A stretch of 63,953 nucleotides of DNA, filler included, from Porpidia crustulata (taxonomy: Eukaryota), in NCBI GenBank assembly GCA_964255105.1. It is 3 parts of 3 records of this genome, joined end to end, with 100 filler letters (N's around TTAATTAATTAA, not from the genome) between each part and the next. Parts side by side here need not be neighbours in the genome. Positions count along the whole stretch, not along the records: positions 43,871 to 63,953 come from CAXUWE010000127.1; 2 more parts are not named here. One strand, written 5' to 3'. Position numbers and translations under genes: made by a program. This document shows, piece after piece, positions 1 to 63,953 of the stretch. Under the pieces are notes generated by a model. It worked only from the letters and a program-made list of their open reading frames with translations. It made no database searches and was not told the origin of the DNA. Numbering within the stretch: the stretch's first letter is position 1; each line of letters starts with the position of its first letter.

Positions 1-200
1 CCGCTGTTTGAAAACAAAGCTAGACCCTGGTATCATCATACACCACCCCACCCCTTCCCCATCCCACCGCTCTACCTCACAACGCGGTCGATGCTGCCGA
101 TAATCCTCAGTCTACGTGATGAGTCTTTCCCGCTGCACCAATCAATCCCTATCCATTCCTAAGCCGTTGAGCACATCAAGTCTTACTGTACCTCACTGCC

Positions 201-3260
<3,060 letters not shown>

Positions 3261-3338
3261 ATTGGTGTTGTATAGTACAAGTAGTATGTAGAAGCAACGA
3301 GGTTGACTCGACGAGCTTTAGCGACTTGCTCAGGTTCG

Positions 3339-3365
3339 ACGCGTCTGAGTGACGCGTTCACGCGT
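3339..3365. promoter_or_regulatory. Three MluI cell-cycle boxes (MCB, ACGCGT) upstream of MCM6
   Basis: ACGCGT at 3339-3344, 3352-3357 and 3360-3365, 80-105 nt upstream of the MCM6 ATG. Confidence 0.8.
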
Positions 3366-3703
3366 AAAGTGGTTTTGTAGTTTCCCTACAAGCTATTCTT
3401 TGCCAAAAGTCATTGCAGCACTTGAGTAACACTCTTTTTGAAAATGCTGTAATGACTTTTGGCATGCCCTGGTGCTGGGACTATAGAGATAGTCTTGATT
3501 CATTGAAAGCTATTCTAACGATATTTAAGATACATAGCATCACGAGTATCCTGTTGGTCTTAACCATAGGCTTGCAGATTTCTGATCAGGGAGCATCCGT
3601 GAATGATATATGTGCTCGTTAAATCGGAGGTAAATATCAAGTATTGAATAAGCTGATCGATGTTTGAAGAATAGAGAAACGGTCGATATTTCAACCCAGA
3701 GGA

Positions 3704-6700
3704 TCAAAGGATTGGAGGGATGATGGAATCGAACTCATGTTCGTCATCCACCATGATAAAGGGCTTCCGATCCTCTCCAGTCTGTACCGGTCCGAACAAC
3801 CTCATCAAGTCGGTCAAAGAAAGCTTATCCAACATCTGACTGCTATCAATTGCCGCCCCGATTGCTACCTCTTTAGAATCTTGCATCGCCTGCAATTTTT
3901 CATCAACGGTATTCTTGACAACCAGGCGGGTTATGAAGGTCTCGGACTCTTGGCCAATACGATAGATACGGCAGAATGCTATGTTCAATCAGTTAGAAAC
4001 AAACGCTTAAAGAAATCCTGCCTTCATCAGGTCGTGATACCTTGTTGCTCAACGCTACTATTCCACCATAAATCAACGCATATGACGCGAGATGCCATGG
4101 TAAGATTGAGGCCAACGCCGCCACACTTGAGGGAGGCAATCATTATTTTTGTATCTTCGTCGTCGCGAAAGGAGTTTATGGCGTTGTCTCGAGCTTCGTG
4201 GGTCATTTTACCGTGATACTGCATCTCATTAGACTGATGAGATTGGAGGAGATTAGAAACCTACGTTTACGAATTTCCATCCTCGCTCTCGAAACACACG
4301 TCCGAGTACTTTCATTCTGCCCAAATTAGCTTCGAAAGACATGACGGCAAGCTGAGAACTCACAGCATATGAAATTGACTAAATACGATAATCTTCTTAT
4401 CTGGCTCTGTTTCCAGCCACAGCTCCATCTGTGCCTGTACTGCTGCTGTCTTCGTAGATGGAAGCACTGTACCTTGAAAATCGATCCATTTAAGCTCTTG
4501 TTCAGGATCTTTCCGAGTTCGTGTCTGACTTCCTTCTGAGGAATCTATTCCGCTTCCCTCAGCATCCATCTGCAATTCTTTCAGTCCATCGCAAGGATTG
4601 GACTCCGAGTAAATACTCCCGCAATCTAGACAGGCGGCTTTCTCCTGATCCCGCCTCGCTGCTTCGTAAGCAAGCGCGTTCAGGCACTCTTTGCAGTAGA
4701 CATGCAGGCAGCTGGTCACCCATGGTTCATCTGGCGGATCCCGACATTTATGGCACAAGCTCCTATTCTTTAAATCTTCCCATTTCTGGCTCTGCGCTAG
4801 ATCGCGGAGAAAGCGCCGAAATTTAAAAACTAAAGTTCCAGGCTGGTTGATATACGATTCAACAGGTGGGTCATCAGCAAGGATGGCGGGTTGATCATTT
4901 TCGACTGGATTTTCTTTCTCTACGATCATCTTTTTCATAGTAGTGAGCATGTTTCGGGCCGGATTGTCATCCGCTGTGACTTCTGCGGCGGTCAGCGCCC
5001 AAAGCTTTTCTACGTCCTCGAGCTGAAAAAGATCCTCAATGATCTTCTGCAGCATGAAGGGATGAGCGGTCAGCTGCTGAAGACGCAGAAGCATCGTCAG
5101 AACATTGCCATAGGATTTTTCTAATACGCCTTCGCGAGAACTCCTAAAGTTCATTAGTCAATCAAGAGTCGTTTGAAAAATAAACAACGAGTGCTCGCCT
5201 ATTGATCCGATTGATGTATCGATTTCGCACTGCCTCGTATACAGCTCGCTCCACCGGATTGAACTCCAATTCAATGGTTCTCTGCGTCGTCTTGGGCATT
5301 TTGATAAGTGCACGGCCGAACAAAGTGTTTTGATGTGTTCGACGTATCATAAACTGTCTCAGAAAAGAATGCAATCGCTGATTGGCGTCTTCGTTGTCGG
5401 GATCTGCAAAATTCTCCTTGAACACCTCAAAACTACCCGTATGCGGAACACGGAGAAACTTAAAGAACGGAAAAAATTCGTCGATTCTGTTCTGAATTGG
5501 CGTACCCGAAATGGCCCAGCGGTGCTTGCCCATCAGCCCCCGACATGCGACTGATATCTGAGAGAGATGATTCTTGATGATCTGAGCTTCATCAAGCACA
5601 ATTCGATGAAAATGAACACGATGTAAGATGGCTCGATTTTTCTCATATGCTTGTGCCCACCATGCCTCTTTCTCTTTGAGAAGCATCATTTCCTTCGGAG
5701 GCTGAAACCTGGGGTATGATTTAAGGACTTCTTGATAGGATGTGATTACCACATCAGCCTTCTGAACCCTGTCCTCGGCATCTCCATATATCCTCGAAAA
5801 CTCCCTTGCATGATATTTCAAAACGTTTGGGAAAACCCCAGACTCGGTATGCTTTCTAATTTCGCTCTCCCATTGTGTAATCAAAGCAGGCGTACAAACG
5901 ATTAACGTGCATCGAGATGTTGAACCCATCGATGAATTGGAAATCATGCATGCAATCGTCATTAGAGTTTTCCCAAGACCCATCCCGTCCGCTTGCAGTC
6001 CACCTAATGGCTCAACACCTCCGGTCTCTCGCTCTTTCATCCATGCGGCACCTTGAATTTGATGGTTATGCAAAGAGACTTTCATTCCCGGGAACTTCCA
6101 CCCCCCTTTACCGTCAGCCTTCACTTTTCGGCTCAACATTCTTGTGGCTCGAAGAACATGTTGTTTCTCCGCCCGGGCTGTCCTTAGGTCTTCTAGCGGA
6201 ACGCTGGCTAAAAGCGACTTGAGTGCCTTTTCCTTATTAAGTGTGTCCATAGGTGCAATCGGCGGCCTATTCAGGTTTGCATTTGCTTCCTCGTAAATAT
6301 TGCCACTGAAGAGACTACCGAAGTTGTTGAGATATCCTTCATCTGTCGGCTTTGGCTTCTTTGACTTACTCTTGCTCTTCTTGATTGATGATTTCTTCGG
6401 TTTTGAACGTGGAGTGCCTTTGGTCTGGTTTGGCTTACCTTTACGATCATTTTTAGGCACTCTTGGCTTTCTTCCAGCTTTCTTTCCATCTTTGGCCAGC
6501 TCCTTTTCTATACCAGCCATCATGCTAGTCTGTAAGTCTTTCTCCAGCTCCATGCGTTTTTGTTTCTTACTTTGTGGCCCACGGATACTGTAGGCATCTG
6601 GATTGGAATCGTTTGCATCCGACTCTACGATGATCACATTGTTGTCGTTGTTGGATTTATCGCTTTCCAAAGTTGCGTTATGTGGACGTTTCAGTGCTGG

Positions 6701-7905
6701 GGGCGGCGATTGTCTAACAAACAGCTCGTCTTCAGATGGAATTTCCTGCACGTCGCTATATCTGTGAGCCAGATACAACGTCAAGATTTTTGGGAGATGT
6801 ACCTGTAAACCGGACCACAAGCGTGATGATAATCATCTTCTAGTCTTTTCAATCTCGAATTTTCCATACTCTCTGCTTTCATGAACAAAACGTCATCTTC
6901 AAAGCTAATGCAGCCAGCTCGCTTTTTGCGATTGTAGGCTCTCTTTATTTCCGCAAATTTAGCCGCGGCATCAGCGTCCTCGTTCGGATCCACGCTGTTA
7001 TTCATCCACGCCAACTCGTCATCGACAATATCTGTAGACGACATTGTGTTCTGTGCAGAACCGTTCGCTGACGAGCCCTGAAGATTTTTAAAAATTCCTT
7101 CTGCCTCAATAACACCCTTTTTACCAAGAGCTCTCTCGGCACACATCTTCTGCATATGCAGTAACTTAGCATGGTCAGGGATTCGTTTACTCTTGATATT
7201 CGGAATGCGTAACATTGATTTGTGATTCAGAGCTGGTTGCATCGTTTGAGATAAGGCTCCATGATGTGTGGTAATATCAGCATCACCCTCGGTCGAAGGC
7301 TGCTCTTTGGCCATTCCTCCCTCAAATTCCGACAGCTCAATTACATCGCGTTCCACGTCAGCCCATATCCACGCTCCGTCATCTTCTTGCTTTACAGGAG
7401 TCACAAGTGCTGGTTGAGGCTGATTGTCTTCCATCTCCCCATCAGAGTCAACGAGGTCGATGTATTCCTCCGCCATATTTGTCCATGAAAAGTCTGTTAT
7501 TGGCTCTGTCTTAACGGTGGCAAAATTTTCGCTACTAGGGATAATAACTTCTTGATCTTCAGCTTTGACGAAAGCAGTCGGGCTACTGTCGTTCACCGTT
7601 GGAGGTTGACTCTCAAATTCAGGTGCATCTAGGTCAATTATCACAACGTTTTCGGGAATTCTAGACAATCGCCGACCCGTTTCGACAATGTCAGGCTCCT
7701 TAATCGGCTGCGAAAACGGTTCTTGGCATTGTCGTCCTGACTGCTGTGTTATCTCAATGGGAAGGTCTTCGTCAAGATCAACCAACGGAAGACCTGGATT
7801 GTCGTCTGGGAACTGGGTACCCAAGAGGTCTTCAAATCCATCGTTATCATCGAGCAGAAAGAAAGCGGATGAATCCACGTGTGAGTTTCCATGTCCGGTG
7901 GCCAT
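3704..7905 (-). CDS. SNF2-family ATPase/helicase with inserted RING finger (Rad5/Rad16/Uls1-like group), multi-exon; start uncertain
   Basis: ADGMGLGKT (motif I), VLDEAQIIKN (motif II), WAISGTPIQN, RING CHKC...CLHVYCKEC...CLDC, HELICc SLKCGGVGLNL, DLWWN and AFCRIYRIGQ. Long acidic N-terminus with VVIIDLD/YIDLVD/VIELSE SIM-like motifs. Confidence 0.9.
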
Positions 7906-10091
7906 GACGTGCAAAGCTGAGTCAAGGCAAGCTTGCTACTGTTGAGGGTAAAGTGGACTAATATTCCAGCAGCGATTCAGCAGACAGAGTGTATTACGAT
8001 GGTATTTTCAGCTGTCTTTTGAGCGTGAGATAAAGTCGAGTAAGCAACAGCCTAAAGATTGTTTGCGCAAAGGGTACTGAGTTGGTTTTGCTGTGGATGG
8101 AGAAGCGTTTTGTAGCGCAAGTATAAATAGTGACGAATTCAAGGTGGGATTGATGGTGTGCAGATAAAATAGAAATTTGTGAGAGGTGCGGATATCCAAT
8201 GAAAGATTGCAACATTTGCACCGCTTACGACATCTGCAGGAGAGATGAATTATCAGCTTAGCAGTTGAGGAAAGTTGTACGGAATAATGTAGGAAGGATG
8301 GAGTATCACTTTGAGAGTTGAAAAGAGATGCACAAAGTATTTTAGGTACGATGATTTAGCTCAGGAATCGAAGTCAGCGTAAAGTGAGATGTAAGACAAA
8401 GTTGGACCGAGTGAAAGGAGAAGATGAGAGGGGATGGCTCGGTCACTTGTGTGACTAAATCGAAATCGGATTAAAAGAAGAATATAGCAAGACGGGTGGA
8501 ATCGAAGAAACTTACTAGAGGGATAGTGAATGATTCATCCAACCAAAGAGAGGTTGTTTCAAGGCTGAGACGATGCTAAGTTGATGGAAATACAACAGCC
8601 CAGTGAAATTGAAAGGAGGATGTAATTCAGTTCAGGAAAGTAGGGCAAAGTCTAATGTTTGAAAGTGGACATTGCCATTCAGGTGGACGTTTTGTGGAAT
8701 TCGAACGAAGTTGTTTGGCAGGATGGAGTATTGTACCGTATTAAATAGGTATCATACTTCTGGAATGGTATATGTCAACGTTTTCAAGTAGGCAGACCTA
8801 AAGAGGTTCTGAAGCGAGTCAAACAGATGATTCCGTATTTTGACATAGTTGTTGGGAAGATGGAATTTTCGCTTCGAGTGGGCGTTTTATCGGCGTCGTG
8901 GACGTGTCGGCTATTAATAGAAATTTGAAAGAAGGAGGAGGAGGAGGTCAATGAGTATGTATCTGAACAATGACGAAAGAGTAAAATCCAATATGTCCCC
9001 ACATTTCTATTTCGGAATCAGCATTTGTCAACCTCGTGGTGGGCATCAGGAGAATTTGATGAAGACTCGATCGTACCTGTATAATAGAAGACGAAGAAGA
9101 CAGGAGATCAGTAGAGATTTAGACCCAAACCCTACCTAATACGTGAAAAGTCAAGCCTCGAGAAATCCCCCCTCAGATTCAACGTTGAAGCATTAAACCC
9201 TTAGAAACGACAATCAATGCAACCAATCTCGAACTCAAGTAGATCAATTGAGGGAAGATCGCTATCATCGTCTTCGTCGTCAGTTCAGCGAAAACATTCA
9301 CACATGTCGAGCGCGAGAGACCTCGGAAATGTCAAAGGTCAGACTGATCGAAAACCCGGGAGAAAGACCAACGCAGCAGACACAGGAACCTCGAGGTGTC
9401 CCTATAAACCGTCAAGACTCAACGACCAAGATCCACGCAAAGTCAAAACTATCCAGTCTCGCTATCAAAAGCTCCGAGGCCTCGACATGTCGGCACGCAG
9501 CAGCGTGGAAAATACCGCTACCCTCAGTCCTCCCTGCATGGCTTTCCCTTCCATGTCCTCAAGTCCATCGAGTTGGTCGGCCTCATTTCTCAAACGCATG
9601 TGTTAGAGGTTATAATTCGTTATGGAGCCGTGAAAATCTCGTAGCACGAGTAAATATTCGTGCAGATCGTGAGAGTTTAATTTTTTTGTAGTTTGTACCA
9701 AAGTAGGAACGCACCTCTCGCTCACAAGTGACAAATGAAAAGGAGTATCAGAGATTACAAATATCTACAGGATGAGCAAAATGGGAGTCCAGATACACGC
9801 CTGACAGAGCGCCGTTAAATGCCCGACATTAGCCGCCTGCACCACAGCGCCCGGAAGGAAATCTGATCGTCAAGAGTTGATAATCCCTCTTGCCCCTGGC
9901 GAATGGTCTTATTGTTGCCGGACTCGGTCGAATTCAGTGGTAGAGCCTTCCATAGTACCTGAGGATGTTTTGTGAGGGACACGTAGTTGTGTACCGTAGG
10001 AAATGTCGTTGGGTGGTCTTGGACAAATATTCCAATAACTGAAGAGGTTGCTAGATAAAGGAAAATGCCGAGATTCTGGGAACGGAAACGA

Positions 10092-12168
10092 TCAACCGCC
10101 CGAGGCTGTATTTGATGGGTAGTACCTGTGAACCATTAGATGGAGATGAAGGAGTCTGTGGATTGGATGACGAACCAAGCTGCGATGGCTATAATCATAT
10201 ACAATGTCATCAAAAGTACACCTTCCAGCCTGGAATTATGTCAGCCGGTTGCTGCAATGATGTTAAACCACGAAGCAATACTGACCAATTCGACTTCCCA
10301 TCTTGGATAAGATAGTTGACCAATAAGACGGCGACGAATAGTATTGCGATTTGGAACCCGTCAAACGCTAAATTCATGCTTTCGTTGCCGATGATCCAGC
10401 CCAGCACGACGACGAACGGAACGACGAGAAGGGCTATTTGCATACTGGAGCCGATTGCAACTCCAATGGCTAAATCCATTTTATCTTTGATGGCCACCGT
10501 GACGGCAGTTGCATGCTCGGCGGCGTTACCAACAATAGGTAAGAGAATAAGTCCAACAAATGTTCTTGATAGTTTCCCCGATCCATCAGGAGGGGAGATT
10601 TTGTTGATGGCCGAAGTCATAAACTCGGCGCAAATGCCAACAAAAGCGGTGGACACAGCCAGGGTCAATATCGCGACCCATATGCTTAATTGCGGGACTT
10701 CTTCGTCATCATCGTTTGAACTTTCAGAAGATGCCTCGTGCGCATCGTATGCAGCTGGAGATCCCCCATTGACCGTAGTCGTATCGCCTAACTTGGCCAT
10801 GCTCTTCTCCGGATCGCTATTCGCAGCCTTGTTTTTACCCTTTGTAACGGATCGTGTTTCGGTCTTTGGACTCGGCGCGTTATATATCGATGCGTGCGTC
10901 TTGAGCTGAAAGAAGAGATATGCGCCGTATGTGAGAAGTAGCAGAACGGCAGTCCCTCTGGAGAGACTGGTAATGTTTCTGTTTATTTCCGCGGCCGTGA
11001 CACCTAGAATGGATAAGGATTTGTGATCAGTAATCCACCACAATGTCCAGGAGTACTAATAAGAAAACGACCTACCTGGGTTGTTACCGACTGCCCACAA
11101 TTGGAACGCTGCAGGAATGATCAAGCTAGCAATCGCTAGAGATAGCAAGCTCGATGAAGTCTGGGCTACGGTGATGTTGAATTGCTGTTCAACGCGATTC
11201 ACTCCGCCCCCGAAAAAGGACATACCCATCACTAAAAGTAGGTTGGACAACATGCTACCAATTAACGACTCTTGAACGATATCGACTTGTCCTTGCACCA
11301 GAGCAATAATTGACACTATCAGCTCAACAGCGTTGCTATCATATGATCAGTTTTCGACGTAATCATGAGTGTTATCACATACCCGAATGTAGCATTAAGC
11401 AGACCGCCAAAGGTTTCCCCGGTGTGGTATGCAATCTCCTCTGTAGCGTAACTCAACATGGCTGCTAATGGAATGATGGCAATAAAATTAATAACGAATA
11501 TCGCAACTGGGCTGATGTGCGTGTAGTTAACGGCAATGCCAACGGGCACCATTATGAAAAGTACATTGATCCATGAGTTAAAAATCGTCGCCCTGATTTG
11601 GCTCATGGGCGTAAATGTTTGGCTGCCTTTCTTTGAGCTCGAAGTATTCTTTCGGTGAAGTTGGTCATCCTCGCTCTTTTTCTTTGTCAATTTGCTCAAC
11701 AAGTTAGACCTCTTTCTAGGCTTGCCATTGCCTTCTATTTGTCGTTCAGGAACCACTGTGGAGCCGCTGATTCCGGCTTTTGAATCCTGACTATTCTCAG
11801 TCGGATCTGGATTCGCGACGAGGTTCCTGGTTCCTGAAGTGTTTCCGCCATCCGCTGAGAGCGATGGCATTGTCTCTGCACGTCGTTGACCCGAAAATTC
11901 CCCTTCATTTTGAATCTGTCGATCTTGCTCCATAGATGTTTTGAAAGCAGCTTCTGAACGGTTGCTTGGACGCAAGCCACTCTCCTCATCGATAGCACCC
12001 AGGCTGTTCTTTTGATAGCTGCGTGATCTTGTCTTGACAAAGGGATTGTAATTAGGATGATTATCATTTCCGCTTTTCCAAGCCTGGTGTCGCGCCGCAG
12101 ATCGAATGGTATCTGCGCGAATTGTTGTCAGCTCTAGCTGAAGCCTGGGGTCCGAGTCACTTACGCAT
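10092..12168 (-). CDS. VCX1: Vacuolar Ca2+/H+ antiporter (CAX family, VCX1-like)
   Basis: [37 protein letters not shown] and [14 protein letters not shown] repeats. Spliced start ATG C|AT ACC (intron 12113-12164); spliced end ...[13 protein letters not shown]. Confidence 0.9.
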
Positions 12169-13416
12169 TCCGGGAGATATGAAGTTGAGTAGAGGAGTGG
12201 CGTGATTTCAGTAACTATAGATAATTGGTCTAATAGCTTCTTATCAGCCTTGTACCACATAACATGAGCAGGGCTTACTCACACCAAAGTAGAGAACCCT
12301 GGTCAGAAAAAGGCGACCGCAGGCAACCACGTAGTAGCGGTCAACGAAGAATCAAAGATGGCGATATCGATCGTAGCCGATGGTCGGAGCGATTGCGAAG
12401 AGGCGAATATTGTATTGGTATAACAGCCGACTGCTGTTATTTGAGGGGTGTGGCAACAGGGCTTGTTGATTGTGTACGCCTCTATCAAACTTGTTGTGGT
12501 CGGTGTTGTTGTCGTATGAAGAATGTGCGTGCGACAGAGTGCAACAAAGACTTCTGTGGCTGAAATATAGAGTTAGGGAGGAGTGTGGCGGCTGCACAGC
12601 CCAGGTCATAGGGGGCGGCCTGGGAAGAGGGAAATGCTCACTCTGCCCGGTCACCCGATGACCTCACTTCCTCTTTGCGAGACCTGTTCTTGACTGGGAT
12701 CTCTAGGTAATGTCTGCCTGACTGATTAAGCTTGAATGCTCGGAAAGGCACAGCCTAATATTCGGTAGAATAATTAGAGGGGTTCCTGAGCAGTTCCGTA
12801 AGTTTTTGAATTGCGTTGTCTTTTGCGGGAGGACGTGCTGTACAAGTACTGAATCAATGTAAGGCCAGCAACTAGATATGTTTATCGCGTCAGGGGCAAT
12901 CGTCTTCACCCCGTCTGTACGGTTCCGTAGAAGTAGTAAACAGGATTTGTTTGATGAATTACCCTTCCTAATTCCTCTAGAGTCTTGGCTGCTTGGCCAG
13001 CAAATCAAACCATTTTCAGTAATAAAACCAGGAATGCGTCACGGCGTCAACAGGAGTGGCACTGGATATATTAATTATTTACTCATGTATGCGTGAAGCG
13101 ACTCAAGATGATTGAATAGGTATTAACCAGAAATTTATAGAACATAGGAATTACCACGAAACGTATCACTATGAATCTGGGGCTGCGAATCGCAAGTCAC
13201 GCTCTACGTCATGATCCCAGTATGCTACACCACGGTGGTGTGTGCTGTCCGTGCCTCATTCATCTATTGGAGGGCCCGATTTACTTCATAAGCCGCATAC
13301 GCTTACCCGAAGTGCTTGGACTTCCCGCAGCCTGTGGCGCCCCGACCCCCCGCCCCGCTATACTCAATCCAGAGCAGGACCTAATCCGATCACCCTAATA
13401 CTTCGCCATGTAATGC

Positions 13417-13423
13417 TGAGTCA
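13417..13423. promoter_or_regulatory. TGAGTCA (Gcn4/CpcA-type bZIP site) upstream of IML1
   Basis: Single exact 7-mer about 300 nt upstream of the IML1 ATG. A single site can arise by chance. Confidence 0.3.
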
Positions 13424-13716
13424 CGTCGAGTGACAGACACTCAATGAGTACCGTTGCTCCAATCGTCATTTAAGTATATCAACAAGAAATAGAATCTTAC
13501 CCTCGTAATCCACATTCAAGCTACCTACCAATGCTGTTAATCGTGAATGGCTATACTGTACTTCTAGCTGCGTCCATGTTCATACCTGAGGATCTTCTGA
13601 GTATTTATTGACATTTAATTGGGATAAGAAGCTCAGAGATTGGGGCAATACCAACCGATATCGTCTGGCCTTCGTCCAGTCAAGACAGGAACAAGCAGAG
13701 GATTTCGTAGATTAAC

Positions 13717-16700
13717 ATGCCGTCAGGAGCTGCTACTAGCGATGAGGTACCCGGGAGTTCACCAAAGTTGGACAAGGTATCACCATTGCCAATACGGCGG
13801 ATGTGTTCATTGTCCCTACATGATGCAAACTCTTCTGCGGAAGAGATACTGGTGAATGAATCGTTGTTTCCCGCGCATACCATTCGCGTTGGAGATATCA
13901 TGCAGATTGTGCCCGTGGAGAGTCAGGGATGGAACAAGACGGCAAGTGAGGCTGGAGAAGATGATGGAAATACCCAAACATTGGACGGCTTAAATAGATA
14001 CGATCATCTGCTTTGCTCAGAAAGGTGCACTATATTCATATTCAAGAGTATCAGCCAGGAAATGCTTTCCAGGCAGCCAAACTTACAAGTCAGTCGCACT
14101 GGCCAACCTTGTTCGCCCCACGGCTAAGTAGTAATACTGGTGGTGCAGGTCTCTGTTTCCCCGCAATATGCCATGGCCTCCGGGCTTAAGAATCATAACC
14201 AAGTCATAGTCTCAACTGTGGGTGAAGTCTTGTATCAGATGGCTAGCTGTTTCCGGTGATCTTGGGATTTCCACTGACCGTCTTACGGCAGGTAAATCAA
14301 TACGACCACTATGCGTCTCATGTCGAAATTACATTTCGAGATGAGTATCTTGCCCGTGCAGATATGTGGCGGCTAGTCGTTGCTGAACTAGCCAACAAGT
14401 GCATCACCAAAGGCCAAAGAATTGTTTTCATGGGCACTATCAAGGCACAAATAAAGACTTTATTTGTGCATGGCAAAAAAGTTCGATCTGCATTTTTCAA
14501 TGCGTCTACCAAACCGATACTTCGTAGCGAGTCTGCGCGTTACGTACTTTTCATTCAGATGTCCAAGGAAATGTGGGACTTCGACGCCGATGGCACGGGC
14601 GAGATCATGTTTAGTAAGGTTATAAATGGCTTCCTCCCTGAACTTTTCAAACGCTGGAGACAAATCAAAGTACGACACCTCGTTACCATCGTCCTGTTTA
14701 CTAGGTTAGAATTCTACAGAGGCCTAGCTGAAGGCTCGTCACATCACGACTTGGATCCAAACCATCCGGACGTGCAACCTACGCCTCAAGATGGCTCTCA
14801 TAAGGATTTTTACCGCGTTGTGGTCAGTGATATGCCGAGTGTCGAAAGATCCGACATCCTCTCTCAATTAAAATTGGAGTTCAAGGTATTTTTAAAAGAT
14901 GTTCTGGTCCGAAAACCAGGGCCGCAAGATCATATATCACTCGGGACTGGACTTGCAGCAGCATTAGGGGATCTCCCGGACTATGTTATAGCTGGACGCC
15001 CTTCTGCCGCAACGCGAGGGAACATACTTGAAGCCATAAATCTAGCATCCCTACATTTCTCTTCCGATTACATTGATCGAGATCTTGTCAGAACGGGAGT
15101 ATCAATCGCCATCGTGACACCTGGTACAGGCTTATTTGAAGTAGACTACGATTTACTCGTCAGGACCACCGATAACGTGGCCGAAAATGGGATTGGCATT
15201 GACCTAGTCTGCTTGTCGCGGATGCCATTGCACTCTGTTCCTTTGTTCAAATACCAAGGACATGGGCTAGACGTGGGAAAAACAACGCATCACCTTTACT
15301 ACGACTGTCGTGCGTCCGAAGACAATGCTGAGGGCTCGTTTGCCAGCGTAGAACCTCATAGTCCCCGAGGCAATGTGATTGTGGACGAAAGTAGTCATCT
15401 GATGGACATTGAAGATCCGCTACATTCAGCCTCAAGTCGATGGCTCTATGCCATTCCACATTGGGTTGATGTGTCTTTCTGGGCATCTAATTTAGAGCAA
15501 GACCTTAGTCTCGGAGCTCAGGCCACTAGATCTACTAGCCGATCGAAAGTGAAAGGATATCAAAAGGCTTTTGTGCCTAGAGTCCGGATGTATGAACTAC
15601 AGATGATGGGTGTGATGGAGAACGCCGCAACTGGCTTCTCCATCCCATTCTCATCACTGTCTACAAAAGCCACTTTGGATCAAACAAAAAGACACCCGGC
15701 TAATATTGTCTCAGAGTCTCAGATATCTCTCAGAAACCACTATCTCCGCTCTACTCCTCCGGGGAGGCATAAGATACCAATTAGCGTCCGACCGCAGGGG
15801 CTATCCGGTTCTACGGTATCGGGTGGTGCGGGAGCCAGGGGAAAAGTGGCTAATGTGACTCAAATAATGGATCAATACGACGAGAATATCTTTCAGCATC
15901 CAGACCGCAGCTCCAGAGCGGGAAAAAGGATCTCTCACCCGAGAGAAGCCTACCGTCCTCTACAGAGTTTCCAATCTCAAAACACAAGCCTCAGAACACC
16001 TATATCCTCGCCCAGCATTCATACTTCATCACCGGGAAAGGAGAAAATCTTGGCTGAGAGTGGTTCGTTTGGAACAAAATTTCAGGAGCAAGAGCTAACA
16101 AGAGCTGCGTCTACTAAAAGAGGAAGTATTGCGAGTACTACGTCCGCTTCGAAAAATTCCAACCTATTGACTGGTAGAATATCCAGGCAAATCAGCTTCG
16201 GACTTCGCGGGTTTGGTTCCATTCCGCCCAAAGCATTTGCTAGTACTGAGATCTCTTCGGAGCATGCAAGGTCGGGATCACTTCTGCCACGTGAACACCA
16301 GCCTGCCACAACGATGAGGGGTAGAAATAAGAATGCCTCTTTCCACAAACTGGTCTTGTCAGAGGCTCAAGAAGCGGCGAACAATAGTAGCTTCGATGAA
16401 CGCCTTGTAGAAAATGAAGAGGGCACAATTTCCGCTCACGAAACGCTTCACAAAACTTCTAGACCCATCCCGATCAGGAGACTTACGTCGATTCGTACCA
16501 CTAGAGATTCCGAAGTAACTAGTCCTCATAGAATTACAGATCTGACTCGCAGTGACCAGTTCCAAGAGCCATCTGAAGCTTTAGATCAATCTGATTTGCA
16601 AGATTCGGATCCATCATCGCAAAAATTGGCTTCTGAGCTTGAGAATGGTAAGGATTTGTTACCCGGTAATTGTTTCACGCCTTGGTTGACAATACTCAAT

Positions 16701-19202
16701 CCATCCAACCCGAAAAGAAGAGACCTTACTGTGGCTGGCCGCTTAGGACGCTGGCAGCACGTATTTCCACGTGCGTTACGAACTTCAAAGTTCAAGTGGA
16801 AATCACTGTGCTCTCCAGCTGCTATACCCTTCACAACAGAAGACTTCCCTACGGCGGCTCAACTTGCTAGGGATTATCACCAAGTGACATATCACGTAGA
16901 GACTTTAGACGACGATGAGATTTCCGAGCAACACCGTCCTCGCGATTGGCATCTCAGGGAGATGATAGCGTTCCGCTTCTCGCAAGGGTTTCAAGTTGTG
17001 GTAGGGTCGAAACTGGCAAATTCTAGCGCACTTCAAGACTCCGATGGCTTCGACCTGCTTGACACCGGCGACGTCCCACAAGATGGTAGCAAGGTTTGCA
17101 TGTCCAAGGGTAGCGCTATTCATCATTTGTCATACATGGAGTCGAATAAGATCGAAATCAAAGGCTTTTTGCGAAAGCCAGCGGCTTCGAGCTATACTGG
17201 TGCTTTGCAGTATCGGCCAGCTATCAGAACCATGTTGAACAAAGAATATTTGTGTAGAAACATCACACTAGTACCAGACAGTCAAGATTGCCATGACTAC
17301 GCATGGGAAAAGATTGACCAATATTTGGCCGGCCAAGGGCAGGCACAGCCTAATATATCGGCAGATGGTCTTCGTTCGTGGCGTGCTCGTTTTGTTTTAA
17401 TTCCAATAGATCCTCCATCGAGTATGCGCCGTCCTCTCCATTCGATTAACGAAGACGACGAAGAGGAAATTCGATTGGAGGGTATCAAGAAACTGAGCCA
17501 GGTCTGGCAGCGGTTTCGTTATGTCCCGCCGGACGAGCGCCGTTTCCAAGCCACAACCTCCAGGCGCAAAGATCCAAACCCTTTGGATATCATATATCAA
17601 ACAAGGAATCCTTCCATAATCGTCGCAGCCGAGCTGGACAATATAGGAGAAAGCGACTCATGTGGAAGACCCGTGCAGCTGTTACCGGAATCGGAGCTTT
17701 ATCAGCGGTCAAATTTCAACCTGGGGTCTCTTGCTCAAACTATCCAAGGCGAGAAGGGTGTCCGCATGATGGATAGAAGGTGGCATCTAAGACTCCATTA
17801 CAACTGCTTCATCGGATTTGAGTTCACTACATGGCTTTTGCAAAATTTCAAAGACGTCGAGACACGAGATGAAGCAGTCGAGCTCGGGAATGATCTCATG
17901 AAGGGGGGACTTTTCCAGCATGTAGAGCAAAGACATAATTTTCGTGATGGAAACTATTTCTACCAAGTTGGTAGCGACTATCGGGCCCCTCGTCCAGAGT
18001 CGAGAAGCAATTGGTTTGGATCTCGGAGAGCGGATAGATCCGTGCCTCCAACCCCAGGCTCCGAGATGATGAGTAGAGACTCTTCAAAGGCCCCAGGGTC
18101 ACACTCGGGTCCTAATAATGGCCAGGCGGGCGTGACAGAGCCAACAACACCGACCGCTAACAAGAGACATCTAGGCGTCGCTTTAAGTAAGTCATTGCTG
18201 TACGATGTTGATCATCGAAAGAGATCTTACAGGCCAGAACTGATCAATCTCCACTATGACCGACTACACAACCCAGACAACTGTTATCACATTCGCATTG
18301 AATGGATGAGCACTACATCAAAGCTGATTGAGGATGCAATAGTTTCTTGGGCCACGTCTGTGGATAGATTTGGGCTACGATTGGTAGAGGTTCCCATCAG
18401 CGAAGCATCCACTATTGCCGATGCACACCCATTTCGAGCACCGTACTTGGTAAAGCTTGTCAAGAAACCGCCTGGCAAACAGCCACAGGACTACTTTGAT
18501 GCCACTTCTTTTACCCCTGTTCCACAGGCAGACAAGCAAGTTTATCAAAAGGCGATTATGAAGAAATTCAATTTCGTGCTCGATTTCGAGGCTGCTAGAG
18601 ACTTCCCCTCCGATGTCGACGTCACATACTCATGGGGCAAGCCCGACTACCAATTCCCACAATATATCCATCGTTCGGGAGTACTCCTAGCCCAGATCAC
18701 GGATGAAGGCGATTTTCTCCTTCTGGCCAATCGGCTCTATAACAACCGTAGTGCTGCACCTGACGCCGGAAAGCCAGAGGTCAATGAGATGCAAGATCGC
18801 GTCCGCTTCGGCCCGATGAGAACTGGCAACCACCGTGGCTCCCCTCGCCCTTCGCCATTCACCTCCCCTCTTATGCGCGCATCTAATGGTACGACGGTAT
18901 CCACACCACAATCCGCAAAATCCACTTCTGGCCTCACTATGCCGACGGCGGAGCAGATCAAAGTAGATTTTGAGAGCTTTTGCCACGACCCGTCCGTCCT
19001 CGGGAAGTTTTACAACGACATCCTCAGTAAAGCTTCTTCTCCTGCTCCAAATATACCATTTATGGAGGCGAGCATTCCCGCGCTCGGGCTCCCACCTAGC
19101 ATGATGTTGAACGAAGCATCGCCAAGTCCACGAAGTAGCGCCAAGAAGGTTGAGTCAGGTGGGAATGGCAGCCCACAGATGGGTATCCTAAGTCCTATCT
19201 GA
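13717..19202 (+). CDS. IML1: Vacuolar membrane-associated protein Iml1 (SEACIT/GATOR1 subunit, DEPDC5 homologue); introns 14089-14148, 14218-14291
   Basis: [63 protein letters not shown] and DEP domain (MMDRRWHLRLHYNCFIG...HNFRDGNYFY). Confidence 0.95.
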
Positions 19203-20065
19203 GACGTTAATACTATTTGGGAGCAACTGGTCTGGGACAGAGGATCTGGAGTTACACTGTAGGCATTGCTTGCTCTCATCGATAAAGATCTCAGATTGTC
19301 AGTGGGAAATCTAAATTTATCGACTCACGGAGGTCGGAGGGACTGAAAGTAGACGTGCAAGACGTGGTAGCCTAGCCAGTAGTTTGTCAACGAGGCGGCG
19401 GAGATGGCTCAAACTAGCAAGCGAAAAAACCAATCAACAATCATTGCGCGTGTGTGGGCTACACTAAGTACTTTCAGTGTGGAGGTCCATACGGGAATAG
19501 ATCAAACAAACCACCAACGCAAGCTCGCGATTGGTAGTCGCCCGCTAAGTACGCCTGACAGTTCAGCAAGAAAACCAGAACCTTCAACGTGATTTTATAC
19601 ACAGTAGACAATCATCGCGATGGAAGGATATTGAAGAATTCTAACAGCTTGAGCACACATTTCAAAATGTCCGATAGATTACTTGGCATTCTTTCTGTGT
19701 CACAGACGACAAGGATGGTCCGGTCGCGTTCCAATGGGCAATGAGAGATTTCGGCAGGCCTGAATTTCTCAAGCATTTCAGGCCTTACGGAAGCCTTAGA
19801 TTTTGACATCGCCCCAGCCTGATGCTTGACGATGTTGTTCGTACCATTCTATGATATTCAGCCACCAGCTGAAGGCGCGAAATGGCCTGTAATCCTTCGC
19901 GCCACGTAGAATACTTATCTGGACCCCCAGTGAATCGCGTCACTCTTACCTTCGACCTCGACCTCGAAGTTATCAACCTATTTTCCTCATATGCCTTTAC
20001 TCTCCCAATGAACAGCTCTTAATAGTATTTCTTTTCTCTTGCCGGCAGTCCACTCGCCTTTCACA

Positions 20066-21852
20066 ATGGTCTCAATCAGTGTCTCGTTAGTCGTCACTTT
20101 GGTACTATGTCTTCAAGTCAGAGCCTTGTCCGAAAAGCAAGCTGTTGCAAGAAGGCAACTCAAACAGTTCCTTGCCGAGCGTGGCTCTCTTGACAATACC
20201 ACTGCATATAATACCACAAACCCATTTTTTTCAGGCTCCAGTGACATAGCCGCTGAGAACTTCACAATGCCATTGGATCATTTTGGCAACAACACTGGTA
20301 GGCTCTGGATATCCTGTCGTGGTATCTCTCGCTGACAAATGCAGCTACTTTCATCAATCGCTTCTGGGTGTCGGAGGATGTGTACGAACCCGGGAGTCCA
20401 ATCTTCCTTTTCGACCAAGGAGAAGGAGATGCCTCGCCTGCTGTATTTGATACATTGCAGGACGAGTCCACGCCTTTGCGGAAGATGATTAGGAAATTCA
20501 ATGGCATGGGAATCGTCTGGGAGCACCGATACTACGGCCTTTCGTTGCCCGGCGAGCCGTTATCTACCAACACCACAGCGGAAGAGCTCCAGTACCTTAC
20601 CATCGAACAAGCCCTCGAAGACGTAGCATATTTTGCTCGCAACTTCACCCGCTCCAACTACACGGCCCTAACGCCAGATCAAACCCCCTGGGTCTTTGTC
20701 GGCGCGTCTTACCCTGGAGCACGTGCTGCCTGGATGCGCAATTTCTACCCTGATGTCATCTACGCGTCTTACGCTGCTTCTGCTCCTGTAGAGGCACGAG
20801 TGGAATTTTCCTCCTACTATGATCAAATCTATCGTAGTATGGTCGCCAACGGCTTTGGCAATTGCACCAAGGATGTGACAGCGGCAGTCCACTACATTGA
20901 CGAAATCCTCGACATGAGCCCCTACAACTACGGCAACGACACCTCCACCGCGGGAAAAAAGGTCACGGCTCTGAAAGAACTCTTCCTTGGCAAAGGCAAC
21001 GGCCTTAGCTCCAACAGCGGCTTTGCAAGTAACCTAGGCCGCGACATCCCCGGGGACTTCCAGTATACCGGCATCGAGGGTAGTCTCGACGGTACCTCCG
21101 CTGGTATCCGCGGTCTTTGCGATTACCTCGGCACGGATCCCGATAACAACCGTATTTCCGGCGCGGACGGCTGGGCCAAGGAAAAAGGTGCGGAATGGGT
21201 CGTGAATCTCTGGGCCTCGTACGGCATCTGCCCCTACGGCGGGTGTGGTACCGGCGATGGCTTGGCGGAGGACTCGGACTCGATCGCCTGGGTTTGGCAA
21301 ACCTGCACCCAAGTCGGGTATTTCCAAAGCGCCAACCTCGGCGACCACCAACTCGCGTCCAAATACGTCTCGCAGGCCTCCTTCTACCAAGCCTGCCAGG
21401 CGCAATTCGCCGCCAACGTGCCCGCCACCGGCTTCCTCCCGGACACGCCCGACGCCAACGGCACCAACGCCCGGCTCGGCGGGTGGGCCATCCGCCCCAG
21501 CAACGTGTTCTGGTCCAACGGCGAGTTCGACCCCTGGCGCTCCCTGTCCCCCATGTCCACCGAGCCCTTTTCGCCCAACTACCCCGTCACCGACACCCCG
21601 ATCCCCACCTGCCTCTCCAACACGACCTCGTCCAATTCCTCGGACAACACCGTTGCAACGATCAACCCCGAAGAAGTCTTTGGCTTCGTCCTCCCCAACG
21701 CCGAACATGGCTTCGACCTTGGCGGTCGCATTGGTGACTACAGCACGCAAGCCCTTGATCATACGCGCATGGATTTTGAGACCGCGTTGACGGATTGGCT
21801 TAAGTGTTTCCGCGCCGGCGGATACGAGGGGAAGGGGACGGCGGGCGTGGGG
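20066..21852 (+). CDS. Secreted serine carboxypeptidase, family S28; 3' end lost in the gap; intron 20298-20344
   Basis: Hydrophobic signal peptide, PLDHF, WEHRYYG, EQALEDVAYF, nucleophile motif GASYPG, WQTCTQVGYFQ and NGEFDPW. Confidence 0.9.
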
Positions 21853-21952
21853 NNNNNNNNNNNNNNNNNNNNNNNNNNNNNNNNNNNNNNNNNNNNTTAA
21901 TTAATTAANNNNNNNNNNNNNNNNNNNNNNNNNNNNNNNNNNNNNNNNNNNN
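21853..21952. other. Artificial contig linker / assembly gap
   Basis: N44-TTAATTAATTAA-N44, with stops in all six frames. Confidence 0.98.
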
Positions 21953-22046
21953 GTGAGTGGGTGTGGGATGAGATTTGGTGTGAGGTTGGGTGTGAGGCTG
22001 AAGATGGGGTTGGGTGTGAAGTTGGGTGTGAGGTTGGGTACGAGGT
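21953..22046. repeat. Degenerate 12-bp G/T-rich tandem repeat (GTGAGGTTGGGT) at the contig edge
   Basis: About 6 imperfect copies next to the gap. Confidence 0.75.
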
Positions 22047-22373
22047 CGAAGCTGGAGTTGTCGTCGACAAAGGTTCGAGGTCTGGTCCCTCCATACCGAG
22101 GACACAGGCAGCAGTCGGAAGGACAGTCGGTGAAAGAGACTGAAGGAGATGGGTAGGAGGCGTCACGGGCGGCGAAAGAACCCCTAGAGAGCGCGCCCTC
22201 CCACGGGCGAAATATCAACAGGTGCTTCTATCCATTATATACAATCAAAAACTTAAAGAGCAAATATTGACAAGCGCTTGTATGCACAAAACCGAAAATC
22301 GAGGGGATATAGAAGGCCGGATGATGTGCAATATCAAAGCAATTCCGAAAACGAAAAGGGAGACGGGAACGTT

Positions 22374-24768
22374 TCAGAATCCCTTACCCTCACCCAGATC
22401 CAACCCGCCAACCCCGTCGTCCCGTCCGGCGAACCCATCCGGCACGCTGCTTTCCTCTTCCTCCACGCGGCCCCTATCGCGGCTGGCGCTGGAGTTCTTC
22501 ATCCACTCGGCGTACATCGTCCCGCTGCCGTTTTGACGCATGTGAAAGGTCTTGGCGCTGCTGGCCCCGCCGCCTGCAGCGCTGGGCGAATTCCCAGCCG
22601 CATTCTCGCGCTCGTATTGGCTCGGTGTGGCGGGTACGGCGTGGTGCAATTCGTACCTGGCCAAGGCACGCTCTCGACTTGGTAAAGATCCCGTGACCTG
22701 CTCGTTCTCGACCATCACAACCATCCACACGCCTACCTGGTCATCACTGCCAAGTAGCGGCGTGCAGGAGATATACCTCGCTCTTGACCCTGCAACGCCG
22801 GTGAAATTTCCACGCTCATGCCGGCTTGAGGGGCGGGAGTCCGGGTCGTCGTCTTGGCGACCTTGGGGTAGCCACATGACCTTTGCGGTCACGGAGTCAC
22901 CCTTTTCAAAGGCGTCGCTGAGTCCGTCACGGACGTGCGCGGGACCACCGATGCGGGACAGGAAGGGTGATTGGAGGAGGCCGGGGATGCGAAGGGCGGA
23001 GGAGACAAAGACGATACGGAGAGAGGGATAAGGGCGGACGAGGAGATACTTTTGAGAGTATTAGCGAATTCTGAGAGCGAGTGGAGAGTCGAGGAATTAC
23101 ATTCTGATACACTCCCGGCAATTTTCCTGATGGACCTAGCGAGGGTTGTGCCCAGGCTTGACGCATCTCGTTGCCATCCTCGTCTTCTTCGGTGCCCAGC
23201 ACCACTCTTCTCGGTTGCCGGACGCTGGGATCCCTCCTTCCAGCGGTTCCTCTCACAGATTGCTGTACACTCACCGTATCCTGCATGGAACTGCTTCTGC
23301 TATGACCTCCCAGTGCCGAAGTTTCCTCTACGGAAAGCATTTGTCCGAATTCATTGAGCGCTCTTAGTGGTTTTCTCAACGAGTCCTCATCCGTTTCAGA
23401 GCTGTCATGGTGGCGGTGACGATTTTTGCTTTCGGAAAGGGTGCGTTCGAATGAATCCAAACCGCGGCCGTCTTCGATGAGTCCGGAAACGTCAATTTGA
23501 GCGCCGATGAAGTAGCGGACTATACCACGATTATCATACAATGGAGCGACCATTACAAGGTTCATAAATGGGGAACCGTCTCGTCGACTTGGAAATCAAT
23601 GTTAGGTAATAATCTATCAATTTTCAATGTCCACTCACTAGTTCAAAACAGTTTCAAAGCTTTCTTGACCGGACTTCACGGCCGCTTTTATCCTTTCAAT
23701 GCATGCTCGGTCGGTTTTTGGACCTTGCAGGAAACGGCAATTTTTGCCTATCACGTAATCTCTTCCATATTGAGTTGTTCGGTAGAATTCTGATATTGTC
23801 ACTTCATTAGCAATATCCTTCAAATTCTCTCGTCTACAGCATTGTATACCTTCACTTGCATAAACGATTGGGTTATCCTTCTGATTCGGATCGGACAAAC
23901 AAAAGACCTCGGCGGATCCTGCAACCAATTCTCGCATCACAGGCATCGCTGTCCCGGTGATCTCCCTGACAATAGTCTCCGTCACCACCTTGACCAGTCC
24001 ATATGTGATGTATGCAGGCAGTGCGTCATGTACCAGAGTATCGAGAGCTCTTTTGGCACGGGCTTCAAACCGTGCGTCAACGGTTGCGGCGGCGCAAGCT
24101 ATCTGACCCGAATGCTCGCCCGGAAGCGGCTTGATCGATTCGGCCAACGCATTGGCATATTCTACCGCCTTGATGGCCTTTTGAGCTTCCAAGTATCGTA
24201 CAAGGACTGGCGCGGAGGATGGCTTAAAGCGATTGATAAAGGTGGTAAATCGAAGGAAGAAAGCGGGATCGCGAAGAATCGTCCCTAGGTGTTCGGCGGA
24301 GAAAAGACGTTCTGATAATGTGTCGAGTAATTTGACCGGTTTATTGGGAGGCGGAGGGCGGAGGTCGAAGTTCTGGCCATGGTCGCCCGGCGACGGATAA
24401 CCCATCTGGTGGTGCACTTCGGACGACGAATGATCTACATCGGCCATTGACGAGCGCGGGAGCGGTGACGGTGGAATTGGAAAATCCGTGCTCACGGGCG
24501 ACCCTGGCGAGGGTAGAAGGACAGTATCGTTCGCAGGTACGTAGTCAATGGCTCGTATCGTCGGGCTGCTCTTTTTTCCCGGCAGTCGTGGCACCACAGC
24601 GACTTGGTGATTTATGTAGGCCGAATCATCGGTGTGAGTGTTCGAGGTGGACGCTGACCGGCCACTTTTGGACCGCTTGGTCGATTCGGATTTCTCGGAC
24701 TTGGAAACCTTCAGGCCGTTCTTTATCCGTCCCATGTCCAGTCCAACATCAAAGACTCTGCGCGACAT
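22374..24768 (-). CDS. RGS-LOV-type blue-light receptor (RGS-like region, LOV domain, C-terminal PAS-like DUF); 3 introns; start uncertain
   Basis: Spliced LOV core FCLSDPNQKDNPIVYASEEF...GKNCRFLQG...NYRRDGSPFMNL...YFIGAQIDV. Upstream helical region LFSAEHLGTILRDPAFFLRF...KAVEYANALAE; downstream YLLVRPYPSLRIVFVSSALRIPGLLQSPFLSRIGGP. Confidence 0.88.
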
Positions 24769-25210
24769 GGCCGGGCTGCTGGCGGCAGAAGAATCCAGTC
24801 GATCAAAGATTAAGGAAAAATCTTGAGAACTTCCCAGGGAGTCATTGTTCATCAAGTGCATGTAAATGTAGAAAACTTCAGCTAAGAATTGGTAATATGG
24901 GAATAATAATGCTAATAATAATGCCTGTAGTAGGCTGAGGGGTGGTGGTAGGGATGGACGACGGCTGCTAGAGGGCGGGTCAGCGTGGAGATTATTGGGA
25001 GATGAGATGCAAGGAAGATGATGCAAGTCGGATCGATTCCGATTGACTTGATAGGCCAATAACCAGATCTGGAGAATCAGGAGCAACGTTGTTACTCAAC
25101 TCTAGATGACTACAGGATAGACGATTTGTGACGCAGGCAGGAATAGTAAGAGTGGCGAGAGTCGTGTTGGAAATATCAATCATGACATTGATTGACAGTC
25201 ATGGCTAGGG

Positions 25211-26269
25211 CTAGACTACTCGACTCTAACTGTACCTGTTCAGCGTAGTCTCTTCACGCAAGAGAGACGCATCCCAATAGTCATGTCAGAGATTGGGGAT
25301 GATGACGATCTCGATATGATGAGCTAGCTTATCGACCATTCGGGATTAATGCAGGCCACCCAGCCACATACCGACTAGCTCCACGATGAGTCCAATCCAA
25401 GATCAGCCCTGAATCAGGGTCTGCATGAATCAATGAGGCAAGCGTCGTGTAAATTAATTTGAGTGCAGAAAATTCATTCCACCAAGACATCAACATTTGT
25501 AAATACAACACGAGAGATGCTGCCATCGTCTTTGACCACGTTATCCACCGATGGGAAATATTCGTGTTGGTTCATTGGTGAGCATCCCGCCGACTCGCGA
25601 TGCCATCCACGGCCCATTCTTTGAAGTCTGGACCTGTCTCGTGCGGCACCGCTGCGGCAGGGACAGCAATCAATGTCAATTTCGGTGAGCCAAAGCCACT
25701 GCGGACATGGATTTAAATTGACGAGCGGCGCGTTGGTTATGGGAAGATGGTCACAACTAAGCCGCTGCTCTCGTTCGTTGCTGCCTCCACCCTCTACCCT
25801 AACGGAGCTTCGCGACTTTCAGCCCATGTACGATTAGGGGGAGATTTGGTGGTGTGCTTAAAGTTTGCGCTGTCGGCCGCCAATGTCGGTGAGGCTTGCG
25901 TCAGAGACCACGCAGATGGGATGCGTAACATCCTCTTATCCTCCATTCCACTTTGTAGCTTCACCGTCTGATGTAGGCATTTCTGGTGTTGATTTCCTAG
26001 ATGTTCAAGCCCTTCGGATGCGCAATCGGGTGACACGTGCTGCTGCTGTTTCAGCTGCTAGCCGAGCCGCAGGGACCGCCGATCGGAAGGATGGCTTGAA
26101 TCCGGGAGTCGATCTGATGCCGAATGCGGCTTTGGTTCTCCTGCCGCAAAAGTGGCATCAAATAATCTATACCTGGAGCAGTCTCTTCATGAGGTCCCCG
26201 CCCGATATGGCAAGATCCGTTACTGTAGAAGCATTATAACTGATGGCTTTAGTAGTTGTGGTAGTTTAG
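25211..26269 (+). ncRNA. Candidate ~1.1-kb structured non-coding RNA, class unknown
   Basis: No credible ORF; at least 8 local hairpins and a 19-bp helix pairing 25211-25229 with 26249-26269. Wobble pairs are G-U only on the + strand. No Rfam-type assignment could be made by eye. Confidence 0.45.
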
Positions 26270-26597
26270 ACATGCGTGTTGCTTTTGCTTTATTGTAGGG
26301 TCAAATATACAACGGTAATCCGCTTGTGATTATAGAGAGATATATGGTACATAATCAATAGATAAGTGTTTCAATAGCATGCCCAGTGATATTAATCGTA
26401 GCCACAGATCGAGTTATCAAGTTATTCAGATCCAGCGTCCTCCGTCGTTAGGAAAACCGAAAAACAGGAACGCGACACGAAGGGTATATAAATCCAGAAG
26501 ATGTCATTGTATATGGTCCTCCTCGTGAATCGAACGCCAGGTCGTTATAGGTAGCGGATGTAGATGTTGAGCTTCTCCAAGGAACTCAAACGCTATC

Positions 26598-29217
26598 TCA
26601 GAATGCCTCCCCATTAATTTCACCGTCCAGCACTCGTCGTGCGGCATCAAGCCGTCTACGCCACGATCTTCCTTCGTACTTAGATCCCTCGGTACCTATG
26701 GCATGAAGGCTATAGCAAACCTTGGACAAACTCTTCACTAGCCTCTCCACGAAGTCTTTGTCGCTCTTACTGAGCTGGAGATGTTCACCCTCAGTCAAGG
26801 GGCTGGTGGCAGTGAGAATCGAGAACAATTCGGCGGAGGGAAAAGGCGAGCTTGTGGTGCCACCGCTCTTAGACGGCTCCGACAGTGATTTGGATCGTTC
26901 GGGAACCGTAGAAGATGGTGCGGGAGATGCATTGACTGGAAATCTCCGCACTGTTGCCCCTCTCATGCTTCGAACCCTTCGTGGCGTTTCTGCAGGCGGA
27001 GCCTCAACTACACTGGTAGCAAGCTGACGTTCAACAGGGAATTCCGGTTCGAATACTCCTGCTCTTGGTCGTTGATGGGTCCATTCGTCCTCATCAGCCT
27101 CTGAGGCTCTCCCCTCTGTAGCAGTCGCAAAGGTAGCGACCGTTGAGATCGATCCGCCGCTGTCCTTTCTGTAATGACCGTTCCGGCTTAGGGAAGCAAT
27201 CCCTTGCTTTACCTTTGGGGTGACGTTGGCGCTTTCTTCTTCAATTTCTTGTGGTTCTGCGACTGTTATGTTGTCGGGCTTGGTAGTTTCAGTCGAGTAC
27301 ATTGAGCTGCTACTGCTCCTTCGGCTCAGGTTTCGTCGACCGACAGCTCCCATGCCGCTGTGAAGAAAGAAGTGTTCATAATCAAATGCATCTGGGCGAT
27401 CTTCATGCCTTTCGCCGACGGGCACAGGGAAAGATTCGTGGTAATCTTGATCGCCATACAGGCTGTCATATTCCTCGTCGACTTTAGCCCCGTCAAAGAC
27501 TGACCCGTCTTCGACTGCCTCGACTTCCTGCGGATCTTCCTGCGGATCTGGGCCATCGGCATTTGGAGCTCCTAGGTGTTGAGATGACCCGTTCCGATCG
27601 GCGTCATGTAGTCGAGGATGTAACAAGCTACCATCTTCGGAACTTTCCTCGATAATTGTCGGCTCTTGACTATGCTCCGCGCTCCGCACCATATGTTGTT
27701 CTTCCGATCCTGGTCTTAGCGTGTCATTGGGGGCTTGCGGTAATCGAGCTGGAGGCGGCACGCTCGACCCGCGCGTCGCTTGGGCCTCTTGATAATCCGA
27801 AGCTCCAGTGTACCATTGCTCAGCGGCGGTAAAAGGACTTGGTGTTCGTAGGCTTTGTAAACTTCGTCTTCTCATACTGTCTTGGCGAGCTCGCTGCTTT
27901 AAGTTCGATATTTTCCCTTTGAGATCCTGCATCTGATCCCGTAGATCTCGCATCTGATTAGTCGAGCGTGCTCTTGTAAGCCCATTGGCGGGAGGGTGCT
28001 CGGCGTCAAATGTAGTAGCATCTGAAGCGTGTTGGCTGCTCGAAGCTCGATCAGACTTCTCATCTGACGGGGGTGTAACCCCTCGAGACGCGGGCGATTC
28101 AAATGAAGCAGGAGCTGGGCCGTCTTCATGGAGAGGCTCCAGTGAGTTGTTGTAATGTCCAGCGTAGCTTCCATTCCGCGTTAAACCAGTCCAAAACCAA
28201 TTGCGAGATGCCCCAGACTCCGGCTCTTCGTGTGTGATGTGTAGATCGGACGCTACGCCATTCGAAGCCATAGCGCTTGAGGCTCGTACCCCCTCTCTCT
28301 TCAACTCCTCGCTGCGAGTATGCTGTGATGATGAGGGAACAGAGGTCTCACTGTACACCCTTGAATGGCCTTTATTGTTATTGGAAGACAGCGTCGGGTT
28401 TGGCTGCCCGGATTTCATGACCGGTAATCTATACAGCGAAATTCCCTCACCGTTGCGATCTGCAAAAGACGACATGGAAGACGAAGGCCTTGAGTTGAGG
28501 CCACTGCGGGCGCGGCTGAGATTGCCCTCCATATTCTACAGGTGTTCAGCAAGATATTCGACTCGCTCCCGGAATAGCTTACCGTGAGCCTCTTCTTAGC
28601 ATTTGCTAAAATCTGCTCTGCTCGTATAGACATGGCAGCACTTGAATACGTATCATTCATATCGTCGTTCAATCCTGGATTAACACCTCAGTCAGACATT
28701 GCAATCCAATATCCCACTCCACGCCCACTACACTTATCATTCTTTAAGATATCCTGTACTCACTCATAATATCGCCTTCTGCGTGGGAATCAAAGCCGTC
28801 CCATATTTCAGGGTCAGCGCCGTCCGACATCATGTCGCTCGTACCAGTGAGATCGTATTCATCTTGTAATGTCGGAGACGATGCTAGAGCGGAACTCATG
28901 CTGGTCCGTTGACTCAGCCTTGATTGTTCTCCCTCGGCCCCCGACTTGGTGTCCCCACCCCTCAATGCGGTCGGGTCCGAGGGTTTATCCCGTGACCGAT
29001 GGCCGTTCCCGAATAGGTTGAGTACCGCCTTCCGCATTGGTGCTTGGCCATCAGCGAGATCGTACGTAGGTGGGGAAGGCGGACGTTGAGAATTCCTGGG
29101 CGGAGACGATGTGATATCTGGAGGGTCGGAGTCGAAAGGAAGGATCATGTCAGGGTTGGTGAGGGTAGGCGACGGTAGATGATCGGACGCCATGTGGGCG
29201 GCGGACAGGAACTGCAT
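26598..29217 (-). CDS. Hypothetical fungal protein, Ser/Pro-rich with a coiled coil (3 exons; start uncertain)
   Basis: Long ORFs joined by GT-AG introns. Conserved-looking blocks PSPTLTNPDMILP, RAEQILANAKKRLT-MEGNL, MRDLRDQMQDLKGKISNLK, HEDRPDAFDYEHFFLHS and WRRRLDAARRVLDG. Confidence 0.8.
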
Positions 29218-30649
29218 GGCCTCGAACGGCTTGTTTCTTGCCCAACGGCTGTTCGCATCTGGTTCTGCAGGTCACAGACGCATGGTGTGTTTGAGAAAAG
29301 CGCAATTGGGCCGTTGGTTGGAGAAATGTCCGTGCAAGGGTCCGGGTGAAATGGTAGGAGTCTTCAGCACATTGTGGTAATATGAATGATTAAAAGAGCC
29401 AATCGCAATAGCGGGAGGAAATGGAGATTAGTGAGAAGCGAAGATTGCTGGGACTGAAAAGACGTAGATCTCCGCCAAGAAAGAGCAAATGGCCGTGCTC
29501 CGTTGTGCGGCAAGTGAAGAAGGAGGTAGGATAGCAGTAGTCTTGGAGTCTCGCGCAACTTCGCAATTCGCAAATTCAGATGAGAGCAGAAATGAACATT
29601 CAGGTTAAGTTCAGAAACGAGAAAGGCTCTCCACCACCGTGCCCTAAGAACCCAAAAGAGTAAGTGCCTAAGAGGCACCCGAGGTACCACCGCTTGAAGG
29701 ACGAAATTGGAGGCCCCGCGCCGAACATCCTTGCAAGGCCTAGAGTAGAGTATTCGCACGAAGATGCAGGTCCAGCCGCACCTCTCTGATCACACTAGAT
29801 TGGCACTGGGCAGTTAGTTCTCACCAGTCTGGCCTCTTCGAACTTTGTATGCGCATTGCAATCTCGACGTCGTCTTTGCGTCTATCATTTCGCGGGGAAA
29901 ATCCAATGATCAGCACTGTTGGACACAAATAAGTCCATGGAATCCGAACGGAGAGATCAGCATCTGCGCGGACATAGACTCTTTTTGCCATGACATCCAG
30001 TCAACACGAGGACAGCGACACGTGGATAACACAATATATTGAGGTCGAAGTTGAAACTAGGTTGAGGAGGATTTTATGTTCTCCGCATGTCTCATATCGC
30101 CGTTAATCTAAGACATTGCTACTCTTCATCCCTTCGTTAAGTCCCTACAAAGTCCCTCTCAAATCACTCCGCTGTAGCCGATGATGGATTGAGAATAAGA
30201 ACATTGAATCCATACACTGAATACGCTTAATATCCAGCCAAATCATTCAAATGATGGTCAATCAAAAAGTGATGTATCGCCAGAAAAGATCTTATCCGCC
30301 AAAGGTTGCGTCAATTGACCTTATTTGTACTCCATATATATGGCCCGTTTGAATTGGCGTTTGCGGTAACAAATGCAATGCCTCCCAATCTTGCTTCTGG
30401 GTCTCGCCAGGATCATCTCCAACGTGGTGGGTTGGGAGGGTCAGAATTCTGGGTGATTCGGACAAGTTCTTGAAAAGAACGAATGCCATCTCACTCGGTT
30501 CACTATGACCAAATAGCTATTCGTCTCGGCTCTCATATCAAGTTAACCTGGACATAAGCATCGTGAGCGCTACTTCTAATTGAATCTGGTGGAATTAGGT
30601 ATGGGATTCCTAGTGGTTATGTACGAGGTGTCCAAGACAGCTCCCTGTT

Positions 30650-32728
30650 TCAATCGTTGAGCTGCTCCAAAAGCATTTTTGTCCCCGCGTTTCCGACTGC
30701 TCTAGCTTTGGAACCCTTACGCCCGTCTGTCTTCACCACAGGGAGAGTTGCTGCCTCTATCAGCTGTGCTCTGTTGTTCCTCAGCGTCTTCTTCAAGTCT
30801 CCCCGGTGTCTAAAATCTTTGGCTTCCAGTAAGCCAACGACCACGAACGAGTTGCTGCCTATTGCCCAAGCCACTATGTCTTCGCTGATTACGGCATATA
30901 ATTGATCATGGAAGTTCAATGGTGGATCCACGAGATCGACCGTCTTTGATTTGACATTGAAACGTCCACCTACAACTAGAGTCTTGAGCATTCTACCAGC
31001 GGCAGGGGTCTCGAGCAAGGTCTGAATTTCCGGAGATGCGTTTGCAAGGGCAGCAACAGCGGTCAAGGCTGGCTCGCGATCCCCAACTGCTCCTAGAATT
31101 ACATCAGAGATGAACTGGCATCCGAAGCTCGTCCGTACCAGTAGAGCTGCACTCGTCGAGATGAAAGATAGTAAATGTGGGGAAAGGGACGTCAGAAGCT
31201 CATGGCGCCGCAATTCTGGATCCTTTTTCGATGATGTGGTTCGAATCTGATGAACTTCTTTGAGGAGAGCTAGGTCCTCCTCTGGTAGAATAGATCTTGC
31301 CATGCCTGAGAAAAGATATAGCATTGGTATTCGTGCATTGAGATCCAATGCGGCTGTTAGAAGACTAGATTGCATACCCTCTGGCACAGCTTCTTTATCA
31401 ATGAGCTCGGGGAATATTGACTTCGAAATTAATACTGTATCATCGAGAGCATCATAGACTGCAAGAATTACTTTGTGACCGTGGGCATCATAAGCAAGAG
31501 TTCGCATCGTCTTTTTGTAAACCTTCAGCATGTTCTTACGGTCTTTGGCGTTGCCATGAGCAAAGGCCAAGCAGACAAGGCGAGCTCCTGATCTGGTGAA
31601 TGCAAGATTTTTTAGCAGATCACCCTCTTCATCACCCTTCAGCAATTCAATGAACTCCGAAGCTTCCTCACTGCCATGTGGCACATTTAAAAAGTATTGG
31701 AGCATAGCATCATGCAGCATAGTGAACCCTGTTGTCTTCTTCTGCACAAGTTGATTAATCAAATCGTGTAAAGCGCGCATGACCGGAGCTCTCTTCTCAG
31801 GATTCTGTTCTAACAATTGCTGGAGGTCCGCAGAATTTGGTCCTGATCCCTCGAGCTTGAAAAGAGCGTATTCGGCTCCATACCACTCTCGCAGCAAAAT
31901 GGCTTTTTGTGTTGGCGTTGCAATACCACGATATACATCATCTAAGATCCACGAGGCCTCGGGATGTTTGAGCAAACGCCAAACGTGGCCGTAGAATTCT
32001 TGGACTACCATGTCTCTGACCTCTTCATCACCTTGAACGAGGAGTTTACCTATCAAGAATTTCGCGTATCTGCTCTCGGCTAATGCTTTATAGTCTCCTT
32101 TCAGCTCCTTCGCTATCATTTTCCGCTGGTCCAAGTTGCCATATTTAATAGCGGTTTGGATTACCCGGACAGAATCATGCTTAAACACGAAGTCCTTCAC
32201 TCGGTCTGTAATAATATCAAATAGCTCTACTGTCAACGCTTTGCGCTCTTCATGAGGGACGTGAGATTTTCTGCGTAAGCGTTCCCAAATCTTCTTCGTT
32301 CGAGCTATAGAGTCCGCGTTGGGTTTAGCCGCTTTGCGTTCTTGAGCTAGAGCCTTCTGCTTTGCGTGAGATTCTCTAGACGGATTATCTGATTTATGAG
32401 TCAGCTATACGTCCCTTAACCCTCAGACTCAATGAATCTTACAAATATTGGCATCTGTAGACTTCTCCACTGGTTCATTTCCAGTCGCTGATGCCTTCCT
32501 TGGCTTCTGCTCTTTTCCAGATCCGTTGGGAGCCGCATCTTCTTCGTCGGACGGCCAGCTTACGCCATCATCATCCCCACTGTGATCGGTGGTGTCCGAT
32601 TCAACAATAGGGTCTGAATCCGTCTCTGCTTCCAAATTGACCTGCACAGTCTCCTTTTTGGGCTTCTTGCGAACATCAGTAGGGTACGAATGTGACGCTG
32701 GGGACTCCTTGCGCTTTAAGCCGGCCAT
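30650..32728 (-). CDS. PUF6: Pumilio-homology nucleolar protein Puf6 (PUM3/Puf-A); intron 32389-32442
   Basis: Acidic/basic N-terminus, SRESHAKQK...ERKAAKPNA, IWERLRRK, FVFKHDSVRVIQTAIKYG, LAESRYAKFL and a CPL-type C-terminal region. Confidence 0.92.
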
Positions 32729-33289
32729 GGCGTCAATGTCGAGCTCTGATGCGGTTGCTCACAATTTCGAAGAACCGTACCGACGACAATTATTCGCTTG
32801 CAGTAATTTTAGATGATGCAAGTCACTCTTAGTAGATGGTATTTTATTACACTAAGATAGCGCGTATGTTTGCTTCAATCATGTGCGGATAACACCCCTG
32901 TTTTTTGCTTGTTCGGCACTCTGCGATTGTTATTCATTCAATTGCATTCAGGCTGATTTTAACCGATTTTCCTAGTCGAGCTTGAGCACCTATTGAAGAC
33001 TAGCCTGATTGAAGACGTCCTAGATTTGCTTCCGCGAATCCCCTTCAACATGGTGCCGCATACCAATGCTTACGACTTTAAGGACTTTGCTAGAGCTACT
33101 CACCTGTTGATTACCTGTATACCAGGGGATAATGGTATCCTATGGCTATACCGTGTCCGTAGCCATGACAAACTAGAATCAAACGCCTTTCCTCATGCAG
33201 TCAATCCCTCATTAACCATTATATATATCGACAAAGCCCCATTCGCCAGAGTGCCAAACGACATTAATATTCACCCGTGATAATATGTA

Positions 33290-34201
33290 TTATCTGATAA
33301 CCCCATCATCGCTACTTTCCTTCGCAGGTCGCTCGATGCTGCCCAGTTCAGCGCCCTGCCCGCTTTGACCACGCCTTCTACCGGGAATATGAAACCCTCG
33401 ATGACTCGAGCTCGGTCTTGAAGACTCGCCGGTGGGTGATGCCTCTGGGTTTTCACCGAAGCGCGAGAATATGCCTCGCTTCTTGGGTGGCTGTTTAGCT
33501 TCGTCATTGAGTCCCACTTCCTCAAATGCTTCCTCGTCCGTCGGCTGTGGTCGTTCAAATTGATTGGCTTTGATCGCTGATCGTGGCGGGCGTGCCATTC
33601 TCGAATCGAGGCTTTGGCGTGGTACATGTGACTCACTTTGATTTACTGGTGAGCGAGCTGAAATATCCTGAAAATAGTATGAGTGGGGTTCCCACTACGA
33701 CGGCGGGAAGAAGCTCACAAAAGATCTGCGGTAGGAATCGAATGACTCTCGAGAAATCGAAAAGGGCTCATTCTCATTGAGCATACTTCGGTGATTTGAT
33801 GAATTGGTAGAAGACGACGTTCTTTGCCAGAAGCCCTTCTTTTCCGGAGGGGAAGGCTACCCCGATATCAGTCGTTTGACTTCCTCTAAAATAGGGGATT
33901 GATATACCGGGAGATAGACGCCGTTATCATTGACCACTGCATTGTGTTAATTAAAGTCTTATTCTATGCAGCTCCACGATCAACGCGGCGCTAATACAAA
34001 ATGCTTACCACTAAGCTTGTATTCGCTCGGCTCTTCTCTTTTTGCTTTGATGCTCATTGAAGAAGATGTTCTCGAGTCCGCATATTCCGACCTCTTGTTT
34101 CCGGCTTCGGTTCCGTCGGACGCCCTCGGTGGTACGTTCTCGTCAAAAGAACCATTGGCGACTGGCGGCTTCTTTCCGAATGGGTTACGGAAAGGCGGCA
34201 T
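33290..34201 (-). CDS. Small hypothetical fungal protein, multi-exon
   Basis: Exons splice to MPPFRNPFGKKP...EYKLS-VVNDNGVYLP-PSPPEKKGFW...NEPFSISRESFDSYRRSF-DISAR...EEAFEEVGLND...KKRGIFSRFG, with canonical donors and acceptors. Confidence 0.8.
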
Positions 34202-36199
34202 AGTGAAGCTCCTGCGAAGTTTATACAACTATGAGTATCACGTAAATATTGGGGTTTGCAATAAAGCTTTGGTGAAGATATATTGAGCTGTGAAAGACAT
34301 CTGGAAGCCGGAAGTCGGCGTTATCCAAATGGCAAGGATCGACCGGCATCTTAGTGCATATAAAAAACAGGGCTTAGCGAGAAACACGGTGACAGGCAGA
34401 ATTGGAGTACCACTTGGTCATGGAGACGAGATGAAATGATTAAGAAGACACCTAAGTAATTCGTATAGTGGTGACTTTATGTACAGCGTATGAATCATGG
34501 TTTAGTCTGCAAAGAGTTTCAATATAGAGAAGTGGATAATAGCATTAGGCACGGCTACCACGGGCCTCACCCTTTCAACGAGAAGATGCAGCTTGGCGTG
34601 GCCGTCCATGCCGTCCCAGATACTCTGTGGATCTCGCTGAGATAAAGTGCAGAGGCCTTATGAACTACTCTGAGGGACTCTGAGGGATAAGAAGACTGGA
34701 AGATTCTTCGAAGAGCGAAAGCCGTCGCTTCTTCTACCGATTGAATGTGGTGGTACAGTCATTGAATTGAGCAACTCGACCATGCGTTATTGCTCTTATA
34801 ACTCATGAATTATAAACTCAGATTAAGTGTTCGATTTCGAAATCGTCGTATTGTATGTAGCGAAGCATCCATTGACAAGAAGGCTGAGCTACGGCAGCAT
34901 CTCATATACCTATCGAGCAACGCATGTGCAAAGTAAAGCCTTGAATAATGATACATCAAACGACATCTAGATCTAATTCTTCTAAAAGACTGTCAGTAAT
35001 GTGGGGGATTGGAATCTAAACTTAGACAGCGGGAAAACCGAGACACTAAGGCAGGACTTACCGTTTCCCACAAACCGGGAGCCCCAAATTGTGTAAAGTC
35101 TATCGATGAGGTGCCGAGGGGCGTTATTTAACCTACTGTGGGGAAGGACGGGGGTTTGCCTTAGCTTTCCAACCATTCGACTCTTCAACTTTTTCAAGTT
35201 TCATCGAAGCATATAACATAATTGTCGTTACCTAATATGGTGGCGAAGAGCGGACTAGAAGGCCCACATGTAGGTCGGCGGGATACGGTTACTTGCCCAA
35301 TGCAAGATCATGGAACACAACTCGGAACTTGTCTTACCAGAAGATGGTGTACTGTCAAGATAGCTTGGCGAAGGACATGCTCGGGACATGCTCGGGACCC
35401 ACCAAGTATTGAACAGCTCCAGCTCCGTGGGAATGCCTGAGCTGCATTGGCGCGGGACAAATGTTAAGCCATTAGGGTTCAAACCAGTATCGCTTGTATG
35501 TATCTGACAGCCGCAGTGATTAAGAGTTCTCTGGGAGAGCTCAATTGGGAAATGGGATATCGTCAGTTGGAACCTACAGGACCCTGGAGCAGCTTGTGTG
35601 TTATGCATGGAGCGCTTCCTGCATAAGCCAGCGAGGTTTGTGGCAACACAAACAAGAGGCATGACGCGCGAAAAGTGAACAGCAAATGCAACGCAACTCC
35701 ACCTTAATCCTCCATCCACCTCGCCACCCTCCTCTTCAATACGTGTACAAGATCCCTTGCCTTAAAACATCGTTCAGGCCATTCCAACATTTTCTTTGAC
35801 ACCACGTTGAAACCCGTTGTGTGGCTGATGACCTCACTCTGACTTTGACAGGCGCAGGGTTCTTCCTGGCCAACAGTCAACGTTTGGGCAAAACGGCGCA
35901 TCTTCACGATAGTGAAACACCCCACGTGATCGCTAGTAATTCTTTCTGGGCCTTGACACAAATTGCACGGGCAGGCGGTAGAGATATTCAATCTAGCTAC
36001 TTTCCTGTTTGTCGTTACATCTTTCTGGTCATTCACTATTTGTTCTTCCCACCTACCTACCTAGCCATCCTTCGTTTTTCCCCACCAACTCTTACACTCA
36101 TTACCCTCATTATGAACTTAGCCATACCTTAATACAATTCGTGTACTCTCGGCATCGCCCACCTCATAGAAATTAAACAGCAAGGAGCGCACAATAACC

Positions 36200-37709
36200 A
36201 TGGCGTTCTGGGAGAAATGGCAGTTGTGGGAGAAGATGTGCTTCGTGAGTGAAATTAAATATGAGAACACTGAAGCCCAAAGATGCTGACCGTAGTAATA
36301 TCTAGGTACTAGCGGCCTCTATTGTACAGAATCCCGTGCAATATATGGAGAAACGGATCAGCTAACGAGTCTAGGTTGGCGTAATTGCTGGTGGTTCTGT
36401 CAAACTTTTATACAGCCGTTGGAGACTTCGCAAATACACTGCTATTGCAGCGACAAAGGACGCACAACGAAAGGAGATGATGCAAATAGAAGGCGCAACG
36501 AAACGAAGGGCTCCTGACATACCTTTTGGGGTTAGGGCGATTGAGAGTGGTATAGAAGTGGACGGTGTCTGGATCTCACGGTCGAACACTCCGAATACAA
36601 GTCTACCGGGCAGTCCTGCATATTCAGAGTCTTCTGAGCAGAATTTTGGAAACAACGGGGTGTCCTCGGAGGGGCCTTCTCCAACACCGAATGCTTCGCG
36701 GTTGAAGGTGCCACAGCCTACCCTGAATCCTAGCCCTGCTAAATCTGGTACTTCTTCACGACCTCTAAGTTCATCTTTTGATCGAGCTGTGTCGGCTGAG
36801 ATCATTCCATCCCGGCTCAGCTCGTCGGACTTTACATCTCGAGGTCGACACACCTATCAACCTCGCCGCTCTTCGCATTTGCGATTCAGCAATTCGCATG
36901 ACAATGACAGCAGCGACGCCTTGGCGGCTCTTGAAGGACGCCATTTAGTCACAACCACGAGGAAGTCCCAAGCGGCAGGTAAGAGTCATCTTGCTTGGTG
37001 GCTTGTAGCAGTTCGCTGACATGGTGAAGTTGACCATACAAATTCGGGGAGCTCCGAGTCGTGGTCCGAGTCATCTAGCAGCGAAGGCCACAGCGGCTCC
37101 AGCGGCTCCACCAAGCCAAGCCGAATGAGAACCTCACATGATCGTCTGGATCCTGCCGATGCGTCTTACCATAATACATCTGCTTCCAAACGCCGAGCTC
37201 TCGATACTCTTCCGAGCCAGCGGCGATCGCAAGTCGTAGAGACCGGCCAATTTATCCCGCGAAGCCGGCAAAGTGCAGCAAATGGGGACTGGGCAGAAGC
37301 CACAACTCCGGCAGAACATAGATACACATTCACTCAGCATCCATCGCCGTATATCGATCTAGGTGACCTATTTGCAACTCCTAGGCAAGACGAGCAGACC
37401 CAAGAACCACCACCGTTCCAAAATTTTGTCAATCAGAGCCCTCACGGAGCTCGTTCTGATATGACTGAAACGCAAACAACCCGACACCACAGAAGTCAGA
37501 AAGCTCGAAATTCGCAGGTCGAACAGGGAATCAATTCACGATTTGAAATTCTCCAGCCTGGCGCTCTCGATAGACCTCGTCCAAGTAGTGACATTGCCGA
37601 TTGGAAACAGGACTTGGAGGGTGGGAATAAGCATCAGTGGAGGCGTTTACAGCGAAGAAGGGGAGATTCGAATGGGACCGAGTCACGCTTCATCGAGGAA
37701 GTTTGGTAG
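36200..37709 (+). CDS. Hypothetical single-pass membrane protein (introns 36245-36305, 36324-36374, 36979-37029)
   Basis: MAFWEKWQLWEKMCF-VLAASI-VGVIAGGSVKLLYSRWRLRKY (TM helix followed by a basic patch), then DIPFGVRAIESGIEVDGVWISRSNTP. Confidence 0.8.
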
Positions 37710-38170
37710 TCTGCGGTCATGTTGAGATACGCAGAGGCTTTCCCGGAGAAAACGGCGTCCAGAATACGAAGACACGAAGGTATCGAGAGCTCCAAACTCC
37801 AAACTATACGATAAACCGATTACTGATGGAGTCCTTTCATGCTTTGAGAGACTCATCAAAAGAAGAGCATGTCTCTGGCGAGCATTGGCCGGTATTTGGC
37901 GGCTATTACAGTCATGCCGGATGATTTCGCAGAGACTGTACATAGCGGATCAGGTGGTGCGTAAAAGTTGCGCACACGAAATGAAGTGAGCGAAGTATGT
38001 TGCTGCAGACCTTCTCGATCAAGAACATCCTCCACAGAAATCGTTCACGATAGGATGTGACAATTCATGTAGTATGAGATTCATTCGGGGATTCAGATGC
38101 GAGGCTTCGGAGGAGATACTAGAGTAAGCCCGAGCTGCATTCTGGCTCTGCCGGGCGCAAAAGATTATAG

Positions 38171-38224
38171 TCACGTGAATCCGCGCTGCGGGACTCAATC
38201 TACACTGTCGCGTCGCGTCGCGAA
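38171..38224. promoter_or_regulatory. RAD51 promoter: TCACGTGA box and tandem CGCG (MCB/SCB-like) elements
   Basis: TCACGTGA at 38171-38178; TCGCGTCGCGTCGCGAA at 38208-38224. Confidence 0.6.
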
Positions 38225-38348
38225 GATACCCCTACTTGATGAAATCAAACATCCGTTTGCCACCTCATTGTTGTAACTGTTCCTGGCTCTCTACTTTTTG
38301 CCTGTCTTCTTCCATTAAACTCAATACTGTTGTCCACAGACATCTGTT

Positions 38349-39625
38349 ATGATGAGCACAGGCGAAGCTGAGGAAACCCAGTCAGCCTCCGGTGATGGCG
38401 GGGCAGGAGGGCCAGGTGCGCCTACACCACTATCAGTCCTCGAGGTAATTGAAGCTTCTACGAAAGCACATGTATGGAGTGCGATAGATATCTAATCGAG
38501 GATCTAGGGAGTTGCTGGTCTTTCAGCACGAGACATAAAGTTAATCGTTGATGGCGGTTTCAATACGGTTGAGTCTGTCGCATACACGTAGGTGAACGCA
38601 CACCCAGGCTCAGCTACGTTGTACTAACGCTCAGAAAAGGCCCAGAAGGGTTTTGGAGCAAATCAAAGGCATATCGGAGCAAAAAGCGACAAAGGTACTA
38701 GCTGAAGGTAAGCATCTGTGGTAAGCCCTGGACGTAGTAGCTAATTTTCCTCAGCGTCGAAATTGGTACCTATGGGCTTCACTACGGCTACAGAGATGCA
38801 TCAGCGAAGAAGCGAACTCATCTCGATCACAACTGGCTCCAAACAACTGGACACTCTTCTGGCTGGCGGAATCGAGACAGGCTCGGTAACAGAGATATTT
38901 GGGGAGTTCAGGACTGGCAAGAGTCAAATATGCCATACACTTGCAGTGACTTGCCAATTACCGTTCGACATGGGCGGTGGTGAAGGAAAATGCCTGTATA
39001 TCGACACCGAAGGCACCTTTCGCCCGGTGCGCCTTCTCGCAGTCGCCAATCGCTATGGTTTGTCTGGAGAGGAGGTGCTCGACAACGTCGCTTACGCTCG
39101 AGCATACAACTCGGATCACCAGCTTCAGTTGCTGAATCAGGCATCAACGATGATGTGTGAAACTCGGTTTTCGCTGCTTATCGTAGACTCCGCAACGTCC
39201 CTCTATCGCACGGATTTCTCCGGTCGAGGCGAGTTGTCCTCCCGTCAAACGCATCTTGCGAAATTCATGCGAACATTGCAACGATTGGCAGATGAGTTTG
39301 GAATAGCGGTTGTCATTACGAATCAGGTGGTTGCACAGGTCGATGGGGGACCGAGTGCAATGTTCAATCCGGATCCAAAGAAACCCATCGGCGGCAATAT
39401 CATTGCCCATGCTAGTACCACCAGGTTGAGCCTCAAGAAGGGAAGAGGCGAGACGAGGATATGTAAGATCTACGATAGTCCATGTTTGCCCGAGAGCGAT
39501 TGTTTGTTCGCGATTAAAGTAAGTTCTAAGTCTATCCTTGCTGACCGGAACTATGACTTATGTGAGTGGTTTTGTAGGAGGACGGGATCGGAGATCCAAG
39601 CCCCAAGGATTTGGAGAAGGACTGA
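38349..39625 (+). CDS. RAD51: DNA recombinase Rad51 (uvsC/mei-3); introns 38445-38507, 38588-38639, 38708-38754, 39519-39577
   Basis: PMGFTTATE, Walker [35 protein letters not shown] and [12 protein letters not shown]; ends [15 protein letters not shown]. Confidence 0.98.
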
Positions 39626-40112
39626 TACTGTAGAAACGTTAAGGGTTTAATGAAGCGACGGTGGATTTTGGTGCATTGCTGCGGCGCTAGGTGAAGCGTA
39701 GGCGTTCTCGAAGGGCAGATACCTTTACTTATTGATGAAATGTTTATATATTGCGTATACTAGGGCTCCAATGCTCTGTCGATTGCAACCATGAAGTAGT
39801 GTACATTAATAAAGATAGAACGGCTGGCTCTACATCATTCACACAAGAGCTCCGAAACCCGTTGTGCTATATACTTCAATCACCTCAGAAATGCCACATC
39901 TACAAAGGGATCAGCAAAGCCATGGCCTCGAGCCAGAAAGCCATTATGGGAGTCGTACTAGGCTCGATCTTGTTCGGCTAGAAGAAAGTGTGGATCGTTG
40001 TATTCCTCCCCCTGCGTTCGAGTACGTTGATTTCTGCCCAGAGACGTGGTGTCACATTGCCGGGGCACTGATCTCGAGACTGGGAGATTAGACGTCCTCC
40101 AACCCTGCTACC

Positions 40113-40483
40113 TCAAAAAACCGAGATCAATACCGCACGCCACTACAGGAGCATGTTAGGTCTATCTTCATCCATTTCCTTCAACCAATGCTACCATATC
40201 TGGATATTCCTGGCAGAGCAGAGAATGTACCAGCTGCTGGCCCTGACCGCTCTCCTTCCCAAATCTTGTCACATCATCAACGCATTTCATCCAAAGGCTC
40301 TCTTAGCCCGACTTGGGATAATCAGACTTTCCGCATGGGAAGACTTGCAGATCGGCGAACTCTGCGATTGCAAGGGATGGATCAAGCCGTCAGTCTACAA
40401 AGGCATATACAACGCCCACCGTCACGCCGCATATCCTGAGCTCTTCCCTTGCTCGAGGCACTTCGGCGACTGATTTCAGACAT
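40113..40483 (-). CDS. Putative 70-aa protein, four exons (introns 40362-40419, 40265-40312, 40143-40194)
   Basis: Three GT-AG introns of 58, 48 and 52 nt (branch motifs CTGAC, TTGAT, CTAAC) splice into one open frame: MSEISRRSASSKGRAQDMRRDEFADLQVFPCGKSDYPKFGKESGQGQQLVHSLLCQEYPDMWRAVLISVF*. Confidence 0.65.
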
Positions 40484-40910
40484 TCAACCCCATTCCGGGG
40501 ACTTTCTTGCTAGCAATGGATCGCGCGAGAGGAGCAAAAATGGGAACTATGGAAAAGGTGACACAAATTTGATGGGTGCGAGTAGTGGAGCGCATCTGGA
40601 GAGCAATCTTCTGGGTCTTGAAAAGGGATTGCTGCTAGATAATGTTGTTGGGGCGTTGGATAGGGGATAGGAGATGGTTAAGAGGGTGAGATGGGCACGT
40701 TGGGTTCGAGTGTATGACATTTATGATCGCCAAAGGAATTGACACAATGTCCGTGTTGTGACCAATATAAGCCTATGTTATATTTGTGTCATGTTGCTTT
40801 CGCAAGCTCCGACGTAAATATAAATCGCGAGTTTCACGTGACTTCTGCCAACACGCGCAATTGGACTTCGAGGCAGATCAAGTTGCGTCTAGAGGCTACC
40901 AAGGATTCGG

Positions 40911-43770
40911 ATGGCTCAAAAGGTTCCAGCGACGTCCTTATGCTTGTTCGAAGAGACCAGAGTCAATCTAGAGCCAACAATCCCAGGTTCAGTGATCCAA
41001 ATACAGCTCCCGTCGTCCAGCACATTTAGCCGGGGCCCGCGCTCTCAACGCCGCGTTCTGAAAGCTCGGCCTACTTACGATGATGAGGAGAGCTTCGCAA
41101 AGAGTAGCCTAGCAAGTTCGTGCTCGACATATTTCGGTCAATCTAAGAAATACCCGCGGAGTTTTATATGGCGAATCTTGGAGGGCAACAAGGTGCTAGA
41201 GCTACAATCAGTGGATTTGGTGAAGAATGACAGGGAAACCAAAGAAGCCACACAGGTGTTACAGTTCGGCTTTCCAAGCGCGATACGCCCTGGGTGTGTG
41301 GCATTGGCAGATGGAGAGGAGCCGGACAGCCTCAGTGTCTTCATTTTGACGAAGGGGAATGATCTATATACCTTGGCCTTGCGAAGAGACTTTTTCTGTT
41401 ATGCAATATCTTCGGAAGGAGACATTGAGCAATGGTGCAAGATCTTCAGACCTCCGTCGTTCAGTATCAGCACACCTCATCGACTGATTGCAGGGAGCTC
41501 ATTACTCCTGGTGATATCTCTTGGCGATGGTAGGCTCTTGCGGTTAACAAGGAATAAGGAAGCGGATGGGTCCAATTGGCGCGAGACCACCTACAATGAT
41601 GGGCAATGGGGCTCATCTTTACGGGGTCTAGTTCGTTGGCAAGGGAGTAACACGGTACGATATGAGGGTAGTACCCTAGACCAGGGCACACCAGTGTCCC
41701 TGGCACTTTCTCCTGATAAGAAGCACATATTCTGCGTATGTCTGAACCATAGCTTGAAAGTGTGGAGGCTCGAAGGGACCAGCACCGCTCCATACTCGAT
41801 AGACATACTCGGACGGTCACGCGAGCCGCAAGAGATTCCAAAGACAATGATCGATCCCAGCACCTCTAGGGTACTACAAGTTGTTCAAACCGGAGCGCTC
41901 GTGGAAGGAGATGAATATTATGTATTGACCTTCTCACCCCATGACCTGGGACAATTCAAGATCTGGGCCATCCGCGATGCGGACGAAGGCAGTCGAGGAA
42001 TTCGTGATCTATTTCCTGAAGTTATACTTCACCCACCTGATCCGGATCCAAATCCGGATAGTAAAGCCATATGGAAAGTTGCCGACTTCCAAATGAAGGG
42101 GGTAGGAAATAGGGACGAAATGGAGATGTGGGTTCTCATGAGATCGAACAAGCGGTACATGTTGTACAACATCAAGTTCGACCTTCTAGATCTAGTGAAC
42201 GGGGTCTGGCAAGATCACTGGTCAACTACAGCATCGGAAACACTGTACCAACTTCCTCAACCACAGCCCACAAACCTCGAGTCTCAGGACGTGACGGAGC
42301 AGTGGCTCGACTACATTTTATTCCCTGGCAAGTATCCTAAGGTCGTTATGGAGACAGCGCTATCGATATACACTACAGCCCGAAAAGTTGATGCGTCCTT
42401 GAATCCCCATGCCTCTCTGGAGGAACGGATGTGCTCAGCTATATCAACCTCAGTTAGCTTGAAATACGACGAAGCTGGAGCCGCTGATTTTGAGGGCTAT
42501 CGTGTCGCAATGTATCAAGAGTGGAAGACCTACTTTCAGGAGATACAAGACCTAAATAATTCAAGATGGGCTATATCATCACTTGGCTATGACAATCGCA
42601 CCGAGATGCCATGGTTACTTTTTGTAGATGGGTGCTCTGTAATACGGGATTGCAGTCAGATTGAGCTTATATCCCAAAACCGCCCGAAAGATCTTGCCAA
42701 ATCGATGAACCTGTTGGAAACTCCGTCGATAGAAACCGATTCTGATGGGCTGGAACCGAAGCTTCCTGACGAGCTTTCTGTAATTCTAGAGGCAGCTGCA
42801 GCGTTTAGACAAAGCTTCAGCCAAATGTTAGGACAGACATACGAGCAAGTACTAGCAGGAGAACTCTGGCAAGACGCTTCTTATGCCACTCCAACTCGTC
42901 TGCAAACATTCTACGAGGATTGCAACTTTTCAGAGGCAATCAATGATAACGCGGTCAGCGATTTGATGGCCGCTCTTACGCCATTAGGGGGGTTTAGTGG
43001 TTTGGAGACAAGCTCGTTCCGAGCAATTCTCAACGAGATTAACCTGATGATGTCCACGGAAGAGTCAAATCTACTCTCTACTAGATTTGGTCTCAAGATT
43101 TTGGTGAAGGGTGCTCAAGAGATGATAGACCTGCACCGAAAGATACTGCTCGACTTACTGGTGCTGATCATATTCGTTGACATGGAAGGTGACCCGGAAG
43201 AGATGCCTGAGGACAGCTTCAATGCCGTAGAGATATACGAAGAGCTCGTTGAACAATTAAAACGCTATCAGATGATGCAATGGCTGGCAAAGAACACTAG
43301 GACAGAGCCGAACAGAACACCCAAGACATCTAGTTCAATCGGTTCTAGTGAAGCTCAGACATCGACGGTACTTGAAAATCTCTTTGCGGTCGACCTAAGG
43401 CCACGATCGTTTGCCGCGCATTCCTCAACCGCAGCCCTGACACAGACCATCCAAGATCTACTGCAATGGGTGAATGGCGGTAATGATCCATCAATAAAAC
43501 TCGACGGCGTCCTCGTACACATCCAATGCAACTTACTGGCCCACAGCAACATCGATTTGGCCTCAGACTTCCTCCAATATCAGCCATCTACAGCATGGTC
43601 GACATACGTCAAGGGCCGCTTATATCTGACACGCGGCGAGTTTACAGAAGCAGCCTTTTACTTCAAAAAAGTTTCGCTGAAACTCTGTACGTCCTCCCCT
43701 TTATCGCCACCTTTTCCATCACTAACCCCGTCGCTCTAGCTCTCACCACCAGCACACCCTTCGACTACTC
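40911..43770 (+). CDS. NUP120: Nucleoporin Nup120/Nup160; 3' part lost in the gap; intron 43687-43739
   Basis: 942-aa first exon with LFEETRVNL, YPRSFIWRIL, CLNHSLKVW, GQFKIW, WLDYILFPGKY and TAWSTYVKGRLYL...AAFYFKK, matching a beta-propeller plus helical Nup120 layout. Confidence 0.85.
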
Positions 43771-43870
43771 NNNNNNNNNNNNNNNNNNNNNNNNNNNNNN
43801 NNNNNNNNNNNNNNTTAATTAATTAANNNNNNNNNNNNNNNNNNNNNNNNNNNNNNNNNNNNNNNNNNNN
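43771..43870. other. Artificial contig linker / assembly gap
   Basis: Same N44-TTAATTAATTAA-N44 pattern; followed by G/T-rich low-complexity sequence at 43871-43927. Confidence 0.98.
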
Positions 43871-44668
43871 GGGTGTTGGGTTGTGGTTGTGGTTGGGGTT
43901 TGGAGTTGGGGTTTTGTTGGTTAGGGTAGATATATCTTTGATACCAGTGAAGAAAGATGAAGATTTATTGTACCCCCGATCGATGCGTCTTCTGGCTCGA
44001 CACGATAGCGCCCGAAGGCTATCTACCTGTAAATTTTGACAGATGTCGTCTTGAAGTCTTTGCAAAGGATGTCCACCGACTTAGGTACCTTTCAGAGTAT
44101 CCGTGGTTGGAAGTTTGGAATGTAGATATCTACGATATCTATAAATGAAGTCGAGCACCATAGGTGCAACATTATCAGAAATAACGCGTATTTTGAACAA
44201 TGATATTCTGCGTTTAATCGTGTATTTCGTACGTTGCGCGGTCAATTGCAAACTCATTTAGAAGGGTTCAATGTACAAAGGTTCATACGAAGAGAGTTCA
44301 CGAATTCGATCCATTCGCAGAAGCTTAGTCGTACTTGACACGTCTGAGGACTGAGACAGATAAAGATTGATTCGCAAAGAAGGCCGCTGCTGGGAACTCG
44401 GAGATGAAAGTGCAAGAAGTAGATTTGCAAATCATAATGTAAGAATACCAGATTCAAACATAATATACATGAGTTACTAGAAAACGCCCGCTAGCCCATA
44501 CGCTACTTCTCCGCGAGGTCTATCAATATCTCTGATAAAGATTTGGACGTACTCCGTACCATGCTCGTCTATCCGGTTTGTTCCCTTTATGTTGTACAGT
44601 CAACGATCAATTTCCTCCTATCGGCAGACAAGCTCCCCGGAGTCGAATGGTGATCCCTCGCAAAAGGT

Positions 44669-46622
44669 CTAGTATTTGGTATGGATACTATAGATCAAGC
44701 AGCCAGCCGTGATGTCTCCGCCACGCCCTTGGTTGGCACCTGAATCTCATTAGCGGAAAGTGGGAGGTCATTTAGAGCGAAGACTCACAGATCCTCCATG
44801 CGGTATAGAGGATATCATAACACTTGTGATTTGCCACAGGCTCGGCGAGATTGTACCCTCCGTTAGCGGTACATTTGTCTACGGAAGTGATCTTGATGTC
44901 ATAAACGTCGTCCTCATTGGAGTTTCCGGTGTAGTCGAATTCGACATCTATCGACCCGTGGGGGATAGATCTTATACCAGCCATCACCGTGTGTGCGTCA
45001 TTGACAGGGCCAGGGACAGTCCCGTTGGCATACTGGTCGCAAAAGAAGGTGACCGCCTTTTGAAGCTCACCTTCGTGGGCGTCTTTGACAGAACCCTTTG
45101 GCGCGGCGACACAGAATGGTCGGGAAGGAGGATCTACCGGGGCGACGGTATCTGAAGGCGTGGGTGTGGGGCTTGGGGTGGTAGGTGATGCAGCGTCCTC
45201 AGGCGGCGGGAAACAACCGGGGGGTGCATCACGTTTCGTCTTCGAGGGAGCCTTGGCGAAGTCCGTGTGGAGTTTCTGAATAGCTGAGTCTGCGTCTCCC
45301 ATGAATTTCCCGAAACCCGATGTTCTAAGAGAAGGGTCTAAGTCTGGGAATTCGAATAGAGGCGCAGAACGGTCTAATTTCCAGATTTTCTCCGTTTAGG
45401 TACCATAGCCTCCAATGGATCCATCAATTTGTGCGTCAAATGCCGTAAGCCGGTCTGGAAAAGGAACTTGATTGCCAATGCCTTGAATCCATTCTTTGAT
45501 GTTGACTGGATTTGCGTTGGGATTAGTGTACGACAAGTCACCAAACTTAGTCGTGATAGGTTTTGGGTCTGACAACTCCCCAGTGCAGAATTCAGTGTCG
45601 ACCCTGCGGGTTGTCAGATAAGCGAGCAAGAGAAATAATTTTACATACGCAAGATTGCCATTTTTTGTCGTATAGCATGCAAGATTATTGAAGAGATCAA
45701 AGAGATCGCCCTTAAACTTTGATTTGACCATTTTATAAATGGTATTGAACTCAGTCCGAGGCATAAAGGTCTGGTATAGCTTTGGGCTCTGATCCGGTAG
45801 GAGCGTTATAGTCGCAGTCTTCGCAAAGGATAAGACTAAGGAGCAGAAGCCGAGCATATCGTCGCTGACTTTGTCCTTATCCATGCCGTTTTTATTGGAC
45901 TGGAAATAATCCTTTGTCACGACCACAACAACACCGTTATTGAAATTAGTCACGTCGAGGATGTTTCGCTCCGATTGAACCGGGTCTTTTTGTTGTTCTT
46001 TCATAAGACTGTATAGCGCTTCAAGAGGCTTTGGCGTCGTGACCTGCGGCGCCCACGGCAACCCGTCTATTTTCGTTTTTCCGGCGGCCGCGAGTGTCGA
46101 GGGATTGCATTCGCTGTGCTCAATATCAACGGTAAGCCTTCCTGGCTTCGCCTACGGCATCCAATCGATCTGATATTGTCAGTAAGATAGGACAGAGAGT
46201 CGAGTCGATCCAGTACTTACAAGGTCCTGCGCAGCTGCTGCACCTGCTTTCGCAGCGTCACCACCTGGGCTCCCAACTTTGATGTTCTTACCTTCCAAAA
46301 TGTACTATGAGTTGACAATTCCCATACCAGCTCCAGTGTCAGCCGTCAGCCGCCAATTGTCGTGCTTGCGCCCATCGATGATCTTCTTCTTTGCCGCATT
46401 TGTATTGTCGGAGCTGCAGTCCCTGCTTACCCAATAGAACCCTGGACTTTCAAACTCAGCTCCGATACCTGCAGTTCCATCACTTGTGAGTCCATTATCG
46501 CTATCCTCCGACATCTGATCCTGGAACCATTGTTCGCATTTATCTGGTGCGAGACGCGGCTGGAGCGGTAGGAAGGCTGCAAAAGCAGTACTCAGAATAG
46601 ACATGTACAGGAGTGGATACAT
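44669..46622 (-). pseudogene. Pseudogene of a secreted protein with a Cys-containing C-terminal module
   Basis: Signal-peptide-like start MYPLLYMSILSTAFAA. One spliced frame continues through in-frame stops TAG 46305-46307, TAG 46152-46154 and TAA 45396-45398, then a Pro/Thr linker, and ends CANQGRGGDITAGCLIYSIHTKY*. Confidence 0.75.
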
Positions 46623-48548
46623 GGTAGGCAAGTCCTTCAATTGAATGGCAGGACAAATTGGCTGGGTGGAATGTATGGCAGATTTGATTGAGTTTTCAAG
46701 TAAAGACAAGGCAAGCATGCGGTTTATATATTTTTGAGACGATGATGCGTCACAGGAAGTTGCTCCAACAATCTTGCCTCGAGGCTGAGCTGAATTATGT
46801 GCATTGTATGTGGTTGTTGAGCCTCTTGAAATATATGTCCAGCTTTGTCGTATAATGCAACGACATAGCCCATAAGAGGATGCTCTAGCTCGTTCATGTG
46901 ATCCATTTTACTCTGGCCAGTGCTTGATGCCTTGGTAGACTCTATGGCGGTGATAAGAATTGGGGGTGGGGTACTCCTTGGTGGACAGTGGGAGGATTCA
47001 TGCTGTGTAGCAACTCATTCTCCGATCCCACAGAAGACGTGATTCTCGTCTGTTTCTCCCGTAATCTCACGTGTCTCGAGGCCTATGAGCTGATGTCTGT
47101 ACGCTCTATGCACTTATTAGGCCTTCTAAAACGCATGTCTTACTCCCTTGTATGATGCGTCGCCATAGCCCCCAAGAATATCACTGCCAGAATAAGGAAT
47201 GAGCAGGAGCAACGGAGCAGAGAGTAAGTTCATGAGCTCAACTTGCTAGGCTTTATTCTGGCACTGCGTTTCATCATACAAAATCAGGGCAGAATTGTGA
47301 GATCATTTTGTCCAAAGCTGCTCTGGTTAAATGTTTTGTTATACGAAAATCAAGGCCCGGGATGGTGAGAGTTGGAGCCAGGCGTTGAAGTGTGAGATCA
47401 TGAGTTGAGTGAATCGTAAGACGATTTCCTAGCACAGGTTCTCGGGATATCAGCATCATTGTTAGAAATTGATGTCAGCAGGCGCAAGGCTGTGGCGGGT
47501 GATATCCTAAGCATGTTTTGCGAGAGAATGGCGGCCTGCGTTATGTCTAGCTTGTTGGCCTCGAGACGTACCGGTCAATCCTTTGATAGCGGTAATGACG
47601 TTATGAGGATCCAGGAGTGTCTTGAATAAGACTACAGGGAGGGTTTTACCTCAATATCTTTACACGGCTCTCATCCGAGGTAGGTCCGCCCAAGTTATTT
47701 TTTATTTGAATAGGAGTTGGGCGTAAGTTGGGGAAGCTATGGCTGCGTACGTCTCGGACACATCTCAGCGACAGAAGCCAACATGGTCCTATCAAAACAA
47801 CGTGGCCGAGGCTGCGTCGACGACAGGTAGAGCTGGAAGTTGGATGCAAATCCATATGGATTCGACACGTGAGGGGTTTGAGAGCCTGGCATTGACCTAC
47901 AAGAAAGCGTTTGCACTATGCACCCCGTTCGTCGAGCACCACAACAAGCTCCGTTCGCATTTCCGAGACTTTACATACTACAATAGGCTGGATGACCCTT
48001 CTTATAACATCAAAACTGCGTTCGATCTAATCACACGTATCGCCGTCGAACCTGTTGTGGCACGGTACGTCCGACATGCCGACTTTAAAGTTAGTGATTT
48101 TCAGATGTATCGTACCTCTCTTCCTGGCGTTTCTGGCTGCCGAAATAGGTCTCATATCGCGTTATTCAGCAGGGAATTCGTATAGTGGAGAGTCACAAAC
48201 GTTTGCAAAGATCGAGCTACAGTCCAATAAGAGCATTGCTAAATGTGAGAATTACTCTAGGTTGACAGGCTCGCTAATAATGAGACAATACGTTCGATGC
48301 TCGCAGACGTCGAATGTGGTGGAGCTGTAGTCAGACTGTTTGCCGATTCTCCCGATCTAGCGGAAGCAGGTCTCAATTGGGAGGAGTTCTATGCCAAGAT
48401 CGAAGAGGACCTAGAACCCATTCGCTATTCGCAATATGCTGCCGCCTTTCTTTTAACGCTCTTACCCAATGTCGAGACGCTCACGCTACCAAAGTGGTGG
48501 AAGCCAGTCGAGGCAACAGACAAGCTCGTTAATGTCGTCGTTCGTAAG

Positions 48549-48875
48549 GTACGTCTTTTCGCTCTTTCAGAGAGACTTGAGTGCGTTAGAGATCCTTTTC
48601 AAGACATTTGTTTGCCTTGCATCTACTTTCCAGACGTTCGAAAACACTAGGTGACTACTATTTTGGTGCTCTATCCCCCTATGAACAGTTCTACTACAGC
48701 CCTAAAATGACATGTAAGTGCGTCTATTTGTCTTATCGAAGGCGTGAGACCGCGTTTGTGGATTATGTACCCACCTCAGATCCACTATTCAAGCGTTCAG
48801 GAATGCCCAATTTTTGCTCTACTCCTTGCTAATACGTCGCTTCGTAGTCCGCTAACGCTCTAAGTCGACGTACAG
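48549..48875 (+). mobile_element. Introner-like intron B containing a nested 134-nt intron (48714-48847)
   Basis: Ends homologous to intron C; terminal inverted repeat GTACGTC/GACGTAC; internal GTAAGT...GCTAAT...TAG unit. Confidence 0.6.
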
Positions 48876-49030
48876 ACCAAGAAGTCACACCTCCTTTACA
48901 ATAGGCCTAGCCTTGCCCAGACCACCAAACTCGGTCCTTCTGTCTCATTAGCATCGGGGCATAGATTTGATTTGAACTGGGCGAGCCCTTTCCTGGCTCT
49001 ACCGCACATGCGGTCTTTCTGCGGACATAG

Positions 49031-49204
49031 TTTCGTCATTTCGCTCTATGAGCGCGAGTGCTCGTGAAGAGCACCTTACAGCGTTTCTGGCTCGTTTGCT
49101 CGCCTCAACCCTGCAATACCACTGCTCAAAAGACATAGTTCCGCTTTCAATCGGTTTAAATTTAATCGCAAAGACCTCCGCTAACGCTCCGAAATGGTAT
49201 GTAG
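49031..49204 (+). mobile_element. Introner-like intron C (degenerate donor)
   Basis: 15/19 identity to the 5' end of intron B; identical TCCGCTAACGCTC ending 15 nt before the intron end; terminal stem TCATTTCG/CGAAATGG. Confidence 0.6.
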
Positions 49205-51224
49205 CTGCGTAGCTTCAGATGCCAGTCTCAAGAGCATCCCACCTAAGGCCCTAGATCACGGCATCGGCGAGACTTTGGAAGTAGTTCATTTCGTGTGCTG
49301 TAGTATCGACGAGGTCGCTATTGCCGACTTCCTCAGACATGCCTTACGCCTCAGGACTTTCATGTACTCTCACTCGACAAAGGACCATGGCGGCCCTCGG
49401 GACTGGGATCTCTGCAAATTCGTGACTGCCGTTGAGCGCGAGGTAGGGAGTCATCTTGCAGAGCTCTCTATCACCATTCACGAACTACACGGCTCGATCA
49501 AGCCTGGCAAGACATCGATGCGAGGCTATCAACGTCTACGACAGCCCGAATTTCCTATCGAAATCGCGATTTGTAATATTACTGCGGCTGCATGTCATGC
49601 ATTGGAGAACAAGGAGCCATCCATCCTCGACCTCATACCCGCGTCAGTCTCTCGACTAGCAATAGATTCGCAAGGAACGGATCATCATGGACAAGCTCTC
49701 GATGTCATATTCCGTGGATTTGCCGCTGAGAAGGCTTCTCAGTTGCCCGCACTCAAGGACATTCATCTCGTCTCTCCTACAACAACGGACGAGGCGTATA
49801 TGCATCGGTGTACAAGACTACTCGCAGAGATGAAGCAAGTGGGTGTAAATTTGCATTTGGAGCCATGGTCAGCCGCTGCTTCTATGGCATGGGATGGGGA
49901 ATGGTAGCGTTTGCACGTATAGCGCCCTTCTACTATTTTCTCTATTTTTTATGACCAAACGGCATTTGGCACCAGCGCTGATCTGGGTGTCTGGGTGTCT
50001 GGGTAGGATCGGCGCTCAAAATAAAGGCCTCAGGTGTCCGGTTCGTGGGATATACCGGAAACAACGACATTGAAAACTGAGTTACGCCACGTCCAACCCG
50101 CTGATGCGGAAACAAAGGTCGAGGCGGAAGCGCGTCGTTGTCAGACAAAATTTCCACTCACGGTCCAACTTCCTCACAATCCCATCCGAACAATCTTGCC
50201 CTCCTGACCCCTTTCCAAATTTCCTTGTCCTGAACAGCGGCGACAAAGACCAAAACACCTCTTGTACAAGACAAGGACTGTGTTGGGACCACATCACGCC
50301 CCGAGATATCGGACTCGCAGCCCAAATCAACGAACATGATGAAAGGTCACCTACACTGCCGCAGCAGCAGCCTTGTTGCCCCCATCCAAGGCAATTCCAG
50401 GCAATTTTTGCCGGGGTGTCGGGTAAGCCTGTCACCCGCAGGGCTTTCTTTGCGGTGAATCCTCCATCTTTCTTATCGCTGTCGGATATCCAACAGGTTC
50501 CGCAGCTCGTTTCGTCGTTGGCGATGCGCTGTGAGCTGGTGGCATGTGTCCTACAACCTTTCAGTTCACTTTGCCGTCAAAAGCGGCCCATTTGCGCCTT
50601 CCCCCCCCCAGCAGGCCCCCAGCAGGCCGCTGCATGTCATATGGATGGTCATCGCATACGTGTAAGGATCTCAGACGAAGAAAATGGATGGGCAGAAAGG
50701 CATATGTTCGGCTCAGTAGGATCGAGACACATAGGAATAATCTACCAGTGTCAAGCTTCGGACTGGGCATAATGGGACCAATGAGAAAACTTCCCTTCAT
50801 TTGGATAGGTGCCTGTTGGATGCTCTGAACAGAAAATGATGAAAGAGCGGTGAGCGCTACAGAATTGTCTTTCAGAATGCCTCAGCCTCGCTTATAGATT
50901 CGTTATGGAACTCCCGTCATTAGATTAGTCTCCTTTCCACTCACGATAGGTGAAAGTCTGTGAGATTTTCATAATCACATCAAGACGTATTTTTCATAGC
51001 TGGAAGCTTTGCCATTGACGTTGCTAGCTAATTAGGCGTATGCTGTCGCCTGTAGTCCATTGTTTAAAATCGAAATTCTAATTTAGTTCCTGATACTGTC
51101 TTTCAGGATAGATACGCCCTGTGATCGAATATAGGGAATCGTTTGCATTTGCCGGAAAAAAAGGGGCTTTTAGAAATACATAACTTGAAATAATTAAACC
51201 GAGAAAATCATCCAGCTCTCGTCC

Positions 51225-52824
51225 TCATGCCGATGAACTCATCACTAAAGAGCCACTGTTTCCAAGGAAGACAACTAGAACAGCCGAATAGGCTGCTGTC
51301 GCGGCGAAGACTTCTTGTCTTTTCGCTTTGGTGAATATTGAGCACAAGGCTGAGAAGGCGAGGGTGAAGAAGAATATAACCATAATCTGGAAGTAGGTGT
51401 TGCGATCGACTTCGGCTCTGTTCCTGGGCTGGAGTCTGAACAGCACGAAGATGGGAGTTAGCAGAAGGACAGACGCACAGATGGTGAGGATACTGCGCAG
51501 CAAGATATCAAGCCGGGCGGCGGATACAAGGGTAATGGGCTCCGCGCCGGAAACGATCCTCTGCTCGGAGGTGCGGAAGACTATCTGTACACCGAGGTAG
51601 TATTTAGCCGAGATGAATGGATGTAGACTTGTGATGTAGGTATCTGAACAAAACGCGTGTAGAGTGGATGCGACTGAGATGGGTGCATCTGAAAGAGAAG
51701 CCATCCGATATATCATACTTCATGGAAGGTACTCCCAACAGGAGGCTGCCAGGTGTGATGCAATGAGATTTCAATTCAATGAAAGTATAATTCGGGGGAC
51801 AGGGCTGAGGCTGGAGAAATGAAGCTGAAAAGCTGCAATAAAGCCGAAGGGAAAGACGACATACGATCGTGATCTTCCTAGATATCTTTAGGAGAGTATT
51901 TTCAAGGAACGCAATAAGCCATCCATGTTCCTGGTCATGCGCCACCGCTGCCAGATCCGGGCTCAGCCGTATCCAGTCCGACTCCTCTGCAGCCTGACTT
52001 CCTGTATTTGCAATGAAGGCTGATACACTACTTTGGTTTCTTTTGGTCGGCCTTTTCATCGCCTGGATCTTTTGCATGCGAAAGAGTGACTCGTCTAAGA
52101 GGTCAGAATGCGCTCTATGTTCACGTCTAGTTAACTCACCGTATTCTATCAGCTTTGCTTGAATCTTTGCGAGTAGCTCACGTCGTTCTATTTCATCAGG
52201 ACCTTCATTTTGCCGACGTGAAAACAGCCGCCTTGGTTCTTTGACGAATTCGTACTTATTAAGTGCGATGAGGTCTTCTTCGAGCTCGACCAGCTCATCT
52301 TGTAGGTATAGAAGAGAGCAATTCCGAAGCCAAGTGAACTTTCGGTATATTAGGAGATCAGGATCACAACCTTCGAATGCGGCGAGTTTGCCATAGCCAA
52401 CAGGATGTTGATCCACTTCGCTGGCCTTAGTACGGTTATGATCCGCTGGTGACCAAACTTACAGGTAGGGATGAGTGGCTCCACTTCATAGTTGTAGGTA
52501 AAGCCCTCAGTAGAGTCTCCCCAAGTCTCTTTCCGAAGGCTCAAAGCCCTCTTTAGCCGCTTGGAAATCGGTTCTCGTTTTACACCTGAAGCGCCAAGGA
52601 TCTCTTAGATAGCGCGGCAAGTCATCGCTTCTAGTTTGAACCTTACTTTCACGTACACTGCTCTCTTCACTATCCAAGGATGCCAGACGACTAGACGCAT
52701 GCCGAACACTAGTAGGGTCTTCGAAAGAGGGCGATGGTGGATGGTTCGGGAGCTGAGGACCAACGCCGGAAGAAGGGTCAACAGCTTCCGTGCGCAACGC
52801 AAAGCTTGGAATCGTTTGAGTCAT
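51225..52824 (-). CDS. DUF6594-like membrane protein (about 5 exons; 280-nt intron 51585-51864)
   Basis: HPVGYGKLAAF, IYRKFTWLRNCSLLYLQDELVELE, KLIEY-DE, and C-terminal TM helices ending AKRQEVFAATAAYSAVLVVFLG. Confidence 0.8.
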
Positions 52825-53669
52825 GGCATTGTAGAAGAGGAGTAGGAATGTTATGACATTCTAAAGGATTATCTGTGCTCATTGTCTTGACGGCTCGAGA
52901 GCCACAATATTATATGGGCAGGCATAAATTGCTTACCTTGCCAGACCACCCTAATACGGGCAGTTTTGTTTGTGACAAACGTGGCTCCTGTACCAGTCCA
53001 AATGAGGGCCATCGGGAGCCTGGGGTTTCACAGACGAAAAGATCGGCAGTATTTTAATTCGTGACATAATTGATTGGTTGGATTTCTTATCGTGATACCA
53101 TTATTGTGTAAGACGGGGTGATGAGAGAGCGTCTTCATGCATTTGCCTCGACGCCTGATCCTCCACTGAACTGATAGAGGCTCTTTTACCTTCCGCTCGA
53201 ATCCGTTTATATTTTGATCACGTGGCCCTATAGTAGGCGAACAGCATAATATGGAGCACATTAGTCGAATGGTCTACAGTCAAAGCTGAAATTGCAGATG
53301 GCAAGCCTTTCATGAGATGGATGACAGGGTTTATGTGAGGAACTTCTATCCCTGGTAACAGGCGTTTCATCCTTGTCACAATCTCATGGTCCAGCCTTAC
53401 ATGCACAATCGTCTAGGAGGAGGGAGCTTAATAATCATTGCACGTTGCGATGCGCCTAAAGACGACAAGGCTACCCTATGCTCTTTGGAAAGGTATGCAA
53501 AAGAGCCCGATGATCACATCAGTGCGAGCTCTGGGGTCAGAACTGGCCAGCTCGGCACGTTATCTTCTCTGTCAATTGGTTTGGTTCAGACCTCTGTGAC
53601 ACAACGCTATGTACATCAAGCCCTGATCGCTGATACTCATCCGCTAGTTCATAGAATTACCAGAGCCTA

Positions 53670-54139
53670 TCACTGTTGTGCCCGGGTGGGCATTTTTGCA
53701 ATGTCTAGTCCTTCGTACCAGAGCCCTTCCTTATCGTCCGGATGTCTTTTCAGCTTGTATTCTGGTTTCATTTCGGGCAGCTTGAGTCGGACGCAACATA
53801 TGTAGTACCTGATCTGGACGCGTGAACCGTTCGCATCACGTTCGTATCTCACGTAGACTTCGTCGCCTCTTCCGAAAGCTGTATTCGTCTGCAGACACGA
53901 CTCTTAGCATGTGTGGGAATGTGTAAGCCATCTCTGACCATCTGAGACTACTTGCCGTTGAAGTTGTCCTTCTAGGAACGCTAGTTGCAGACCTGATGCT
54001 CCTTCGATCCAAAGGCGTGTCTGTGATAATCTGTCTCTATCAGTCAGTAGTCGAAAGCATTTGAGCCGCCAAGAAACGATAGGGCTTCTCAATCCACCTT
54101 TGATCTAGAGCAATTGGAAAAAACCGTGTCGCGTGCCAT
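53670..54139 (-). CDS. Putative ~111-aa protein, three exons (introns 54031-54097 GT-AG, 53889-53955 GC-AG); may extend 5'
   Basis: Splices to MARDTVFSNCSRSK-IITDTPLDRRSIRSATSVPRRTTST-TNTAFGRGDEVYVRYERDANGSRVQIRYYICCVRLKLPEMKPEYKLKRHPDDKEGLWYEGLD...*. Confidence 0.4.
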
Positions 54140-54926
54140 CGACCCAACGCCAGTGATCTCGTCAAAGTGGAGCAGTTTCGAGAAGACCGAAAGTGCCAAA
54201 GGCTTCAGCAACCTTAGTTCCGGGGTCCTTACCTGTAGTTATATAGAATTTGAGCTGAGAGTGCTAGATAACGTTGCAGCCTACGTTCATGCATACCTAC
54301 ACCTTGTCTCCTATGAAGAATCATCCGTCTTTGAGCCGCGTTTCCCCGTGCCGCCTAAGTCGTACACAGAACCATGCGGCGACGCCTTGGAAATTTCACC
54401 ACGTCACGTACTACACCCTCTTGGAAATGCTGCTGGAAGTTTTAACCATCGATAGGCGATTGGAGAAATACACCATTCGGCGCTGTACATCGTAGCCTTG
54501 TACGACGTCCCAGTATCTTGCTGCTCTTCAGTGGTCCCCTAGATCCAGGATGTATTCGAAGTGCTGCCCAACACGGGTCTGGTCAGCACTCTCAAAAGGT
54601 AATGGTGAAGCGTGTTCGCGCATTACTCACGACGCGGCTCGAACGTCACTTGTTGATATGCTGGAACTTGGCTGATCTGTCCATGAAAGTACGATTGGTA
54701 TAATGAGAGATAAGCTTGATGATTAGTTGACCAGTGAAAAGTAGCCCCTCCATGCGAAGCCTGGCGAAACGAACTCCGTATGCCCATGATGAGCCAGAGC
54801 CTCCTAAGAAACCATCAACGCAATAAAAGTTCAAAGTGACCAGACTCCCGCACGCTTGCAGCAGGGTATCGCCGTCTATAGCTAACGCACATCTAGCAGA
54901 CATACTCCGAATTCCCATTAAATGTG

Positions 54927-57900
54927 TCATTCATCATCAATCTCGATTACCTCTTGGTCCATATGAATAGAGCCCTTCCCCACACGAGCAGCTGGAAGCT
55001 CCTTAGTCTGGGCCAACCGTCTACCCGACCCATACCCAGACTCGCCGGTCTCTTCAACTTCCTTGATATGCCAATCGCCTCCGTCCTGCAGGATGATCGC
55101 CCTTGCGTCCAGCCGGTTTATTTTTGATAATTTCAATCTTACTTCCCGCAAGAAACCATCGATCACCAAGTTGTGTGGCCGGGCATCGCCACCACAAAGC
55201 GGACACTTGAATTGGTCTGGTTCGCAGGGCTCGCTTGGCGTTTTGCTCGCACGGGTCTGAAGGAAAACGTCCAAGTCGAAGCATTGATTGTGGCGACAAC
55301 TCTTCCCACGAACGGGGATCTCATAAATACTCGATGTATATGGATCGGTAATATCCAGAATAATCGAAGGGTCGATTACTTGGATATCTGGATCAAGCTT
55401 ATTGGCATGTTCTATGATACGTCTCTGGGCCTCCGAACTTCCAAGTGTAGCAACGTCTTCCTTGATTTTTGTGTCACTTATTACCTGAAGTGTCTCTAGT
55501 CCGATAGTATAAGTGATATTGTTGTCTTGCGGAAGCCACATCGTAGCTATTGATAGGGTGTTCTGGCCTTCCTGTATATACTGAGTAACATCAACTGGTA
55601 AATCCTTGCCATGATGAAATTTCCTTCTGATCTCGAGAGCAGTCCCATTCAAGATTATGGCTACATTTCTTGGCCATGTGTTATCTGCGACGGCCCACTC
55701 AGTCTCCGAAATATTATCGCTGATGCTAGAGGCTTGAACACATCGAATACGGCAAAGCCTGGAGCCAATCCGCACATTTTTTTCACTCGGAGATCCATTT
55801 GACTCCTTCAAAGTTTTGGCGAGCAATTGTACGCTCTCTTTGCTCACAGTGAAAACCCATCTCACATGTCGCTTCTGCATATGTAGTCGATTAGGCATTA
55901 TTGCGAGGCCCCAAATATACTGAAAGTATTTCATGGTTTTGTCGAGCTCTCCTTTGGAGGTGACCGCTCTTAAGACAGGGCTTCTGACGTGTGCTTGATG
56001 GAGTGCCGATTCGATTGGATCTGTATTGGGAATGGCGTCTTGAACGTGACCTACCGGAGGTAGGAGTTGTGGCGGCGATATATAAGGTGACTGCCTTTGT
56101 AGCCTTTGAGTCTGAGCGCGTAGATCGAGCGGTCTATTTGCTTGACTAAGTCTCGGGTGATGCGAGTGTAATGATCCACGCATACCAGGCTGCTGCTGCG
56201 TGCCGTTCTGTCGAAGATGCACATTGTTTACTTGAGTATCTCGGGATAACGTGGTATGGGAAGACTCAGGTCGGTTAGTCCACACTGGAGGGCGCACCAC
56301 GTATGAATCAATATTCAATTCTGGCACCGTAACCGCAGCCGTTGTTGTGGGGACACTAGAATTCGATGATGTTCTTTGCGGAAGCTGAATTTGCGGTCGC
56401 CCATGAACTGCTGGAGGTGCTGGTGTAGTGCTGGGATACCCCAAAGGATTGGGAATAGTCCCTATGGATTCTTTGCTAGATGGCACAATCACTCCAGGAC
56501 TGGGCAAAATGGATGATGACGAATGTCGCTCAGCTGACTGTTGGCTCCAAGGCACCGGACTCATATGCATTCCCGAGAAAGGTGGCGAAGATAGTATCGG
56601 TGGGGTGGCGTGTGCGCTTTGATGACCTCGTCCATTAGCATGAAAATTGGTATCGATTTCGTACGGCCTGCGAGGTTGATTGAATACTTGTGCATTGTTG
56701 ACGGACGTGACTGCTGCGGTCCTTATCTGGGTTTGCTGTGACAACCTTCTTTGAGAATTATGGTGCGGCGCCTTGTAATGAGAAGCCCGCCCCTCAGAGG
56801 CTCGACGATTCTGTTGATATTGATTGTAATGTACCTGATGCTGGCTCCAAAGCCTGAGATAAGAGATGATGAGATTTTGATTGTAAGTCTTTTTATTCTC
56901 CGCCATGTGAGCTGGAGATATGGCAGTCTGAGTATCCCTTTGATAGACATCTTGCTGGTTGATAAGGAACAACTGCTCACTGTTATGGAAACACTGATCT
57001 TGAGGTAGCAGCCAAATATTACGGAGAATTGCTCTAGAAATAACACGCTGTAAGACAACAGACCTTAGATCGAGTCCATTCAATTCATCTACAAGTGGCG
57101 CATAGTGTCGTTCGTGACAAGTTGCTCTCAATCGCGGCAAGAATTCGGCAAGTTTTTCCAAACATCTAAGTATTCGTCCGTACGATAATTGGTACGCACC
57201 GTAGCGTTCAAGCAATTCTCGGTTGGGTAAAGGAAAGTTGGAGAACCACTCCACAGCATCATCGACTAAGTCTGTATTGGCACGAATGAGTTGGTCTAGC
57301 ATTGAGAGACCTTGAACATGCCTTTCATCGAATCCATGCTCCGAAATCGGCCGGATAGAAAGTGGATCTCTAGATCTCATACAATGCAATTGATGAAGGA
57401 GTAAGTAATCATGGTCCGCGCAATCACAAGCGTCTCGAAGCAGTAATAACCGCCCATCCTCAATTGGACCTCGCTGAGCTTGTGCGGCTTGTACAAATTC
57501 GAGACGTGAAGCAATACGACGTTTGAGTTGTTGCATGTCATTTTCTGAAGGAGAGAAACTGAATGCATTTGGTACTACGTTCGTTTCTTTTGCGGTCGAA
57601 GTCTCGGAATATGGCAGAGTCCAATCTGCAGAGAATATACCAGGTAGCTTTTGAGACCGCTTGTTCGAAGCTTCATCGTCTCCAACAGTCCTCTTTGTCG
57701 ATTTGTTCAGAGCAATCGAGGCTGCACTAGTCGATCTGTCGATTGTGGGCACGCCTTGTCGACGAGGAGATAGGACATCTCTACTGGGAGATTGTCTTGG
57801 AATATCATTCCTACTGCTAGGGATCGTGGCTGACTCGCGTGCTGACATTGCACTTGGATTGCCGAGTTGATTCTCTTGCCCATCTGCCGCACGTGGCTCT

Positions 57901-58442
57901 GCCGTAAGATTTTGTTCTTCTTGTATCAGCTGCGTTCTGGCCGGCTGTTCCCCACGAATTTCATCTTGCTCTTCTTCGCCTTCAAGATCTATGATGTGAA
58001 TGCTGGCCTGCGCAATTTCGTCACTTGGGGCGGGAGAAGGAAGAACGGCATCAGGCTGTGTACTTGGCGATTTTGACCACTGTGGATTTCCTAGGGTCGC
58101 TGGCGATGGTAAAAGTACATTTGGGGAAGGCTTCAAGCTTGATGCTGTAGCTAAGGGCGTGACTGGTGGAGGCGGACATGACTGTGCTGCTGAATTGGCC
58201 AGAGGCAGAGTACCTGTTCGTTTATTCTCGTGCCCCGACAAAGGCACCATTTGATAGGAATTCTGCGCTGTTTGTTGTAATCGACTTTCAGCTGGAACTT
58301 GTTGTCCCATCATCCATCCCTTCTTCTTGCCTCCGAGGAACATTGAGCTGGTCGAGTTGGACGCGTCAAAAGTTTTGTCTGCAGTATGTTGTGAGCCAGT
58401 ACCACCTTTGTCTCGAGGACGCTTCGGCGGAGACGGCATCAT
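54927..58442 (-). CDS. MIZ/SP-RING zinc-finger protein (putative SUMO E3 ligase-like)
   Basis: 1171-aa ORF; C-terminal IRRKFHHGKDLPVDVT and DPYTSSIYEIPVRGKSCRHNQCFDL...CPLCGGDARP; terminal SIM-like EVIEIDDE. Confidence 0.88.
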   Translation of the reverse strand: MMPSPPKRPRDKGGTGSQHTADKTFDASNSTSSMFLGGKKKGWMMGQQVPAESRLQQTAQNSYQMVPLSGHENKRTGTLPLANSAAQSCPPPPVTPLATASSLKPSPNVLLPSPATLGNPQWSKSPSTQPDAVLPSPAPSDEIAQASIHIIDLEGEEEQDEIRGEQPARTQLIQEEQNLTAEPRAADGQENQLGNPSAMSARESATIPSSRNDIPRQSPSRDVLSPRRQGVPTIDRSTSAASIALNKSTKRTVGDDEASNKRSQKLPGIFSADWTLPYSETSTAKETNVVPNAFSFSPSENDMQQLKRRIASRLEFVQAAQAQRGPIEDGRLLLLRDACDCADHDYLLLHQLHCMRSRDPLSIRPISEHGFDERHVQGLSMLDQLIRANTDLVDDAVEWFSNFPLPNRELLERYGAYQLSYGRILRCLEKLAEFLPRLRATCHERHYAPLVDELNGLDLRSVVLQRVISRAILRNIWLLPQDQCFHNSEQLFLINQQDVYQRDTQTAISPAHMAENKKTYNQNLIISYLRLWSQHQVHYNQYQQNRRASEGRASHYKAPHHNSQRRLSQQTQIRTAAVTSVNNAQVFNQPRRPYEIDTNFHANGRGHQSAHATPPILSSPPFSGMHMSPVPWSQQSAERHSSSSILPSPGVIVPSSKESIGTIPNPLGYPSTTPAPPAVHGRPQIQLPQRTSSNSSVPTTTAAVTVPELNIDSYVVRPPVWTNRPESSHTTLSRDTQVNNVHLRQNGTQQQPGMRGSLHSHHPRLSQANRPLDLRAQTQRLQRQSPYISPPQLLPPVGHVQDAIPNTDPIESALHQAHVRSPVLRAVTSKGELDKTMKYFQYIWGLAIMPNRLHMQKRHVRWVFTVSKESVQLLAKTLKESNGSPSEKNVRIGSRLCRIRCVQASSISDNISETEWAVADNTWPRNVAIILNGTALEIRRKFHHGKDLPVDVTQYIQEGQNTLSIATMWLPQDNNITYTIGLETLQVISDTKIKEDVATLGSSEAQRRIIEHANKLDPDIQVIDPSIILDITDPYTSSIYEIPVRGKSCRHNQCFDLDVFLQTRASKTPSEPCEPDQFKCPLCGGDARPHNLVIDGFLREVRLKLSKINRLDARAIILQDGGDWHIKEVEETGESGYGSGRRLAQTKELPAARVGKGSIHMDQEVIEIDDE

Positions 58443-59365
58443 GCTTCATGAGCTCTAGCATTCCTGCGACAAGTATCTAAGCAGCTACTGGTGATTCTGT
58501 GAATTTTCTGACTTGTCAATCAGCCATTACTTGGAATTTCATAGACATATTGGCTTGTCCAGCGAGGTAATGTGGAGTCGCACGACTTTCCTCGCGAAGG
58601 ATTGGGCTCGAATTTTTCCGTTATATAACAAAAATGGCTGATTTCGTTTTGGGTAGAGATTGGTGATAAAGCCTTGCCAGGCAAGTTACCGCGGGTAAAT
58701 AGTACTTTATTTCGTGATGTACTGCCCAATATAGTCTAGAGGGGACTTTAAGATCTTCGCCCCAAGAGAATTAGCGTGCGGCCACTCCCCTCAACAAGGT
58801 ACCCTAGTCAGTTCACTAAGGAAGACTTAGGTAATCCTTTCCACCAATACAAATCGAGGAGGAGAAACGCTAGGTACTTGGGTGCTAGGTATGGAGATTA
58901 CGGCAGAAGTGGTAGTAGGCACCTATCATCCTAGATCTTAATAGAGTTGTTTATGGGGGCCCGTATCTTTCTCCTCCATCATACCAACGGCTGTCAGTCG
59001 TGCTTCTTACTTTGTGGAGGTGCCGGCAAGCTTAAAAGAGCCTTCATCATAACACATTATGATTAGATTCTTATTTTGCTTTGCACGACTTGCTGCAACT
59101 CGTACTCACCATGGCGATTTACTGAATCGAAGATCGGCTTCCTAGTTGTCATCAGAAACGCCGCGAAAGATAGCAACATCCTTAGGCGATTGTTTTATTC
59201 AACTGAGCCGTCTGGAGAGCCCATCTGCTGGAGTAGATCGATTGCCCTGTGGCCAATTAACACATCGAGTCAGCTGCGTCCGACTCCATTTGACGAATTG
59301 CCTTCAATGAAGCAGATTCAATTGATGACTCGCGAATTTTTGGGGAACAATCGGTATCCGAAGCT

Positions 59366-62300
59366 ATGGCTTTCAGAAACTTAGGAGGAGCGCAGCAGAA
59401 AGCTCTTCCGGGACAGGTGCTGCTCGTTGTCCGTAAGTGGCCCATCGCGATAGCTCTACTATGCGTAACCCTATTAAATCGAAAACTCCTTTAATCAGAC
59501 TCGATGGGCAGAATTATAGAGATTATTCGCTAATACAGAGCTCCCCACAGATGACTTCGAGGCCCGAAGTCCCGACGAGTTGAGTCTACATAAGGGAGAT
59601 AGGATAGAACTTATAGAACGGGATGACGATTTTGGAGACGGTTGGTACCTTGGAAAGCATGCGACGAATAATAGAACGGGGCTGTTTCCAGAAGGTGGTT
59701 CCGCAACAGTCATAGACAAAGGGACAATTTCTGACACATTGTCCTTCAAGTCTACACAACGATTACACCACGACCCACAAATTTCCTCGCTGCTACATAC
59801 TCCCAAGGCCCAAATTTGCAATCCGGCATCGATTCAAATTTGTTCGCAAATAATTCGATGCCCCGCGACAAATCGACCGCTACTATCCCAGAAGCTACGA
59901 GCGAAGTTGCCTCGCAAGCATCCCATAGCACTGATGGAGCTGAGCTAATTAGCTCTGATGATGCAACCCCTCCTCCTCTTAATACAACACCACCTTCCCA
60001 AAAGTTTACTGCCTCAAATGCTCATACTTCGCTACCATCTCAAATAATCACGGGACCTACAATTGCGCAACGAAGTATAAGCCTAAATATGGGTAATTTA
60101 AGAACACAAGGCGAAGATAGCCCGGTCATGAACGAGACCCTCAGCGTGATTGATGAACACATAATAGATTTGAATACTCCCGGCTCAAGTCTTCGAGCAA
60201 GTGAACGCAGAGGAACAAATGATTCCGGCAGCGAATATAGCAGTCATATTGACCATCGTTTGTCATATATTGCTGGCCATGAGACAGATGAAGAAGAAAG
60301 CAGTCTTCGTAGAAGGAAAGATGTTAGGAAATGGACTCCAGGTCAAGTAGCCCAAGCCCTCAGAGATATGGGCGTTGAAAGCCAGCATTGTGAAGTCTTC
60401 AAAGAGCAGGAGATCACAGGCGAGGTCTTGCTTGCTATGGATCAAACATCAGTTATGCTCAAGGAATTTGATCTCGGCGTTGTCGGTCGTAGGTTGCGGA
60501 CGTGGCAGATGATCAAGAAGCTACATGATGAGGTTCATAGGCAAGAGAAGCGCGACCAGAAACGACTTAGTGTGTCTCGTGGTGATGCCTCGTCTGACGA
60601 GTTTGAACTTGGTGAAAATCAAAGCAGTGCCCACGGGTCGACCTTGCCAACGATAGCGCAAGTAAATAATCGACCCGGGTCCAGGATAGCGCACTCGAGA
60701 CAAAGTTCACAGCAGGAATTTCAACAAGCGCGACAGGAATTTGTAACTTCAAAGTCCTCTAATTCACTCCAGCCATTAAAGACTGAGCGCAGCGATATAA
60801 AGCCAACGCCAGTTTCGTTTACCCTCACATCCCGACCAGGTAGCCCAACGAGACCTTCTGCTGCTTCCATCAGGGAATTCAATCACTCAAGACGCCATTC
60901 CTCTGTCGACTTCGCTGTAAACTCCAAAGCAGATAATTTGATGGGTCGGATCTCACCTACGTCGCCTAACCGAACGATCACCTCACCTCACCACAAGACG
61001 CCCTCGCTCGATCATGGGTGGACAATGGGCAACCCTATATCCGTGAACAATACACGACCACTTTCGGCTATTAGCACCCGGCAAACTCTAGATACAGATC
61101 ACAACACCTTCAATCCAGACGAACTAAGTTCAAGCCACTCCGCTAACCCCCTTCGTGATTTCGATCGTGGATACGCCTCCGGTGGCGAAATGGATATAAA
61201 GAAGGCGCGCAATGTGCTGCGAAAGCGAGATGTTGTCAGTGCCAGCCATTCTAGACAAAGTAGCAATGTCGAGGAGAACAGGCGGGCAAGTATGTCCGTT
61301 TCAAAGCGCCATTCCCGGTTTGGTAGTGTTGATTCAATACGCGATACGGTAGCAGCTATGGCCTCTCCGGCTGCTAAACTGTACCATGGGAATAGCTTGA
61401 AGGGAAAATTTCGTAACTCCAGTGCCAACGATACCAATGTGGCGACGACGGTTCCTTCAAATGAGCTCACCTCTCCAACGGTTACCAAACTTGACTACGA
61501 CGAGAAATCGGGGACGAATATTGTCGCTTCCTCGCCAAAGCCCAACGGGAACTCATCATCTACCCTGCCGCGTCGATCATCAGTCGCAAGTCCTGGATCA
61601 GCTTCGAAGCCTCGAATGGGCCTCCGGGCAATATCTGATGCTGTTACTGGAAGTGAGAGAGCTTTAATCATATCTCCAACATCCCCGCCATCCCCAATCA
61701 AAGAATCTGCTATCCACTCGCCTACTCGGACAGGATCGACGACAACTTCTGGAGCTTCTTTAAGCCTTGACATTGAGAGTACTGATGCATCTTCGAAGGG
61801 GACTAACGGCACACCTACGGGATTGACGCCCACGAGCGTGACCCGTCGAAAGACTAAAAAAGACACGAGCGCCTATATTCGTGGTCTCGAACCCAAGACA
61901 CCCCAAGAGCAGATGGTGGGTTGTGATTACAACGGATGGATGAAAAAGAAATCATCAAATCTCATGACAACGTGGAAGCCTCGCTTATTTGTTCTTCGCG
62001 GCCGTCGTCTCTCGTATTACTATTCGGAAGACGATTCTCAGGAGCGAGGACTGATCGACATATCATCACATCGTGTTCTTCCAGCTGATAACGACCTAAT
62101 CACGGGTATTCACGCAACTGTCACTGGCGCCAAATCAAGCCCAGTCTCGCCTTCAAACGCTAGCGCACCTACAATTGCGGCAACAGAAGCTGCAGCGCAA
62201 CCCGAGTCAACCTTAGCCAAGCACGGACAGAAGTCTAATACTGACACCATGTTCATCTTCAAACTTGTCCCTCCACGTGCTGGTCTTTCACGTGCCGTGA

Positions 62301-62695
62301 ACTTCACTAAACCTACGGTGCATTACTTTGCCGTGGACAACATCACACAAGGTCGTCTCTGGATGGCGGCCCTTATGAGAGCAACTATTGACCGAGATGA
62401 GACTAAGCCCATCACCACCACCTACCAGCAGAAGACTATAAGCCTGGTGAAAGCGAGGGCAATGAGGCATCGCCCTCCGGCCCTAATGGGGTTAGATGAG
62501 AAGGCGGAGGGTCTTGAGGGTGGACCCAAGAGCGACGAAACAGGCCTTATGATTCAGGGACTTGAGTCCGAGAAGACCGGAGGGACCCTGGATCGCACGA
62601 GGACGGGGAGCTTGAATGCCCTACCGCGTTCGGCATCAACGCCAGCGGTGGAGGACGAGAGGTCGAAAATTGGGGAAGACGCAGGAAAGGGATGA
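59366..62695 (+). CDS. BOI2: Polarized-growth protein Boi1/Boi2/Pob1-like (SH3-SAM-PH); introns 59433-59550, 59695-59750
   Basis: SH3 VHDFEARSPDELSL...GDGWYLG...GLFPEVY, SAM WTPGQVAQAL...EQEITGEVLL...GRRL, PH GWMKKK...WKPRLFVLRGRRLSYYYSE...WMAALMRA. Confidence 0.9.
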
Positions 62696-63695
62696 GGTAC
62701 ATTCTGGATACGAATAAAGCTAATGATATAATAATTTTGGGGAGGTATTTTGATTTGGACAACGGGTTGGAGCAAGCCAGGATGAATACGAGCACTGGTC
62801 ACGTACCTTCAGCCATCATATAGTAGGGGGATACCAGGATATTTGTAATGTACAGAGCTTGTCGTTAATGTATAAAGCGTGATGATCTCCAAGTGGATCG
62901 CCACATAGCTTAATGCGTATGGCCATGAGGCCATGCATATCATCATCCTGTCTATGCTGAAGCCTTACAGCTTCTGCCTCAGATGTAAGCAACTCGGGCA
63001 AGCCCGATGCACTTTTCCTCCAGCCGTCCACGGCCTGTGGCACAGCATCGCAACCACCGATCCCGTGACTATTTTCTCCTGCACGACATTAGAGCATCAA
63101 CGGATGTTGCCGGAGCTTAAGCAAAAGCAAGTTTTCCGTGGAGCGCTGGTGGCGAAGCAGAACTTCTTCCATCGTGAAGACCGCTTGCACAATAACCTGC
63201 GCCATTTTGGTCTCGTCATCGCAGTTGCGCTGGCAGATCGCAGGTGGGACAGGAAATTTTGCTATGACACACTTATCTTCGGATGTCTGGGCGATAGCCC
63301 AACGGCGTGTTGCACCGCGTTCACTTTACCCGTCCATGGCGCTCACTTTCAGGCATGAAGCCGTTCTACATCAAGTATCTAGCGGTGCGGTCGAGCGGAA
63401 ACGTCTCTCGTAAGCTTTGCTGTCTCCCACGCGGTAGCGATGATTTTGGCGTATGCATCTGCAAGTATCCTTGATCGATTGGCAGCTTTTCATTGGTCTA
63501 TGAAAAGCACTGGTGGGCGAGGGAGATCTTGGGGCCGAAAATGAGCACGAAGGAGCTCCTGACCCTGCATTGTCGTCGAATTATTGTCTCCCGTCCCTTC
63601 GGACAGCTCATGATGCAAGGGGGCTTCAGGTAATTATCTGTTCCTCGATAATGGAATTCCAACTGGCGACTTGCATGTGTGGCGGTTATTCCTAC

Positions 63696-63713
63696 CTCTC
63701 TCTCTCTCTCTCT
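63696..63713. repeat. (CT)n microsatellite
   Basis: About 9 CT units. Confidence 0.8.
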
Positions 63714-63953
63714 CCCTTCTCGTCACCTTATGAACAAATAGCAGTCGCGTCTTTGAGCCAATCAAAGTAAACACTTGTACAAACCTACACATACATATAC
63801 TTATTTTTTGGCTAAATAAATTGATTATTTTTTATTTTTTATTTTGATCAATTTGACTATTTTTACTTTTATATTATCTTTATAATGTTATTACTATCAA
63901 TGTTGGAAAGTGCGGTAGGACGAAGGCCTAACCTCCTCATTATCTAGTCGGTG

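Follow-up and report, generated by a model that had tools for sequence, protein, structure and literature searches.

A gene with three unusually long introns

A gene in the stretch of DNA analysed here (the window, 63,953 nt from Porpidia crustulata) raises the question of how several long introns came to lie together in a single gene. Regular fungal introns are given as 50-55 bp in PMC4457414, and the four neighbouring introns in the window, which are recognized only by joining reading frames, measure 48-52 nt. The three introns studied here (A, B and C) exceed these neighbours, with 171, 327 and 174 nt. An earlier note on this DNA had drawn attention to both points: the unusual lengths were confirmed by the coordinates and by the alignment of homologues, and the short neighbours stand, but only as far as joined reading frames define them. 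The gene, for which tblastn of homologues is part of the evidence, is organized as follows:

47739-49907, plus strand: complete gene, four exons
47739-48089, plus strand: exon 1
47739-47870, plus strand: 44-codon non-homologous extension of the ORF from an alternative ATG, upstream of the deletion breakpoint 47870/47871
47871-48089, plus strand: conserved part of exon 1 (tblastn of homologues; 83-94% nucleotide identity to orthologues)
48090-48260, plus strand: intron A, 171 nt, GTTAGT..TAG
48261-48548, plus strand: exon 2, 96 codons
48549-48875, plus strand: intron B, 327 nt, GTACGT..CAG, two units in tandem
48876-49030, plus strand: exon 3, 51 codons and 2 bases
49031-49204, plus strand: intron C, 174 nt, starting with TTTCGT, acceptor TAG (model R1, 126.4 bits)
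49205-49907, plus strand: exon 4, 233 codons and stop

When the three introns are cut out, the gene yields a 498-aa protein that aligns to 30 full-length homologues and shows no indel of its own at any of the junctions. Each of the introns contains in-frame stops and the lengths of the corresponding inserts in orthologues are not multiples of 3, which together rule out that the three stretches are coding insertions. In the orthologues, all 24 introns (8 distinct sequences with three introns each) run from GT to AG and the branch motif GCTAAC is conserved. In the window, intron B is flanked by AG..AG and intron C by TAG..TAG, and intron A is preceded by AAA, not by AG. The boundaries that had been proposed for intron C do preserve the reading frame, but the donor that they define is TTTCGT instead of a GT. 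The Rfam search of positions 47600-50000 returned no match at E ≤ 1, that is, no known intron-hosted RNA. We infer that the three stretches are real spliceosomal introns, with splicing predicted at the boundaries listed above.

Regarding the encoded protein, a query with exon 4 against 1.84 billion representative proteins retrieved 292 relatives at E ≤ 0.001, 59 of them at E ≤ 1e-30, with lengths mostly of about 480-500 aa. Two of these relatives have public names, both as hypothetical proteins, from Stromatinia cepivora and from a Brigantiaea leucoxantha MAG. The Pfam search of the exons found no family, and the protein atlas gave only hypothetical proteins for the gene family, apart from an LRR family assigned to 24% of one cluster. 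The consensus of the gene family carries an F-box-like LPxELL motif at its start.

Elsewhere in the window, what looks like an ordinary intron some 50 nt long (38588-38638) contains a branch region, CTAACGCTCAGAAA at 38624, that resembles the 3′ motif of intron C; this likeness is at chance level (E 7.9). Third matches to two end motifs, at 51316 and 61139, were discarded as unrelated sequence. The window also includes four runs of 44 N, arranged as two close pairs (21853-21896 and 21909-21952; 43771-43814 and 43827-43870).

Relatives of the gene with and without the introns

A metagenome locus scan with an 11-row protein alignment yielded 35 loci. Twelve of them (L001-L011 and L032, comprising 8 distinct sequences) carried inserts at all three positions, the lengths at A, B and C being 168-175, 297-326 and 156-172 nt, respectively; the 297-nt insert at B belongs to L008, in which 25 nt of exon 2 are missing. 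Among the other loci, 17 had no intron at junction A, 18 had none at junction B and 22 had none at junction C (projected gaps of -15 to +15 nt), and locus L035 covers none of the three junctions. The empty sites of the intron-less relatives read AAG at A, AAG at B and CAG at C immediately before the insertion point, and the insertions are seamless. A segmental duplication of exon plus intron was rejected as the source of the inserts, since the intron-free homologues are collinear with the gene, with 0 to ±15 nt per junction. Removal of the introns produced intact ORFs of 478-487 aa in 6 of the 8 distinct orthologues, and only when all three were removed. Contigs of individual sequencing runs gave the following picture: in run X4, a 4369-nt contig joins exon 3 straight to exon 4, with 364 letters versus the 871 of the window; in run X2, one contig joins exon 2 straight to exon 3; and in run X3, contigs match portions of introns B and C with 86-89% identity.

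A midpoint-rooted tree of the exon-4 proteins groups the 12 intron-bearing loci with the window in a single clade (100/100), which lies among intron-free clades, and the intron distribution is explained by one change. All three introns appear to have been acquired on a single branch of a gene family that otherwise lacks introns, because their carriers constitute a single clade and the junctions are intron-free in the other family members. Since that gain, the introns have probably been inherited vertically. The lineage-specific gain proposed in the earlier note thus agrees with the alignment of orthologues (12 loci with the introns; 17, 18 and 22 intron-free at A, B and C).

The metagenomes also contain several members of the family side by side. 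A contig from the air metagenome X2 includes 210 nt of exon 4 (window 49623-49832) with 1 difference, and the same run also holds more distant relatives, both intron-bearing and intron-free. Single metagenome assemblies (L001/L010; L009/L015/L020; L011/L021/L030; L032/L028) include both intron-bearing and intron-free members, and one metagenome assembly contains two different intron-bearing members. Either the family is multi-copy or these samples are mixed.

The copy of the gene in the window shows signs of decay

Intron C starts with TTTCGT in the window versus GTACGT in the orthologues (GTACGC in L007), all 8 of which start with GTACG. The donor of intron C has most probably mutated from GT to TT in the window's copy, and the frame-preserving boundaries of this intron are non-canonical in this genome. 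Two cryptic splices were considered and rejected: the first, from the GT at 49030 to the AG at 49204, would put the sequence out of frame and run straight into a stop; the second, from the GT at 49030 to the AG at 49212, is in frame but replaces the SCVA motif kept by many homologues. The branch motif of intron A is also altered in the window, with GCTAAA versus GCTAAC in the orthologues.

At the beginning of the gene, window 47000-47870 aligns to L001:645-1549 and position 47871 onward aligns to L001:2179 onward; because of this jump, about 629 nt (L001 1550-2178) are missing at 47870/47871. The deletion removed the native ATG and the 20-residue F-box-like N-terminus, whose place is taken by the unrelated 44-codon extension from 47739. 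In six translated orthologues (L001, L004, L007, L008, L009 and L010) the protein starts with MAL(T/I)RL(P/A)TELLD.. directly before EGFESLAL, and this start is absent in the window. Disruptions are also present in two orthologues, namely L007 (2058-2798), whose spliced ORF is cut short by a stop at residue 348, and L008 (2594-2875), where a 25-nt deletion at the end of exon 2 causes a frame shift. As far as can be judged from sequence, the window's copy of the gene is decaying and the gene would evidently be dispensable, with the possibility that the apparent damage in the window reflects an assembly error.

Upstream of the gene, window 47150-47512 matches L009:7024-7675, a region downstream of the gene in that locus, at five places in series with 77-91% identity, a pattern that points to a short repeat, either dispersed or in tandem.

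Intron B is a tandem dimer of units homologous to intron C

A second copy of the 5′ motif was found inside intron B and, because of this internal recurrence, B is divided into two units, B1 and B2. The elements of the three introns are located as follows:

48093-48103 with 48246-48256, plus strand: terminal stem of intron A
48127-48138, plus strand: core motif of intron A
48238-48243, plus strand: branch-like GCTAAA of intron A (GCTAAC in orthologues)
48549-48717, plus strand: unit B1, supplying the donor GTACGT, 3′ end ..TAA (model R1, 142.6 bits)
48718-48875, plus strand: unit B2, with the internal relic donor GTGCGT and the acceptor CAG (model R1, 127.9 bits)
48752-48763, plus strand: core motif of B2
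48851-48856, plus strand: branch GCTAAC of B2
48867-48873 with 48549-48555, plus strand: end pairing of intron B through the 7-nt GACGTAC (48867-48873)
49036-49043 with 49190-49197, plus strand: stem of intron C
49081-49092, plus strand: core motif of intron C
49180-49185, plus strand: branch GCTAAC of intron C

Across the window and the orthologues, the units measure 158-169 nt (B1), 156-158 nt (B2), 156-174 nt (C) and 168-175 nt (A). The likeness between the 5′ ends of B and C that had first been seen in the window, 15 of 19 positions, was verified there and increases to about 20 of 21 positions in the orthologues (95% over 21 nt). Two shared motifs that had also been pointed out are indeed present, each as the only exact copies in the window: TCCGCTAACGCTC at 48848-48860 and 49177-49189, in both cases ending 15 nt before the intron end, and GCGTTTCTGGCT at 48127-48138 and 49081-49092. 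Global alignments of the unit consensuses, compared with 2000 shuffles, gave these values:

B1-B2: z 8.6, 0 of 2000 shuffles as good
B2-C: z 7.75, 0 of 2000 shuffles as good
B1-C: z 5.9, 0 of 2000 shuffles as good
A-C: z 2.95, 13 of 2000 shuffles as good
A-B1: z 0.39, 805 of 2000 shuffles as good
A-B2: z 0.93, 450 of 2000 shuffles as good

BLASTN of B against C reached a best E of 2.3e-7, the HMM of B2 matched C at E 7.4e-4 within the window, and an 18-row alignment of the units was collinear from the donor through the acceptor. Local alignments restricted to the window were equalled by dinucleotide shuffles in 6 of 1000 cases for B-C, 62 of 1000 for A-C and 395 of 1000 for A-B. B1, B2 and C are clearly homologous units of about 160 nt, and the homology of B and C is stronger than first seen, B being a dimer of C-like units.

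The position of intron A is less firm. Its GCGTTTCTGG core sits at an offset close to that in B2 and its 3′ layout is alike, and it was missed by the HMM searches and by the covariance model. The kinship of A and C had been proposed on the basis of a shared 12-mer; the motif exists, but the likeness of the two introns is near chance in the window alone (62/1000 shuffles) and only suggestive for the consensus of A (13/2000). Intron A is probably a more diverged unit of the same element, a reading that these comparisons make suggestive only.

The inner signals of B were compared in six rows: B1 ends in ..TAA in 5, the CTAAC of B1 is kept in 3 and the GTACGT of B2 is kept in 4. With a 3′ end that reads ..TAA, B1 therefore no longer ends in an acceptor. 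The inner acceptor and donor of B are decaying, and the outer donor and acceptor are kept. Two-step splicing at the junction between B1 and B2 would shift the frame; because of this, intron B is not a donor-disrupted stwintron and that reading was dismissed.

In the multiple alignment, the units are on average 49-56% identical to one another, versus 72-96% for orthologous copies. The introns are older than the clade that carries them, whose members differ by at most 28% in intron sequence, and the units are several times more diverged. The gain is lineage-specific without being recent; a recent gain is not supported, as the units differ at about half of the aligned positions.

An opposite reading would make the three introns ancestral, lost in all other lineages, with a likeness due to shared splicing signals only. 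The shared motifs do include the donor and branch consensus (GTACGT, CTAAC), but the homology is collinear over about 160 nt and extends beyond these signals (z 5.9-8.6; E 2.3e-7), and the nesting of the intron-bearing clade among several intron-free clades would require the repeated loss of all three introns. This reading, already disfavoured, has in our opinion almost no chance of being correct.

Terminal inverted repeats are a common feature of the units

In every unit, and also at the internal ends of B, the 5′ end (alignment columns 2-13) can pair with the 3′ end of the same unit (columns 167-178). Of the 216 cells of this 12-pair terminal helix, 81% are paired in register, versus 23-46% when the two sides are slid by 1-3 columns. 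Covariation in this helix is limited, with three pairs that change on both sides, including a flip from A-U to U-A between B2 and C. When random window segments of equal length were examined, stems as good as the terminal ones occurred in 4 of 5000 for A, 74 of 5000 for B (Watson-Crick pairs only) and 64 of 5000 for C, and all three terminal stems appeared in the MFE folds. The near-terminal complementarity reported in the earlier note (11 bp in A, GTACGTC/GACGTAC in B and a stem in C) is accordingly beyond chance and present in all units, of which it is a family feature. The stable structure that had been expected of these introns was not found: their total folding energy is no better than that of dinucleotide shuffles (z +0.35 for A, -0.42 for B and +0.66 for C), and RNAalifold gave 0 consensus pairs on the units, with no shared structure beyond the terminal helix.

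Search for copies of the element in other genes

When 27 intron sequences were compared by BLASTN with 287,794 bases (window and 35 loci), matches fell only at the three intron positions. Model R1 recovered only the known units from 198,669 bases (window and 21 loci) and, with filters off, from the whole 64-kb window, where the next best match had an E of 0.34. When a 2251-nt stretch was compared with the source run X1 (430,130 contigs, 110.9 Mb), only 1 contig matched the gene at a likeness of at least 80%, and in run X3 the intron parts are found at single cover. The units that could be detected are all confined to 1.1 kb of a single gene, and the mobile multi-copy family at unrelated loci anticipated at the outset did not materialize in the 64-kb window, in the 198,669 bases or, at a likeness of at least 80%, in the source run. 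The sensitivity of model R1 to old copies is limited, because it does not find intron A, and the 80% threshold would miss copies elsewhere that are as old as the units, whose identity to one another is just 49-56%. Among the papers brought up by a full-text literature search on introners in lichens, none seems to concern this element.

The introner-like elements (ILEs) of Dothideomycetes reportedly go back to the work of van der Burgt et al. in 2012. The units described here might be decayed members of such a family, once present genome-wide in many unrelated genes, with this gene as a hotspot. Their length, about three times that of regular fungal introns (50-55 bp, PMC4457414; 48-52 nt in the neighbours), is in line with this idea, as are their own canonical signals and their location at positions that are intron-free in relatives; moreover, ILEs degenerate fast and genes with multiple ILEs are known (PMC3609843, PMC4457414), and the searched sequence is small (198,669 bases). 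Clustering in one gene does not exclude this origin either, because genes with two ILEs located 145-626 bp apart are documented (PMC4457414). However, neither BLASTN nor model R1 revealed a second locus in the sequence searched, the source run contains one contig at a likeness of at least 80%, the intron parts in X3 are at single cover, the folding energy is not below that of the shuffles and a consensus structure is absent. Considering both sides, we regard a formerly genome-wide ILE family as a less likely source of the units, but as the main alternative to the explanation that we prefer.

Alternatively, the introns could stem from three or four insertions of a MITE-like DNA transposon, acting as a TE-derived introner, with duplication of a 2-3-nt AG/TAG target that would provide the acceptor. 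Every unit has terminal inverted repeats of about 12 nt, even at the non-functional internal ends of B, and the AG..AG around B and the TAG..TAG around C fit a short target-site duplication; in addition, TIR DNA transposons represent the commonest class of introners, with about 82% of the classified cases (PMC12130899). These flanking repeats of 2-3 nt are nevertheless uninformative, because they are identical to the ordinary protosplice and acceptor consensus, and intron A follows AAA, not AG. Model R1 did not detect copies outside introns or on the other strand in the 198,669 bases and the window, and an autonomous partner is not known. We therefore consider the transposon origin improbable.

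Comparison with known intron-duplication systems

Like the ILEs of Dothideomycetes (PMC3609843, PMC4457414), the units are long, possess their own donor, branch and acceptor, are related to one another and are prone to decay; they occupy positions that are intron-free in relatives, and several can be present in one gene. The correspondence comprises length, canonical signals (the TT of intron C in the window excepted) and gain positions. In contrast to the ILEs as depicted in these two papers, copies in unrelated genes were not found in our searches, the units are not near-identical and their fold is no more stable than that of shuffles. Neither the short terminal inverted repeats nor the tandem dimer seen here seems to figure among the features described for ILEs in PMC3609843 and PMC4457414.

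Same-gene duplicated (SGD) introns (Collemare et al. 2013, PMC3609843) are also related introns within one gene whose flanking exons are not duplicated, and half of the SGDs are attributed in that paper to within-transcript transposition or to transfer between paralogues. SGDs, however, are defined there as near-identical and have ordinary length and free energy, whereas the units studied here are 49-56% identical, are about three times the ordinary length and include one tandem dimer. The sister (stw)introns of Hypoxylaceae (Fekete et al. 2021, PMC8469720) share with our case proliferation, terminal symmetry, seamless insertion, the lack of an Rfam family and the lack of a clear flanking duplication; they differ, according to the same source, in having repeats of 45-55 nt (about 12 nt here), scores of copies in many genes and a stwintron architecture. 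As to the TE-derived introners (Gozashti et al. 2025, PMC12130899), they resemble the units as short non-coding elements with terminal inverted repeats that act as introns, but the AG/TAG flanking repeats observed here are indistinguishable from the protosplice consensus and further copies were not found. The case is filed with the known intron-duplication phenomena, as a variant.

Proposed origin of the introns

The explanation that we prefer, and that we judge to be probably right, is that one intron element of about 160-170 nt was copied into three sites following an AG in an intronless F-box-like gene, by local propagation within the same gene. Such local propagation is favoured over an active genome-wide family. 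Copying would have taken place on the stem branch of a single small clade of fungi. The element would have carried its own signals, that is, a donor GTACGT and a branch GCTAAC about 20 nt before a YAG acceptor, together with a terminal inverted repeat of about 12 nt able to pair both intron ends. As a putative mechanism, an excised intron would reverse-splice into another protosplice site of the same transcript, and reverse transcription and recombination would then return the new arrangement to the gene. A tandem duplication inside B would complete the scheme: intron B, made of two tandem units, would be spliced as one intron, and intron C is a single unit. The end-pairing repeat persists where it is useless for splicing, which suggests that it has a role in the copying mechanism.

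A broader version of events is also conceivable, and we hold it only tentatively. The unit of about 165 nt could be the relic of an undescribed fungal introner family, whose members would have short terminal inverted repeats, would insert seamlessly at sites following an AG and would be able to insert in tandem. Such a family would have produced the three introns of this intronless gene in a single burst and would have, or have had, copies in further genes of these fungi.

Clean and datable cases of intron gain are rare, and here three introns appear to have arisen on one branch of an intronless family. At least two of them reveal their source directly, being copies of one element (in one case as a tandem dimer), and the empty sites have been kept in relatives. 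If further copies exist in the whole genome, the element would represent a new introner family; if there are none, it would be an unusually clear instance of intron propagation within one gene.

Follow-up and report, generated by a model that had tools for sequence, protein, structure and literature searches.

Intron B of an F-box-like gene of Porpidia crustulata, located in the 63,953-nucleotide stretch of DNA analysed here (the window), seems to hold a complete intron of 134 nt within its own 327 nt, which raises the question of whether one intron was inserted into another, as a preliminary description had proposed, or whether the compound arose in some other way. The gene lies on the + strand, and its last exon matches 21 homologs among 1015 candidates, mostly of 480-500 aa; we call it F-box-like because the named homologs (3/21) are all F-box domain proteins. 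A Pfam search with the three open frames of the gene returned no domain, an Rfam search of positions 47500-50200 no match, and a search of the own genome for paralogs only the gene itself. Its parts are as follows.

47871..48089, + strand: remainder of exon 1, placed by tblastn with the homologs
48090..48260, + strand: intron A, 171 nt, gained, with a near-terminal stem; branch CTAAA here, CTAAC in 12/12 orthologs
48261..48548, + strand: exon 2, with AAG at its 3' end
48549..48875, + strand: intron B, 327 nt, almost certainly a head-to-tail dimer; a 7-bp stem joins its outer ends, and the frame is restored when it is removed in one step
48876..49030, + strand: exon 3, starting ACC AAG, with an in-frame AAG 6 nt in and, in the orthologs, a CAG 9 nt in
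49031..49204, + strand: intron C, 174 nt, a single family copy; donor TT here, GT in 12/12 orthologs
49205..49907, + strand: exon 4 through the stop codon

A scan of metagenome contigs gave 12 confirmed orthologous loci from 152 candidates. They fall into five lineages (L011-L016, L017, L018, L019 and L020-L022), making six with the window allele, and are 80-88% identical to the window; the flanks match too in L011, L019 and L020, i.e. in three of the five lineages tested. Introns A, B and C are present in all 12, and so is the 134-nt segment inside B. Removing the three introns leaves open frames of 478-487 aa in 10 of the 12 orthologs, matching homologs of about 489 aa that are contiguous across all three inserts in tblastn. 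Empty sites occur in DNA contigs: AAG|GCC at B in a contig of run X2, and TAG|CTG at C in a contig of run X4, in which A and B are both skipped. Because the homologs are contiguous and such empty sites exist, A, B and C are gained introns. Run X1 is nearly identical to the entire window and could be the source of this DNA, so it was given no weight as independent support. The ordinary introns seen here are short, with examples of 47-49 nt. The window belongs to a filamentous ascomycete, placed only roughly by its Nup120, whose nearest named matches are from lichen-forming Lecanoromycetes (56-57% identity). The window's upstream genes (44402-47288) sit downstream of the F-box-like gene in L019 (4029-6662), and the local order therefore varies among lineages.

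The signals of the inner unit are listed here with their counterparts in the orthologs.

48714..48719, + strand: inner donor GTAAGT, made by a private A>G at 48714; GT in 0/12 orthologs, which have ATAAGT (8), CTAAGT (3) or a deletion (1)
48828..48833, + strand: inner branch GCTAAT, made by private changes 48828 T>G and 48829 T>C in a T-rich tract; orthologs have TTTACT (6), TTTAAT (2) or TTTCAT (4), and RCTRAY in 0/12
48845..48847, + strand: TAG, the inner acceptor, which is old (11/12 orthologs) and also stands at the matching place of the first half of B

Much of what the preliminary description had read off this allele is correct. The three signals are in place and delimit 134 nt, B without the unit measures 193 nt, and that remainder resembles intron C above chance (z 4.4, 0/300 shuffles); joining the outer donor to the inner acceptor breaks the frame, as claimed, and the unit is indeed no classical stwintron, since it ends 3 nt before the outer branch hexamer and splits no splice element. 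Intron C does have the 174 nt ascribed to it but begins with TT, not GT, in this allele, and the complementarity noted between the ends of the unit is within chance (terminal duplex p = 0.13; whole-unit fold z 0.07).

The origin proposed for the unit, insertion of an unrelated 134-nt intron into an introner copy at 48713/48714, is very improbable in the light of the orthologs. It would account for the consensus donor, branch and acceptor of the window allele and for the likeness of the remainder to C, which exceeds that of the second half of B (U2, below) to C in 2/6 lineages. Yet all 12 orthologs hold the segment with neither the donor (0/12) nor the branch (0/12), and the three signal-making bases are among 36 changes in B that are private to the window allele. 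A complete inner unit is found in 0/12 orthologs with an RCTRAY branch and in 1/12 with the looser DYTRAY (L017, which has a premature stop). The segment is, moreover, homologous to its host: it resembles the rest of B (z 3.4, 1/300 shuffles) and C (z 2.5, 5/300), and 130 of the 134 nt belong to a second family copy, of which they form the 5' portion; excision would leave two branch-plus-3' ends in a row. A search of the own genome for free copies, of limited sensitivity, returned self matches only. One of the two conditions under which the preliminary description held that its model would fail was that the other B-family copies all contain the segment; since all 12 contain it and lack its donor and branch, the comparative half of that test went against insertion.

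What, then, is intron B? We conclude with high confidence that it consists of two copies, head to tail, of a roughly 165-nt intron family from which intron C also came. The idea that B is a compound of two intron units, of one family with C, thus stood; the boundaries and the origin assigned to them did not. The two copies and their junction are as follows.

48549..48717, + strand: U1, first family copy, 169 nt, ending TAA where the family ends YAG
48693..48698, + strand: decayed U1 branch, ACTACA here and ACTAAC in 8/12 orthologs, in the same columns as the branches of U2 and C
48709..48723, + strand: U1/U2 junction, with majority state TATAA|GTACGT, one substitution from AG|GT
48718..48875, + strand: U2, the other family copy, 158 nt; alone it has all the parts of a canonical intron, with its branch at 48851-48856 and acceptor CAG

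Cut at 48717/48718, U1 measures 158-169 nt and U2 156-158 nt across the lineages. U1, U2 and C align end to end, nearly gapless in the 3' half, and the columns of the branch and of the 3' end coincide free of gaps; the U1 branch sits 24 nt upstream of the middle donor at 48718 (GTACGT in 11/12 orthologs, GTGCGT here) and is followed by a family-like 3' end stretch. In global alignment U1 matches U2 with z 3.7-9.4 across the six lineages. Once the ends that carry the splice signals are trimmed off, the values are 6.2, 6.5, 3.8, 3.0, 2.2 (window) and 0.9 (L020), that is, the similarity is weak in the window and absent in L020. A profile built from U1 only matches U2 over model positions 1-166, with E from 8e-7 (L011) to 2.9 (window), and one built from C only matches U2 with E 6e-6 to 0.12; reciprocally, a U2+C profile matches U1 from position 1, with the exact donor, in 6/6 lineages and reaches 165-167 in three. 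The best self-match lag of B, an alignment-free measure, is 158-159 nt in 5/6 lineages, strong in the window, L011 and L017 and tied or near background in L019 and L020. None of the 12 orthologs has a single copy at B. Pieces from run X3, of a relative, include the beginnings of B and C but not the U1/U2 junction.

Consensus identity is 62% between U1 and U2 and 55% for both U1-C and U2-C, which would put the age of the copies at roughly two to three times that of the divergence among the sampled lineages; because the copies are so old, the mechanism of insertion is not directly visible. GTACGTC opens each unit and its complement stands before the closing AG, giving a 7-bp terminal stem that is paired in 91% of 125 cells as against 8-55% in slid controls. 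Covariation in this stem did not exceed shuffles, nor did the overall folding of the introns, and a consensus fold of U1, U2 and C contained no predicted pairs; in a consensus fold of the six B introns the outer ends of B do pair. The terminal inverted repeats of the introns are 7-13 bp long, partly through G-U pairs only. A test for target-site duplications of the MITE type found short flank repeats (AG at B, TAG at C, GTT at A), all of which overlap splice signals. We rejected a MITE reading of an inner segment bounded by an 8-bp helix, since what remains after excision of that segment does not look like a family intron and a co-linear dimer accounts better for the sequence.

Near its ends, intron A forms a stem of 10 bp that is complete in this allele (p 0.002); the L011 version of A has a 14-nt exact word in common with C. 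A profile built from A only matches no other unit, and A was rejected as a sure member of the family; that it is a distant member is doubtful.

How such a dimer could be spliced turns on its junction. Since U2 and C end in YAG where U1 ends in TAA, a single G>A change from AG|GT explains the junction. Alternatively, U1 can be read as ending in AAG, with its G common to the U2 donor, which is the 5'-AGT overlap at one G that defines [D1,2]/[A2,3] stwintrons (PMC9024468, PMC5587772). The [D1,2] pattern G|GT..branch..HAG|TRWGY..branch..HAG occurs in 8/12 orthologs (L011-L017 and L019, with a weakened outer branch in L017). The corresponding two-step route, however, runs into a stop at residue 188-220 in 6/6 lineages tested, whereas one-step removal of the 327 nt yields 478-487 aa in the intact lineages. 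The [A2,3] type calls for a G straight after the distal acceptor, and in the window and all orthologs the first base of exon 3 is an A. Because the two-step frame fails and the one-step frame holds, B is a stwintron in geometry, yet does not function as one of the [D1,2] or [A2,3] type.

In L020-L022 the frame is intact, the middle donor perfect and the U1 branch absent; given this combination, one-step removal would be the only productive route in that lineage. Removing U2 first and then using the exon-3 AAG or CAG would cost only 2-3 codons. The majority junction forms a 6-bp hairpin (-6.2 kcal/mol), which in a fresh dimer would hide both middle splice sites; in the present lineages it is weaker in every one (-0.8 to -4.8 kcal/mol). 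A second branch-like hexamer (ACTGAC/ACTAAC; window 48707-48712) lies 6 nt before the end of U1 in L011-L016, L018 and L019, and it would suit a U2-first route to the exon-3 acceptors.

Together, these data suggest the following history. The homologs and orthologs show that an F-box-like gene, intronless until then, received the family at its B and C sites before the sampled six lineages diverged, and B is two copies of this roughly 165-nt introner-like family, arranged head to tail. The second copy may have landed exactly on the splice junction of the first, an AG|GT target, and the back-to-back introns could then have been spliced correctly in either order. A G>A change would next have turned the junction into AA|GT and so abolished the middle acceptor. 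From that point on, one-step removal from the outer donor to the outer acceptor would have been the productive route; it keeps the frame and may be helped by the 7-bp stem joining the outer ends of B. The U1 branch appears to have decayed later in 3/6 lineages (window, L018 and L020-L022). The 134-nt unit would be a late overlay in this allele, one transition having made a donor 4 nt before that of U2 and two changes a branch ahead of the old TAG. We regard this account of a dimer, a precise second insertion and one-step splicing as probably the best explanation of the locus. Precise second insertion followed by one-step splicing is likewise the mechanism that we favour, with reasonable confidence for the account as a whole and less for the insertion step taken singly.

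Two other origins of the dimer have to be weighed. B could be a [D1,2] stwintron core made elsewhere and inserted whole as 'misspliced' RNA, one G short, with U1 between G1 and T2 of the U2 donor and ending in AAG; the one-step product would then be in frame and the two-step product frameshifted. The sequence G|GTACGT..CTAAC..AAG|TACGT..CTAAC..CAG of L011-L017 and L019 does have the shared-G geometry described in PMC9024468, PMC12403724 proposes just such an RNA, lacking one G, as the mobile form, and the outer ends of B pair. This origin is nonetheless quite unlikely: it calls for an extra base in the 3' end of U1 (17 nt + AAG; U2 and C have 16 nt + YAG), for which a single transition suffices in the tandem model, no other dimer was found in the genome, and an insert that intron definition would splice into a frameshift should be hard to fix. 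The second possibility, DNA-level tandem duplication of a resident intron through the 2-nt AG at the exon end and the intron end, with a second copy that was never mobile, is unlikely as well. It would fit the closer similarity of U1 to U2 (62%) than to C (55%) and the AG that flanks both ends of B; but this 7-point gap is within sampling error for about 158 sites, both breakpoints would have to fall within about 3 nt of splice sites, and U1 and C have in common a 5' end and a segment of 10-14 nt that are absent from U2.

The favoured history, a precise second insertion spliced in one step, leaves the question of whether the late inner unit works in the window allele, the state of which bears on the answer. 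Two features mark the changed 5' end of the gene.

47856..47858, + strand: in-frame ATG in former upstream DNA, 15 nt before the deletion junction
47870..47871, + strand: junction of a 629-nt deletion relative to the ortholog L011, seen as a blastn jump from L011 position 1049 to 1679

The deletion takes out upstream DNA, the start codon and codons 1-20, which include an N-terminal F-box-like motif; the ATG is a possible substitute start. Because of this deletion and the GT>TT change in the donor of intron C, the allele is probably damaged, a young pseudogene. Loss of function is likely, not certain, since a weak GTTTCG donor one base before the C donor, used with an AG at 49212, would keep the frame. 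Rough dN/dS values from private changes are 0.46 for the window, 0.40-0.41 for the intact L019 and L020, and 0.22 for L011; the window value being like those of intact lineages, the gene was therefore constrained for most of the time in which its changes arose. Among the orthologs, L017 looks damaged (stop at residue 348, outer branch weakened) and so does L018 (frameshifting deletion in the last part of exon 2, middle donor lost); the F-box-like gene seems to decay repeatedly.

By its sequence, the inner unit makes B a stwintron sensu lato, a canonical intron within a canonical intron, in this allele only, and because the private donor and branch fit the consensus, the inside-out intermediate of the preliminary description could form here. 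The dimer may thus have acquired a working nested intron by point mutation in this lineage (stwintronisation), a reading that adds to the favoured history and does not replace it. The new branch would pair either middle donor (48714 or 48718) with the TAG at 48847 after decay of the U1 branch, and the inner piece would leave first, with the outer branch spared. Selection would have a motive: with the U1 branch lost, taking out U2 first would leave U1 stranded, and a new inner branch keeps the outer branch from being lost. In this allele alone, out of 13, is there a complete RCTRAY-type inner unit, and fungal intron definition is described as favouring the nearest sites (PMC7138796). When drift of the majority ancestor of B was simulated at the rate of this branch, a complete inner unit arose in 1.9% of runs for consensus motifs and in 0.065% of 20,000 runs for the strict motifs as seen, that is, at 1.9% or less per lineage; this low chance tells against plain drift and keeps selection for the inner unit possible, and the dN/dS of 0.46 points to constraint during most of the period. 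Against this stand the 5' deletion, dead C donor and weakened A branch of the allele, the fact that L020-L022 manage without such a unit, and the choice of a case picked earlier as striking, which together with the six lineages that could each have made one raises the odds of chance. On balance, a working nested intron is a real but minority possibility.

A still more inclusive reading takes B as the fossil of an intron that copied itself base-precisely onto its own junction, whereupon one substitution produced a shared-G core and three point mutations a nested repair; as a whole it is doubtful. If true, base-precise self-copying needs a splice-aware, RNA-level process such as reverse splicing or circular intron copying, and stwintrons would arise directly through self-insertion of one introner-like intron, in this case lacking one G and spliced in the reverse manner.

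The family behind the dimer is tiny. DNA searches of the own genome with B, C or the 134-nt unit returned self matches only and would miss diverged copies, and DNA and pattern searches found no other dimer. Genome-wide, a 5' pattern of the family had 8 matches (control 7) and a 3' pattern likewise 8 (control 12). One further member is probable: a 299-nt GT-AG intron in another gene (locus L024; G000:C2038:828-1126, + strand), which joins two frames in phase, has the 5' end typical of the family, keeps its 16-nt distance from branch to acceptor and contains a short motif in three repeats. Its 5' match was blind; the 3' pattern was written after this intron had been seen. A family profile run on 200 kb of the genome (0.9%) and five pattern loci gave one weak match in 25 sources, this same intron, and no member in the 200-kb sample. 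A third match of a 13-nt branch pattern proved to be an unrelated intron of about 47 nt, and the matches of looser patterns (L009, L025, L026, L029, L030 and L054-L058) showed no family match. B and C thus resemble introners in having been gained seamlessly at sites empty in homologs; introners also come in many near-identical copies, and the copies here are 55-62% alike.

Among known systems, the [D1,2] and [D1,2]/[A2,3] stwintrons of Pezizomycotina come closest, since there, as here, two U2 introns overlap at one G (PMC5587772, PMC9024468, PMC12403724). As described in these sources, they also have near-terminal repeats complementary as RNA, a long branch-acceptor spacer and several occurrences per gene. 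In described stwintrons, however, the one-step route is the frameshifting error (PMC12403724), whereas B, without the extra G, frameshifts in two steps and stays in frame in one, the reverse of theirs, and both halves of B are homologous copies of one family. We looked up four family motifs, without alignment, in the 288 Xylariales sister stwintrons of PMC12403724: two were absent from the portion covered, and the matches listed for the other two were otherwise unlike the B family. The stwintronisation described in Lipomyces (PMC7138796) likewise gave an inner intron that splits no splice element and was born of new sites inside an intron; intermediates were sequenced there, and the Lipomyces inner donor lies beside the outer donor, whereas the putative unit here lies near the outer branch and is private to one damaged allele.

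The introner-like elements reported from fungi (PMC4457414, PMC8469720, PMC9860276) are, like this family, long (160-175 nt here, against about 47 nt for ordinary introns), sequence-related, seamlessly gained and several per gene, and the empty AG|GC site of B fits the AG/GY preference cited in PMC8469720; as described, they differ in having many near-identical copies. Nested or merged introner elements of Micromonas (PMC3879977), a green alga, also place one introner copy inside or against another; the passages covered describe neither a tandem precise at the splice junction nor an analysis of frame. A further likeness is with recursive splicing at AG|GT ratchet points, the putative ancestral B junction AG|GT being a zero-length exon; such splicing is described from very long animal introns, whereas B measures 327 nt and none of the sampled lineages retains the acceptor G. 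Insertion into existing introns is anticipated in PMC12403724, and spliceosomal intron circles with reverse splicing are discussed as a route in PMC10996645. In the literature on introners and fungal tandem introns, searched mainly among freely available papers, we found no head-to-tail intron dimer of a single family, nor does one appear in the text available of PMC5647799 and PMC12130899.

The spread of fungal introner-like introns and the predominance of the [D1,2] type among fungal twin introns are open questions (PMC12403724, PMC9860276). A dimer of a single family, joined base-precisely head to tail, speaks for a mechanism that is splice-aware, and the shared-G stwintron core could be reached from it in a simple way; the argument comes from one old locus. 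Its six lineages form a natural series, with the middle branch kept, lost or replaced, that makes predictions on splice routes testable. The locus also carries a caution, namely that private drift can produce a flawless set of donor, branch and acceptor within a long intron.

Elsewhere in the window, the N-filled spacers at 21853-21953 and 43771-43870 join separate contigs (C95, C127 and one or more others), so that neighbourhood across them is not real; a short tandem array with a 12-nt period (21959-22054) adjoins the first of them. On the - strand, a DUF6594 domain is split across two overlapping frames (51225-52458). Finally, a 23-bp inverted repeat, 91% complementary and with an 18-nt loop, lies upstream of MCM6 (3401-3464).
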